From Fistulifera solaris (taxonomy: Eukaryota): a stretch of 64,000 nt of DNA. A model generated the notes under the pieces. It made no database searches, had not been told where the DNA came from, and saw only the letters and a program-made list of their open reading frames with translations. Positions 1 to 64,000 of this stretch are shown here, in pieces. The stretch's first letter is position 1, and the number at the start of each line of letters is the position of its first letter. Both the position numbers and the translations under genes were made by a program. The stretch lies in NCBI GenBank assembly GCA_030295235.1, contig AP026140.1:124001-188000 (forward strand), written 5' to 3'.

Positions 1-2286
1 CTCGGACAAGTGGCCAACGAAGCTTTCTTTATGGTTAAGAAGTAATTTCTAGTTCCTTCTCAGAAAGACGATCGAATGTCATTACCATTTCACAATGATC
101 GGTGAGGGGAAACATATCAACTGGCGATGCCGAGGTAATGCGAAAAGCATTACCTGGGTACTTTTGGATGCTGGCTGACAAAGCAAAGTCGCGTCTTGCA
201 CCAATGACCCGGTCGGGTTGCAGCTAACGTAAACAATCCTTTTGATTCTTCGGTTGGCCCTCAGTGTACGAAGTACCTCGTTGTGAAGACCCTCCCGCGC
301 TGGATCGACAACAGCCACAAACTGCAAATTTTCCTCTTTCGCTTTGCCTATTTCCTTGCTAAGCACCTGCTCTGCTCGAGCGGCAACAAAAGCGACATCC
401 CAGATCTTTGACGTATTGTCGCCTTCATTGTTCTCGTCGGTTCGCACTGTAAATCCATTTGCAACTGCGTTCATTTTTGCATCCTCAATTGCTAAAACAA
501 CATACATGGATCAAGCGAATAAGAGGTTGTTGGGGAAAACTAAGCGTACATAACGTCACCGACGTACCTGGTTCACTGATATCGACGCCAACCACCTTTC
601 CGACTGCACCTTCTTTCAGACAAGTAAGTCCGATGGTCCCTGTTCCGCAACATACGTCGAAAAGAAGCATATCTTTCGCCGACGGGGTCACTGCTTTTAC
701 TCGATCCACTACCATTTGGTATAGTATTTCTGCCCCTTCTGTATTGACCTGGAAGAATGCACCGGGTGATATTTGGAAGTGGCATTGACCAAGTCGTTCT
801 GTAAGAGTCTTCTTGCCAAAGACGTGCTAACGAATAAATGAAGACGCGATAAGTTAGATTGAACTCGAATAATTAATCATAAAATATCATCATCATTCAC
901 TTACCTGTACAGGATGTTCGGGTGGAGGATTCGAGATTCCTCCAAATTCCTGAAAGAAAACGCTAGTGACTTTGATGGGTTCGTCATTGGGCAATTGAAG
1001 TTCAGCAGCGGTCAGTACGGATACTAACCGTGCCCGTTCGGCTTCGAAATGTTCCACGTAAGCGGATTCATCGCCCACTCCCCCCGATGGAGGAGTATGT
1101 TGGATGATGACCATACATTCACGCGTTCGCCGGGATGTCCGCAAAGTCATCACCCGCCAAAAACCAACATGATCTTTCACGTCATACGGCGGCAACGGAC
1201 TCGTCGCCAGAAACGCATCTACTAGATCTACTAACTGACACACTTCCGTGGGTATATTCTGACAAACGTGTGGGCGCGAAACCCCACCCGCCCAGCCAGT
1301 CACCATAAATCCGACGGCTGGAATTTTGGTCGGTTCTGTATCCTCTTTGTTCTCGTCGTCAAACTGGTATCGATACCCAAAGTTAAACTCGCATTTGTTT
1401 CTCAATGGAGTCGGTGCACTAACAATGTCCTCCACGAAAACGCTGCGATCTCCTTTGAGCCAGGAGTACAATTGTACCGTTTGTCGCTTCTTGTCTCGAT
1501 CCAGCTCTCTGTGTTGGCGTCAATCAGGACCATTATGAGCAATACTCGACCAAAATAAATAAATGAATTGCATGCTACGTACCGGAATCGCTTTTTAACG
1601 TTCGCGACAATTTTCATAGCACATCCCTTGATCATGTTCGTCATTTTCTTACTTTTCTGCTCGTCCGCTGACAACTGCCAGAGAGGGGTCACTTTGTTTT
1701 GAATCTCTTCTTCCGTGACAGGACGTCGGGCTGCTGTAGTACTTTCTTCAATGATCCGTTGTCGCTTGGAAGTCGGGGCCGAAGTGGGATCCGTATCTTC
1801 CGCAGCACCTCGTTTCTTCTTGTCGTCACTTTCTTCCGTTCCGGGCTTCGCTACCAGTTCAAATCCACGCTTGTTTTTCAACTTATTTTCATTAATGTAC
1901 TGAATCAATAACGGACACATTGATTCTTCTTTCATTGTTATGACAACAAAACTATCTTGTGGAGGTTTTCGGAACTTTTCAAAGTCGATCGCTTTGTCAG
2001 GATACTTTTCCTGAAGCGCTTCCATCCAGGATGCAACCATTTTTGTCGTTTCTTTGTTCTTCATAAACTTCATGACATTATGCACAATCACTTTTCGATT
2101 CGAGAAATCCCAGTGTCGTTCGACTGTATTCTTTTCCGATGACTCTGGTTCTTTAACTTCCGATGCCGTCGCTTCTGCTGAAATAGTGGGCTCTTCTGTT
2201 GGAGACGAGGAAGACGCTACCGCATTTACACCTTCTTCCTGGAGCCCACTCCCCGTCGCGGTCGATTCATCCATGATTTGAGTCAT
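1..2286 (-). CDS. TRMT2A: tRNA (uracil-5-)-methyltransferase, TrmA/TRMT2A-like; spliced; 3' end runs off the window
   Basis: Motifs LRNKCEFNFG, GFWRVMTLRTS, FDVCCGTGTIGL (SAM binding), VVDPAREGL, IVYVSCNP and MFPLTDHCEMV across ORFs 1402-2286, 893-1471, 485-715 and 82-507. Three GT-AG introns at about 1582-1510, 905-827 and 567-492. One apparent frameshift near 150. Confidence 0.88.
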
Positions 2287-3066
2287 GTGCTGTTTGATTT
2301 TTTATGCAGAAACGACCGTTTTGAAGAGTATAATCGTTGCATAAGAAAGAAATATCTTTATTGCGAGATGCCCTCGTGGTTTTTTTTTTCCTTGGCAGAG
2401 CGGCGAGCTGCTTTCTTTGCGGGTGGCGAAAGTCGTCTCGTGATTCCAAATTCCTTGATACTATGGACCAAAGTGTTTGCCGTTTTTCACCACGACTGCA
2501 TTTCAGTCATGAACCATGATTTTTCCGAGCCACACTGCCATTTATTCTCTGTTCCTTCTGCTCACTTGTTAAGCTACACCTGTGCAGATCACAATGCGGT
2601 TACGTTCAATACTGTTTACAAAAGCACCCTCCCATCATCTTGTCGAAAATCTTTGTGAATCGTTTTCGACTTTTTTTTTATAAATAAAAGTGTTGGTTTA
2701 CGGATCATTTTACTATAAGCTAAAAGTGTGAGTTCAGCGTCATCACGACTGCATTTCAGTCATGAATTCTCCGTTCGGTACTAAAAGGATCTGTGTTTGA
2801 ACTATCCGGGAGGAGTCACGACAGACACGCGCAAAAGACACACACAAAGAAAAAGGCGCAAAAACGCAACAAGAACGACAAAAGAAGCAACCGTCACTTG
2901 CTCATCATTACAGGCAAAAGGATCCATTTACGAAAGCGTTCTGGCCCTTCCAATACATTCCCTTACGCATAGCTTCTCTGATTAGACGACTGCGCACTAA
3001 GCAGATTGATTGAGAGAACAAGAGAGAAAGAAACGAAATATTCGAAGAGACCGAAGGGTGAACGAC

Positions 3067-6000
3067 ATGTCGACGCAAAACGCGATTGGTCCCGTCAGTC
3101 ATGACGACAAACACAACAGTCAGGAAGACCTCAAATCCGTAAATTTCTTAATGTTGGAAGAAAGATCGACTACATCAAGTACTTCTTCTTGCACTTGGTC
3201 GGACGCTCAGGTCGTGAATGCATTGCGAAAAAGAAAATGTCTCCGGCGACACAAACACTGTATCAGTTGTCACAAACCGTCGATCAACTGGATTTGCTTT
3301 GTAACAACTCCGTCATCGACTCTTCGCCGCAACGCAACATTCCGTGTCCGCCCGAGTTCTCGCAATACGAATTTTCGGTCGCGGCGATTCTCGCCAATGC
3401 GGCGCAGTCGAAACATGAGAACGAATCCTACGAGCAGAACGATGAAGCGGATACGCAGCTACAGCGAGACGAAAAAGTGCCTAATAAAAGAAAGGGAGAC
3501 AACTCACTGCTTTCCGACACGAGTTCTGTTTCGGAGCTTCAAGCAGCCAAGAAACGGCGTCGTCGTGAACCGACTACGGAACGCAACAACAAGGTCGTCG
3601 CGCAAAAGAAATCATCGCGTGTCAAGCATACAGTGCAGCAAAGCCAACCAAGTCAACGCATCGTCGTCAAAGAGAAGAGTCAATCTGCTACGCAACCGTC
3701 GACACTGCCCAAAAAGAATCCGCAGGGATCGTATCGGAGTCAAAGTGTCGAAAAGTGGCGAGGTAAACGCCTCATCAAGGTATATCAGTCCATGCGACAA
3801 GCCGCGGAAGCCGAAGGGACCCATCACGGACACATTAAGCGACTCGTCGAGTCCGGAGTTGTTACGGACGGCTGTGTTTGGAAATATCAGAAACAATCGT
3901 CGACTGCTGTCAAGTCACAGAAGGAAAGCAAAGCGAGAAAAGAGGCCAGTCCCAAAGACACCAAACAGAAAGCCGTGTCGACAGCGAAAAGCAGTAGTCG
4001 AGCGACAGCAGCCAGCGCGAAAGTTCGTTCTCCGGCTAAAGCACCTTCTCCAGCCCCAGTCATCCAGCCAAAGAAAACACCGGTCATTCATCCAAGTCCT
4101 CATCATCATCCCAGATCGAAAAGCGTTCAGCGCTTGAAAACCGACGGATCGGTAGCCCAAACGTTTCCTTCCATTTTACAAGCTTCCTTGATAACAGGCA
4201 TCAGTCGTCGAACTATTCGGGATTGTATCAAAAATCGTAACGAGAGGGACACTGATGGCTTTGGGTGGCGCTTGATGGAGACGGCGGACGAGTCATTCCC
4301 AACCAACAGTGAGAACCAAGAGAAGACGAATCGAGACCCAGACGAAAAGAAAATGGAAAAGATGCATCCAGTGACCAGCTCCCAGCTGTTAAAACATCCA
4401 AGGCCGCGGCAAACAAGCACGGTGAAAGAGGATCTCCTAATCAGACTTTTGGCAATGAAAAGAACGGAAAGAAAGATTCGGCTGGAAATCAAAACGAGGT
4501 TCAATTGGTAGACGAAGAACAAGCAGAAAAGGAGATTCTCAGAAAGCAAGTTCCGGCGGCGAGTAAAGTCAAGGCAGCAGTTGCCAAAACAAGTGATAGC
4601 GCTTCTCTTTTACAGCAACGGGCAAGGTGAACAACGAAAAGGAGCATTTGAAAACAGATGAGAAAACAAGCCGACCCGTAGAAGTGGAACAGGAAGAAGC
4701 GGCGCCGACAAAGCAACAAGTTTCGTTGTCCAGGAACGCAAAAGTCGCAGAAAAGAGCATAGGTGATCGCGTGAACAGCATTACCCTTCCTGACATCGAC
4801 CATTGGAATGAAAGTCAAGACAAGCCGGAACTTCGATTTGAAGTCATTTCCGTCGACATCACTTCGGCCGGAAAAATTGGGTTAATGATTCGCAGCATCT
4901 TGCCCAATGAACAGGTTCGCTTCACCGTAGAAAAGTCAACGTCCCTTAAAGTACACGAATACATCAAAGGATGCATCGTGGAATCTGTGAGGGTTGAAAG
5001 TCATTGCGAAAAAGTAGGCATTCGAGCCGAGGACTATTTGTTTCTTGTCGAAGAAATGGGAGGGCATAGCGTGCTGAATGGGAACTACGACAAGATTCTT
5101 CGAGCAGCTAGAAGCGAACAAAGACCGATCAAGCTTTGCATCGCGAGGCCGATTGTCAATAAGCTCACATCAAAGATCCAATCGACAATCGCAGCAACGG
5201 AAACGAGTGCAATATTAGAACCAGAAGTGCCTGAGTCAAAATCGAACAGCGATGCCCCGTATTGTGCTTTGTGTAGCGGAGGCGAAATGAAACACCCAGT
5301 TCATCATGCATGGTGCAAACTGAGCCCCCAATTCCACAAATCCGGAGCCCATGAAGTTCTTCGACGCGTCACGGAAGGGATGAAACTGGGATGTACTGTT
5401 TGTGAGAAAGAGTTCCGAACTGGTCGCATTCAGCAGAATTCGGTTCACACGTCGTCGTGCAAAGAAAATCAGAAGATAATTTTCGACGTAGATGAGTTAC
5501 CGCAGCAATCCGAATCAAAGTCGAATGCGAAGCACAAGGAGAAGATAACAAAAGCTCCCGCCCCACAAAAGCAGCCGTGGAGACGCGGAACACCAACGAA
5601 CCGACACTGAAGACCAAGCGCGGTCGCAGTGTCAAAGTCTCCGACAAAATACGAACATCGGACGCATACTTGTCGGATATTGGTCGAGATGGCAGTGACG
5701 CTTCAGAGGACTTGGAACCGCAACGGAAACGAAAACCGGTAAGCGCACTCTTCCGAGCGGAGAGATCTTTTTAACTGAACAAGACAAGTTACGAAGCAAG
5801 TCGGACTCTCGCCTGGATAAAAAAGCCGTCGCAAATCGAGAAAGTGCAGTGGATGTCTCACGATCCAAACCTCAAACGTCGTCAAATGAAGCTAATGCGC
5901 CACGCGTTTCAGGGACAGGCTATATACAGGATGCATCTTTTGCGGCAGACTATACATCAGCAAGCGATGCCGAGTATGACGAATCCGGAGAACTTGAAAT

Positions 6001-7586
6001 AGTATGGGAGCCATGTCCCGATCCTTGGGGCCAAAGGGGATACACGGAAGGTGATATCGTTGTCTTTTCCAACAAAGCTGGTATTGGGAGCGTCGAGACG
6101 GCTTTGCCATCGCCAAGATTTGAAATCGACCCTTTATCTGGGTCTTGTCGCTACAAGAAGACGCATCACATGCCGAATGAGGGCTTTCACGCACTTTTGC
6201 TACAACGAGATCCCCAATGCACCTTGTCGTGGGGATTTTCCGTTCACCGGCACGAGTTCGGGGGTGCGTGCTTGGTGTCATCAGTCGAGCACATGTCGCC
6301 TGCGCATGCAGCAGTACGTATTTGCGATTGTGATTTATGCACCAACTTATGCACTAATTAAATCTCACGCGCACTTTGGCTTGCCCAGGTTTTTGTTGGA
6401 GCACACTACGAAGAGCCTTCGATCGCGGCGCTTCGAAAGAATGACATGATAATGACCATCGACGGAAAGGAAGTGGGTGGAATGACGGTCGAGTCTTTTC
6501 GTCTGGCACTGGAACTTGCAGGATCTGAACTGATTCTCGTTGTTTCCAAGGTACAAAGGCCTTTTAGACAACTCTACAGCACATGAACGTCGTCTTTTGA
6601 CAAACCTCGACAAACATATCAATGATCCCAACCGCCTTCATTGGGCCGACATTGGAGGAAGCGATTCATCAGCTTTTCAAGAGTATCGCAAAAAGGAGGA
6701 AACGGAACTTATTCATTTGTCATCTCCATCAAGTAACGCGCAAGTGCAGTCAAATTTCACGTCACCTGATAGCAATTCCATCAAGAGTGCAGTCCGCGCC
6801 ATCGACAATCGAATCCGGATGCCAAATGTGCCAAACAAGGCGACAGAAAGAAAAGATCCGCCAACCACCAAGGCACACGTAAAAGACCGTTGTCCCCTTC
6901 CATCCATCAACAAGGTAGAAAATTTTGCCGATGCTGAGGAAGAGTCGACAACTCGTCAGAGTGACAAAGAAAATGAAAGTGAATCGGAAATATCCAGTGT
7001 TGCACCCACTGATTTGCGATCCGTCCTAGAAGAAGATTCTAGCAATAGCGATGAATTCGGCGAAGATGGAAACGCCTGGTGCGGTTGTGTTTGCGGAAAA
7101 GAGCATCCAGCGAGGGGCAACTACTTCTGGATTCAATGTGAAGGCTGTTGCTCTTGGTTCAATGTCTACCAAAAATGTGTTGGATTCAGCAAGAAAGAGG
7201 CAGAAAGCATTGAGGGATGGACTTGCTGGGCTTGTGGAGAGTGCAAGTCGTTAGAGTCCAGTGGCAAGGTGTCGGCCGAACCACAGCCTCAGCCGTCGAA
7301 ACCCGAGCGGAAGGCGATCTCCGAAAGAGCAGAGCGTGATACCGATGTCGAGTCGTTCGAATCCTCCGACGATGCAGTCGACCCACAGGAAGTCCATAAG
7401 GTCGGCAGCCTCGTCTTTATCAGAGAACACGCTTGGTCGGGTGTCAATAACCCAGAAGGAATCGCTCGCGTCACTGGAGTTCGGATGGACAAGGAAGACG
7501 GGCGAGTGTACGATGTGAAATACATTGTCGGGCGGTCGTCCAAGGGTGTTTTTGCACGATACATCACGCCCCACAGCTTTGACTAG
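3067..7586 (+). CDS. Large putative chromatin protein: two NUMOD1/IENR1-like HTH repeats, PDZ-like domains, Cys/His cluster, PHD finger, C-terminal Tudor-like domain
   Basis: Collinear ORFs 3189-4511, 4627-5610, 5849-6361 and 6540-7586. PHD: CVCGKEH..FWIQCEGCCSWFNVYQKC..WTCWAC. PDZ-like: SWGFSVHRHEFGGACLVSSVEHMSPA..LRKNDMIMTIDG. Intron about 6315-6388. Several frameshifts. Start is uncertain (3067 or 3237). Confidence 0.65.
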
Positions 7587-7825
7587 CTGATTGCGGCCTG
7601 AAGATGGCAAAACAGCCGTTGCATTCAAGTCTAATGATTCTTTTACGTCCACCTTTATGTTATCGTTAATGTTGTGCGGACGAGATTTTTGCGTTTGCAT
7701 CGATCTTTTTGTGATCACCGTCGGTGCGACTTGCACTATATTATAAGTAGTAATCTTGTGACGTACGCTAAACATAATGGATGTGCGATGGACAGACGAC
7801 AAGTAAAGAAATAAAAAGGCGCGGC

Positions 7826-7914
7826 CGAAATAAGGCAGTGGTGTAAAAATTATGACTACAAGTGTTACATCTACCACGGAGGCTTCCCCGTCTGTACTAC
7901 ACTCGGTTATTTCG
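7826..7914 (-). repeat. 3' LTR (89 bp)
   Basis: Identical to 14466-14554. Terminal inverted repeat CGAAATAA...TTATTTCG. Preceded on the minus strand by the purine tract GAGGGGA (PPT-like). Confidence 0.93.
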
Positions 7915-8215
7915 GTCCCCTCACGATGAGACCCGAGCTAGGACTTCAACGTGTCCTTCATAACCGATAAACCCTTATTTCATGGAAAAACAACATAAAA
8001 ACCATGACGATTCATTCATCGAATCCATCCTTCATCATGTGGAAAATACATCAAAACCACACATCGACTTGTCCGTGGAAAATACGTCAAAACCACGTAT
8101 CAAACTTGAAACTTCAATCACTGTACCTGGACGAAAAACTTATCCCCAGGAGGCTCATCCCATCGGAATAGTAAACATAACTACCCAACCAGTGCATCGG
8201 GACCTATTGCCTGCA

Positions 8216-11200
8216 TCACTGATGTAAAATACGCTTCACCAGTGGATCTCGTACATTCCCAGCTTGAATCTTCGTCAGAATATCTGCCAAATTCGTCTTC
8301 GTAGGCTCGTAGGATACATCAACAATACCCATCGCAACTCGCTCACGTGCATAGTGATATGCCACCGAATTGGACTTCTTCTTCAGAACTGATTCAGGAA
8401 TACTCGAGTTCTTGATCACCGACATATTGTCACCTTTGACAACCGCAGGATCTTCTACCGGCACACCCATCATCTGTAGTTTGTACCGTAGACCTTCGAT
8501 TAACTCGACCGCCCGTTTTCATAGCACTAAACTCAGCACCAAATGTCGACGTCTCAATCGAAGTTTGCTTCTTGCTGTACCATACTGTCAATGACCTGTT
8601 CAAATAGACCAAGACACCTGTACGGGAACGACGAGTAACATGGTCACCCGCCAAGTCAGCATCAACGAAACACGTTATTTGCACAGGCTTACCCAATGGC
8701 TTTGGACAATCCGTTGGAATCATAGGCTTAGCATCTCGGTAAAAGTCATTCCAATCAGGTCTAGGTTGTCTGGCGTGCTCGACATACGAAGGATCGAACA
8801 CAATCTTAGACCTTTCATGTGACCTCAAATATGCAAAGACATGCACAACCGCAGCTAGATGGCCTTTCCTTGGCATCGCACTGTGAGACGCAAGCATCGA
8901 AACTTCACCACAAATATCAACTCTTCCAAGCTCGACCATCCAGCGTAAAACCCCTATCTGCGAGTGATAAAACTGGATTTCGTCGTCATACACTCCGGCG
9001 ATATGTCAAGCTCCGGACGGTACTTTGGTGGTAAAACACTTGGCCTTCTTCGGTAAAGCCTCATCTCGCTTTTCCAACCAAAGACAAACGTTTAGTATTG
9101 CTTCCTTCACATATTCATTCGAACTCATCGACCAACAAGGCTTTTCATCACCCGGGAATTGATGCTGACCAATCGTCGAACCGAACCCAAGTAGCAGTCA
9201 AGCTTGTATAGAATAGCTTCCGGCCACAGAAACACACAGGATGTCATCCGTATAGACCAATACCAACTTGTAGTAACTAGTCCCATCCATACATCGTTAT
9301 CCGCTCGACAAGGTGTAAAACTCAACGACTCATGCAAACACTCACTCAGATATGACCTCCACGCAGCTCCAGAACTCTTCAGTCCGTAAAGAGCTTTCAC
9401 GATTTTCGCCTTTCGACCTTTGAACTGTGGACCAAATTCGGCACCGCAAATAATAAAGATTCGTTCTCGAACTGGTGCATTCAAGTCGCATTTCCAATAT
9501 CTGCCGCCATAATGTCCAAATCGTTCAATGCCGCAAGTAGGAAGGCAATCCGCACGCTTTCTCTCGATACAACACTAGCATAGGTAATCGAGCTCGGCGG
9601 ATCCGTCATGTGTCCCCCCTGCTACGAAGCGGGCCTTCCGTGTGAAATCTGGTTTTATATCAAAAACCATGTGAACCCCAATCTTGGTAAAACCAGCAGG
9701 ATCGGGAGGCGTCTTCGTCAAGGATCTGAAACGCCTTAGCTACCGCGCATCTCTTCGCAACCGGCCCAAAAGTCAGTTCCCGTGGCGATCAATCGCCAAT
9801 GCTTCTTCGACTGTCTTTGGCAATGCGATCCCATATTTCTGAGTAACACGAAAGTAGCTTAGCCATCGCTTTGATGATCCTGGTCCTTCTCTTGAGCGTG
9901 TAGGGAACCCACCATGAGAAAGCAGGCTCCTCAGCAATCTGTCTCGCAACAGCAAATTCGCTAACTGTAAAGGGTGAGACTGCTTTAGGTCTTTCAGTTT
10001 CTCCCAAGTAGTAGTGCCATCATTCCATAGACAACACAGCTTCCATCCCTTGGTAGTCCGCTTAGGATACTTTCGGTTGTTGTGGATCACGAATGCCTCT
10101 TCATGCGGAACCGCTCACGACTCTTTCTTGTAGTCCACTATTTCCTTTAGGACATAACTTCGCACGCCCATGGTCATCCACTTCGGCATAGATGGCTTCA
10201 GCGATCTGATTCGCATGATAAGCCTCCACTTCACCCGTATCAAATTCAATCTCATACAGAGCGGTATCGAGCAAAGGGTTAGGATGGTACCGGCCAATAG
10301 GATTCCCATCTTGATCGTGCTTCCGACCTTTAACCGTGCGACATCGAGTCCCCTTGGCGGAAGCATTACCCTTGCCGAGATATATTGATTGTATGAATCG
10401 TAATCAAACTCATCAGCTTCCTTAATCTCGGGAACTTCGGGATCTTGCGACTCGGTCGGAACATAGTATTCCAACTCTGGGGTGCGCTCGTCTTCCGGTA
10501 TCTCGGTCGGATCCAAGGGCATGGTTCGGTCCTTCAGCTTTTGCTCCAACGTCTGCGTGAACTTTGCCTTCAACTCAGCAACGGCTTGGCTATTCTGTTC
10601 CTCAACTGACAAAGGGAAAACACTTGTACGGGAAATCGGTCGACCAGAAGCGGGTAGGATCCTAGCACATAGGACATCACCGACATCGAAACTGGGACCA
10701 AGGTATCTTCCAAGATGCTTCCTTTCCATATTTTCGTCTTGAGGCGAGATAAACCAAACCCAATCATACCAACCGAACTCACAAATGTGTGAAATATCAG
10801 CGGTGTCCCCTGTCAAAAGCGTCTGCGGCACTTCACCATCTAACTGTCTTATGGAAAGACAAGAGTGGCTCCCGAACATACAGCGTGGTAGACCAAACAT
10901 AGGTCCCATAGACAACGTGGGGAATTCGTGCGAATCATAGCACGCCTATACATCCTTTTCAATTCACGAATGCCGTCTTCAGCGAGGTTGGCGTTAGCGG
11001 TGTGCTTCGATCGGCCTAATGGTCGCTTGCACTTGTTGCGCCTTTCGCTTAAACTCTCCTGCTGTCAACTCTCCGGCATTGTCTGGAATTAAAGTGTGAG
11101 GGACTCCGACGCTGACGAAACAAGTTGTCAAGCGTGTAATGGGCATCGCTTTTCTTTTCAATCGGGTCCACACATATCCAGTGAAAGGGGTGCAATACAC

Positions 11201-13584
11201 AGCCGCATATTTGTTACCCAGCAGTGAGACACATGTACCGACCAGAATGTCGCAGTACATCTCCGTATTAAGCCGAGGATAACGCAGCTGGTACGCCAAA
11301 TGGTTTGAGACGGCGTTCCAGAGACTGTCGAGAAGTCCCGAATTGCCCGTTGCGTCGTTCGCTGGAGCGTTCGCCTAGCCGTCTCGATCCCTATACTCCA
11401 TCGTTTTGCCAAATCTTCGGGTGTGACATATGCTTTCCGGTTCTTCGTTGAGATTGCGGCACTTGTAAGCGAAGCAGCATACGAATCGATGTCAAAAGCT
11501 GCCGAACCGCTCAGCTGAAATCACAGCAATCGAACGAGCTGGCGGGACAAGCGTCGCTCACTCGTAACCGAACCAAGCATCCTCTGTCCCCCTAAAGCTC
11601 AGAGTCAAGGGAAACACGCAATGAGTCCTCATCATGCGCGTGGTTAGAATCCATAGGATCCCAGAACGACTTCGGAGGTGACGTTTACATGGATGCAGTC
11701 AACGTCCGAGCTCAGTTCTTTGTCGGTCGGTCGGCGAGTGGGGAAATATGAAATAGTCCCCATCAGTTTCAAAGGAATCTGGAGAGCTGGCTCAGAAAAC
11801 AAAATAGAATGGCTCTCCGGGCGACGTTGTTCCGGGAGGTAGGTGTAGGAGAGGAGTTTCATTCACAACGACTTGGTTGTGCCGAAGTTGAGCGGGGCTG
11901 ATCAAGTGTCGATGCATGTTTGAAAAGTAGAGTGACTGGTGAAAGAACAAAACGTGGGTTTGCAGCGTCGTGGGGCAATCGTATGCAACCGCAACTGTAC
12001 CAATGGGAACTTTGGTCACTTTCCCAAGAGAACTAATGAATGGTTCCACCGAAACTGTTTCGGCCGGGTATCATACACGAGAACCGCGTCTTTACCGAAC
12101 GAGCAAGTATCACAGTGCGAGTCCAATTCAGCTCTACCAGGAGTCTGTTGTCGCATTGCCGCCGCAACTCGCTGCACCGCCAGTCAAGGTCGTCGACTCA
12201 TGTGGTTACCTGTCGACTCAACCACATCGTCACTATCGGAGTCAGCCGTCTCAACAGCTGAAGCATTTCGCGTCTCGGACTTAGCCCTTTCACGAGCATT
12301 GCGAACTTCTTCCTGTTTCTCTTTCGGTAACTTGATCCACTCCTTCCATTTGTAGTACGGGACACCATCTTTGCCTCTCTTTGCTTTTCCGCCCTTTCCT
12401 TTACCAGATTTGCCGCCACCTTTCTTGTTGTTACCGCCGCCAGAATTTCTGGTAACCGAAGAAATGTTGCGAGTGGAACCACGGGTCTTTGCTGCATCTT
12501 GCTTCTTTCTATCAACCTGCTCAGCCAAGTAGTTCATCGCGTTTTCGAAGGTACTTTCCAACACAGCATCAGCCCGGACGCTCGGCGCTCATCTTTAGTT
12601 CATCCGCCCAGATGTTGTCTAGAAAGATTCGCACCTTCCTATCTTCAGTCATCACCTCACCCGCCTCTTCCAAGTCCAAGAAAGCCAAGTTAAGCTTCTG
12701 ACAGTAGTCTTCAAAGGTAAAGTTATCGCCTTTCCATCATAGAAGACTGTCGAAAGGACTCGGTCAGCATGAGCAATGTTGCGCTTCTGATAAGAACGCC
12801 CCATATAGTGAGTCTTCAAGGCAAAATAAGCGGTAGCGTCCATCTTTGCTGTAAGCAAAGGCTTAACCCAATTCCAAGCTGGTCCACCGTGTGAAACCTG
12901 ACGAATAACGCTCCACAGCATCATATTGTCTTCTTCATACTGGTCTCCATCATGGCGAATGCGACGAACAAGTTCCGACATAGCATCAGGGACACCGAAA
13001 CCTGGATCATCAACCCCTTCGATTCCATCGGGATCGACATGCTCCCGCACAAGGTGCGACAAAGGCGCACCATAAGCTCCAAGGTGATTGCCAAGTACCT
13101 CGTCGATGTCTTCAATCGTCTTCCGAAGCGTTTTCCACCTTCAACAACACATCGATCTTAGGAAGATCTTTGTTGGTCTCACGCATCGACGAATGCGCCA
13201 AAGTCCAAGCGTTCCAATCGAGCAAGAGTTGCAAAGCCAGGAACAAACTTCAGCTGCAAGCGGTGCAAGTGGAAAAGGAAGTAGCGAAGCTGACGAACAC
13301 GGAGCTCAAGATTGACTCCGATCGCAATACCACGGTTCGGAATCATCGCAGGTACCATCGGTGCAGCCTCCCGCTCCAACCGCAGGAGGGACAAAGGCTG
13401 GGTTTGGAATCAAACCCCCAGGGTTTCGAATCTTCGTAAAGATCTCCTGAACGTACTTATCACTCCGGTGCGTCAAGTCGTCAAACGCGGTAATGCCTTG
13501 GCCATTGATGGCCTGACGAGCTGCATCCTCAATAAAGAGGACATCACGGAGGTAGTTGTTGAATGCAGCAAGATTGGCTGCCAT
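8216..13584 (-). pseudogene. Copia gag-pol polyprotein, heavily frameshifted in this assembly
   Basis: Gag begins MAANLAAF. Integrase motifs TEMYCDIL, LIPDNAGEL, NLAEDGIREL. RT motifs KALYGLKSSG and LVYTDDI (about 9240-9266). RNase H motifs FVDADLAGD..RRSRTG and NLADILTK. Stop at 8216-8218. Confidence 0.9.
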
Positions 13585-14465
13585 CGTAAACAAGGAGAAA
13601 GGAGAGAAAGTTCACAAATCGGAATGCGAGGGAGATAAAACGAAGCGACGTTTTCTTTTCTTTTTGTGTGCGAAACTGCATCGTCGCTAAAACGTTTGCA
13701 CGAAATTCCGACCCCTTTACTCTCCCTTCGAGAGTGTTGTTTACTGTAGGGAACTCCAGTGTAAAGCGCCAAAAGTGCCCTTATGTACGTAAGGCCATTG
13801 TACACACTAGGCCCTACAGAACAATCGTCCACACCCTCATTTAGCTCTGAATCCGTTCATAGTCAAAAAGACAGATCGGCCTAAACAGTATAGAACACGA
13901 CCTCGGACAGGCCAAAATACACGCACAACACGATTTCACTTGCGCAACTTCTCGCGAAATCCGACGATGTTGTGCTTTGACCGCCTCTGGAGGAAAAACA
14001 TCCCTCCACCATGAGGACTTCGAAACAATCGGGTGAATAATTCACTCATTTATGTATTCTAGCATTAAAGGTGTATTAGCATGTATACGAGGCGTCCCCC
14101 ATATTTTACCGACAAGTGACATAATCACTGTGGTCCGATGCATCCATCGACAGAGCCAGAACTGTCAATAAAGGAAAGCAACGGTGCTTCATAAGCGCTA
14201 ATTACCTCACAAACCCAGCCATCTAATCAAGACATATGATTAACATGATGACTCCATGGGGTCGACCTATACATAAGGTCATGATCTCACATTTTCATGT
14301 GGACAATTGTCGACTTCCGACAACGCCGAGATCATCTCCTTGACCACTCAAGCCCAACAGTTAGTAACACATACATAAGGAACATTACTCTTACGATATT
14401 ACCATTGTTTTCCTGTGTATTTCATCGTTTCAGAGGGATTCATCGCGAAACCCCGGTTTTTAACC

Positions 14466-14554
14466 CGAAATAAGGCAGTGGTGTAAAAATTATGACTACA
14501 AGTGTTACATCTACCACGGAGGCTTCCCCGTCTGTACTACACTCGGTTATTTCG
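14466..14554 (-). repeat. 5' LTR (89 bp)
   Basis: Identical to 7826-7914. Followed on the minus strand by GGTTAAAAACCG (PBS-like). Confidence 0.93.
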
Positions 14555-14855
14555 CGGCGGCGGCGGGCCTCACAACAAACAGTGCTGCGCCTCTCCTCTT
14601 TTGACGAGCTGCTGTTTGTTGTTGCGGTTCTCATTTTCACTTCTCTTTGCTGCGCATTTCTCTTCGTTACTTCAGAACACAAGTAAGAAAGGTCCTGGCC
14701 ACGATCCTTTGCTGAACTCATGTTTTGAAGTGTAAAGCGCTTTTAGAAGTTAGAAGAAGAAGAGATCAACGCCGCTTTGCCGTTCCTTATAGCATTTGAT
14801 AGCGAAAAACACATCAATACGCCGTATCTCTCTTTTCAAGCGGTGTGTTTGAAGA

Positions 14856-15545
14856 ATGGCTACAACCAACGGCGCTAAGAACGCGGCAACTCCGTCAACT
14901 GCTAGCTTGGAAGCCCGCTACCCCGTGAACACTTCGTGGGAGTTTGTGCTGCAATCGCAGGAGACCGTTGATGGAATCATCTATTGCACCGATGACCTGT
15001 CACAAACCGTCGTTCTGCAGAGGGCACTGTCTCATACTGTCCTAGCGACGGAAATTAGATTGATTCACGCGGCGCATATTGTTCGAGCCACGCAGCAAAA
15101 GACGGAAGACGCCACGGAAGGCATTCCTCTGTCGGCTCCCTTGCCCAAAATTCAAAAGAAGGTACTCGAGGAACGAGAAAAGAAAGCGCTCAAAATGGCA
15201 GAGGAGAGTCTCCGGCACATTAATGAAAAGGTGTGTATGAATGATCGGGGATTTATGTCGTCGTTCCCTGCAACAATTCTATACTCACTCTTAGTTTTTT
15301 TCTGCTCTTATCCAAATTAGACTACTCCCAAAGGCCAGATTGTGTTTGATAAGCTGCTGAAAGCTTGCAGTGAAGCTGTTTGGAAAGGAGAATCCATCTT
15401 GGTACTTGGTCAAGTGCAAGTCGACCCGCCGTACGGTCCGGAACATTGCAAAATCTTGCAGAAAAATGCCTCGGGAAAGAAATCATTGGACGATGGTAGC
15501 TTGGAACGCATTCAGAAGATTATTGCAGCAATATCTTTATCATGA
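14856..15545 (+). CDS. LSM12-like protein (Sm-like plus anticodon-binding AD domain)
   Basis: Two exons, intron 15231-15320. AD-like motif TPKGQIVFDKLLKAC..WKGESILVLGQVQVDPPY..LERIQKII. Confidence 0.8.
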
Positions 15546-15663
15546 GCGCGAGAGCGATTAACACAGAAGTGTAAAGGTGAAAAAACTCTTCTTTTTTTAA
15601 AAGCATCTAGTCTATTGTTTGATTTCGTTCGTAACAAGATTGGGGCTCAGCATACAGTCACTG

Positions 15664-16646
15664 CTACAGAGCTGCTACCTGCATGCGACTATAGTGCTCC
15701 GTACTGGTCAGGTGCTCAATTAGTACAGCATCGGAAGCGATCCTGGACTGACGATTTTCAGCGTCGTTCTCGTCATGATCGTCGGATATCTCGCTTTCTC
15801 TAGGTGACAAATCAATATTCAATATTGTCAAACTCGAATTGGGAATAGAGAGCGCTGGAACGCCATTCTTTTCTTCAAAGCGTGCCTCGGGGTGTTGTTG
15901 CAGTCTTTGCGTGCCCAGCAATCGTTCCAAAAAGATGCGCAACAACCCAGAATGCGAAATTACCAAAACGTTCAGTACTTTGTCACCATCATCTCGGGTG
16001 TCTTTTTTACCGTTGTCGCTCGTTTCTGGCACTATTACATGCCCACTCTCTTGCACGACATCTTCCATGACTTCGTCCAACCAGTCCGATACCCGACTCC
16101 ATCCTTCCTCGGGTGTCTCGAATCGTGGAATGGGATCCATGATCCCCAAGCGCTCGCGTTCCGAGAAGGCTTCCATTTCCGACAATACCTTAGGTAAACC
16201 TTCTCGAGCACCCCGAGCCAATTCACGCAGTCGCGGATCAAAACGAGTTGGTGGTACCGAAGAACGTTTTTCGATAATCAATTGCGTTGTGTGCTGAGCT
16301 CGCGGAAGATCGGAGGAATAAATTCGCCAAAATGAACGAGGGTGACTTTCGGCGAGTTGTTCACCCAGTGCTTTCGCTTGCTCTATGCCTTTGACAGTGA
16401 GTGGCTGTCGTCGTCCATAAAGAAGACATGATCATGAAAATGAGTGTTAAAAAAGGAGTGTATAGGAGAGTTGTAGACACGTTGATTCATCAAACGCACC
16501 GAATCCGATTGCCCGATAACAATTTTCTGAACATTCGATTCCGTTTCTCCATGCCGGATCAGAAACAGGCGAAGAGATAAGCGACGTTGGGTTTGTTGCT
16601 TTTGCGGTTGAGACGTTGAGGGTTGTGGAACGGCATCGGATGACAT
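15664..16646 (-). CDS. Histidine phosphatase (phosphoglycerate mutase/TIGAR-like)
   Basis: LFLIRHGET motif, RLRELARG, NVLVISHSG. Intron 16499-16405. Frameshift near 16290. Confidence 0.85.
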
Positions 16647-16737
16647 TATAGCAGAAAAGCCGATCAGAAAGAATAATAGCCTACAATAAGGCGCCCAATT
16701 CCGACGAGAAAACACCCTTCCGACTAGCATGTAAAAC

Positions 16738-17206
16738 GACAATCAAGGATGAATGAGTTAAGAATGTAGCTTCAAATGCCAGATGAGAAATATCCTCTTA
16801 AAATGAGAATGAAACTTACATATACCGACGTTCATTTTTGTCGTTTACCAGGTATTATTACTACTAGCCGCCTGCGGCGTCTAGCCCTGCAGGGCTTTTT
16901 TTCGTTCTCGCCCTTCCAGCAAGCGGGGGCTCGATCCCCGGGGATAGCGTCACACCCGGGATTGAACAACCGGGACCGACGTGACACTCACACACACATG
17001 AAAGGACGTTAAAATTCTGCCTCCCAGTACAAGTTTCTACGTAGAGCCTACGGCGAGGCAGAATTTTAACGTCGTTTCACGGACAGCGCGCTATTATAAA
17101 TAGATAAGGTTTACTTCGTATTTTATTGCGCGTCAATGCGTTCACGACTGGCCATGAATTCCCAGTCACGCAAAAAAAGTCATCTACATTCTACGACTAT
17201 AGCGAT
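16738..17206 (+). repeat. Dispersed repeat copy 1, interrupted by a Helitron-like insert; homologous to 18229-18439
   Basis: Shared blocks gacaatcaaggat, gtagcttca, agatgagaaatatcct, cgttcatttttgtcgttt, ttgcgcgtcaatg, ttcacgact and ctacatt..cgactatag. Confidence 0.8.
16864..17104 (-). mobile_element. Probable non-autonomous Helitron (241 bp)
   Basis: Minus strand begins TCTATTTATAATA and ends CTAG, between A and T, with no TSD. GC-rich palindromes near the 3' end (gccctgcagggc 16884-16895; gccgcctgcggc). Absent from the paralogous repeat copy near 18340. Confidence 0.65.
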
Positions 17207-17269
17207 CGTTGGCTTCCAGAGATGTCTCATACTTTCTTATGCTATGATAAAAAAGCACGGTTTCATGAA

Positions 17270-18213
17270 TTATTGAGACGCGCACTTATTTCGTTATAAT
17301 CCCAAACACCGTGTCCACATTTTTTGGAATATGCACAGCATTATTTCGTTGATTTCGTTGAAATTGAGCCATAACAATCAATTCAGAACCGTACAGAATA
17401 TCTGTATGATGCAAAACATTTTCCAGATTTTCTGGAACAGGCACTTCTTTCGCTATGATTCACAACACAGTTTTATAAATTTCTGGAACGCGCACTTTCT
17501 TTCGTCGTGATCCCAAACACCGTGTCCACTTTTTGTGGAATATGCATAGCATTTCGTTGAGGTCGAAAAAATTGGTCCAGAAATTCTGGACCAAAACAGA
17601 ATTCTGTATGATGCAAAACATTTTCCAGAGTTTCTGGAACATGCATTTCTTTCGTTATGATTCACAACACAGTTTTATAAATTTCTGGAACGCCCACTTT
17701 CTTTCGTCGTGATCCCAAACACCGTGTCCACTATTTGTGGAATTTGCACAGCATTTCGTTGAGGTCGAAAAAATCGGTCCAGAAATTCTGGACCAAAACA
17801 GAATTTCTGTATGATGCAAAACATTTTCCAGAATTTCTGGAACAGGCACTTCTTTCGCTATGATTCACAACACAGTTTTATAAATTTCTGGAACGCGCAC
17901 TTTCTTTCGTCATGCTCCCAAACACCGTGTCCACTATTTGTGGAATATGCACAGCATTTCGTTAAGGTCGAAAAAATTGGTCCAGAAAATCTGGACTAAA
18001 ACAGAATTTCTGTATGATGCAAATCATTTTCCAGAATTTCTGGAACAGGCACTTCTTTCGCTATGATTCACAACACAGTTTTATAGATTTCTGGAACGCG
18101 CGCTTTCTTTCGTTATGATCCCAAACACCGTGTCCACTTTTTGTGGAATATGCACAGCATTTCGTTAAGGTAGAAAAAATTGGTCCAGAAATTCTGGACC
18201 ACCACAGAATTTC
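17270..18213 (-). repeat. Tandem array, unit about 202-203 bp, about 4.5 copies
   Basis: gattcacaacacag recurs at about 17457, 17659, 17862 and 18065. Contains TCCAGAAATTCTGGA-type palindromes. Confidence 0.95.
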
Positions 18214-18228
18214 TTAATGATGCAGGGT

Positions 18229-18439
18229 GACAATCAAGGATTAATGGGTCTTTAGAAGGTAGCTTCAGATGCGAGATGAGAAATATCCTTTTACATGTTA
18301 ACGTAGCCATCACTTACTCGTCGTTCATTTTTGTCGTTTGTTTTGCGCGTCAATGGGTTCACGACTCGCCATGGATTCCAAATTCCAAGTCACTAAGGTT
18401 ACAGTAAAAAAGTAATCTACATTCCACGACTATAGTGAT
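18229..18439 (+). repeat. Dispersed repeat copy 2 (uninterrupted)
   Basis: Direct similarity to 16738-16846 plus 17121-17206. Confidence 0.8.
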
Positions 18440-18615
18440 TAAGAAACTGCACTTTTATAGTGGGTGACAGTTATCCCAAGCCCTAAGTATTCATTCGGCT
18501 TTTTGATTATGAAACGCGCTGCGCGCGTTTTTTATTATTGCGAGTTATATTGCGAGCAAAAAGCCATTCTCAACAAATAGAGCTGCGTCGATCATTCCCT
18601 TCCAAACTGGGCAAT

Positions 18616-21600
18616 ATGGTTCGAATTTGCTTGGATGATACAACTTTCGATGATTCGCTCCTCAACAATGCCGAATGGAATGTCATGGAGACACCCAAAC
18701 GGCGCAACATCCTCCGTGAGCATAGCCATGACAAGGAGGAAGACGTAGCCGACGATGAACCTCCTCATCCTTTGGGATTTTTGTCACCCTCCTCGCAAAG
18801 TCGAACTCGTTATTCTATGGAGGAAGACGATGAAGAATCCTTGTTACGCTACAAATTGCGATGGGGATATTTAAATGCCCGCAAGCATCACCAGGATACA
18901 TCACAGTCTACCACATCGCCCGCAACGCAACACTATCCACCGTTGTATTCATATTTAGATGCCGAAACAGCTCCCACTTCGGCATTGTTGCGTTACGATT
19001 ATCAGCAGAAACGCCATCAACAGGATTCCGAAGATCCGATGGAGAAAATTACCATGTTATTGAAAGCATCTTGTGTGATTGTCGATGAAACCACGTTGCT
19101 GTCACCGATTCGACAAATTGCAGCCATTCAACAACAAATGATTCTACCGCAACATGTACAGCAGCAGCGTGATTCTAAAATACAACAACGCGTGGAACGC
19201 TATCGAGCCAAATTTGCGCGCGAGCAGAAGAAGCGGCGCAGGCATTGGCCAGTCTGTTGCAGCGTCAAGAAGCCAAAGCACTCGAGATAGAGGAAGAACA
19301 AAAGCGATCGCAAGAGGAACAGGAGCGACAGCAACAGGCAGAAGAAGACGAAAGAAGGAGTCAGCAAGCAAAAGTGCAAGAGCAAAAGAGGAACAAGCCA
19401 GGGCAGCCCAGGAAGAGGCGAAGCGACAAGAGGAACGACAAAGAGAAGCTTTGATGCAAAAAAGTCAAGAACCCGAGTACGTTGGACGCGCCAGGAAACT
19501 TGTAGCCGAGTTGGTACAGGTAAGAGCATCCGTAGAATCATTTGAAACATCCAAGGCAGTCAGCAAACGGCGACTGGGTGTAAAGAAAATTGCAAATGGA
19601 AAGGTCAATACTTTGACAGAAGATGCAAACAAGGTTCGTAGTGTGGCTGCCGAAGTATCACAAGCTATTTCCGTTGCAAGGGCCGAAGATGCGGAAGCCA
19701 AGCAAAGATATGAGGCACAAGACCCGTCCGTCTCCGTTGAAATGACTCGAGGCAAGCGCTACTTTTTGGATTTTCTATGCAGTAAAGCCATTGTTCGTGC
19801 ACAGGCAGATGGATTCAATGGGTAAGTAGACACGAAATAATTCGAGACGGTCGAGTTTGTCTTGTAACTAAACTTAATTTTGCAGACAACGCGGGGACGG
19901 GTTTCCATTGGCTTGTATGCTGACGCTTGTATCCGTCGACAACAAAGACATCAACCCGATTCTGGCAGCCCATATTTACACTGTATGTCCTGTGGCCATT
20001 CCAGCACTTCCATCCCCCGCGAAAGATGCTTCCGAAGATGAATTCATGGAAAGTCTGGGGATGCTCAGGGAGAAGAATGGAGAATTTGAGACTTTTGAAA
20101 AGTTTCTTTCACGTACAGAGGTAAGTTTCAAATTATTTGTTCGTTCTTATAAAAGCGGCAACTCTCTGACATTGATGTTTACAGGGCATTATATCACTTA
20201 TGGCAGACATAATGTCAGCGCAGCCATCGACACACACGTTAATGGGTGGGAATGAAGGAGCAGTAAAATGGCTGTCTCGATTTTTGAAGTTACTGCCCGA
20301 AGCGCCAACTGCACCCCTCCCACTTCTCACAGCCCCCGTCCTTGATGCATTTTTAGCAGGCGCTGGTCATATGCTGGCAAACATCCACGGGGAACGGTTC
20401 CGACAGTATCTTGACGTTATTTCGAATGATATTCTAAGTCGACTAGATGTTGGGCCGATTGGAAAACCCTCATCAATACGTTTGAAAAAGACAATTGAAG
20501 GAGGATTTGAAAAATTCAAATCAGAACTACCATCCAAAGCTATTGCAGAGCTTTACCTTGCTGGGGGATCTGCAAGTAGCCAAGCATCGCACAGCCCTCC
20601 GAGGCTGTCTGTTTCACAGAAACTTATGGGACATTCTCCTTCTCAGCGACAATCCTCATCTTCATCGTGGGCTTCGCCTTTCGGTCCAGCAAGCGGACAA
20701 TCCTCTCAAAGCTCAAATCCATTTGGAGGCACATCTAGTACCAGTAGCAGCAATAGAGCTTCTCTCGGCGGACTTGGCAGCAACCAATCTCCTTTGGGAT
20801 CCTCGACGAATAGTGTTAATTTACAGAGTCCTTTTGGAGGCCAGTCCAGCAGTAATCAGACCAAGTCGCCTTTTGGACTAGCATCGAATACCAACCAGAG
20901 CCCATTCGGAAGTTCCGCCAACACCAACACCAACCAGTCACCATTTGGAGCACCTAGCTCCCAGCCACCGTTCGCCAGCCCTTTCGGCTCGTCTAGTGGC
21001 AATAACCAATCTACATTTGGAGCGGCTACAAATTCTTTCGGAAATCACCTCTCGCAGCAAGAGTTCGGCATGGAAGAGGATAATGGAGGATCTGCACAAC
21101 AATCAGGCGGAATTTTTGGAGGTTCAGCCACCGCTGCGTCTCCTTTTGGTAGTTCGAGTTCTGCATTTGGCGCTTCCGCAAATGTCACACCATTTGGTCA
21201 ACCGAAAACTGCAAACTCTCCCTTTGGGAATTCGTTTGCTGGGTCATCGCCATTCGGTGGCACAACAGCGGCCCCCTCCATGTCCAACTTGAATTCGAAG
21301 CCCTTTGGCCAGTCATCACCCTTTGGGCAATCGAATTCATCTCCGTTCGGTTCTTCCGGACAATCTGGAGGCGTTTTTGGAGCTGGATCGGCTTCCTCAA
21401 CGCCTTTTGGCTCTACTACGTCATCAAATACCAATCCATTTGGAGCGCCCTCTCAATCTGGGCCTTTTAACAATGCTGGGCCCTTTAACCGACCCACCCA
21501 TCGTAAAGACAATAATGGAGGTAAATCTATTTGCAAATTTTTTGCCCAGGGGCGGTGTCGATTTGGCGACAATTGCCGCTTTTCCCACGACACGGGTGGC

Positions 21601-21722
21601 GGCGGCGGGGAGGAGGCTTTGCTCCAAACAACAATTCTTTCGGCGGAAGTCAGTCGAATGTATTTGGGGGCGGCAACAACTCTTTTCAAGCAAACATGCC
21701 GTTTGGCGGACCGCGTCGATAG
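18616..21722 (+). CDS. GLE1: mRNA export factor GLE1 with a C-terminal FG-repeat region and CCCH zinc finger
   Basis: Coiled-coil, then a Gle1 domain (CPVAIP, FLSRTEGIISLMA, KWLSRFL, LDAFLAGAGHML, GERFRQYL), then many SPFG/TPFG/NPFG repeats and ICKFFAQGRCRFGDNCRFSH. Introns 19822-19885 and 20121-20184. Frameshifts near 19230, 19370 and 21610. Confidence 0.85.
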
Positions 21723-21803
21723 GTATCGAATTAATTAATGACATATTACGGCTACAATACAAAGTCTATTTATACTTTTATCAATATTTGAACACCAGTA
21801 ACG

Positions 21804-24314
21804 CTAAGGCTCACGAACTGGTATAGGTGCAGCAAGCCCGGATAGCTTTTTGAACTGCTGATTAGCTCCGTCGGGATTTTGGATTCCAATCACAGCAATT
21901 TTGATGGTCTTGCCGATGGCTTTACCCAATGAACGTTTCGAAAATTCAAAAAATACGGGGACTTCCTCCTTCTGGGCAAGGTCCAATATTTCTTGCAGTT
22001 TCTCGTCTAATGCACCGTATTCGTCAAGATTGTTGGCCATGACCACCATTCGTACCTTGCGTGCTCGAATTCCACGAGCCACCTCCCGCAACCCCATTAC
22101 GAGACGTCGTTTTGCTTTGGCGTTCTTGTCCTCAGCGGCTCTTTTCTGTAAGCGCATCAATTCGGCCAACATTTCCATCAATAGTGGCTTGACTGTCTCA
22201 TTCTTGGAAAGAATCGCGTAGTGACGAGGTTGTCCGGAGTTTGGTATTTTTGGGACACGCTTACACTCAGCAAATCGTTCGGGAATGCGTTTATCCCCCC
22301 GAAAACATGGGCTCAGTTATGTCGTTCTTCTTGTTGTCACCTAGTTCCACCCCAGAATCATCTAATCCAGAAGCAGCCGTAACCGATACTGTTTGTCCAC
22401 CAATAACCATTCCATGAAATCCTGTCAGGGCCTTTTGTTTCTCTTCCGCGGACGTATAATGAACTAATATTGTCTGCTCTTCAATATTCGCATCCACTTT
22501 CTCCACTACTCCAAATTGTTTGGCCAGTTCCTCAATATCTCCCATACTTTCGTCAAGACAGTCTTCATCTTCCAAGTCTTCCGTCGTCAAGACGTTACGC
22601 AGTACGACTACAAAGTCGTCACTGTGCGATGACGATGGCAACTCGTTGTCCCGTAGCACCTTGGCCAACAATTGATTACCCGATAACGTTACTTGATTTA
22701 GTTGCACGACAATGCGCTTGACGTCGTGCAAATTACCCGTGTATACCAACACCACACGAGGAGGCGATTCCTCTTTTTCAACCCGAAGTGATTCCAAGGG
22801 TCCGTAACTCGTCGCCAGTACACGAATATCATGAACACTTTCCTCCAAACATTCATCATCCTCCAAATCATCATCCGTCAACGCATTCCATAACCCAATT
22901 TCAAGTAGTGTATCCGTTTTCATCGAAGATGCTTGCTTTTCTTGAAAAGCGCGTTCACACTCTAATCGCCAATCGTCCTCCGTTTCGGACAACAAATTGG
23001 ATTTGTCGTCCGACGGCAATAACGCCATCACCTGCAATTCCGCCCCGCCCAAATTGAGTCCATTCCAAGCATGCCGCGCTTCCTCCGCCGACTGCATCGT
23101 TTGAAATTGCACATAGACCGGACTCTCGTCTCGTCGCGGTAACCACACACGCCGCACTGTCCCAATCTTCTCGGCCATTTCCTGAAAGTTCTCACACAAT
23201 TCTTGATACTCATCATCATCGTTGCAGTCATCGTCGGCGGTCAGCCATCCCAACACAGCAAGTGTCGTGAAGGCCGCTTCTTGTTGTGCACTGCCTTGAT
23301 TCTTCTGTCGCCATTGCCGCAATCGTTCTTCTAACACTTTTTTCTTCAACGCCGAAAATTTCTTTCGTCGCGGTCGTATCCTTTGCCGTCCTTTCTGTGT
23401 AACCACCATTTTTCCTTGTTGCATCAGACGTAACAAAGCATGCTCTTGGCCAAGCGGCAAGTCATTGGAATTTGAGTTTGTTGCATTCTTCACATTCACC
23501 GCAGTTTTGGTCGAACTTGTAGCAGTAGGATGCGATTTCTTTGGGTTGGGTGGTGGTATCGGGGCTCTGATTTGCTTATTTGTATCCGATGAAATTAATT
23601 TGGCTTTTGTTCGATTATTGTTGCTATTGTTGTCAAGGGATGGCGGACCGACGGGCTTGAGAGCGGCTATTGTGGTAGGTGTATCTGTGGCAGGCACTCC
23701 GGAAGCGTAAAACGTCGGAGCCGACGCGTTCAACTTGGTGGTGGTGGCGGCTGCTGTAGGTTTTGTGACTACGGAAGGTGCTGTAGTACTATGACTCGAA
23801 GGTGCTTGCAGAGCTGGAAAATCGGTTGCTTTCAATGCACTAAAAGGTTTCGTTACTTGCTTCACCAGCGATGATGGTAATGGTTCATTGAGTGATCGTT
23901 TTTGCTTCTTTTTGACATTCTTCTCCGAAAGAGTACTGTTGTTGCCGCTTTTGTTGTTGTGATTCGGTTTTGTTTGCGACTTTATGTTATCCGTTTGCTT
24001 CTTGTTGTTGTTCTTCGTGTTGTTGTGACAAGCCATTTTCGGATGTTGAGAAGGATTCGTAGGTTTGACATCATCGTTGTTGTTGTGCTTGCTCTCCTGT
24101 GTCGTTGTATTATTGCTCTTACGAAGAAGAACCGGCTTTTGTATTCTCTCATCGGAGCATTTGTGGCGACACGATTCCATCCGCTTCCTTGCGCCCAAGC
24201 GTTCTTGTCTCTGTTGTTAAAATTCGAAACAGTCATGTTCGGTTGTGAATTATTGTGATAACTACTGGAGGACGGCTCTGCGGAAGTCGTCGGTAGTTTC
24301 TGTTGTCGTGACAT
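21804..24314 (-). CDS. SECISBP2: SECIS-binding protein 2 (SBP2)-like with three inserted RRM/UHM domains
   Basis: K-rich motif KKFSALKKKVLEER. LMRLQKRA..KAKRRLVMGLREV and an L7Ae domain at the C-terminus. Frameshifts near 24190 and 22295. Confidence 0.8.
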
Positions 24315-24700
24315 TCTGAAAGTAAGGAATACCTAAGCGAAATCTATAAACAAGTAATGAATTATCATCGTCGACGAATTGAATAATCGCCACTCGTCTG
24401 CTTTGTGATGTGGCTGCGCTCCTTTTGATAAGTCGTCAAAGAACACACCCCACATTTTCTGGACAGGTGAAAAACCGCTCGCCCACATTTTCTGGTGACG
24501 TGGAAAAGCACACGCCCACATTTTCTGGAGAACTGTAGTCTACCTGGTAATTGCGTTGCAGTTGTCTTTCTTTTATTCTTTCAAATGGACCAAGTATCAT
24601 TCGTCGTTTTTATCATTCCCTTTACTCCGCATTATTTTTTAAAAAAAAGAAGACTTCGCTCCCTGTTCATTCATCAACTGATACCATCCATGTCATAATC

Positions 24701-25294
24701 ATGTACAATTCCTCTTCTTCTTCTCGTTTCCCTCGCAAATCTTCTCCGTGCTTCCGGACTGCTTTATTATGTCTATTCCTTTTCTATTCTACGACAACGA
24801 CGAACGCGTACCGCATGGGTGAACCCGTCGACACGGCGTTGGCGTGGGACTCGCAACCCGCATTTTTGGCACAAATGCCCCGATTCGCGATCCAATCCCA
24901 AAGTCAAATACAAGTTCCGTCGTCGGCACAATATGTGACGTTTTCGTTGGAAGATGGATTGTGGGGCTTGCCGGCAGTCAAATTGACCAGTTCATTCGAG
25001 CGACTCGTCGTGCAGTTGGTGTACAGTGCAGGGGCGATTCAAGCCATTCACAGTGAACCTGTGTATCGGAATGAACTAGAGGACGATAGTAAGCCAGCTT
25101 TCTTCACCGTCGAATATAGGTGGATCGAAGAACCGCACGTGACACCCGAAGCCGGTCAAACAATCATGTTTCTCGTTGTAGTTGCGGTATCGGTGTGGAT
25201 TGTATGGACTGTATTGATGTCGACAGATGGTTCTACGTTATCTTCCGAACAAATAGGGCATTCGTCTTTTTCTGCCATTCCCAAGTATGAGTAA
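24701..25294 (+). CDS. Hypothetical single-pass membrane protein with signal peptide
   Basis: Hydrophobic N-terminal segment (ALLCLFLFYS..NA|YRMG) and a C-terminal TM helix (IMFLVVVAVSVWIVWTVL). Confidence 0.6.
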   Translation: MYNSSSSSRFPRKSSPCFRTALLCLFLFYSTTTTNAYRMGEPVDTALAWDSQPAFLAQMPRFAIQSQSQIQVPSSAQYVTFSLEDGLWGLPAVKLTSSFERLVVQLVYSAGAIQAIHSEPVYRNELEDDSKPAFFTVEYRWIEEPHVTPEAGQTIMFLVVVAVSVWIVWTVLMSTDGSTLSSEQIGHSSFSAIPKYE

Positions 25295-25789
25295 TTGGAC
25301 GAACCAACGATGATGCGAGGGACATGAGCAAACACGAAGTCGACTAATGAGAATGCATTCCGAGTTGCGTACATATAATGATAGCATTTGACGCATAAGA
25401 CGTACAAAGGTGAAATGATTTTATAGTCACTAGTTTAGGTCTACTATCAAAAGGGAAGAATGGTGAAGTATAACGCAACACGTGACTGAAATACAGTGGT
25501 GGTCTCATTGGTCTATAGTAACTTCGGCAAACAACGTTTCGCAGGACTCTTCGACGTAGACGTACTATCGTGTAATGTAACCCTGCTAAAGCCTATTTCA
25601 TTGCAGCAACGAGAAACGGTGCTCAAGAACATAAGCTGGACGAGCGAATTTTAGGTACCGTAGAATCGTCACTCGAGAGAATTCATTCATGAATGAGATA
25701 CATCTAACAGAATTTACCAACAAGGAGTATTCCGCAACAAAACAAATACCTTGTCTTATTTGCCTGTACCAAGAAACATCATACATGAT

Positions 25790-27300
25790 GCAGAAATCTG
25801 GACCAGTTGTTTCGATCCTACCGAAATGCTGTGCACACACCAGAAATTCAGAAAATTGGATGTACAGTTTCAGAAATTCTGGAATCGGTAGTTCTTTTCA
25901 TTCAGAAATTCTGTGGTGGTCAAGAATTTCTGGACCAATTGTTTTGATCCTACCGAAATGCTATGCATATTCCAGATATTCTGGAAATTGTGGTTTGGAT
26001 CCTACTGGAAGGCTGTGCGTGTTCCGGAAATGCTGGAACCGTGTGCTATGGATCGTGACCAAAGAAACAGCGAATTCCAGAAATTCTGGAAACGGTAGTT
26101 CTTTTCATTCAGAAATTCTGTGGTGGTCAAGAATTTCTGGACCAATTGTTTTGATCCTACCGAAATGCTATCTATGCATATTCCAGATATTCTGGAAATT
26201 GTGGTTTGGATCCTACTGGAAGGCTGTGCGTGTTCCGGAAATGCTGGAACTGTGTGTTATGGATCGTGACCAAAGAAACAGCGAATTCCAGAAATTCTGG
26301 AATCGGTAGTTCTTTTCATACAAAAATTCTGTGTAGGTCCAGAATTTCTGGACCAATTGTTTCGATCCTACCGAAATGCTATGCATATTCCAGATATTCT
26401 GGAAATTGTGTTTTGGATCCTACTGGAAGGCTGTGCGTGTTCCGGAAATGCTGGAACCGTGTGCTATGGATCGTGACCAAAGAAACAGCGAATTCCAGAA
26501 ATTCTGGAATCGGTAGTTCTTTTCATTCAGAAATTCTGTGGTGGTCAAGAATTTCTGGACCAATTGTTTTGATCCTACCGAAATGCTATGCAAATTCCAG
26601 AAATTCTGGAAGTTGTGGTTTGGATCCTACTGGAAGGCTGTGCGTGTTCCGGAAATGCTGGAACCGTGTGCTATGGATCGTGACCAAAGAAACAGCGAAT
26701 TCCAGAAATTCTGGAATCGGTAGTTCTTTTCATACAAAAATTCTGTGTAGGTCCAGAATTTCTGGACCAATTGTTTCGATCCTACCGAAATGCTATGCAT
26801 ATTCCAGATATTCTGGAAATTGTGTTTTGGATCCTACTGGAAGGCTGTGCGTGTTCCGGAACTGCTGGAACCGTGTGTTATGGATCGTGACCAAAGAAAC
26901 AGCGAATTCCAGAAATTCTGGAATCGGTAGTTCTTTTCATACAAAAATTCTGTGTAGGTCCAGAATTTCTGGACCAATTGTTTCGATCCTACCGAAATGC
27001 TATGCATATTCCAGATATTCTGGAAATTGTGTTTTGGATCCTACTGGAAGGCTGTGCGTGTTCCGGAAATGCTGGAACCGTGTGCTATGGATCGTGACCA
27101 AAGAAACAGCGAATTCCAGAAATTCTGGAATCGGTAGTTCTTTTCATTCAGAAATTCTGTGGTGGTCAAGAATCTCTGGACCAATTGTTTTGATCCTACC
27201 GAAATGCTATGCATATTCCAGAAATTCTGGAAGTTGTGGTTTGGATCCTACTGGAAGGCTGTGCGTGTTCCGGAAATGCTGGAACTGTTTTATGGATCAT
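25790..27300 (+). repeat. Tandem array, unit 207 bp (4 subunits of about 52 bp), about 7 copies
   Basis: gaat(t/c)tctggacc at about 25924, 26131, 26342, 26549, 26756, 26963 and 27170. One unit has a 4-bp ctat duplication. Confidence 0.97.
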
Positions 27301-27590
27301 CGAGTGATAGTGAACGTTTTGAAAATCTGGACACGTTAACACAGCTTTTCTGTTCAATCAACGAAACAGAATTTCCGGTTGTCTATCATTTTTCTGCCTC
27401 TGAAGGCACCAGCCAACAAACACTGACGTCATCCCATAGACAATAAGGCCATAGATCTTTCACGTCCCATCGCGATATTCGCGATCGCTGTTACCAGGTA
27501 TTGCTACGCAAAACAAAACGGCAAAAGACTCAATTAAAGCGACGATAATGCACCTATTTTATCCAACCATCTAATAACATACATAACAAC

Positions 27591-28207
27591 ATGAAATCCC
27601 TTCGATCTCTGCTCTTTATCTTGTGCACAAGCAAGTTTCTTGTAGTGGCTTTTCAGGTGCCTTCACGACACTTAACGACGACGACGACAACTCGCCGTCA
27701 CATGTCATCGGAGGATTTCCTTCAAGAGACACCGGAAGGAACGCAGGAACGCATTCAAAGTTTAGTAGAATCACATCCTGTTTTGTTGTTTATGAAAGGA
27801 AGTAAATTGTTCCCGCAATGTGGATTCAGTAATACGGCCGTGCAGATTTTGCAGAGTTATGGAATCAATTTTCACACGGTTGGTGCGTGCAACGATGTTG
27901 GACGAATGGCAATCGCAACTTGTTTGCTCACCATTTTCATTTATTTCCTTGCGTTTCAGACGTCTTGTCCGACCAGAACATCCGAGAAGGTGTCAAAGTG
28001 TACAGTCAATGGCCCACCATTCCTCAATTGTATGGTACGTTTAACATTTTAAAGCTTGACTCTTCTTGTAAATAATTGCCGCATCTCACATGGTCTTCTT
28101 CATAGTGGCGGGGGGAATTCGTCGGAGGAAGTGATATTATGATTGAAATGTATCAATCGGGAGAACTCGGAGAAATGATTGAAAAAGCCAAGGCCGATAT
28201 GATGTGA
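27591..28207 (+). CDS. Monothiol CGFS glutaredoxin, probably plastid-targeted
   Basis: [24 protein letters not shown]. Signal peptide ending VVA|F. Introns 27883-27959 and 28035-28105. Confidence 0.92.
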
Positions 28208-28316
28208 TGCAACAAGTATTAGTACAATCGAGTAGGCTTGATACAGTAGATGAAAATGATCACAACATATTGTAGTCCTGATTAGCTTTCCTGAAATCTT
28301 TGCGTTATTTGATTCT

Positions 28317-28982
<666 letters not shown>

Positions 28983-29520
28983 CTAGTATCAGTAAGAATT
29001 GAAGAATGCGTCGTTGGCTATATTGGTTGTCGTTTGTTGAAATAGCGTGACTTGCCGTCGTGTCCTTGCAGAGCTGGCTTCTCCCGAAGAACTATCAGCA
29101 ACAAAAAATATCTAATTATGGAGTAAGAGCGACGACTATAGTTTTTGCAATGGCTGAAGCAACAAAGTAGACGCGTGCTCTGAATAATTATGTTACTCCG
29201 TTCGTTGGATGCTTGTTTTAGCGTTGCGGGTCATTGTGGCCTTTTTTGCAAAACGGAGTGCGGACGCGATGAGGAAATTTTGAGTTCTTTTCGCTTCACA
29301 GTGGATTTGAATGCCGTAAGGACATGCGATCTTTTCACCTTATTCTTACGTCATCGTCAGTACCGGTGCGGTGACTTACCTGGTACTTGCTTGCATCGTG
29401 CATTTGCATTCCTTTTCTCATTATTTCTCACAACACATAAGTGCATCGGGCGTCAGAGCGTTTGTATTATTTATTATCGTCGCACCTATTTATCCTCTTT
29501 ATATTCACTTCCAAAGAAGA

Positions 29521-30120
29521 ATGGTGAAAGTTAACTTGCCAGCTTTTGCGCTAATCGTAGCAATCTCGAACTTCAGTGCAAATGCCTACAACATCGCTCC
29601 ACCCCCGCAACCACAACAAATCGTAGTATCAGTTCCTTTTTCTGCCTTGGAAACAAGAGCATCGAACCTCCCATGTCATCAGGAACTCGCATTGTCGTCG
29701 ACTTCCACTTGGATATCTGACGCAGCAGTTGTTGCCGCTCCCAGTAAAGGCAACGCGGCAACGATGCAATCGACCGTGGCATCACTCAGCATCACCAACA
29801 TCCAATTCGATGGCAAAGTTCCGACGACAGAATCAGATGAGTATGTCGTCATTACCAACCGATCCAAGAGTCCCTTGAATGTGGCAGGATACTATCTTTA
29901 CGTCGCTAGCAATGGTACGCAAGGGGCTACGTTTACCTTTCCGGCCAACTCCGTGATTGCCCCGGGCGCTTCCGTGCGTATCTACACGAACGAAATTCAC
30001 AAGGAAACGGGTGGGTACAGTTTTAACTCGAAAAAGGCCATTTGGAACAACAAGGGTGGATTGGCCGTCTTGAAAGATGCAACGGGCAAGAAACTCGGTG
30101 AATATAAATACAAACCATAG
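29521..30120 (+). CDS. Signal-peptide protein with a lamin-tail (LTD) Ig-like domain
   Basis: DEYVVITN, FTFPANSVIAPGASVRIYT and AIWNNKGG are typical LTD motifs. Hydrophobic N-terminus. Confidence 0.75.
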   Translation: MVKVNLPAFALIVAISNFSANAYNIAPPPQPQQIVVSVPFSALETRASNLPCHQELALSSTSTWISDAAVVAAPSKGNAATMQSTVASLSITNIQFDGKVPTTESDEYVVITNRSKSPLNVAGYYLYVASNGTQGATFTFPANSVIAPGASVRIYTNEIHKETGGYSFNSKKAIWNNKGGLAVLKDATGKKLGEYKYKP

Positions 30121-30409
30121 AACGACAGGAAGTGGACGATTAAACAAGTCCTCAATCAACATAACGACATAGACTACTAGACGCTAAATAAATAGATAGA
30201 TACCCTTATACACATTAATGTCCTCTTTGGACGAGGCCAATAAAAGGAGTGATAAATAAAAACTTAAATTCATCAAGAAAATTAATCATTTTATTCATTT
30301 GGTATTTCACTTTTGAATCATAGACATATTGCAGGAGCTTGCACAACTCTCCATATCTGTGGACAGATAGGGATTGATGGTAGGCATATCTCGGCCTCCT
30401 CTTAGATCG

Positions 30410-31170
30410 CAAAGCGTCCGTGTCGTGGGCGGCCAAATTCACTTTAGCCGAAAAAAGGTAACCATTGAAACGGCAACAAAGAGGTCCACAAAATGCACGC
30501 CCAAAATGAATAAATCTATATGCTTGCATAAACATAGGTGTTAGAAAATACTAAGTTCAGAAGAAGTCCAAGATTTTCTTTCTTTGTGTCGAAAAGCGTC
30601 CGTATCGTGGGCGGCCAAACTCACTATAGTCCCTAAGTGTTGGTTTACGGACAACACGACTGAATATCAGTCACGATCGAAATAGATAACCAGTGAAACG
30701 GCAACAAAGAGGTCCACAAAATGCACGCCCAAAATGAATAAATCTATATGCTTGCATTAACATAGGTGTTAGAAAATACTAAGTTCAGAAGAAGTCCAAG
30801 ATTTTCTTTCTTTGTGTCGAAAAGCGTCCGTATCGTGGGCGGCCAAACTCACTATAGTCCCTAAGTGTTGGTTTACGGACAACACGACTGAATATCAGTC
30901 ACGATCGAAATAGATAACCAGTGAAACGGCAACAAAGAGGTCCACAAAATGCACGCCCAAAATGAATAAATCTATATGCTTGCATTAACATAGGTGTTAG
31001 AAAATACTAAGTTCACTAGAAGTCCAAGATTTTCTTTCTTTGTGTCGAAAAGCGTCCGTATCGTGGGCGGCCAAATTCACTATAGTCCCCAAGTGTAGGT
31101 TTACGGACAACACGACTGAATATCAGTCACGATCGAAAATAGATTACAATTGAAACGGCAACAAAGAGCT
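30410..31170 (+). repeat. Tandem array, unit 228-229 bp, about 3.3 copies
   Basis: gaaacggcaacaaagag at about 30467, 30695, 30923 and 31152. Copies nearly identical. Confidence 0.95.
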
Positions 31171-32634
31171 CAACAATTATTTTACTCTTAAGAATCACAA
31201 AATTTAGTATGATTGCGTGGAAGGGCTCGGTATTATCTAAATTATACGGGTATAGACTTTCTTTAAAACCTTTTGGCGTCTGACCTTGGCTCGTTTCAGA
31301 AGCTGAACGAACTCCGAACCTGTTTTAATATTTTGGAGAATTCGTGTCTGACAAGCGATAGTACAAAGTACGATCTTTGATGCTTGTTATCCCTTACGGC
31401 ACCCATCTTCTAATTCAAAAACGACATATGTCGCCTTTATCTCGGACAGCTGCTACTCTCTAAAAAAGTTTCCCGCCACCGTCGACGTGGGACAATTTCT
31501 AGAATCTACGGTCCCAAATTTTGTCAACCCACAATCTACCGAAATAGCTCGAATGACCGGGCCTTTTAAGAAAACACATAGGGTACAATATTTTGTACTA
31601 AAAGCAATCCCGCACGACTGCATACTTTCCATAATCTACGTCTGACCTAAAAATGTATTTCTATAATCTACCCTTCCCCCGGCTTTATCGTGCGTTGTGA
31701 TGTAACAAATTCAAACATCTTCGTAGGGCCTTTTGAGTTACTAGTACTATGGAAGCCTGCCAATAATCTATAATCTCTAACCTTAACGATTGTCTACTCA
31801 AATCAGATTACCCGCATGTTAGAGCCTTGCTAGAGCGCCTACCTTTGTCACAATTGCATGAATCCCTATCAACTTTATTGGTATGTCTGATAGGATTTTC
31901 CCCGCCAAGAACTGTCGATGTTACCGTCGATTAATGTGATATAACATAGTAAGGTTGACCTCTATGGTTACGCTTAAACTGAAGTAGAAAAACGATTATC
32001 AGGTCCTCGGGCACAGCTATTTTTGAACGTAAAGATCTTTTCTTCTTTGAATGTGTTAGGGAACACTCTCAACGAAAGGAAAACAGGCACCAAGCTTTGT
32101 TCTATAGTGGTTTTCAACATGGGTCGAAGTCGCTAAAGATCAAGTCTTATCGGTAATTAATAGAGTCCTATTTTAGGTAGTGAATAACGAGCGGATGAAT
32201 GGATGTTTCATAAACAAGCTGGTTGGGGAAGGATTACTGTAGTTCGCTCAAAACGCCCAACAAGGTTGTTCGAAGTTGTTCACGCGATAAAGCACGGCAA
32301 AAAGGGGTAGATCATAGAAGTTAAAATTGGACGAAGGGGTAGATCATAGAAAGTATGCAGTCGTACGGGATTGATTAGAGTACGATTTGTTGGTCCCAAC
32401 ACATATTCATAGAACAATTGCGAGGTCAAAGTTATCGTCAAATCTTGAGGTGGAAAAAACTTGGAAACGTAGATTCTAGAAATTGTCCCCGTCGACGTCC
32501 CTTTGTCCGGACGCAATGCATGCGCGCAACAAACCCACATTCGCATTCATTTGCAAGAGAAACTCATTCATTCGCAGTTCTTTCCTTTCAATCCCATCCC
32601 TTCTTCCAAAAAGCATATTCTCGTACACACAAAG

Positions 32635-33159
32635 ATGAATGTAAAAACACTACAAGAGATAATATCGTATCGAAGAAAGATGTGTCAAGACTGTTTGACT
32701 CCCAAACTGTTACAGCAAATCCTCGTGCAGGTGACACGAAAACCGATCGTCGGTGACAATCCCTATCAGCAATTTATGAATGTGTATCGTCAGAACTTAT
32801 TTCAAGCCGCCGATGAAACAGTCAGTTGCGTGCGTCGTCGCCGAGCTTTTTGTACATTGCAACAATTGAATCAGGCGATGGATGTTCTTGTCCGTGGCGG
32901 GAAAGCGTCGTGTACGAAGGCTTGTACTGTTCCCGTCCCTTCTACCACAATTCCTTCGAGAGACGAACCATCGTTAGTTTCATTTGAAGAAGTTGATCCA
33001 TACAAATTAAACACAACAACAGATAACAAAGACAGCGATGCGATTCCCCAGTCTGTCACAATGATGACAACGACGCCCCTGCCGTCCAACTTTCAAAAAG
33101 CGCCGAGACGCGTTTCGTTACCAGAAGTAGTCGATTGTTGCGATGAAGGAATCCTTTGA
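32635..33159 (+). CDS. Hypothetical protein
   Basis: ATG-initiated ORF of about 174 aa ending KAPRRVSL... No recognisable domain. Confidence 0.45.
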   Translation: MNVKTLQEIISYRRKMCQDCLTPKLLQQILVQVTRKPIVGDNPYQQFMNVYRQNLFQAADETVSCVRRRRAFCTLQQLNQAMDVLVRGGKASCTKACTVPVPSTTIPSRDEPSLVSFEEVDPYKLNTTTDNKDSDAIPQSVTMMTTTPLPSNFQKAPRRVSLPEVVDCCDEGIL

Positions 33160-33341
33160 GACACCGCACGTGACATGGAAAGACTAGATTTCGATCTGCG
33201 GGATATATAATGCTATTCGTTGCAATGACATGCCTTCAGCAATACTCAGTGCTGAAACAAGAAGAATCAGCAACGCTTACATAGATGCTTTTTTCAATTC
33301 ACTTCTCTTTCATCTATCTAATAAAAATTATTCTTGCTACT

Positions 33342-35011
33342 TTAGTAACCAAGTGCATCGTCCAATACGTACAAAGCCTTGTCTTGACGTTCAAAACCAT
33401 CCAACAATTCGTCTTCCGTAATCACCAAAGGAGGTGCGACATGCAAATGCGGAGGCCGCATCAAGCCAATTAACCCATTCGCCGTGTAGGCTTTCTTGTA
33501 TTCAACAAAGGCCTTGTCAATGGCGGTATGCTGTAACTGAGGATTGGAGCCATCGGGATTGGCCACATCGAAACAACCAAATAAGCCGATGCAGCGGTAC
33601 TGTTTAATGCATGGATGATGTTCCGCCAGACGGCGCGTATTGTCTTCGAGAATCGGCGCCAATCGTTGCACGTGACCAATGATATCGTTTTGAATCAGAT
33701 ACTTGACATTCTCATACGCACACGCCATGGCGACCGGATGAGCTTGGTACGTGGATCCCCAACCCAATGGATTGTCTTCAAAGTATTCCATAATATGCTT
33801 GCGACAAGCAGTCATCGACAAAGGTAACGCGGCGGCGGTAATGCCCTTGGCGGCCGTCACAATGTCCGGAATGACGCCTTCGTTGTGCTGAAAGCCAAAG
33901 AGTTTTCCGGTACGACCAAATCCGACCATGACTTCATCGCAGTGCATGACAATGTTGTACTTGTCACAAATGGCACGAACACCTTGCATATACCCCGGTG
34001 GCGGTACAATGACACCTCCTCCACCAATGACCGACTCGAATTGTACCATGGCGACGGTATCGGGACCTTCATTGAGAATTTGTTCTTCCAACATGTTGAG
34101 TGCCATTTGCGTGCGCTCTTCGGGCGTCGCGCCCGCCAAGTCCCAAAAGAGCGGATTCGGATGAAACGCTTTGACAAAACCCGGTACATGATCCCCTCCA
34201 TACCACCGACGAAAGTCTCCCGTCGCTTGCTGCGAATTGGCCGTTCCGCCGTGATAACTGCGATACCAGTTAATGACCTTGTACTTTCCCGTGTATCGTC
34301 GGGCCATCATAATGGCGGCTTCATTCGCTTCCGATCCCGAAGAAGGAAAGACCATTCCCTGCAAATCTCCCGGCAATATTTCCGCAATGAGTTGACTCAA
34401 TCGCGCCCGCGTCTCACATAAACCCAAACCGCCGTACAAGAACGGCAGTTGGGTCATTTGCTGTAACGTCGCTTGCAAGACCGATTCGGGAAGTGTATAT
34501 CCCACATTGGAACAGACGGCTTGCGACGTCCAATCAAGATATTGTTTGCCCTGATCGTCGTACAAATAAACACCTTCTCCATGGGTAATCAAAGGCGTGT
34601 TGTGTTTGGCTTTGCCCGGCGCCCACGTCATCATGACGGATTGACTCGTCGCATTGCGAATTTGTTCCGTCGACCAGGTTCCCATGGGTTGATCGTGTTC
34701 GGGAGATAATTTCAAATGGGATTGATTGTCCATGACGCGCTGTTTTATTGGAAGAATGTCAATAATGAGGGAAGCATGACAGCAAGAGAGGAGAGTGAGA
34801 CATGAGTGAGCAGAAAATGGACGAGTCAAGAAGGGATAAATGAAAGAACCCCATAGCTTAGCAGCAAGGAATTGATCACTTAATCATCCCTGAATTACTC
34901 TCTTCAACGTACCGACAAGGCAGGACTTTTATGAGGCCAATGTTGCGATCCTTTGACGATCGTTCTTCGCGTTGCTTGCTGCATTGCAGCTGTCGACAGT
35001 TTGGGATTCAT
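33342..35011 (-). CDS. Class III PLP-dependent aminotransferase
   Basis: SGSEANEAA, SYHGGT, CDEVMVGFGRTG, PDIVTAAKG, STYQAHP. Probable first exon 35011-34913 (MNPKLSTAAM...) with an intron to about 34741. Confidence 0.9.
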
Positions 35012-35580
35012 TTTGCCGAAAACGAACTGAGAGAACTAAATCAGAGGCTTATCGAATAGGGAAAGGGAGACACAAAGTTTCAAGACAAGGATGAACGACT
35101 TGTAATGTCTTTCGTTCTTTTCGAAAAGCGTGTTGTCGTCGTTGACGGCAAAAAGAATGAAATCATTCGAACAGAAAAAAAGCGAGGAACAAAGTCAAAG
35201 AGCGCACACGTCACTTCAACGTCATCATCATGACAAGATTTCTTGACACGACACACGACCTGCACTATTCGGCAGGGGAGTAGTCGGGCAACGAATCGAA
35301 GAACCGTGCGCCATGCGTGCGCCATGCGAATTTTTTGAGCCTCATGACTGAATTGCAGTCTTAAAAAAAGTAATCTACACATAGATCCTATAGTCAACGA
35401 GAAAGCATTATCACTGCGACACGTCGAATGAATACTCAAAAAAGAATACTGTACTTGTATTGCTGACGACAGCGGCGAGAGACGCGACGAGGACAACCAA
35501 AAAATCTTTTGCATTGCGTATTTTATTGTTGCTGCTAAGTAATTCATCCTAACACCAGCAGGTTTCGGAGCCCCTGTTGA

Positions 35581-36681
35581 ATGCATTCATTATCATCAAT
35601 CCTTCGAAAACAAACAAGTAGTACTGTTCGCACCATCATCATGTCATCTTCCTCTTCGCAATTACTATCCTTCCAGTGGCAACTGCTGTCTCCGCAACCC
35701 GATCCTGAACACGGTACACCGTGTACTCGTTCTTCACACGGCCTTTCTTTTATCAATAATCGTTTGGTAATCTATGGTGGCGAACATGTCGCACGAACGC
35801 CACTTTCGGAGGAACAAGCCTTGTGGGTGTGTCACGACAACGGGCAACAATGGCACTGTGTCACTCCTTCCCAACAACCACCACCCCGGATTGCCCACGC
35901 ACAAGCCGTTTATCAAAACGACATTTATATCTTTGGAGGACGTGCTGGAATTACCATGCAAGAACAAGCCATGAATGATTTGTGGAAACTCGATTGTTCC
36001 GGGCTGCCTGGATTGGAAGTATGGGAGCAAGTCAAAGATATGCAAGGAACCATTCCTCCGGCACGATCCTTTCATCGCATGATCTGTGTCGGTGATGCGT
36101 TGTACGTCTTTGGTGGTTGTGGTGTTGCGGGACGTTTACAGGATTTGTATCGTTACGATATTCCCACAAAGACCTGGTCGGAATGTCCGGTCGCACAACT
36201 CGCGGGCCGGGGTGGTCCGAATTTCGTCCCGTTGCAAGGAGGACGCTGTCTCCTGGCAGTGGCCGGATTCTGTGGTCACGAAACCAATGATGCACAAGTG
36301 TATAGTGTGGAAGACGAACAATGGTTGGAACAAGGTGTCATGACACTCTCCGAAATGCGTCCGCGGAGTGTCTGTGTCGCTGGATCCTTTCCATCGATGG
36401 GTGTTGTCGTCATTTTTGGAGGAGAAGTCGATCCTTCCGATCGTGGTCATGAAGGAGCGGGAGGATTTGCGAATGATTTGGTCATTTTGGATGAATTGAC
36501 GGGCGAATATCGAGAAACCATTCCGGCCACGGAAAATGATTGGCCCGAAACGAGAGGATGGTCGGCCGGAGACGTTCATCAAAATGCGTTATATGTATTT
36601 GGGGGACTTTCGGGGGATGATGCTTCTCCCCGTCGATTGGATGATTTGTGGAAACTCGAATTGGTGCGTCGTGACGAATAA
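35581..36681 (+). CDS. Kelch-repeat beta-propeller, nitrile-specifier-protein-like
   Basis: Repeated YIFGG/YVFGG Kelch motifs. RSSHGL, RSFH, RSV and RGW blades. GGEVDPSDRGHEGAG. Confidence 0.85.
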   Translation: MHSLSSILRKQTSSTVRTIIMSSSSSQLLSFQWQLLSPQPDPEHGTPCTRSSHGLSFINNRLVIYGGEHVARTPLSEEQALWVCHDNGQQWHCVTPSQQPPPRIAHAQAVYQNDIYIFGGRAGITMQEQAMNDLWKLDCSGLPGLEVWEQVKDMQGTIPPARSFHRMICVGDALYVFGGCGVAGRLQDLYRYDIPTKTWSECPVAQLAGRGGPNFVPLQGGRCLLAVAGFCGHETNDAQVYSVEDEQWLEQGVMTLSEMRPRSVCVAGSFPSMGVVVIFGGEVDPSDRGHEGAGGFANDLVILDELTGEYRETIPATENDWPETRGWSAGDVHQNALYVFGGLSGDDASPRRLDDLWKLELVRRDE

Positions 36682-36839
36682 AATAATAAATTGTCACGTG
36701 CCATTTTATAGAAGAAACGTCTCCTAGGCAGGGTAAGTTGACCAAAGTTAATACGGAAACATTAATGAATTTACAGCACACAGATCTAGTAAAAGATCCT
36801 CCCGTTTTATCTTTTTGTGTCGTAGTCGTGCACAACACA

Positions 36840-37847
36840 TCACATGATGGGACATTCCTCGGATGCTTCCACTTTGGGTAAACCCGTCGCATCGTCCCAT
36901 TGCAAACCCGGGGCAATCGTTTGTACAATATCATTCGGCGGCTGTCCGTATTCTTGCACATCTTGCATCAACGTCATGAGTTGTGTCGTATTGGTGGGAT
37001 CCGTTTCGTACACGTGCACTAGTTTTTGAAAGCATTGATATTGTTGACAGCGTTGTTGATATTCGTGTTCCGACAGTGTTGATTTCTTTTCCTGTAACCA
37101 ATCGGGAAAGGCGGTAGCGACTTGTTTCATGGGTTCGTACATGAGATCTTTGGCCAATAATTGCTGCATCATAGATTCCACCAAGGCATCGGGATTGGTG
37201 GTGTTGTCGTCGCTGTTACTTTCGGACATTCCCATGCTTTGTAACAATTGTTGCAACATATCGCTAGGATCAACATCTTCCTCGGCATCATCGTCGTCGG
37301 ATGGTCGCTGCTGCTGTCGGTGATTCATATCTTCTACGAGTGCATCAATGGCGTCGTGAATGCTATCCTTTGGATTTGTCGTTTTCGTTTCTATTGTTTT
37401 GTCCTTCTTCTGACTAGACGTGTGCATAGGACTTTTCGTCTGGGTCGTTTGCGGCGTGTCATTCGATAAAGGTGAAGCCATTTCGGCCAATATTTGAGAT
37501 TGCAATTGCTCAAACCGCTGTTGAATTACATTGTCGGATGCCAGATCGGGAAAATCATCGTGTTGCTGCATTAACTGCAAAATGTGTTCAAATCCTTGCA
37601 AAGGATCGGACGGTGGTCGCGGAGGACCGGCGACCGGTCGTGTTGCTTCTGGTGTAGTGACTTGTTTCTTAATCTTCTCTGTTAAATCTGAAGATTCCTT
37701 TCCTGATACAGTTGCAGTTGCTTTCTCTTGAGATGATTGCGGTGGTTGCGACTCTTCTACATCGTCGTCATCGTCGTCGTCGTCGAGTGCATCTAATGCG
37801 GCGTCTAAAATGGCATCCATATCGTCCTTTGAGTTCGCATTCGTCAT
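36840..37847 (-). CDS. PEX19: Peroxisomal membrane protein receptor PEX19
   Basis: N-terminal MDAILDAALDAL, MMQQLLAKDLMYEPMK, LMQDVQEYGQPP, C-terminal CaaX motif CPIM. Confidence 0.92.
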   Translation of the reverse strand: MTNANSKDDMDAILDAALDALDDDDDDDDVEESQPPQSSQEKATATVSGKESSDLTEKIKKQVTTPEATRPVAGPPRPPSDPLQGFEHILQLMQQHDDFPDLASDNVIQQRFEQLQSQILAEMASPLSNDTPQTTQTKSPMHTSSQKKDKTIETKTTNPKDSIHDAIDALVEDMNHRQQQRPSDDDDAEEDVDPSDMLQQLLQSMGMSESNSDDNTTNPDALVESMMQQLLAKDLMYEPMKQVATAFPDWLQEKKSTLSEHEYQQRCQQYQCFQKLVHVYETDPTNTTQLMTLMQDVQEYGQPPNDIVQTIAPGLQWDDATGLPKVEASEECPIM

Positions 37848-39695
37848 GATTAAGGCTTTGTACTTGCCGACGTCTCTTCAAATATTGAATAGCAGGGTAA
37901 AAGATGATTTCAAATTGATCATCATCGCATTCGACGACGAATCATCGATACAATGCGAAATGCGGTCGCAGAACGCGGCGCAAGATGCGCGGTGTGAAAC
38001 GTAGAACCTACACTTGCGCCTATAGTGAATATTGAGGGGGATGATGGAAAAGAGCGGTCTACGCGATTGAATCCGACAACAACATTAACAATAACAGCCG
38101 CATCGATTAAATTATAATGTTCAGTGAATGCTTTGTCAATCATTGCTCGAAAACTGCATTGTGGCCTTTTATTCTCATCATTTGTGCATGGATCGCGATC
38201 CCTTGATATTTACTCTAGAACAAAGTGTAGTTTGCTTTCGCCAAGACTGATTTTTCAGTCATGAACTAATGCGATTCCAAGAAAACTCTCGTTTTATGAA
38301 AATCTCGCACAGAATAGTTGCTTAACCACGGTCAACGAGTTCGTCCCAACGAATTAGAAATGTTGCTTTCGAGTTGCCCGAAGCCTTTGCTTGCTATTTC
38401 TACGATTTTAGGCTCTGTAATTGACGTCGAAATGATATTTTACACCAGTTAACACCAGTCTTAAATTATAGATCACCCAAACCTTAGTATTAAGAATCCT
38501 TTCTTGTAAAATTGAAGATTTTTATTGGTTCCATCATTTCGCATTCTCTGTAGAATTAGAATTACTAGACGATTCCTCGTGACAAACAAATCGAAGATTT
38601 TGTTTGTTCCATTATTCCGCATTCTCTGTAGAATCAGCACTACCAGTCGTCTCCTGCTGACTGTCACTTTGTTGACCGCGTTGCTGTCTTAAAATGGCCA
38701 TTTTGGCGAGTATCTGGTCTTGAAATCGTCGAGAACGCTGGTGATACTCTTCCTCCGTGTAGTCTTCCTCGTGGCGCATCAAGTGCAAGAGCTCTTGGAT
38801 TTCATCTCTCTGGGGTGGTTGCGGGGCGGTGGCTGTGAACCAGCTGGGTTTCCGGCACCATCTTTCGCACTCGACTTGTTCATGTTTTCAGCGCTTTATG
38901 ATAAGACTTTTCCAGCAAATGCCAAAATAAACAGCCAAACAAAGAACCGATTGCATACTACAATTTGCTTATCAAGCCTAATGGAAGGCGACGCCTCGAT
39001 TATTCAAAAAATGAGAGTCCGCTAATCCGGTTAATCCTCACCATTTTGAATACGGAGTACCAAATAGTCCGTCCTCCCCACCGAAATAATTCGTCCGTCA
39101 CCCGTATTTCAGAAGCTCAAATCGCGCGAGCAAGCTCCAACGTTCGTTACTTTTTAAAACACAACTTCTCCAGCAATCGCGAAAATTAGGACTTTGGTGA
39201 TTTTACTATAGGCCAGAAAGGGCTAAATCAAGAAATACGATAAACGGGGGTCATTACTTTTGCACAGTGAAAACAGGATTCTCTACAATCTCGTATCACA
39301 GAAATCTGCTGTTTTTTGGGGTTTGATTTTGGCATAATACATTTCGTCTTTTGTACGTTGATATTCATTATTTGATAGTAAAACTTTTCCGCCATACAGG
39401 CGTCAGCCACAATCTGGACACGGAGTTTTCAACAAACATCTTTTCTGTGTGTTCGCTCCAGAAATTCTGGAAACAGCGATCTTTTCATACAGAGATTCTG
39501 AGTACCGGTACTTTGGCTACGTAGTACTTTGACACTCGCCTTATAATACGGAGTAAAAAACTTTGGGTCATCACGCGTTGCGGGTCGTTTTCTGAAAAAG
39601 AGACATTTTTTATTGTCGTTCTATTTCATTTGATAATAGGAAGCCCCCTGGCTGTCATCCTTCAAATATATCTTCTTTTAATTGCTCAAACAATT

Positions 39696-41070
39696 ATGTG
39701 GAATTCATCGAACGCCTACAGGGCGAATCGATTGCTCGAAAACATGCTCTTACTAATGCTACTTGTTCTTCCGTTTCTCGCGCATGCCGTCGACACAAAT
39801 CACGCCGAAAAGTTAAAACAGCACATTGATATGTTTGTACCTGTCCCGGAGATTCAAGTTTTAGGACCTACAATATTTCCGAAACCAACGGATGTCATTG
39901 AAGACGGGCAGCCCGCATTGAAACCATATTCCGGAAAGCACCGTCCCGATCAAGATGCCGTCTTTGCCTACGCTTCCGAATACAAGCTGGAGAACTATGT
40001 TACCTTCATTGAATCACTCCGCGCAACCGGATTTAAAGGAGATATCGTTCTCAGTGTCAGTCAGCTCAATGTTGATGACCCCCCTACAAAAACATACCTC
40101 GAATCCGTTCCCAACCTCGTGCTTTATGTCCCTGAGCTCGTCTGTTACAACTTTGAAGGCGAAGCCGTTGAATCGGCCAAAGGAGGTATTCGTACCTGTC
40201 AGTGTCATCACTTGTATGCTGATTCCACGGGAACTCCATTGAAGGATCCTCGTCCCGCTCGGACTATTGCGACTATCCGGTACGAACTGTATTGGTTATG
40301 GACGCAAAATTATCACAAGGATCGCTGGATCTTGTTAGTTGACGCGCGTGATACGTTCTTTCAATCAGATCCGTTTGCCAATGTTCCACGTCAAACGGAT
40401 CCGTCACTTCGATCCGGTTTGCTTTACTTTTTTGGAGAAAATGTGGACGCCACACGCTTGGGGAAATCCAAATCCAATAACAAATGGTTGACGAATGCGT
40501 ACGGTGATATGGTGGCGGAAGCCTTGCGAGAAAAAGCCGACGATTTGTTCGGGAGCGACCTTGGGAGAACAAGTGGCGCTCGAAGCGTATGCCCGGGCCA
40601 TGTCGGCCGAGTACGATGATACACGCGTTGTTCTCATGGGAGCGGATCAGGGTTTCCATAACTTTCTTTACTACAGCGGGAAGTTACGGTATGCGCAGGC
40701 GATTCACGATATTGTGGTATTTGATCAAGGGATGGGTACGTGTTGTAGTCGAGTGATTTCTATAAAAATATCTCGCTCCACTCACTGCGTATGTTTGTTT
40801 CTATTCTTTCTTTTTTACAGGTATAGTCAACAATATGGGCGCATTACGAACGAAGGAGTTAGACGAATGGGGAAACGGTCATATTTTGAAAGAATTACCT
40901 CCAAACACACACGGAAAGCCCAATTACGAAGTGCTAAACTGGGACGGAACACTTTCTCCGGTGGTGCACCAATTTGACCGACACAAGCTATTGTCGGATT
41001 ATTTTTTCAAACAACGAACACATGAGTTTATGATGAAAATTCGACAACGCGGAGGCAGAAGCGCAGCTTA
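39696..41070 (+). CDS. Putative glycosyltransferase-like protein (GT-A-like DxD), signal/anchor peptide
   Basis: LLVDARDTFFQSDPF, ICSGATLG, DQGFHN, VVHQFDR. Intron 40736-40820. Frameshift in the poly-A at about 40531. Confidence 0.65.
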
Positions 41071-41884
41071 GAGGTAGTATTTCATTCAATAATTTTCTTG
41101 ATTGTATGGCGAAAAATGAATGCACCGCGGCGCTGATGAAGCTTTTAGCATTTCATTTAGACTAGCTGTAGGTTCTAGGTCAAAGGCGACAAAGTCTACG
41201 ACCGACGTCTTGAAACTTGATATCCTACAAAGCATCGATCTGTCACGCGCTTCATCTACAATCTACAACCCATAATCTCATCAAAAGTTGTGGCTAGATA
41301 ACTTCACATGAGACTCCTATTAGGGAGACTTAGCTATTTTGTTGGTCGACCTAACTCCAAAAATTATTAGCGTCATCTGTCATCTTCCTCGCCATGCCGT
41401 CATGGTCATGCGTCATGCGTCATTGTCGATGTGGAATTACTCAGTATGATTCAGTATTATTTCCAGTTTCCGTTCCCTACTTACAGACTCTGTGAAAAGA
41501 GAAATGAGACATACTGGAACTTGAAACACCAACGGCTCCCGACATCGCCGCATCTATGTATGGGCGTTGAAGTAGGCTCTGCCAATAAGATGTACACGCT
41601 TAGTGTGTCTTGTATATGTGCTGTGCAATTTATCTTACTTAGTGGAACGATCTTGTGCGACAAATTTTGTGGTAAGTAAGACACACTTGCGGCGCCTCGT
41701 CGCTACATTACATTCTACAGTAGACAATGGACGCGTTTCGGATTGGATGCGTTGCGTTTTTAGATTGAATTTTGCTTTCTTCATCGCGTCATGTTTACCT
41801 TTTCCAAAACGTTTGGCGCATTTCGTCACAAAAAGCCACCGTCACAGCCCAATCTAGCATTCTATTCACATCTACAGCTTCATC

Positions 41885-42742
41885 ATGGAAGCGCCATCTT
41901 TAGCTCAGACGCACATGCAAGGCCCCCTCGACGTGGCTGGCAGTGGCAAGCCGCTCACCCGGGAAGAATTGGAGGAAGTCAAGGTCAAACTTGCCGCGCT
42001 CGTGGAAGAGACAGGCGCCAAAGAGCCGATTCGTATGTTCATGGACGAAGTCGAAGACTCGAATTGGCGTTTCGGAGGAAAACCCGATTACTCGCTCACC
42101 AACTACAAATTCCTGTCGCAGCGTACGCGCCAGCACCCCGAAGGCAGTCTCGAAGTGACGGTCGAGAATTTGGTCAAGACGTGGGAGATGGAACGCTCTC
42201 ACAAACTCGATCCCAAGACGCACCAGTCGGTGGATCAAGAAAAATTCCGCATCTCTGCCAACGGCGGGAAAGTCTTTGAGAACGTCGAGGCCAACGAGGT
42301 CGGAAACTACAACGTCCTGCTCAACTCGTGTCCGGCCAACCTCTACAACGCGGCGGAAACGACTTGGGAACAAAGCCACGACAAGTTCCACGAAGCCTTT
42401 GCCGCCTTTCCTTGGGAAGTGTTGGATGTGTATTCTCCACCACCCAAGGTGGCGTTCACGTGGCGCCACTGGGGTGAATTTACTGGAACGTACGACGGAA
42501 ACGAAGGCAAGGGAGAGTACGTCGAAATGTTCGGATTTGCCACCGCGACAGTCAACGACAAGCTCCAACTGTGCGACGTCGAAGTTTTTTACAACCCCGA
42601 AGAATTTATCAACGTTCTCCGAGGTGCAAAGACTACGTCGGAAGTGAACGCCGCATGGAAGACAGGAGGGGGTGCCTTTTTCCTCGGCCAAGGCCTAATG
42701 AAGCAGGAGACTGAGGCACTCGTCTTACGACTGTATTTATGA
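41885..42742 (+). CDS. Pathogen-related protein family (NTF2/SnoaL-like fold)
   Basis: WRFGGKPDY, SLEVTVENLVKTWEME, FPWEVLDVYSPPPKVAFTWRHWG. Intronless. The extreme C-terminus may be frameshifted. Confidence 0.8.
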   Translation: MEAPSLAQTHMQGPLDVAGSGKPLTREELEEVKVKLAALVEETGAKEPIRMFMDEVEDSNWRFGGKPDYSLTNYKFLSQRTRQHPEGSLEVTVENLVKTWEMERSHKLDPKTHQSVDQEKFRISANGGKVFENVEANEVGNYNVLLNSCPANLYNAAETTWEQSHDKFHEAFAAFPWEVLDVYSPPPKVAFTWRHWGEFTGTYDGNEGKGEYVEMFGFATATVNDKLQLCDVEVFYNPEEFINVLRGAKTTSEVNAAWKTGGGAFFLGQGLMKQETEALVLRLYL

Positions 42743-43207
42743 AAACTCACGTTGAATCGTTCTACCAGCCCTTGCTTTTAATTGTAGAAAATAGGCCGAT
42801 CAAAATGGAAATACTACAACTGCTTTTTAGTTCTTGAGTTCTTCTACTTTCATTTGGTGCTGCTTTTTATCTACCCTTATGCCCCTTAGAATGCGTCGAT
42901 GATTTTTGGCCGTAGTTGTTCTCAGATCCTGCTTTGTAACAAAAAAATTGACCGTCTAGTAAGATAATGACGTTGTAGCCGAGCTCACCCGATTGTTTTA
43001 GTCATGAGTCATGAGTCATGAGTCATGAGTGTGTCCACTTTATAGCACTGCTTCATGCCTCACCGGCACCCGCACCTCAGAATAATAATGTCTTTTGAAA
43101 AATATTGCAACCGAGATACACCATGACGGCCGAGACAATTTGCCATTTCGATCATTCGTTGTGAAGGCACAATCAACTTTGATATCAAGCACTTTCATTC
43201 AAAAGAC

Positions 43208-44183
43208 ATGGAAGCAGTACAGTCCTTACTTCAAAAATCCCCGCCAGCGGACTTGGAAACGGTACGCATCGTTTTGTTTTGTGACCTTATAATTATTTCT
43301 TTGGCTTGGCTGAATGCCGTTGTCTTTCTACGTTTTACATAGAATTTAGAAAAGCTACGAACCAATGTCTTGAAAGATAACACAGATGCACTCGATTCCT
43401 TGTCGAAGAAATATCTCATTCCGTTTCAAGTGTGCCGGAGCGATGACCCGGGCGAACGGCCCTTTCTGCAGTGTCGATACAATCAAAAGACGGCAAATAC
43501 CGATCTCCTTGGACGAATGCCTTGCATCCAAAGACAGAAGAACCAGAAGAACGGGATGAATTTCGTTTGTTTGAACTCTCATTCAACGAGGTGTGGGATG
43601 CGTACAAAAATTTGTATTATGGTCACGAGGCGGTGGGGAGTGTCTTTTGCGCGATAATTCCGATCAAAACGGTGTGGGCCCGTTTGCGGGAATGTTTGGT
43701 ATTTCCAAGAAAAAAACGGGCTGTGGTACATGGAATAGTGTCAGTATCGTTCACGTAGAGAACGTTGGGAAAGATGATACGTTCGATTTTCGTAGTTACA
43801 AAGTCGAAACATCGGTATGGTTGGTGCTCGATGACGCAATCGTCCAAGACAGTGAGGAGACTGACGCGAAGGAGCCAGCCGCGGACTCAGTGAAAATGGA
43901 TCTCAGTGCTACTTTATCCAAAGAAATGACGAAAGAATTGAAAATCTTGCCCAACATGTTGTTTGCCAGTCATATTGAGAACATTGGAGAACTCATTGAA
44001 GCCAACGAAATGGATTTACGGTCACAATTAGAGCGAGTGAGTATACCGAAAATAGTCGAAATGATGGATATGCTAATGAAGGAGAAAGAAACCAGCTTTC
44101 GTCCTCCGGTCAATCCGCTCATAGGAATGATCATGGGTTCGGACATCCTCAAGAAGAAACTAGAAAAGCAAGGATCGAACTAA
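43208..44183 (+). CDS. CAPZB: F-actin capping protein beta subunit-like
   Basis: FLQCRYN..KYRSPWTN, AYKNLYYG..VGSV, WNSVSIV, SHIENIGELIEANEMDLRSQL. Intron about 43262-43342. Two frameshifts. Confidence 0.8.
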
Positions 44184-44337
44184 TCGACTTTATTGCTCTC
44201 ATTGGTCGTTGGCTGCATTTAAATTATTAGCGATGATTGTAACATCCGTTTTTAATGCATTCAAGCAATACGATTCAATTTTCGTAGAAAAACTTTTTTA
44301 TTACTGATATAAACAAGGAAGAGACCGTTGACTTGCT

Positions 44338-45365
44338 TTATTCATCCATCCTTTGATATTCGTCCTCCATTTCATCGCCGTGGAAGCGTTTGCGGCCACG
44401 TTCAATGTATCCGGAGGACCACCAGTGATTGAATTCGTCAAACGAAATGCGACGGTCACTGTCGGTGTCAATTACGTTGAATGCTTTCAAAGTATAGCGA
44501 TCATCCAGCTCCATTCCGAGATCCGCCAACAAAGAGCGAACTCATGCGGAGCCATGTACCCGTCACCGTCCGCATCGTAGTTGCTAAAGACAAGCAACAA
44601 GAAGGATTCATCAGCCAGAGAATTGCGGAGGGCCGCGAACTTGCGAGACGCATGAACGCCCACAAGGATGGCCAAAAGACCGACAGCTGTAATGAAGAAT
44701 CCCGAAATCATGGTAATCGTCCACATTTGAGCAATATTGAGAACACCGGCAATGATGTAAAGAAGCCCACGACCCCACACGAAGCGGAACATGTTGAAAT
44801 TACGTGTAATGATGTTGCGAAGATGGGCACGAGTACTGAGAGGATTTGTCGCCATGAAGCGTCCATCCAGAATCAGGATGAAAATACTCATAACGATCAC
44901 ACACATTCCCATTACAATGGCGTGAGCATTCCATGCATCGTCCTCCGTGGCAAATCCGGCAAACGCTGTGCCTAGAAGACCAAGTGCACCGATAAAAGCC
45001 GGAATGCGAATAAAGGAGCTTCCCTCTTCCGCTTCGAATTTCCACTTCATCAAGTGACCGTTAAAAAGACTATTGAGATGATTTTGTCTAGATTGTTCCA
45101 TGTAAGCGGATTGCGCGTCCTGTTCGGCTGTCTCTTCTTCCCCCCGTGTACTCGCTTCTTCGGCGTCATACTGCGGCTCGTCTTCTTGCGGAGGATGATC
45201 GGTTATCATCAAAGCATCATCATCATCGGCTTCTTGTGTATACCCACCATCGGAAGCTGATCGCGTGGCATGATCCATTTGGTGATTGGGATAAGCAGTT
45301 GATGCATTATGAGTTCTTCGGCTGGTCATCCGTTCTTCTTCGTTTTTGTTTCGCAACCAACCCAT
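44338..45365 (-). CDS. TVP15/COPI-associated-like membrane protein with two C-terminal EF-hands
   Basis: Four TM segments including FRFVWGRGLLYIIAG. EF loops DADGDGYMAPHEF and DTDSDRRISFDEF. Frameshift near 44530. Confidence 0.7.
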
Positions 45366-45855
45366 TCTTTCGTTTTTCTTTTCCGAAGACTCCGTTGCTA
45401 TGAAAGACAATGGATGAAATAAGTCTACGATGCTTGCATGCAACCTGGAAGAACCGTCATAAATCTGCCTTTCAACCCGATCTCCGATGGCATAAAATGG
45501 CGATTGGCGAAATCATCGCAATTTGTCGAGCTACATGGCTCAAATTTGAAAATTGGCATGTCGATTTGGTCTATAAATAAAACGTGAATAGTATCCATGT
45601 TATCCAATTGAGTACCGGTTATGTACATTCTTCGCGTTCTGTTTTCAGTTCAGCGATCCGTTCAGCGAGCACCTCCTCTACCGCGCGCGCCAAGCAAGCG
45701 CGAACGGACGAGACGAACGCGTCAATCCGTCGAACGGCGGCGGAGCTCCAACGAAAAGAGAAAAGAGATCTTCGGTCTTGCCAAAAACGTTCCGCCTTCT
45801 CGTCGTTGACTCATCGTCATCGCGACACGTTGACTTTGCGACTACAAAAAGAAAG

Positions 45856-46511
45856 ATGATGAAGAAAGCATTGTTTGCTGTGCAGGACGCAACAACCCGA
45901 GTTCTTTACGGGAAAGAAAAACAAGTTACTAAGATGAGTTTCTACGACTGTGTGGATCGCAGAATTACGGGCGAAGAGGTCAAAATGGGAGAGTTCGCGG
46001 GTAACGTTCTGTTGCTCGTGAATGTTGCTTCCAAATGAGGCTTAACGAAAGTCAATTATACCCAACTTCCCCAACTCGCCGATGAGTTTGGTCCTCGTGG
46101 CTTCAAAATTCTAGCCTTTCCTTGCAATCAGTTCGGTGCGCAAGAACCTGGCACTCCCGAAGAAATTCTGGCGTTTGTCAAGAAATTCGATCCGGATATG
46201 GATAAGAAGTTGGTCTTTTTTGAAAAAGCTGATGTGAATGGTGCGAATGCGCGTGAGCCTTATTCGTTTGTGAAGAAAGTACTTCCAGGTTCGGACGGAT
46301 CGGCGGATATTCGGTGGAACTTCGGTAAGCAATTATCTGGTTAGTTTGTTACTCATTGCATCATCAACTCATACGTAAATGTTTGCTTTCAGTGGGAAAA
46401 TTTCTAATTGATCACGAGGGAACGCCTGTGGAACGTAGTGGTGGGGACCCCTTTGAATTGAAGGACTCCATTGAAAAACTTCTTCAGAAGAAAGAAGCAT
46501 CTGCCAAATAG
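45856..46511 (+). CDS. GPX: Glutathione peroxidase, selenoprotein (in-frame UGA at 46036-46038)
   Basis: LLVNVASK-TGA-GLT at the catalytic position. The frame continues through LAFPCNQFGAQEPG and IRWNF..KFLID. Intron 46325-46392. Confidence 0.93.
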
Positions 46512-47067
46512 AAAAGCTGGCGGTACGAATACATGTCGCGTGCTAGTAATAGTGGGTTTGATTTGCGGAATAGAGATGGCAAAAGGCCGAATGATGGTAT
46601 TTACATTTTGTTAAATGCTTGAAAGATGATCTGAGATGACAAGAAATTATGTTTTTCTTTGGGTATGAATCTCGTGGTTTCTTCTCAATGTCAGAAAATC
46701 CTTTTCCATTGCTTTGCTTGGTGATAAACTCGACTAATGCTGCACGTAAATGAAACTGGATTAGATCTATGAACATATCTAATAGAAAAAATAATTTGTT
46801 CTTCTCAGAATAGGGTTTCTTTAGCTAGAGGGAAGATTGCGGTCGGAAGCCCCCATACCTATACCCCCTACTGCCCTCTCATCTTAACCAAGACTGCATT
46901 CAGTCATGAGACCGTTCTTTTTTTGTCGCGTTCATTTTCGTCATTATTGTCTTTGTGTTTCTTTCAGCAAGCAAAATGCCACCTTGTTTGTCAGAGGAAT
47001 GACAACAAGGCAGTGAGCATCAGCATAGCACGCACTTTCGTCGACGCCATTGGTTCGTTTCGTCAAA

Positions 47068-47501
47068 AACATGCGAAAACGACGAATGGGCCGTCAGGAG
47101 GGCGGTATCCTTCCTTTACACGGTGGAGAAGTACAGTCATTTGACAAGCGACGTAGGAGGAGACGCTCTAGACAGAACCGAAAATGTTTGCTCACTCTGG
47201 GTGCATCTTTGAGCATTATGGGAATCATTGTTTGTGCTTTTATCCGATTGCGTCCAAACAGGGCGTACGATTCGATGAATCATTACATTCTCTGTGATGA
47301 CGGAACTACTGTCCTCGGTCGTATAAATGATGACTATTGTGATTGCCCGGATGGATCGGACGAAAAGCTTACGGCAGCATGTTCCAATATACTAGTGCAA
47401 AGGGAACCTTTCGATGTCATGACGATAGTAGCAAGTTATTGTTCCCTTCGAGGATTCGAGACGGCGTACAAGATTGCGCCGATGCTAGTGACGAGTACTG
47501 A
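47068..47501 (+). CDS. Small membrane-anchored protein with a glucosidase II beta (PRKCSH)-like N-terminal Cys-rich module
   Basis: TM helix, then INDDYCDCPDGSDE..TAACSN. After a frameshift near 47405: FRC..PSRIRDGVQDCADASDEY*. Confidence 0.65.
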
Positions 47502-48660
47502 TGGACTGACGAGACTTACCAGGTATTGCTGCATAGACTTCGATCAGCATGGGGATGCTATACAAACGCTGTTCTCTGCTCGAAAGCATTGCTTATTCAA
47601 AACTTAAAGCCACGCGGCCACTATCTGATCAATTAATTACATCGCTATGTACAGCATTTACAATAAGAATACTGTTAGAAGCTAAGATTTTGGTTGCGTA
47701 GACTGCGGAACTAGCCCATCACCTCGATGAATTATAAGGAGTATAAATAGCGACTGAAAAGCAGTCGTGGTGACATACGAACAACACTCTGTCCTATAGT
47801 GAAATGCAAAAGAACCTAAAAGCTTTTTCGCTTCAACAATTGAATCGTGAGTTGGAAATAATGCCGAGCTAATTTCAACAAGAAAGATTGAGCCAATCAA
47901 GGTTGGCAAGTTCGAAGAAAAAACGGGGACAATAGCACATTCACGGCACCCAATAATTTTGCTTCATGACTGACAAGCAGTCGTGGATTCATTCCTTGAA
48001 CCATCACTTTGGTCCATAGTAAATACGCAGGCAAAGTTTCGCTAGGCTCTATGACGTACCAATATCAAGGCATGTAATGATACGTTACTTAAGCTAATGC
48101 ATCGTAATAAGGACAAATGGAGCTCAAAGAATCTGTCGAACAAACGATTTTTCGGCAGGTAGCTTGAAAGATTACATTACTTTCAACTATTTTAGTGGAC
48201 ATCCATTGTCCACTGGGTTAGTTGTGTTTCTCTAACTCGATTAGGGATTCGGTTCTCTTGTAGGGATAGGACGTAAGCATAGTAAAATCTAGCCATTTTT
48301 TTTTAGATGCAGTTTTCCCTATTATGAATCAGACGGAAATTCTGAGTGAAGTGTCCGAATGTCTCGGAGATTAGAAAAGTCGCCTCTGGCATCAAAACAA
48401 AGCCATTTTCGTCTCCAATACCATTCTTTGTTATCAATAAAAAGTTGTTCGTCGAAAACTAGCGTAGTAAACTCTATAGTCCGGAGTAGGAAATAGCTAA
48501 TCGCCTTTCGTACAGTATCTTAGTGGTACTACTTTTCTATTCAAGAACACGTCATCCCAAACCCGCGCTGATCGTTTTGCCACCATACAAAATCTCGTCC
48601 ACCGCCGACAATACGACGACAACATCCAAAAGCAAAACAACAAAAACGACATTTTCGTTC

Positions 48661-50051
48661 ATGCGAAAGGCTCTCTTTCTCTTCATTTCCTTCCTTATCG
48701 GTTCGACTCATTCCTTCAGTATGACAGCAACAAACGGCAATCACATTCTTCAGCGAATTACCCCGCAAGATGTCTCTATGGAAATCAAACATCCCGTCGA
48801 TCCGCAAGCGCTCGAGCAAGCAACGGCTATTATCAACGAACTCCGCAATGAGCAAGGAACGGTGACAGATGAATCGCTACTACAAGTCGCAAAACGCCTC
48901 GGTGATATTCCGGCCGATGCTTCGTCGTGTATTGTCTCCAAAGAGGATTGTCGCGCGGCTTTTGACAATCTTTCGGAACATGATCGGACCGCTCTCTCCA
49001 ATATATACAACCGCGTCAAAGCCTTCGCTACGATGCAACGAAACAGTGTAAAAGACATGGAAATGGACATTCCGGGAGGAAAAGCGGGTCACACGGTGTC
49101 CGCGTGTCGGGCCGCGGGTTGTTATGCTCCCGGTGGACGCTATCCGTTGCCGTCGTCGGTCATCATGACGGCCGTCACGGCACGGGCTGCCGGTTGTGAA
49201 ACCGTAGTACTTGCCAGTCCCCGACCGGCACCGATCACACTGGCGGCGGCGCATTTGGCCGGTGCTGATTTGGTGTTGTGTGTGGGTGGTGCACAAGCGA
49301 TTGCGGCCATGGCGTATGGCTCGGAAACCATTCCGCGATGCGATGTTATTTGTGGTCCGGGCAACAAATGGGTGACAGCGGCCAAGTCGATCGTCAATGG
49401 GCATTGTGGCATTGATATGCTGGCGGGACCGTCGGAAGTGCTGGTCATTTGCGACGACACGGCGAACCCGACAGTGGTCGCGGCCGATTTGATTGCACAA
49501 GCGGAACATGACGTTGTGGCACGAGCCATTCTCTTGTGTACTTCGCAAGAAATTATTGATCAAGTAGATCAAGAAGTTGCTAAACAACTGGAGAGCTTAC
49601 CAGAACCGAACAAGAGCACTGCGGCGGAAGCTTTGAAACAGAGTTTTGCCGTACATTGCGACAGCATCGAAGAATGTATCAAGATATCGGACGACATTGC
49701 CCCCGAGCATTTGGAAATTCAAACGCGCGATGCTATGAAAGTTGGTCAATCCTGTATGAATTATGGAGGGTTGTTTGTGGGTGAGCACGCAGCGGAAGTT
49801 TTGGGAGATTATGGTGCTGGACCCAATCACACGCTGCCCACCGGAGGAACGGGACGCTACACAGGAGGACTAAGTGTCTTCAATTTTTGCGTATTAGAAC
49901 TTGGATGAGAATCGATGACAAGAAGGAAAGTCAATCTATGGTGGATGACAGCATCATCATGGCCAGATTGGAAGGCCTAGAGGGTCATGCTAGAGCAGCC
50001 GAGACAAGAAGTCTCACTAAAACACCAGCCTTCAAGCAACCCAAAGTATAA
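48661..50051 (+). CDS. hisD: Histidinol dehydrogenase, probably plastid-targeted
   Basis: YAPGG..LPSS, GGAQAIAAMAYG, GPGNKWVTAAK, IDMLAGPSE, QAEHD, APEHL, GPNHTLPT. Signal peptide ending THS|F. Frameshift near 49885. Confidence 0.95.
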
Positions 50052-50590
50052 GTAGTTTGTAATGAACGAAGTTTACAGATATGTTCGACTTGACATGTTA
50101 TGAACACATTAAGTACGCTGAAAATTCCCAACTACCAACTTTGTCTAGTTTGAATCTCTTCCTAGATTGAACGTTTCATCCAAATATTCGTTGTCTGGCA
50201 CACTATTATTTAAGTTCATTGATAGTGGCATCTCTTCTAGTTTATTTCAGAGAGTGACATTCGAACAACTAAATACGAGAGTCTCTTACTAAAACCACTC
50301 GAACGCTTTCAGGCGAATTTAGAAAGGTTTTTCTAGAGAGACGACTCGGAGACTTTAAAGAATTTCTCTCTAGTCTTTTCTCGTCTATCTCGTGACCCAG
50401 CGGAGTAACTTTTTAACTCTTATCTCTTTTGTTTTTCTGGCTCGACATTGTTCGCTCTCGTTCCTCTATAGTCCGATGGCGTTACGGTACTCCTACTTTT
50501 TGTCGAACAGTGTCCTCTATTCAGGGGCCTAATTACTTTGTAATGAAAACCGTAACACAAGACCACAGTAGATACAGACTGATACAGGAT

Positions 50591-51977
50591 CAGGCCTCTT
50601 TATTCTGGTCAAATGACCAAAATAATAGCATTTTCGCCAAAATAGTGCTGAAAATATGACCAAAATAAGGTATTTTGGTATTTTGGTCATGCAATTTATT
50701 ATGATTTCTGCTTAGCAAGTATGTTGTTTTCTGAGTAGTTGAATTCTATTTACTATGCTTTTTACTGCACCGCGAATGTCTCTGTACGATTGAGTGTTTT
50801 GACGCAGTTTTTGCACGCCATTCATTCGTTTTTTTATTGACCTTTGCCGCCCTTCTTCAATATTCAAAAATAGGAGGGTGATTCACTTGAACACAGCGCA
50901 AGTGTTGCTTAAAAGGAACTCCGACGGATTGATTTGGAGCAGGGGATTTGAGTGTGGAGGATGTTTGCACGCTTGGGCCTGATTGCTCGGCATTTCCCCG
51001 CCTACTGCCATTATGTTTCAATGTTTGCATTGACATATTGTCTTCCGCCAGGAGGATGGATGTTGGATGTTCCGTAAAAATAAGGAGACAAGGAACGGAC
51101 GGCTTCTAATGGCTTCATAATACCGTGGTTGGATGCATATGCCCTCGAAGTTACAACAATGGATGGCGACAAAATCGTCTGGGCGGCATGCAAATTCTGT
51201 CTCGAATGTGGACGCGATACGCCGTCTCCCAAGCCCAAGAACGGATGTCAACAATCTTTTCGCCATCGACGCTTCTTAACATTGGCACAGTAACTAGTTG
51301 AAAATTCACGTTGAAAGCCAGAAATATACGAGGAGTAAAAGAAAATGACGAAGAAAGAAAAGCGTGCGTTATTTAATGAAAAGATCAAAGCGAAGAAATC
51401 TTTTATTGTGAACCGCCGAGCTAGCAACGTCTGCTTCGAAAGTACACTCCCCTTCAGCTCTTGGAGATTGAAAAGCAGTTTTACGCCTTGCTGACTCGCC
51501 GCCGAGAGTCTGCCGCTTTTCCTATTCAATGCAGAATGATGCACACGGAGACTTCGCCAGTGACAAGTTCGAGATGTGCTGGCAGAGTGTGGGCCCGGGG
51601 TTTGTATTTCTGAAGGATTTTTATGGTAGCATTGCAGCGATGATGGCGGGAATTGCATCTGTCGAGTCTGACTTTCCAGAGCAAGCGGATCAGAGGCAGT
51701 AATTCCAGTTCGATGACAGACTTTACGTTGGAGCCTATGTTGCATTGCAATCCGTATGATGATTTCTTTGAGATGTTTCTGAATTTGGGAGGTTTGCAAT
51801 GTTCTTTTTAGTGATGTGAATGGGAAACACCCGTAATATTACGTGATGAGATTTACATGGTACATTTTCTACGTAGTTCTACGTGAAAAGCTAAAATAAA
51901 CCAAAATAACTTTGAAAATATGACCAAAATAACCTATTTTGGTATTTTGGTCACGAAAGCCAAAATAAAGAGGCCTG
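50591..51977. mobile_element. Non-autonomous hAT DNA transposon (1387 bp)
   Basis: 18-bp TIRs CAGGCCTCTTTATT(C/T)TGG with 1 mismatch. Perfect 8-bp TSD TACAGGAT at 50583-50590 and 51978-51985. Subterminal CCAAAATA repeats. Confidence 0.92.
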
Positions 51978-52451
51978 TACAGGATTTACGCTTTCATAGA
52001 TGTGGGACTGACATTATTCACCGTAAATCTTGGGAACACGTCAACGTACTGCGGACACGACAATGACGCGTGACCGATGACGCAATAATTTCATTGAAAA
52101 ATTCTGGAAGTTTGCATCGGTACGAAAAGCTCTGCAGTCCATTTCGGAAGACGGTTCTTTTGCTTCCTTGTCGACCAAAGGATGAGTTGGTTGCCTTTCA
52201 TTGCATTTCTTTCGATCCAACTTCTCACGTAATAACGAGAAGATCTCTTGATCTAGTTATCAAGAGCTCCTCCGCATAAAGCTTCATTTGATCCGGGTAT
52301 TTGGAAGTGAAGGGCAAGAGAAGACTATTTCTAATAGAGCCTTTATTGATTATCACGAAAGTCGAATTTGAACTGCGCTCTTTGGTTCCATTTCAACATT
52401 TCAACAGTTAGATTGAGAGCGGTCTGTTTTACCCTTCAATACACTGTTGTC

Positions 52452-53189
52452 ATGTCCGATAAAGACGCACTGAGCGATCAAACGTGTCCTACTACTGCAG
52501 AATCGATAGCGTCAAGAGAACTCACGCTTCCTATGCGACGCTCTTCCTTTGTACAAACGCGCAGTATTTTAATTATTCCCACTCATGAAGAGAGCTTGGA
52601 TGAAGAAATAACGAACGTTCTGCGGAGAGAAGCGCGCGAACGAAGAGACGAGAAATTTGAAAATGCAATGATTGCAAATCAAGGAGTTACGTTTGATAGT
52701 ATTACGATTCGAGATTATCCCATGACAGTAGGCGACAATCCGAGCGTATCATCCGGTCCTCCTCTTACCATCGAATGGGATCACATGAGCGAAGTGACGT
52801 TGTCGCTTGATTGTTATGAAGAATCGAAACCGGCTCCGAGAAATGGTCGAGAAATGATTGTGCCCCGGTTGGCGCGAGAGCAAATATTCCGCGACGCCGG
52901 ATTTTCGTACAATCAGCTGATCCGGCTGACGAAACCTGTAAATGTGGCTCGATTACAACGGCGAAAGACCCATTCTACACTAGGACTCAGTCCCTGGCTC
53001 GAAGTTTACGAAAGGGCGACACGCAAAGCGAAAAATGTTATCAGTCTGGGCAAAAGAAACGAGAAGAAAAGGAATTTCTCAAACCATGGTTACAGCGGCC
53101 ATTTTCCGTGGACCGTTCGGCGGATGGTTCCACCAGCAAGCGCACTAGTTCCATGAGTGATGTATTAGAGTTTGAACAAATGCCAGAAA
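52452..53189 (+). CDS. Hypothetical protein of a diatom-type family (GDNPSV..GPP motif)
   Basis: VTFDSITIRDYPMTVGDNPSVSSGPPLTIEWD..YE motif. Frameshift near 53070, so the end is approximate. Confidence 0.65.
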
Positions 53190-54141
53190 GCTTATTGATT
53201 CAGAGTTAACAACACTGCAACGCGCCTATGGCTGCTCTGATGAAGGCATGCAACATTTGTAGATTAAAAGAGGGTTGCGCTAGCCCTTTGCATTGTAACA
53301 TAAACACAAGTATGATCCTGTTGAACTCGTTATCGATTTTGAAAATCAAACGTAGATGAAACATGAAACGTATGATGTAACGTTTCAATTCTCTACACGA
53401 TTCCACGTAGTCGCCGTAGGAAATTTATCGATGTAGAGGTCCCCGGATAATGAGCTTACCTGGTGACATATCCATTGATTAGGTCCCTAAAACGCTCGAA
53501 TGCTATCATTATAGAATTGCCTTGCAGCCCGTAGTGTTTTGGTATCATAAAACGTTTTTCTATTCATGCAAAGTGAGATCTGTTTGAATTCAACTAAAAT
53601 TGTTAGTAGCAGGGCCTGATTATGCAACCTGATGGAGTGTGACTTCAAACTTGCTTCCTTTCCTCCGTTCTGCACAGTTAATCAGCATAGCGTACCTTCT
53701 TTTAAATTTGTTTTGTTCTAGCAGCATTATCATTTCTCATTTGACTCGTAATGGCGAAAAAGCCTTCCAGATCGAACTCTCCCAGGATACTATACTGCCA
53801 GAGTGTATATTACTTTTTTTTAAGACGTCCCTGTACCGGAAAGCCAGTGAGTCGTATGGTCAAGACTACACTTTAGAAGATACTTCCGTTTGAATTTACT
53901 GTACTTGAATCTTACGGTGGCAGGCAAGACGGCCAGTGTCGAGCAAAGTTGAAACAGAAAGCTGCGGACGGTTTTTCTTTCCACACGGACAGCCAAGTGT
54001 CATCCATTGCGAAGCAGAGAAGAAGGCAACCTATCTCTTGTTGTTGTTGCGCTTCATCCTCTAGAACCACATATCATCCCTCCTCAGTTTCGCTGAAAGC
54101 GCTTTCGGCAAATGATTTAAGGGAATACGATTCTTGAAACG

Positions 54142-55385
54142 ATGAACTCTTTGCTTTTCTTTTTTACCCTGATTGCAACTTGTTCTTTATCGGCTGTGAG
54201 TGCTTGGAGTGCGTCGCCAACGCGGTATCCGAAGCATTTGTTCACACAACTACACGAAAGTGTCGCCATTGATGGGGTTGTTTCGATTGCGGGAGAAACA
54301 GAACCGGAGAATCACGATGTCGATCCTTTGAAGATTCATAACAATTTAGAGCAGGATATTGTCACACCGTTCGATATCGCACGGCGGAAAGTCTCGGATG
54401 TCCTGGAACAGTCGCTTCGTCCCGAAAACTTCTCGAAAGAAAAATTATTCAATGCGCTTCTATTAACGGCAAGTTTCGGCTTTGCGGGTTACACCATACT
54501 CAATATTGACAGCGGCATGACGCGAGGATGGACACAAAATGAAATTGCAATGCGCATCCCCCCTCGACAACTGGAACAATTATGAAACAAGTTTAGCCGA
54601 AAAACCAATCTATACGAAAACAATGATCAATGTGATCATATATCTACTGGGTGACTGGCTCAGTCAAACGATATTTCAGAAGAAAAATTTACTCGACTTT
54701 GATGCCGGCCGAACCTTACGGAACGGCTTCATTGGGTTGTGCTTTGGGCCTCTGGTGCACGAATACTATCAATTTAGTGACACTATTCTACCATTGGATA
54801 GTCCGAATCCTCTTTTGACGCGAGTGGAAAAGATCGTTATGGATCAAACAATCTACTTGTCGGTAAAAGCGTCTATCTACGTGGCAGCTGTGGCGCTGTT
54901 AGGTACGTTGAATCATTTGCGGTCTTTCTAGTAAGCAAAAACAACACTCATTCTTATTGTGGGTGCTTGCTACATTAGCCGGTGAGTCGGTGGAAACGGC
55001 CAAGACAAATGTCAAGGAACGGATAGTGGGGATTGTCACGACGGCGTGGAAATTCTGGCCTCTCGTTCATTGCCTTACCTACACAGTAGTCCCAGCACAA
55101 CACCGTATTCTGTGGGTAAATTGCGTAGATCTGTTCTGGAACGCTATATTAGCGTCTATGACGGGCGCCAAGTCAAACAATAATACGAATGGAGATGCCG
55201 TTCAGGCCGAGGAAGCGATGCAAGCTAATGATTTGAGCTCCGCAATGCTTTTGAAGCAAGAGCTCGTTTCAGTCAACAAAGAAGATTCGCTCTTCTTCGT
55301 GAATTCGACAGGTACCACATTACCCACTTCTACGCTTTTGAACACCAACAGTACCGTTGAAGTAACTAACGGTGAAAAAGGATAA
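54142..55385 (+). CDS. Mpv17/PMP22 family membrane protein with signal peptide
   Basis: PIYTKT..LGDWLSQ, FDAGRTLR, KIVMDQT, AWKFWPLVH. Frameshift in the poly-C at about 54560. Intron about 54903-54978. Confidence 0.88.
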
Positions 55386-55664
55386 GGTCGTCTTGTAGTA
55401 CGATCGAGCTACATGCACAAAGCATCACTGCAATGAACATCTTAGTATTGTAACTGTATTAATAATCTTTTCTTATCCGATGCCTTTGAGCGTTTCACGA
55501 ACATGAGTGATCCAGATAACGTGTAGAAAATGTTTCTATTTTATTCTATTGTTTATGTATCACCTGTCGCTGGTCGACACTGAAAATATTATTTATTCAA
55601 AACCGAAGCATCGAGAGAGCGGCGAATCATCAATTGAATCATTCTCATCTCGTTTGACGACGAC

Positions 55665-56543
55665 TCACGCGGAGACAGTTTGTTCCAGCACCAGGACGTC
55701 TTTGGCGGCGTGTTCTGTCGTCATGGGAAGCAATGTTGTACCGAATCGACTTTTCCATGTCAGCGCAAAGTCCTGTAATTGCTCGGAACTAACGAAAGTA
55801 CCTTGATCTCCCAGAGCACCCCGTACCCAGTCTACCATGTGCTCGAGTTCGCTGTGAGGAATTCCTAGCACCTTAGACAGTTGTGTGCGCAATTCTTCCG
55901 AGATGGGTGCGCCTCGATTGGCTTCCACGGCTACGAGGACGGAGGCTACCAAGAGACGATGAACCGTGCGGGGCGTGCAGTACGGACAGGGACTATGCCC
56001 ATCACTACGCGGTGTCTCTACCGAGCAAGCCCGATCCATGAAAATCATAGCCAGAGTTAAATCTGTGATAGACATTGTATTTTCAAAGTCACTGCCGAAG
56101 AAAGATACCAGAGTGTGCAAATATTGTGAAAGTTCGGGTCCCCATCGACGGGCACCTTGGGCGTTTCCTTCGTACAGACGCTTCGCGTGAAACACGGTTA
56201 TTGTATCAGAAGCCACAGTACTGGGTCTTGGCGTCGATGCTATGCGATACACCGATGCTTGGCCTCCGCGAAACGGATCCTTCGATTGGGGAAGTTCTTC
56301 CGTTTCGTCACGTATCCTTTGGACACCAAATGGTTGTTGAGAAGCCAAAAATAACCGCCGATTCATTTCTCCCGTCCATCGCAGAGCCAGTGCTACTTCT
56401 TCTACTTTGATTGGTAGCGAAGAAGTTGTTCGTTGCAGATGCGGGCGGGGAATCTCTCGGATGCTAGCTACTTCGGCTGTGCAAGAGCTCCACGAAGACG
56501 ACAATAGCAGTAACGCGAAGGGTGGTCCCGATAGGATTCTCAT
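55665..56543 (-). CDS. Signal-peptide protein with a degenerate PHO80/P-type cyclin-like box
   Basis: LAMIFMDR..TPRTVHRLLVASVLVA resembles the PHO80-type cyclin box. Hydrophobic N-terminus. Confidence 0.55.
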   Translation of the reverse strand: MRILSGPPFALLLLSSSWSSCTAEVASIREIPRPHLQRTTSSLPIKVEEVALALRWTGEMNRRLFLASQQPFGVQRIRDETEELPQSKDPFRGGQASVYRIASTPRPSTVASDTITVFHAKRLYEGNAQGARRWGPELSQYLHTLVSFFGSDFENTMSITDLTLAMIFMDRACSVETPRSDGHSPCPYCTPRTVHRLLVASVLVAVEANRGAPISEELRTQLSKVLGIPHSELEHMVDWVRGALGDQGTFVSSEQLQDFALTWKSRFGTTLLPMTTEHAAKDVLVLEQTVSA

Positions 56544-57046
56544 GGTGATCGATCTGTCTGTTTAAGTTGACAATCGGTTTGCTGTGATGCAATTATGGTG
56601 CTTTTGGAAGGGAATAAAAAAGGCGTTTGGTTCCGATTTCATGGCCAAAATGCCCGATGCACGAAATTTTCAAACGCGGAGTCGCGCCATCCGAAACGGC
56701 ACAAATCTTCCCCCGCGATTTGTCCGTTGAGCATCTGTTCCGGTACTCAATCAGTACTTGGTCGGAGTCTTGGCAACAATTTTGTTCGTGAAACGACTTA
56801 CTGTATGCGAGAATGTAGGGGGAGGGTGCGAATGTACAGTACCTGGTACTGTACCTGTAGTTGCATCATCCTTCAAAATAGTTATCCCCGACTGGATTCA
56901 GTCACGAAATATGACGCTCTATATGCGACGTGTACAATAGTGTCAACGTAAAAAGTAAAAACCATTGCTTTCATAGTTTATAGGTCTAAATTGATTACTT
57001 GCCTGCAACCTACAAAATACCAATATCAAGAATACTCGACGGTATT

Positions 57047-58598
57047 ATGGCGCCTTGTGATCCTTCTTTCCGAGGGCCTCATTTTGTTACTTGCTGCTGG
57101 CTAATAGCCACTTTATTGCTGTTGCCGTCATCATCGAATGCATTATTTCTATCGACCAACCGGCGCTGTAATAGAGACGGCAGAATATCAATAGGATGTA
57201 AACCTTTTCCCTCCGTGTGCAATCGAAATGCTCGTTCCACGGAATTCTGGAGACTGAGAGGAGGAGCACATTCGGACGATCATGACGACAACGCATCGTC
57301 GACGTCGACGAGAAAAACGCTCATTTCGTCTCCTCGAGGCATGTCTATAGCGTTAGCAGTGACATATTTGACTGTCATGGGAGCCAAGTGCGCTTTGCCG
57401 TCAGTCCTTTCTTTGTTGACGGCGCCATCGACCGGACTGACGTTTCCCGTCGGCACAATGCCTTCTGAGGCAATCGCGAAACAACTGACGCTATCGACCA
57501 TGGCGATAGCGGTCGGGAAAATTAGTGCTGGGGCCGGTCATTGACTATTATGGTGGGGTCTTTTCGCTCAAAGTTGCCTTACTGGCACTGGCAGCCGCCA
57601 TGGGAATCATTTCTGTCAGTCAGTCGTTTCAAGTGTTCGCCGTGGCATGGATTTGTGTCGATTTCATCTTCAGCTCCTGTTGGGCCGCTTGCATTCATGC
57701 CATTCATCAAACGTTTCCTTCTCATCAGTGGGCAACTCAGATTGGATACCTGGCGGCGGCAGCGAGGACAGGGAATGCGCTGGCGTTCACTTTGTTCGCG
57801 TGGGTCCTACACCTTGCCCAGCCATTGACACGACAAGCGTGGAGACCGGTGTTTGGCGTCGCGGGGCTATTACAATTTGTTCCGGTGTGTCTTTTGACGT
57901 ACTTTGGGAATGTATCACAAACAAAAACCATGCATGCCGTGCAAAGACCAACCTTGGCGGAATCCTTGAAAACTGTTCGACAAGAGGCGACGACAATCGA
58001 TTTTTGGTTGCAATTGATCAACCGATCCGCTCTCATGGTGTTTGCTTCCTTTCTTCTCTTTATCCCCACACTAATGACGCAAGTGTATGGAACCACTCCT
58101 GCGGTAGCTTCGCAAGTTGGGGCTTTATTTGCACTCGGGTGTCTACTGTCTGTTACTAGCGGATCGGCTGTATATCCCGCACTCTCTTGGACGGGGAAAC
58201 TGAAAATGACAACAGCATTGTTGGGAACAGGTATTCTTAGCTCAATCGGTCAATTAGGGCATGTTTCGGGCTGGTGGAAGTTGCACACGACAATCAGCTC
58301 GACGCTACTATTTCTATGGGGCCTGGCGGTCGCCATTCCGTTCTACCTTCCTTCGTCTTTATATGCTCTGGCCAAAGGCCGATCCTCGGCAACCATCGCC
58401 GACATGTTTGATATTGGCAGCTTCTTGTTGCTTGCGTTCTTCAATGGATACGTCGCAAGCTTGCGACACTCGGATCCAGCGGCGTGGGTGGGAACATTCC
58501 AGCTAACAACACTATGTGCCATAACGTCGCTCGTTTCTCTATCGCTCAGCTACTGGAGAGAAGGACAGAATCAAAACGATTCAAGACGAAAAGTATAA
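57047..58598 (+). CDS. MFS transporter with a bipartite presequence (LRGG motif)
   Basis: Many TM segments. MFS motif A-like GPVIDYYGG. Signal peptide followed by WRLRGG. Frameshift near 57520. Confidence 0.82.
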
Positions 58599-58874
58599 TA
58601 TTTGCATAGAAAGTAGACATTTTGAAATGTAAATACTATCTTGTTACAAATAATAATCACCATTACGTCATTTGACGTTTGTCAAACCTAACTCGTTCCA
58701 CAGTCGTTAGGTGACGAAACTATGATAAATCAGTAAAAGCTCTCAAGCACACATGCTGACAGACTATGCCATCCTTCTTTCATCCCCTCCATGTTATCTT
58801 TTTTATCAAAACTCGCGTCAGCCGTCCCTAGGCATGACGAGTCCGACGTATGACGCTTCTATTCTATCTGTCAC

Positions 58875-60173
58875 TCATTCCTTTTTCTGCTCCTTCTTAT
58901 CGTCCTTCTGAAGACTCAATTCGCCCATCTTTTGAATCGTCTCCGACAACGTCGTTTTACCGCCATCTTCTTTCTTTTCTGTCCGAGGACTTTCCTTCAA
59001 CGGTACCAATGGCGGGAATTCATCCGCCTTCTTTTTGCGATGCTTGCCACCCTTCCTGCCCCGGTACTGAGTTCGTCGAAAACGGGGATCGGGTGTGGAC
59101 TCGTGAACCGGCGGTGCTACCGGAGTTTCCTCGGGTGACTTCAACACAACGTCTTGGAGTTCCTTGCTTCCGTTCCCAACGGGTGGAGCTCCCGACGGAG
59201 TCACGGGCGTAGGCGCATAAGTCCACGCATACACGGGCGTTGCGGTCGAGGTAGGGTACGGCACGGCCACCATTCCCTTTTGCGCCGTCTCCAAAACGCT
59301 TGGCGGATAAGCCGTCGCATAGTACACTTGTTCCCCCTGTGGATACGCCACGGGCTGATACATCATCGTGGCCTGCGAAGCTCCCATCCATTCACAAACC
59401 AGAAGGCCGCCGTTCTTAAAACTCCGTTTTGGGAGCATTTCCATGGCCGCACGGGCCTCGCTTTCCGTAGCAAAGCTCAATTTCCAAGTCAGTGGCATGA
59501 CCTTTTCCAGCGTGACGGGTACGATCGGGGTGAATCCTTCCGGAATGGTGCGATTCTCAAACGCCAACCATTTTTTCAGCAGCTTGTCACCAATGTTATC
59601 GGGGACACCTTGAACCGTGATCCATACCTTGTGATCTTCCTCTTCGTCCGCCGAAGGATTGAGTGTGCTAGCAAAAGACGTCGGAGAGACGGTCGCCAAC
59701 GTCCGGGTCGACGCATCTTCTCCGGCCGTTGTTTTGACGACCAGTTCCTGCGGCGGCGGATACCCCACGAATCGTTGCGGAGTGTGCGGCGGCGGAACGA
59801 CTCCATACTGGACACGGTACTGCGGATGCACCAAACACATGCCTTCCACAAATACGGTGTGACTGTTCATGGCGACGGCCTGTCGCAACAGATTCAGATC
59901 CGCCGGAGGCAAGGTATGAGGATCCGTATGATACATGACCGCCGGTCCCAAAAAGGCCCGCGCAACAATCTTCTTGATCATGGGAAATGACGCAATGATT
60001 TCGATGGGAACGGCTCCGTTGTTTTGATACAGCAAAGTGCGTAAGTAGTCATCGCGACCCAAATTTTCCGGAGAAAAGTAAAAGTCAATCTGTTGCTGAA
60101 GTTGTTGCAACAAGAAATCGTCGGGAAAGCTCATCGTCGCGGGTGAAGAAGAAGGACCGTGGTGCATTTGCAT
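58875..60173 (-). CDS. La-motif RNA-binding protein (LARP-like) with a putative RRM
   Basis: LQQQIDFYFSPENLGRDDYLR..VPIEIIASFPMIK La motif, with a downstream RRM-like segment. Confidence 0.85.
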   Translation of the reverse strand: MQMHHGPSSSPATMSFPDDFLLQQLQQQIDFYFSPENLGRDDYLRTLLYQNNGAVPIEIIASFPMIKKIVARAFLGPAVMYHTDPHTLPPADLNLLRQAVAMNSHTVFVEGMCLVHPQYRVQYGVVPPPHTPQRFVGYPPPQELVVKTTAGEDASTRTLATVSPTSFASTLNPSADEEEDHKVWITVQGVPDNIGDKLLKKWLAFENRTIPEGFTPIVPVTLEKVMPLTWKLSFATESEARAAMEMLPKRSFKNGGLLVCEWMGASQATMMYQPVAYPQGEQVYYATAYPPSVLETAQKGMVAVPYPTSTATPVYAWTYAPTPVTPSGAPPVGNGSKELQDVVLKSPEETPVAPPVHESTPDPRFRRTQYRGRKGGKHRKKKADEFPPLVPLKESPRTEKKEDGGKTTLSETIQKMGELSLQKDDKKEQKKE

Positions 60174-61039
60174 CTTTTTGTGAATTATTTTGTAGTGTTT
60201 AAGTGTTTATGAATATGACTCTGTAAAAAAGGAAGAGATTTGTTGAGACGTGAACTTTTAGTTGAAACGGTAAAGAATGCGAATCACAATGACGCTGACA
60301 AAAAGCGACCAACAACAATCTCTCACAAAGTGAGCACTTACTGTTTGCAAGGATTTGGAAGGTAGTTGAAAAGGCTATGAGTTGTAGCTGCAATGAGATT
60401 CGTTGCAGATGCTATTCAAATGTGCAACAGGCGATCAATCGTGACAATGCGAACACGAGCAATTGCAGGAAAGCGTTCCGACGGTGTTTTATGAGAAGAG
60501 AGATCCGTAAGCAGACCGAAACTATGAAATGTATGAAGGCGTATCAAAGAAAGGGAAGATACGACTGCTTGCAAAGGAAAAGGGAATGACACACAAGTGA
60601 TAGATCTCAACCAATGAGGGAAAAAGATGACAATGGGATTGACGTCGTGAACCGTGCGCTTTCTGTGTTGCGTTTTCCTGTACCTATCGAAACTCGTCCG
60701 CCAGAGTGTACTGTCGCGTAAAGAGTAGCTACAGTGGGAACGACAACGAACCGAAAACGAATGGAATGGCTTGCGCGCAGATACTTAAGCCAACGGATAT
60801 CTGCGTGACTCCAACAGCTAGTTTTCAGGGGCGCCAGGAGCGCCTGCCAGCAGTTCAACTTCAACTGGGAATGAATGAATCAGAGATTGTGATTGGAGAA
60901 TGAACAGAATGACACAACTATGGTTAGAAAAGCTTGAACCTTCAGCTTTGGTTAAAGACAGGATCACCGTCACTTCGCTATAACTGACAAGTTATCTGGT
61001 ATGTGTGTTAGTAATTTGTATTTGTTTGATTTGCACGCT

Positions 61040-62521
61040 CTATCTCTTTCGTTTAACTTTGCGTTGGGGTACCGTCACTTTCGTTTTCGTACCTCGCGGT
61101 ATAGTAGGAATGACTTTTGTTTCCATCGGAAGTTCTCCGCGATTGGCTTTTTCCATGACTTGCGGTGAAATTTGGGGCATGTATTCCCGGTCGGGTGTCG
61201 ACGATTGCAATTTCGTTTGGTGTTCCAGTTCTTGTTGCTGCCGAAGGAACTGCCCTTGCAATTGCCAGATAGGGGCCGATATACCATGAATGTAAGGACC
61301 GGCTGGCATTGGCATATTCATAGTCGGGGTACGTGGAATTTCATGGCCAAAGCGAAGATCCAAAGGTACCACCTTTCGCTGACTGCTCTCCGTTTTCGGT
61401 ACTCGAATGGATGTGGGTCGATAATTACCAGCAAACGAAACTTCAAAATCGCGAGCCAAAACGCCGTGCTTGCCCAAGACAGGACCATCACCCCGCAGTT
61501 TTCGAGCTTCTTGCTCCAGCTGCTTCAATTGAATGAATTTTTGAGCATAGACGGCTTCGGGTGGTGGTGCCAATAGACTGGGTAGACCCACCAATTGTCG
61601 GAAGGATTCGGTCCGCAATGCCGCACTTTGGACCGCCGTATAAATAAAACTCGTCACCAAATAAATTTGTATGCCCGCCGGCAATTGCGAAGAAAAACAG
61701 GGCATGAAGACGGCAAACGATTGGAAAATATCTTTCAACAAGGCCGCCGTATCGGATTTGCTCGCCGCCTCCCCCGACAAGGTCCGTTTCCCGACCGCGA
61801 CTTCAACATTGGCGTACAGACACAAACCCGCCAAAACGGGCAATCCAAACCACGGATCCGGTTCGGTCAAATCCGGAATCCACGCAATGGGAGCATCGAC
61901 CAATTCCTGTGCGAGCGCCGGATCACGGCCATTGACAATTTTGCGTAAATCCGTCGACACGTACCAAAAGATCGGTACTTGTAGCAGCGGACTGAGAAAG
62001 ATAGCAAAGGGATGGATGTTGTGCAGTTTGTAGATGCCACTGAGAGTGGATAAATTGGTCCGCATCAACGCGTATCGCTCCAACACTGTCCCACCCTGCT
62101 TGTCGCGTAGCTTTTTCAGATCATTTTGAAACAAGGTGAGCAAAAACTGCACCTCGGGGACCACTTTGGCGAATCGAGAGGATGTCTTTGCTCCATAAAT
62201 GACGACAGGGATGAGTGCGGTCCGTACGAGAACACTCATTACGGCAAAACAGGCCCAGTAAGGAACGTCACCCGAATGCAACAACTGCAACATGTAACCA
62301 CTGCCGCCCCACACCGACACATTTTGTAACGCTTCGGGAGCCCACGAAGATGTCGACATGTGTCGTGCTGGTCTATGTTGTTGTAAAGGAGAATCCCAGA
62401 AAGGGGAAGAAGTTAAAACGCTGGCGTGTTGTGGGACGATCGTCCATTGCGCCGATCCGATTCGTCGTGCTGCAAAGCGAATCGGTTGTTGCGCTTTCGA
62501 CGCAACCAGAAGACCTATCAT
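61040..62521 (-). CDS. Oxa1/Cox18/YidC membrane insertase, probably mitochondrial
   Basis: PYWACF..VRTALIP, LLQVPIF, WIPDLTEPDPWFGLP, LPAGIQIYLVTS..Q. Basic N-terminal presequence. Confidence 0.88.
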   Translation of the reverse strand: MIGLLVASKAQQPIRFAARRIGSAQWTIVPQHASVLTSSPFWDSPLQQHRPARHMSTSSWAPEALQNVSVWGGSGYMLQLLHSGDVPYWACFAVMSVLVRTALIPVVIYGAKTSSRFAKVVPEVQFLLTLFQNDLKKLRDKQGGTVLERYALMRTNLSTLSGIYKLHNIHPFAIFLSPLLQVPIFWYVSTDLRKIVNGRDPALAQELVDAPIAWIPDLTEPDPWFGLPVLAGLCLYANVEVAVGKRTLSGEAASKSDTAALLKDIFQSFAVFMPCFSSQLPAGIQIYLVTSFIYTAVQSAALRTESFRQLVGLPSLLAPPPEAVYAQKFIQLKQLEQEARKLRGDGPVLGKHGVLARDFEVSFAGNYRPTSIRVPKTESSQRKVVPLDLRFGHEIPRTPTMNMPMPAGPYIHGISAPIWQLQGQFLRQQQELEHQTKLQSSTPDREYMPQISPQVMEKANRGELPMETKVIPTIPRGTKTKVTVPQRKVKRKR

Positions 62522-62687
62522 ATGACGGGTTTCTTCTTTGCATGCGTCGGCGAAAGAACTTCTTTAGATGTGAATAGTTACGATAAAATTTGATGATATA
62601 CAGGAAAAGAACGGTTACCATTCGAGGCAAATGATTGTTGGCGGCGCCTGTGAGGCGTAAAAGTTGAATGAACGGCGTGACGCGATA

Positions 62688-62835
62688 CGAATGTCTACGT
62701 AATTTCACGTAACTCTCGTAGGGAAATTTATCGAAAGAGGGAAACCCGAATATTGTGTAATTCGATCACACCACTTTCCGCGTCTTTTGGACACCAATGT
62801 CAACAATGCTTTGCCCAACATCGCTAAAGCAAGCC
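62688..62835 (+). repeat. Dispersed repeat, direct copy of 63844-63993
   Basis: cgaatgtctacgtaatttcacg..gtagggaaatttatcga..ttcgatcacacc..atgtcaacaatgctttg shared. A fragment also lies near 53415. Confidence 0.85.
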
Positions 62836-63187
62836 GAGGAACATAATCGACTTTGCGTTGACAGTGAAACACGAAACAGTAGGAAAATACAACGCTCCCA
62901 CTCTACGTAGCCGCCGTAGTAAATTTTTTTTTATATGTGTAAGCTAGACTTTAGAGATCTCGAGACTCTCAAGTCGGCGGCTAGCGCCGCTCATTGGTGG
63001 CTTGCGCCACCAGCTTCAATCTCAAAACGTCGATGCAGGAGACGAGTAGTCTAACTGAATTCTTATCAGATGTATCAAGTAGACTAGTCTATAGAGAGTA
63101 ATGGCCAGAATTTACTATGCTTACGTCCTATCCCTACAAGAGAACCGAATCCCTAATACAAGTTAGAGAAACACAACTAACCCAGTA

Positions 63188-63661
63188 CAGCTGGGATTCG
63201 TTCGTCATTACACCATGTACACCTCGTAGAAAATGTACCAGAGGGTCCACAAAGATTTTACTGTATACTTTTACGTACAAATTTCCCATTTTCATGCTTA
63301 TTTTTATCTATCATAAAAACTTCGGATGAATAAGATAATTATATAGATAGATTCAGAATTTTGAGAGCTACAAAATAAGTTTTTCGATCCGCGAACTGAG
63401 CCTTCTTTCGCGTACTACAAAAATATCCATATTCTTCGTCAAATAAGGCCCAGTTCGCGGATCGAAAAACTTATTTTGTAGCTCTCAAAATTCTGAATCT
63501 ATCTATATAATTATCTTATTCATCCGAAGTTTTTATGATAGATAAAAATAAGCATGAAAATGGGAAATTTGTACGTAAAATTATACAGTAAAATCTTTGT
63601 GGACCCTCTGGTACATTTTCTACGAGGTGTACATGGTGTAATGACGAACGAATCCCAGCTG
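63188..63661. mobile_element. Foldback MITE with about 217-bp TIRs, TA-flanked (Tc1/mariner-like)
   Basis: 63188-63404 is a near-perfect reverse complement of 63445-63661, with a 40-bp spacer. Ends read TA|CAGCTGGG...CCCAGCTG|TA. Confidence 0.85.
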
Positions 63662-63843
63662 TACAGTGTACGATGGATGAAATCCATTGAACATCGAACC
63701 GTTGCCAGGTCACGCATGTTAGCAGTGAGCCCAGTGCACAGATGTCAACGTTTTTATGCCCACCGTATTTGCTTCGTGTCAAAGCGCAATGAACGCCATC
63801 GATTTGAAAACAGAACGTTGATGGAACGAATGATGCCACGCTT

Positions 63844-63993
63844 CGAATGTCTACGTAATTTCACGAAGCTGTCGTAGGGAAATTTATCGACAGAGGGGGT
63901 ACCCGGATATTGTGTTATTTCGATCACACCGTTAAACGCGTATTTTGGACATATATGTCAACAATGCTTTGACCAACATCGCTAATGCGAGCC
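63844..63993 (+). repeat. Dispersed repeat, direct copy of 62688-62835
   Basis: Same conserved blocks as 62688-62835. May continue past the window end. Confidence 0.85.
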
Positions 63994-64000
63994 ATGAAAC

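Follow-up and report, generated by a model that had tools for sequence, protein, structure and literature searches.

In a window of 64,000 nucleotides from the diatom Fistulifera solaris, which is the whole stretch of DNA analysed here and to which all positions refer, a gene on the plus strand (18616..21722) was found whose sequence marks its product as the diatom orthologue of GLE1, an mRNA-export factor. The reading of the locus that we consider likely is that this orthologue continues beyond its Gle1 domain into a NUP42-like tail, which is composed of FG repeats, a CCCH zinc finger and a terminal PFGGPRR motif, and that the breaks in its reading frame are errors of the assembly. Reading frames, Pfam matches and corrections from short-read contigs together yielded a gene of three exons specifying about 993 aa. 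Both domains are already visible in automatic annotation.

Structure of the GLE1 gene

A first-pass annotation of this DNA had placed the ends of the gene at 18616 and 21722. These positions proved to be the true start and the true stop, but only once three one-base gaps in the assembly are allowed for, which are described in the last section. Exon 1 (18616..19821) begins with the start codon at 18616 and is read successively in frames 1, 3 and 2 with the help of contigs; it specifies the N-terminal region together with a coiled coil and the first part of the Gle1 C-terminal domain, and its N-terminus resembles the M-x-R-F start of relatives. It is followed by intron A (19822..19885), exon 2 (19886..20120) with the middle of the Gle1 domain, and intron B (20121..20184). 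Both introns are 64 nt long, begin with GTAAGT and end with CAG, and in both cases the GT..AG junction joins the frames. The position of intron A corresponds precisely to the ...GFNG at which the relatives P0138 and P0139 stop. At the site of intron B, the gene-caller proteins P0014, P0025 and P0099 contain translated intron sequence, and P0006, P0010 and P0023 are seamless.

Exon 3 (20185..21722, stop codon at 21720-21722) was defined by its open frame, a contig of run X1 and matches to the relative P0003; it completes the Gle1 domain and further contains the FG repeats, the finger and the C-terminal motif. The plus-strand frame is open from stop to stop between 20176 and 21738 (520 aa), leading from the end of the Gle1 domain through the FG repeats into the CCCH finger. 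The first-pass claims that these three elements share one ORF, and that the fusion is thus independent of any frameshift repair, are therefore borne out. The last 37 residues, which are specified in a shifted frame, are identical to P0003 at 33 positions, and the preceding 454 residues can be aligned to this protein without gaps at 86% identity, the FG domain included. Joining the three exons with an N at each gap site gives a single frame of 993 codons plus stop.

The Gle1 domain

The N-terminal region of the protein contains a conserved motif, EPPHPLGF (residues 48-55; 18757..18780), which recurs in the consensus of both alignments, A1 and A2, and is a feature that the diatom protein does not share with human and yeast GLE1. 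The stretch from about residue 196 to 290 (19201..19483), in which E, Q, A and R are abundant and 45% of residues are charged, is a predicted coiled coil; its counterpart in the predicted model of the relative P0028 is one long helix (244-343).

The Gle1 C-terminal domain (residues about 291-607; 19484..20562) is split by both introns and was assigned by Pfam, profile and fold matches. PF07817 was detected in three pieces, covering positions 5-85 (19142-19825), 98-176 (19878-20255) and, in the exon 3 frame, 170-249 of 250. Jointly, these pieces span positions 5-249 of the family. The piece in exon 2 reaches 37.1 bits and is above the gathering score of 24, and the piece in exon 3 is weak by itself (E 0.034). 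Full-length relatives match PF07817 from position 3 to 249 of 250, with 81-84 bits. An HMM scan for GLE1 and zf-CCCH had been suggested in the first-pass annotation, and PF07817 as well as PF18044 were found above cut-off.

Comparison of profile A1 with the human GLE1 C-terminal domain (6b4f, 7tbl) gave an E value of 7e-11, with an alignment extending to chain residue 310 of 317. For fold comparison the relative P0028, and not the window protein, was modelled (mean pLDDT 61.5; domain blocks mostly 70-90). Searching the PDB with this model revealed 13 matches with E <= 0.001, apparently all of them to Gle1 (at least 11 are, and the first non-Gle1 entry appears at rank 14); target TM values to Gle1 structures were 0.64-0.78, and sequence identity to the solved chains was merely 14-21%. 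With human and yeast GLE1 (6b4f, 6b4i, 3rrn, 6b4e) the diatom protein shares the GLE1 domain, the helical fold, the coiled coil ahead of it and the same C-terminal boundary.

The tail: FG repeats, finger and C-terminal end

Human GLE1 ends at this boundary, whereas the diatom protein adds about 390 aa of FG repeats, CCCH finger and PFGGPRR. In the profile A1 alignment, the tail starts where the human chain ends. It opens with S/N/T-PFG repeats of low charge, which extend over about 320 aa and are followed by the finger, three more FG and the PFGGPRR end.

In the reconstructed protein the repeat domain occupies residues 608-925 (20563..21516) and contains 22 FG, spaced by 6-17 residues with two longer gaps; SPFG accounts for 11 among all FG of the protein. 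Phenylalanine makes up 8.2% of the domain, glycine 14.5%, and charged residues 4.7%. From this composition about four FG would be expected, so that the 22 observed are not due to chance. The finger, C-x7-C-x5-C-x3-H, is located at residues 931-949 of 993 (21532..21588) and was detected as PF18044 zf-CCCH_4 with 44.7 bits, the cut-off being 24.6 (E 1.1e-11); zf-CCCH is above its cut-off as well. The segment behind the finger (21609..21719), read in the frame past the missing base, contains the three additional FG and the terminal PFGGPRR, and it is this part that shows 33/37 identity to P0003.

Conservation among diatoms

Searching representative sequences with profile A1 resulted in 665 matches with E <= 0.001, and the best 150 of these, all with E <= 3.4e-41, are diatom-like. 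A survey of GLE1 architecture had been proposed earlier, and its diatom part is given here. The C-terminal end of Gle1 is kept in 154 of 237 fetched relatives, and 146 of these 154 have a tail of at least 60 aa. Among the 146, at least three FG are present in 141, a finger in 133, at least two fingers in 64, and a PRR end in 79. CCCH families of Pfam were present in 27 of the first 32 matches. Considering named diatom entries, 19 out of 21 possess the finger, and both centric and pennate genera are represented. The consensus of the finger, derived from 179 distinct sequences, is nearly invariant. Its position is after the FG repeats, within the final third of the tail, in 67 of the 146 relatives, all of these with a single finger, and an additional finger near the Gle1 domain is found in only 16 proteins. 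One diatom clade, including Thalassiothrix antarctica, has a tail without finger but with FG/YG. Based on these sequence comparisons, the arrangement of GLE1, FG repeats and finger is real and conserved, and it is typical of the diatom relatives that were retrieved.

A homologue search limited to the finger region produced three candidates, all of them close GLE1 relatives. When the Atlas was searched with the Gle1 domain, 26 of the 30 nearest named clusters were GLE1 alone, from plants and fungi. These clusters give a weak hint that a finger may not be usual on GLE1 elsewhere. In public records, these proteins are named 'mRNA export factor GLE1' or 'hypothetical protein'.

Relationship of the tail to NUP42

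According to Lin et al. 2018 (PMC5998080), Nup42 of yeast and human is a separate protein that docks on Gle1 via a C-terminal Gle1-binding motif, and this motif anchors the FG repeats proximal to Gle1; the background given in the first-pass annotation is in line with these statements. The diatom tail shares low-charge FG repeats and a CCCH finger with NUP42, also known as NUPL2 (hCG1), with plant CG1 and with Amo1 of fission yeast. NUP42 is a separate polypeptide with one finger, whereas the diatom tail is in an open frame with the Gle1 domain and may, as detailed above, possess two fingers or more. The six best named ESM-Atlas family-sets for the tail contain Amo1_N (PF27634), zf-CCCH or NUP42_C (PF27899) families, with scores of 0.82-0.85 that are below the line of 0.9; one of these nearest clusters is a chordate protein of 422 aa.

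In NUP42 the finger is N-terminal and precedes the FG repeats. The Pfam name Amo1_N fits this placement. In the diatom protein the order is reversed, the finger following the repeats, when compared with this arrangement; a plain head-to-tail fusion of GLE1 and NUP42 would therefore not explain it. NUP42 carries the Gle1-binding motif, but no such motif was detected in the diatom tail by a PDB search and by alignment, which together are a weak test: when P0003 was compared by phmmer with every PDB chain, no NUP42 chain appeared at E <= 10, though 6b4e, 6b4f and 6b4g hold the Gle1-binding motif, and a conserved hydrophobic block is absent from the tail alignment, in which the finger and PFGGPRR are the sole conserved blocks.

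The earlier proposal that the two partners had been joined thus stands with respect to the single polypeptide, and the NUP42 origin of the tail, for which the nearest Atlas clusters speak, at scores of 0.82-0.85, is to be regarded as only a lead. The tail could instead have arisen by local expansion of FG repeats and capture of an unrelated CCCH finger, with a normal NUP42 including its motif specified elsewhere in diatom genomes. Several observations point in this direction. Besides the reversed order and Atlas scores under 0.9, the finger alone appears generic, its best solved match being ZGPAT (E 0.0011), which is no nucleoporin; number and position of the finger differ among diatoms, and the finger-less FG/YG variant occurs. 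Nevertheless, such an origin appears rather unlikely, since FG repeats combined with this kind of finger are the signature of the nearest NUP42/Amo1 clusters, and the protein to which they are fused, Gle1, is the known binding partner of NUP42. The restriction of conserved blocks in the tail to finger and C-terminal end also counts against it.

Possible function of the fused protein

If the tail is indeed NUP42-like, as we think probable, it might replace a separate NUP42. Diatom GLE1 would be localised at the pore and would activate Dbp5/DDX19, with or without IP6; the FG repeats would capture mRNPs bound to export receptors right next to the activator of the helicase, and the finger may make contact with RNA. 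A complex predicted between the Gle1 domain of P0075 and its own finger plus C-terminal end, with zinc, scored 0.21, below the mark of 0.34.

As a more tentative suggestion, which we would not yet favour over its opposite, diatoms might have neither a separate NUP42 nor a Gle1-binding motif. The chimera of GLE1, FG repeats and finger would then represent the whole module, and its Gle1 domain would be stable even though it lacks the motif on which the stability of human Gle1 depends. If this is true, diatoms constitute a natural experiment, according to which the essential job of NUP42 is to hold FG repeats and finger next to Gle1, and the protein is a Rosetta-stone fusion confirming the Gle1-Nup42 partnership far outside animals and fungi. 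A conserved fusion in a distant lineage would be independent evolutionary evidence that Gle1 and Nup42, whose pairing was established in cells of yeast and human, act as a unit. It would also offer a natural test case for what Nup42 contributes, be it FG tethering, a finger or a stabilising effect on Gle1. If diatom pore proteins are inventoried by searching for a separate NUP42, it may be scored as absent when it is part of GLE1. A Gle1-Nup42 fusion is not described in those portions of the literature that were searched, among them PMC8421043, PMC6411479, PMC1257468, PMC2951903 and PMC3032688.

Products of the locus

The locus might also give rise to two products, the fused form and, through an alternative polyadenylation site or a promoter within the gene, a short GLE1 or a tail-only protein with FG repeats and finger. 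For comparison only, human GLE1 has two splice variants according to Lin et al. 2018 (PMC5998080). Among the database proteins, some, P0014 and P0028 included, end right after the Gle1 domain, but these look like truncations of gene models. The frame is continuous and its register is conserved. In addition, the whole architecture is present in entries labelled MMETSP0725 and MMETSP1423, MMETSP being a transcriptome project. By this label transcriptome-derived, these entries, which cover both halves of the protein, speak for one mRNA in the relatives. A second product is accordingly considered improbable, and a single fused protein is preferred. The short-read contigs of runs X1-X4 span both introns ungapped and without joints; they thus represent DNA and are silent on splicing or expression.

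Frame breaks in the assembly

One base is missing in the window behind each of the positions 19226, 19383 and 21606, and the frame changes at these sites. The extra base is present in contigs of X1, X2 and X3 at 19225/19226, of X1 and X4 at 19383, and of X1, as an extra G, at 21606. Without exception, contigs bridging a gap site contain one extra base (X1-X4 being four public runs of two studies). All three gaps being filled in this way, the organism itself carries an intact gene, and the three frame breaks are most likely errors of the assembly consensus. That this copy is a decaying pseudogene, as the frame shifts near 19226, 19383 and 21606 in the window sequence might suggest, is highly improbable, since at every site the frame is restored by all contigs that bridge it, two of the sites are within short single-base runs (AAAA at 19383, GGGG at 21606), the three corrected frames are free of internal stop codons, and the last exon is 86-89% identical to P0003 without gaps. 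The three gaps also show that the assembly contains indel errors in coding sequence.

Gene structure and reading frame

A stop-to-stop scan of the forward strand revealed four overlapping open frames at 18487-21738. In the Pfam scan, the GLE1 domain (PF07817) was matched in three pieces over consecutive frames (profile positions 5-85, 98-176, and 170-249 of 250) and a CCCH finger was detected near the end of the last GLE1 frame (E 1.1e-11), so that both domains named in the first-pass annotation were recovered. Two frame changes are accounted for by introns of 64 nt with GTAAGT...CAG ends, located at 19822-19885 and 20121-20184 on the forward strand. At the three other frame changes within GLE1, intron signals were not found. 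The proposal that the end of the Gle1 domain, the FG repeats, and the finger share one open reading frame was borne out: no stop interrupts the frame 20176-21738, in which the end of the domain is followed by all main FG repeats and then by the finger.

Five sequencing runs, none recorded as RNA, matched the region, and contigs of four of them (X1 to X4) were compared with the window. These contigs cover both introns ungapped and without joints; they therefore represent DNA and are not informative on expression. All contigs bridging a non-intron frame-change site carry one extra base at that site: behind 19225/19226 in X1, X2, and two X3 contigs, behind 19383 in X1 and X4, the latter from a second study, and behind 21606 in X1. 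For X1, the share of sampled words present is 0.89; this run may be the source sample itself, and is for this reason not independent of the assembly. The three non-intron frame changes reflect bases missing from the window sequence, not from the organism. The X1 contigs also show an in-frame insertion of six bases behind 19026 and substitution clusters at scattered sites in 19002-22026, suggestive of a second allele or strain.

Joining the exons with N at the three sites yielded a single frame of 993 codons with the stop at 21720-21722. Once the one-base gaps are allowed for, the proposed extent of 18616-21722 gives the true coding limits, since the corrected joined frame is intact and its C-terminal part matches the relative P0003: 33 of the final 37 residues are identical, and the 454 residues preceding them align gap-free with 86% identity.

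Protein anatomy and identity as GLE1

The reconstructed protein begins with a mixed region (residues 1-195), followed by an E-, Q-, A-, and R-rich stretch resembling a coiled coil (196-290), the Gle1 C-terminal domain (291-607), and an FG domain (608-925) with 26% S, 14.5% G, 4.7% charged residues, and 22 FG, mostly as SPFG. The finger, C-x7-C-x5-C-x3-H, occupies residues 931-949, and three further FG and the end PFGGPRR lie within residues 956-993. Near the N-terminus, the motif EPPHPLGF (window 18757-18780) is conserved across diatom GLE1 proteins. By analogy with the N-terminus of human Gle1, which binds Nup155 according to PMC5998080, it is a candidate pore-anchoring motif.

A profile built from five diatom relatives (A1) matched PDB chains of the C-terminal domain of human GLE1 (6b4f, 6b4i, 6b4j, and 7tbl; E 7e-11). 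The alignment reaches chain residue 310 of 317, and the FG tail therefore starts where human GLE1 ends. By the same alignment, the 45 conserved residues behind the Pfam GLE1 domain belong to ordinary Gle1 rather than to a Nup42 motif. An AlphaFold2 model of the relative P0028, with a mean pLDDT of 61.5 and values mostly of 70-90 in the domain blocks, gave 13 PDB matches with E <= 0.001 and target TM of 0.64-0.78. All 13 appear to represent Gle1, the source organisms being human, yeast, Chaetomium, and Debaryomyces; the first non-Gle1 entry is at rank 14.

Conservation among diatoms

When the Gle1 portion of exon 3 served as query, 32 proteins with 54-94% identity were detected; CCCH Pfam families are present in 27, and four carry the JGI name 'GLE1-like protein/CCCH-type zinc finger'. 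The Gle1 region of P0023, a full-length relative, gave 122 matches. With one exception, organism names given by the sources for relatives from these searches are all of diatoms: Skeletonema, Thalassiosira, Cyclotella, Cyclostephanos, Stephanodiscus, Ditylum, Attheya, Amphora, Nitzschia, Mayamaea, Seminavis, Pseudo-nitzschia, and Mediolabrus, and a partial name, 'Amphip', for the MMETSP0725 relative. Further records extend the list to Cylindrotheca, Thalassiothrix, and Pseudo-nitzschia delicatissima. The exception, P0138, comes from EukProt and bears the label of the dinoflagellate Alexandrium tamarense. It has N-terminal sequence in common with the diatom protein P0028, and may reflect contamination of the Alexandrium transcriptome by a diatom.

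For diatoms, the survey of GLE1 architecture suggested by the first-pass annotation was carried out with a local profile on 237 fetched relatives. The Gle1 C-end is kept in 154, of which 146 have a tail of at least 60 aa. Among these long tails, 141 contain at least three FG, 133 a CCCH finger, and 64 two or more fingers. The whole-library search with A1 was dominated by diatom sequences, so that the survey covers diatoms. The PRR end, PFGGPRR at window 21699-21719, is conserved in 79 of the 146 tails, from centric to pennate diatoms. The finger consensus from 179 distinct copies, P-C-K-F-F-A-Q-G-x-C-R-x-G-x-N-C-K/R-F-S-H-D/E, is almost invariant. The whole architecture is present in entries labelled MMETSP0725 and MMETSP1423; MMETSP being a transcriptome project, these entries argue for both halves lying on one mRNA in relatives.

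Thirteen long tails are without a finger. Among them, P0039, P0195, P0051, and P0038 are cut off within or before one, P0017 and P0082 have unrelated tails and look like chimeric gene models, and P0030, P0109, P0146, and P0212 form a separate clade. This divergent clade, which also includes P0238 and has one member labelled Thalassiothrix antarctica MMETSP0152, has neither the finger nor the long N-terminal region, and shows Q-S-Y-G / Q-P-F-G repeats instead. It could represent a paralogue or a lineage variant. In an ESM-Atlas search with the Gle1 domain, 26 of the 30 nearest named clusters contain GLE1 alone, which at most hints that such a fusion is uncommon in other lineages.

Relation of the tail to NUP42

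The finger of NUP42 is N-terminal, whereas in the diatom tail it follows the FG repeats; in 67 proteins the sole finger lies in the final third of the tail, and only 16 have an additional one near the Gle1 domain. A simple head-to-tail fusion of GLE1 and NUP42 genes leaves this order unexplained. The Gle1-binding motif of Nup42 buries a hydrophobic patch of yeast and human Gle1. As described by Lin et al. (2018, PMC5998080), the motif lies at the C-terminus of Nup42 (yeast 397-430, human 379-423) and docks onto the C-terminal domain of Gle1, and the remainder of Nup42 consists mainly of FG repeats. No such motif was detected in the diatom tail: aligned tails of 18 full-length proteins did not reveal conserved blocks beyond the finger and the C-end, and no NUP42 chain was among the PDB matches of P0003 at E <= 10. 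The finger by itself is generic, its best solved match being ZGPAT (E 0.0011).

When the tail of P0003 was used in the ESM-Atlas, the six best family-sets contained Amo1_N (PF27634), zf-CCCH_4 or zf-CCCH, and NUP42_C (PF27899). The nearest NUP42-type clusters derive from basidiomycetes, chordates (422 aa), arthropods, plants, and ascomycetes, with scores of 0.82-0.85, rated by the Atlas as a lead only. Of the originally proposed Gle1-Nup42 fusion, the single polypeptide stands and the Atlas clusters point towards NUP42; finger order, the motif result, and the generic finger speak against membership of the tail in the NUP42 family. The tail is NUP42-like in composition and in its partner, Gle1, yet deviates in two features of that family; its derivation from NUP42 is regarded as a lead.

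As predicted from the sequence, the activator domain of Gle1 is combined with FG repeats and the conserved finger in one polypeptide. If the yeast and human system is taken as a guide, export receptors on emerging mRNPs would be bound by the FG domain beside the site of Dbp5/DDX19 activation, the finger might add contacts to RNA or protein, and covalent linkage could stand in for docking via the Gle1-binding motif.

A Gle1-Nup42 fusion is not mentioned in the literature searched, which included passages of comparative papers. Of the papers found, a 2005 survey alone contains both 'Nup42' and 'diatom'; its table, in its flattened columns, seems to give Cg1/Nup42 for metazoa, fungi, and plants only. 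Diatom proteins of this kind are already in public databases and automatic JGI names show both domains.

Genomic neighbourhood

A tandem repeat (period 203, 4.6 copies, 91% matches) is located at 17278-18224, upstream of GLE1 and about 400 bp from its start codon, and all frames across it yield short repeated ORFs. Downstream, two genes on the opposite strand are convergent with GLE1: one for an L7Ae/L30e-family protein (21807-22316; PF01248, E 1.4e-12), with only about 85 bp between the end of its frame and the stop of GLE1, and a 641-aa open frame with an RRM domain match (22294-24216).
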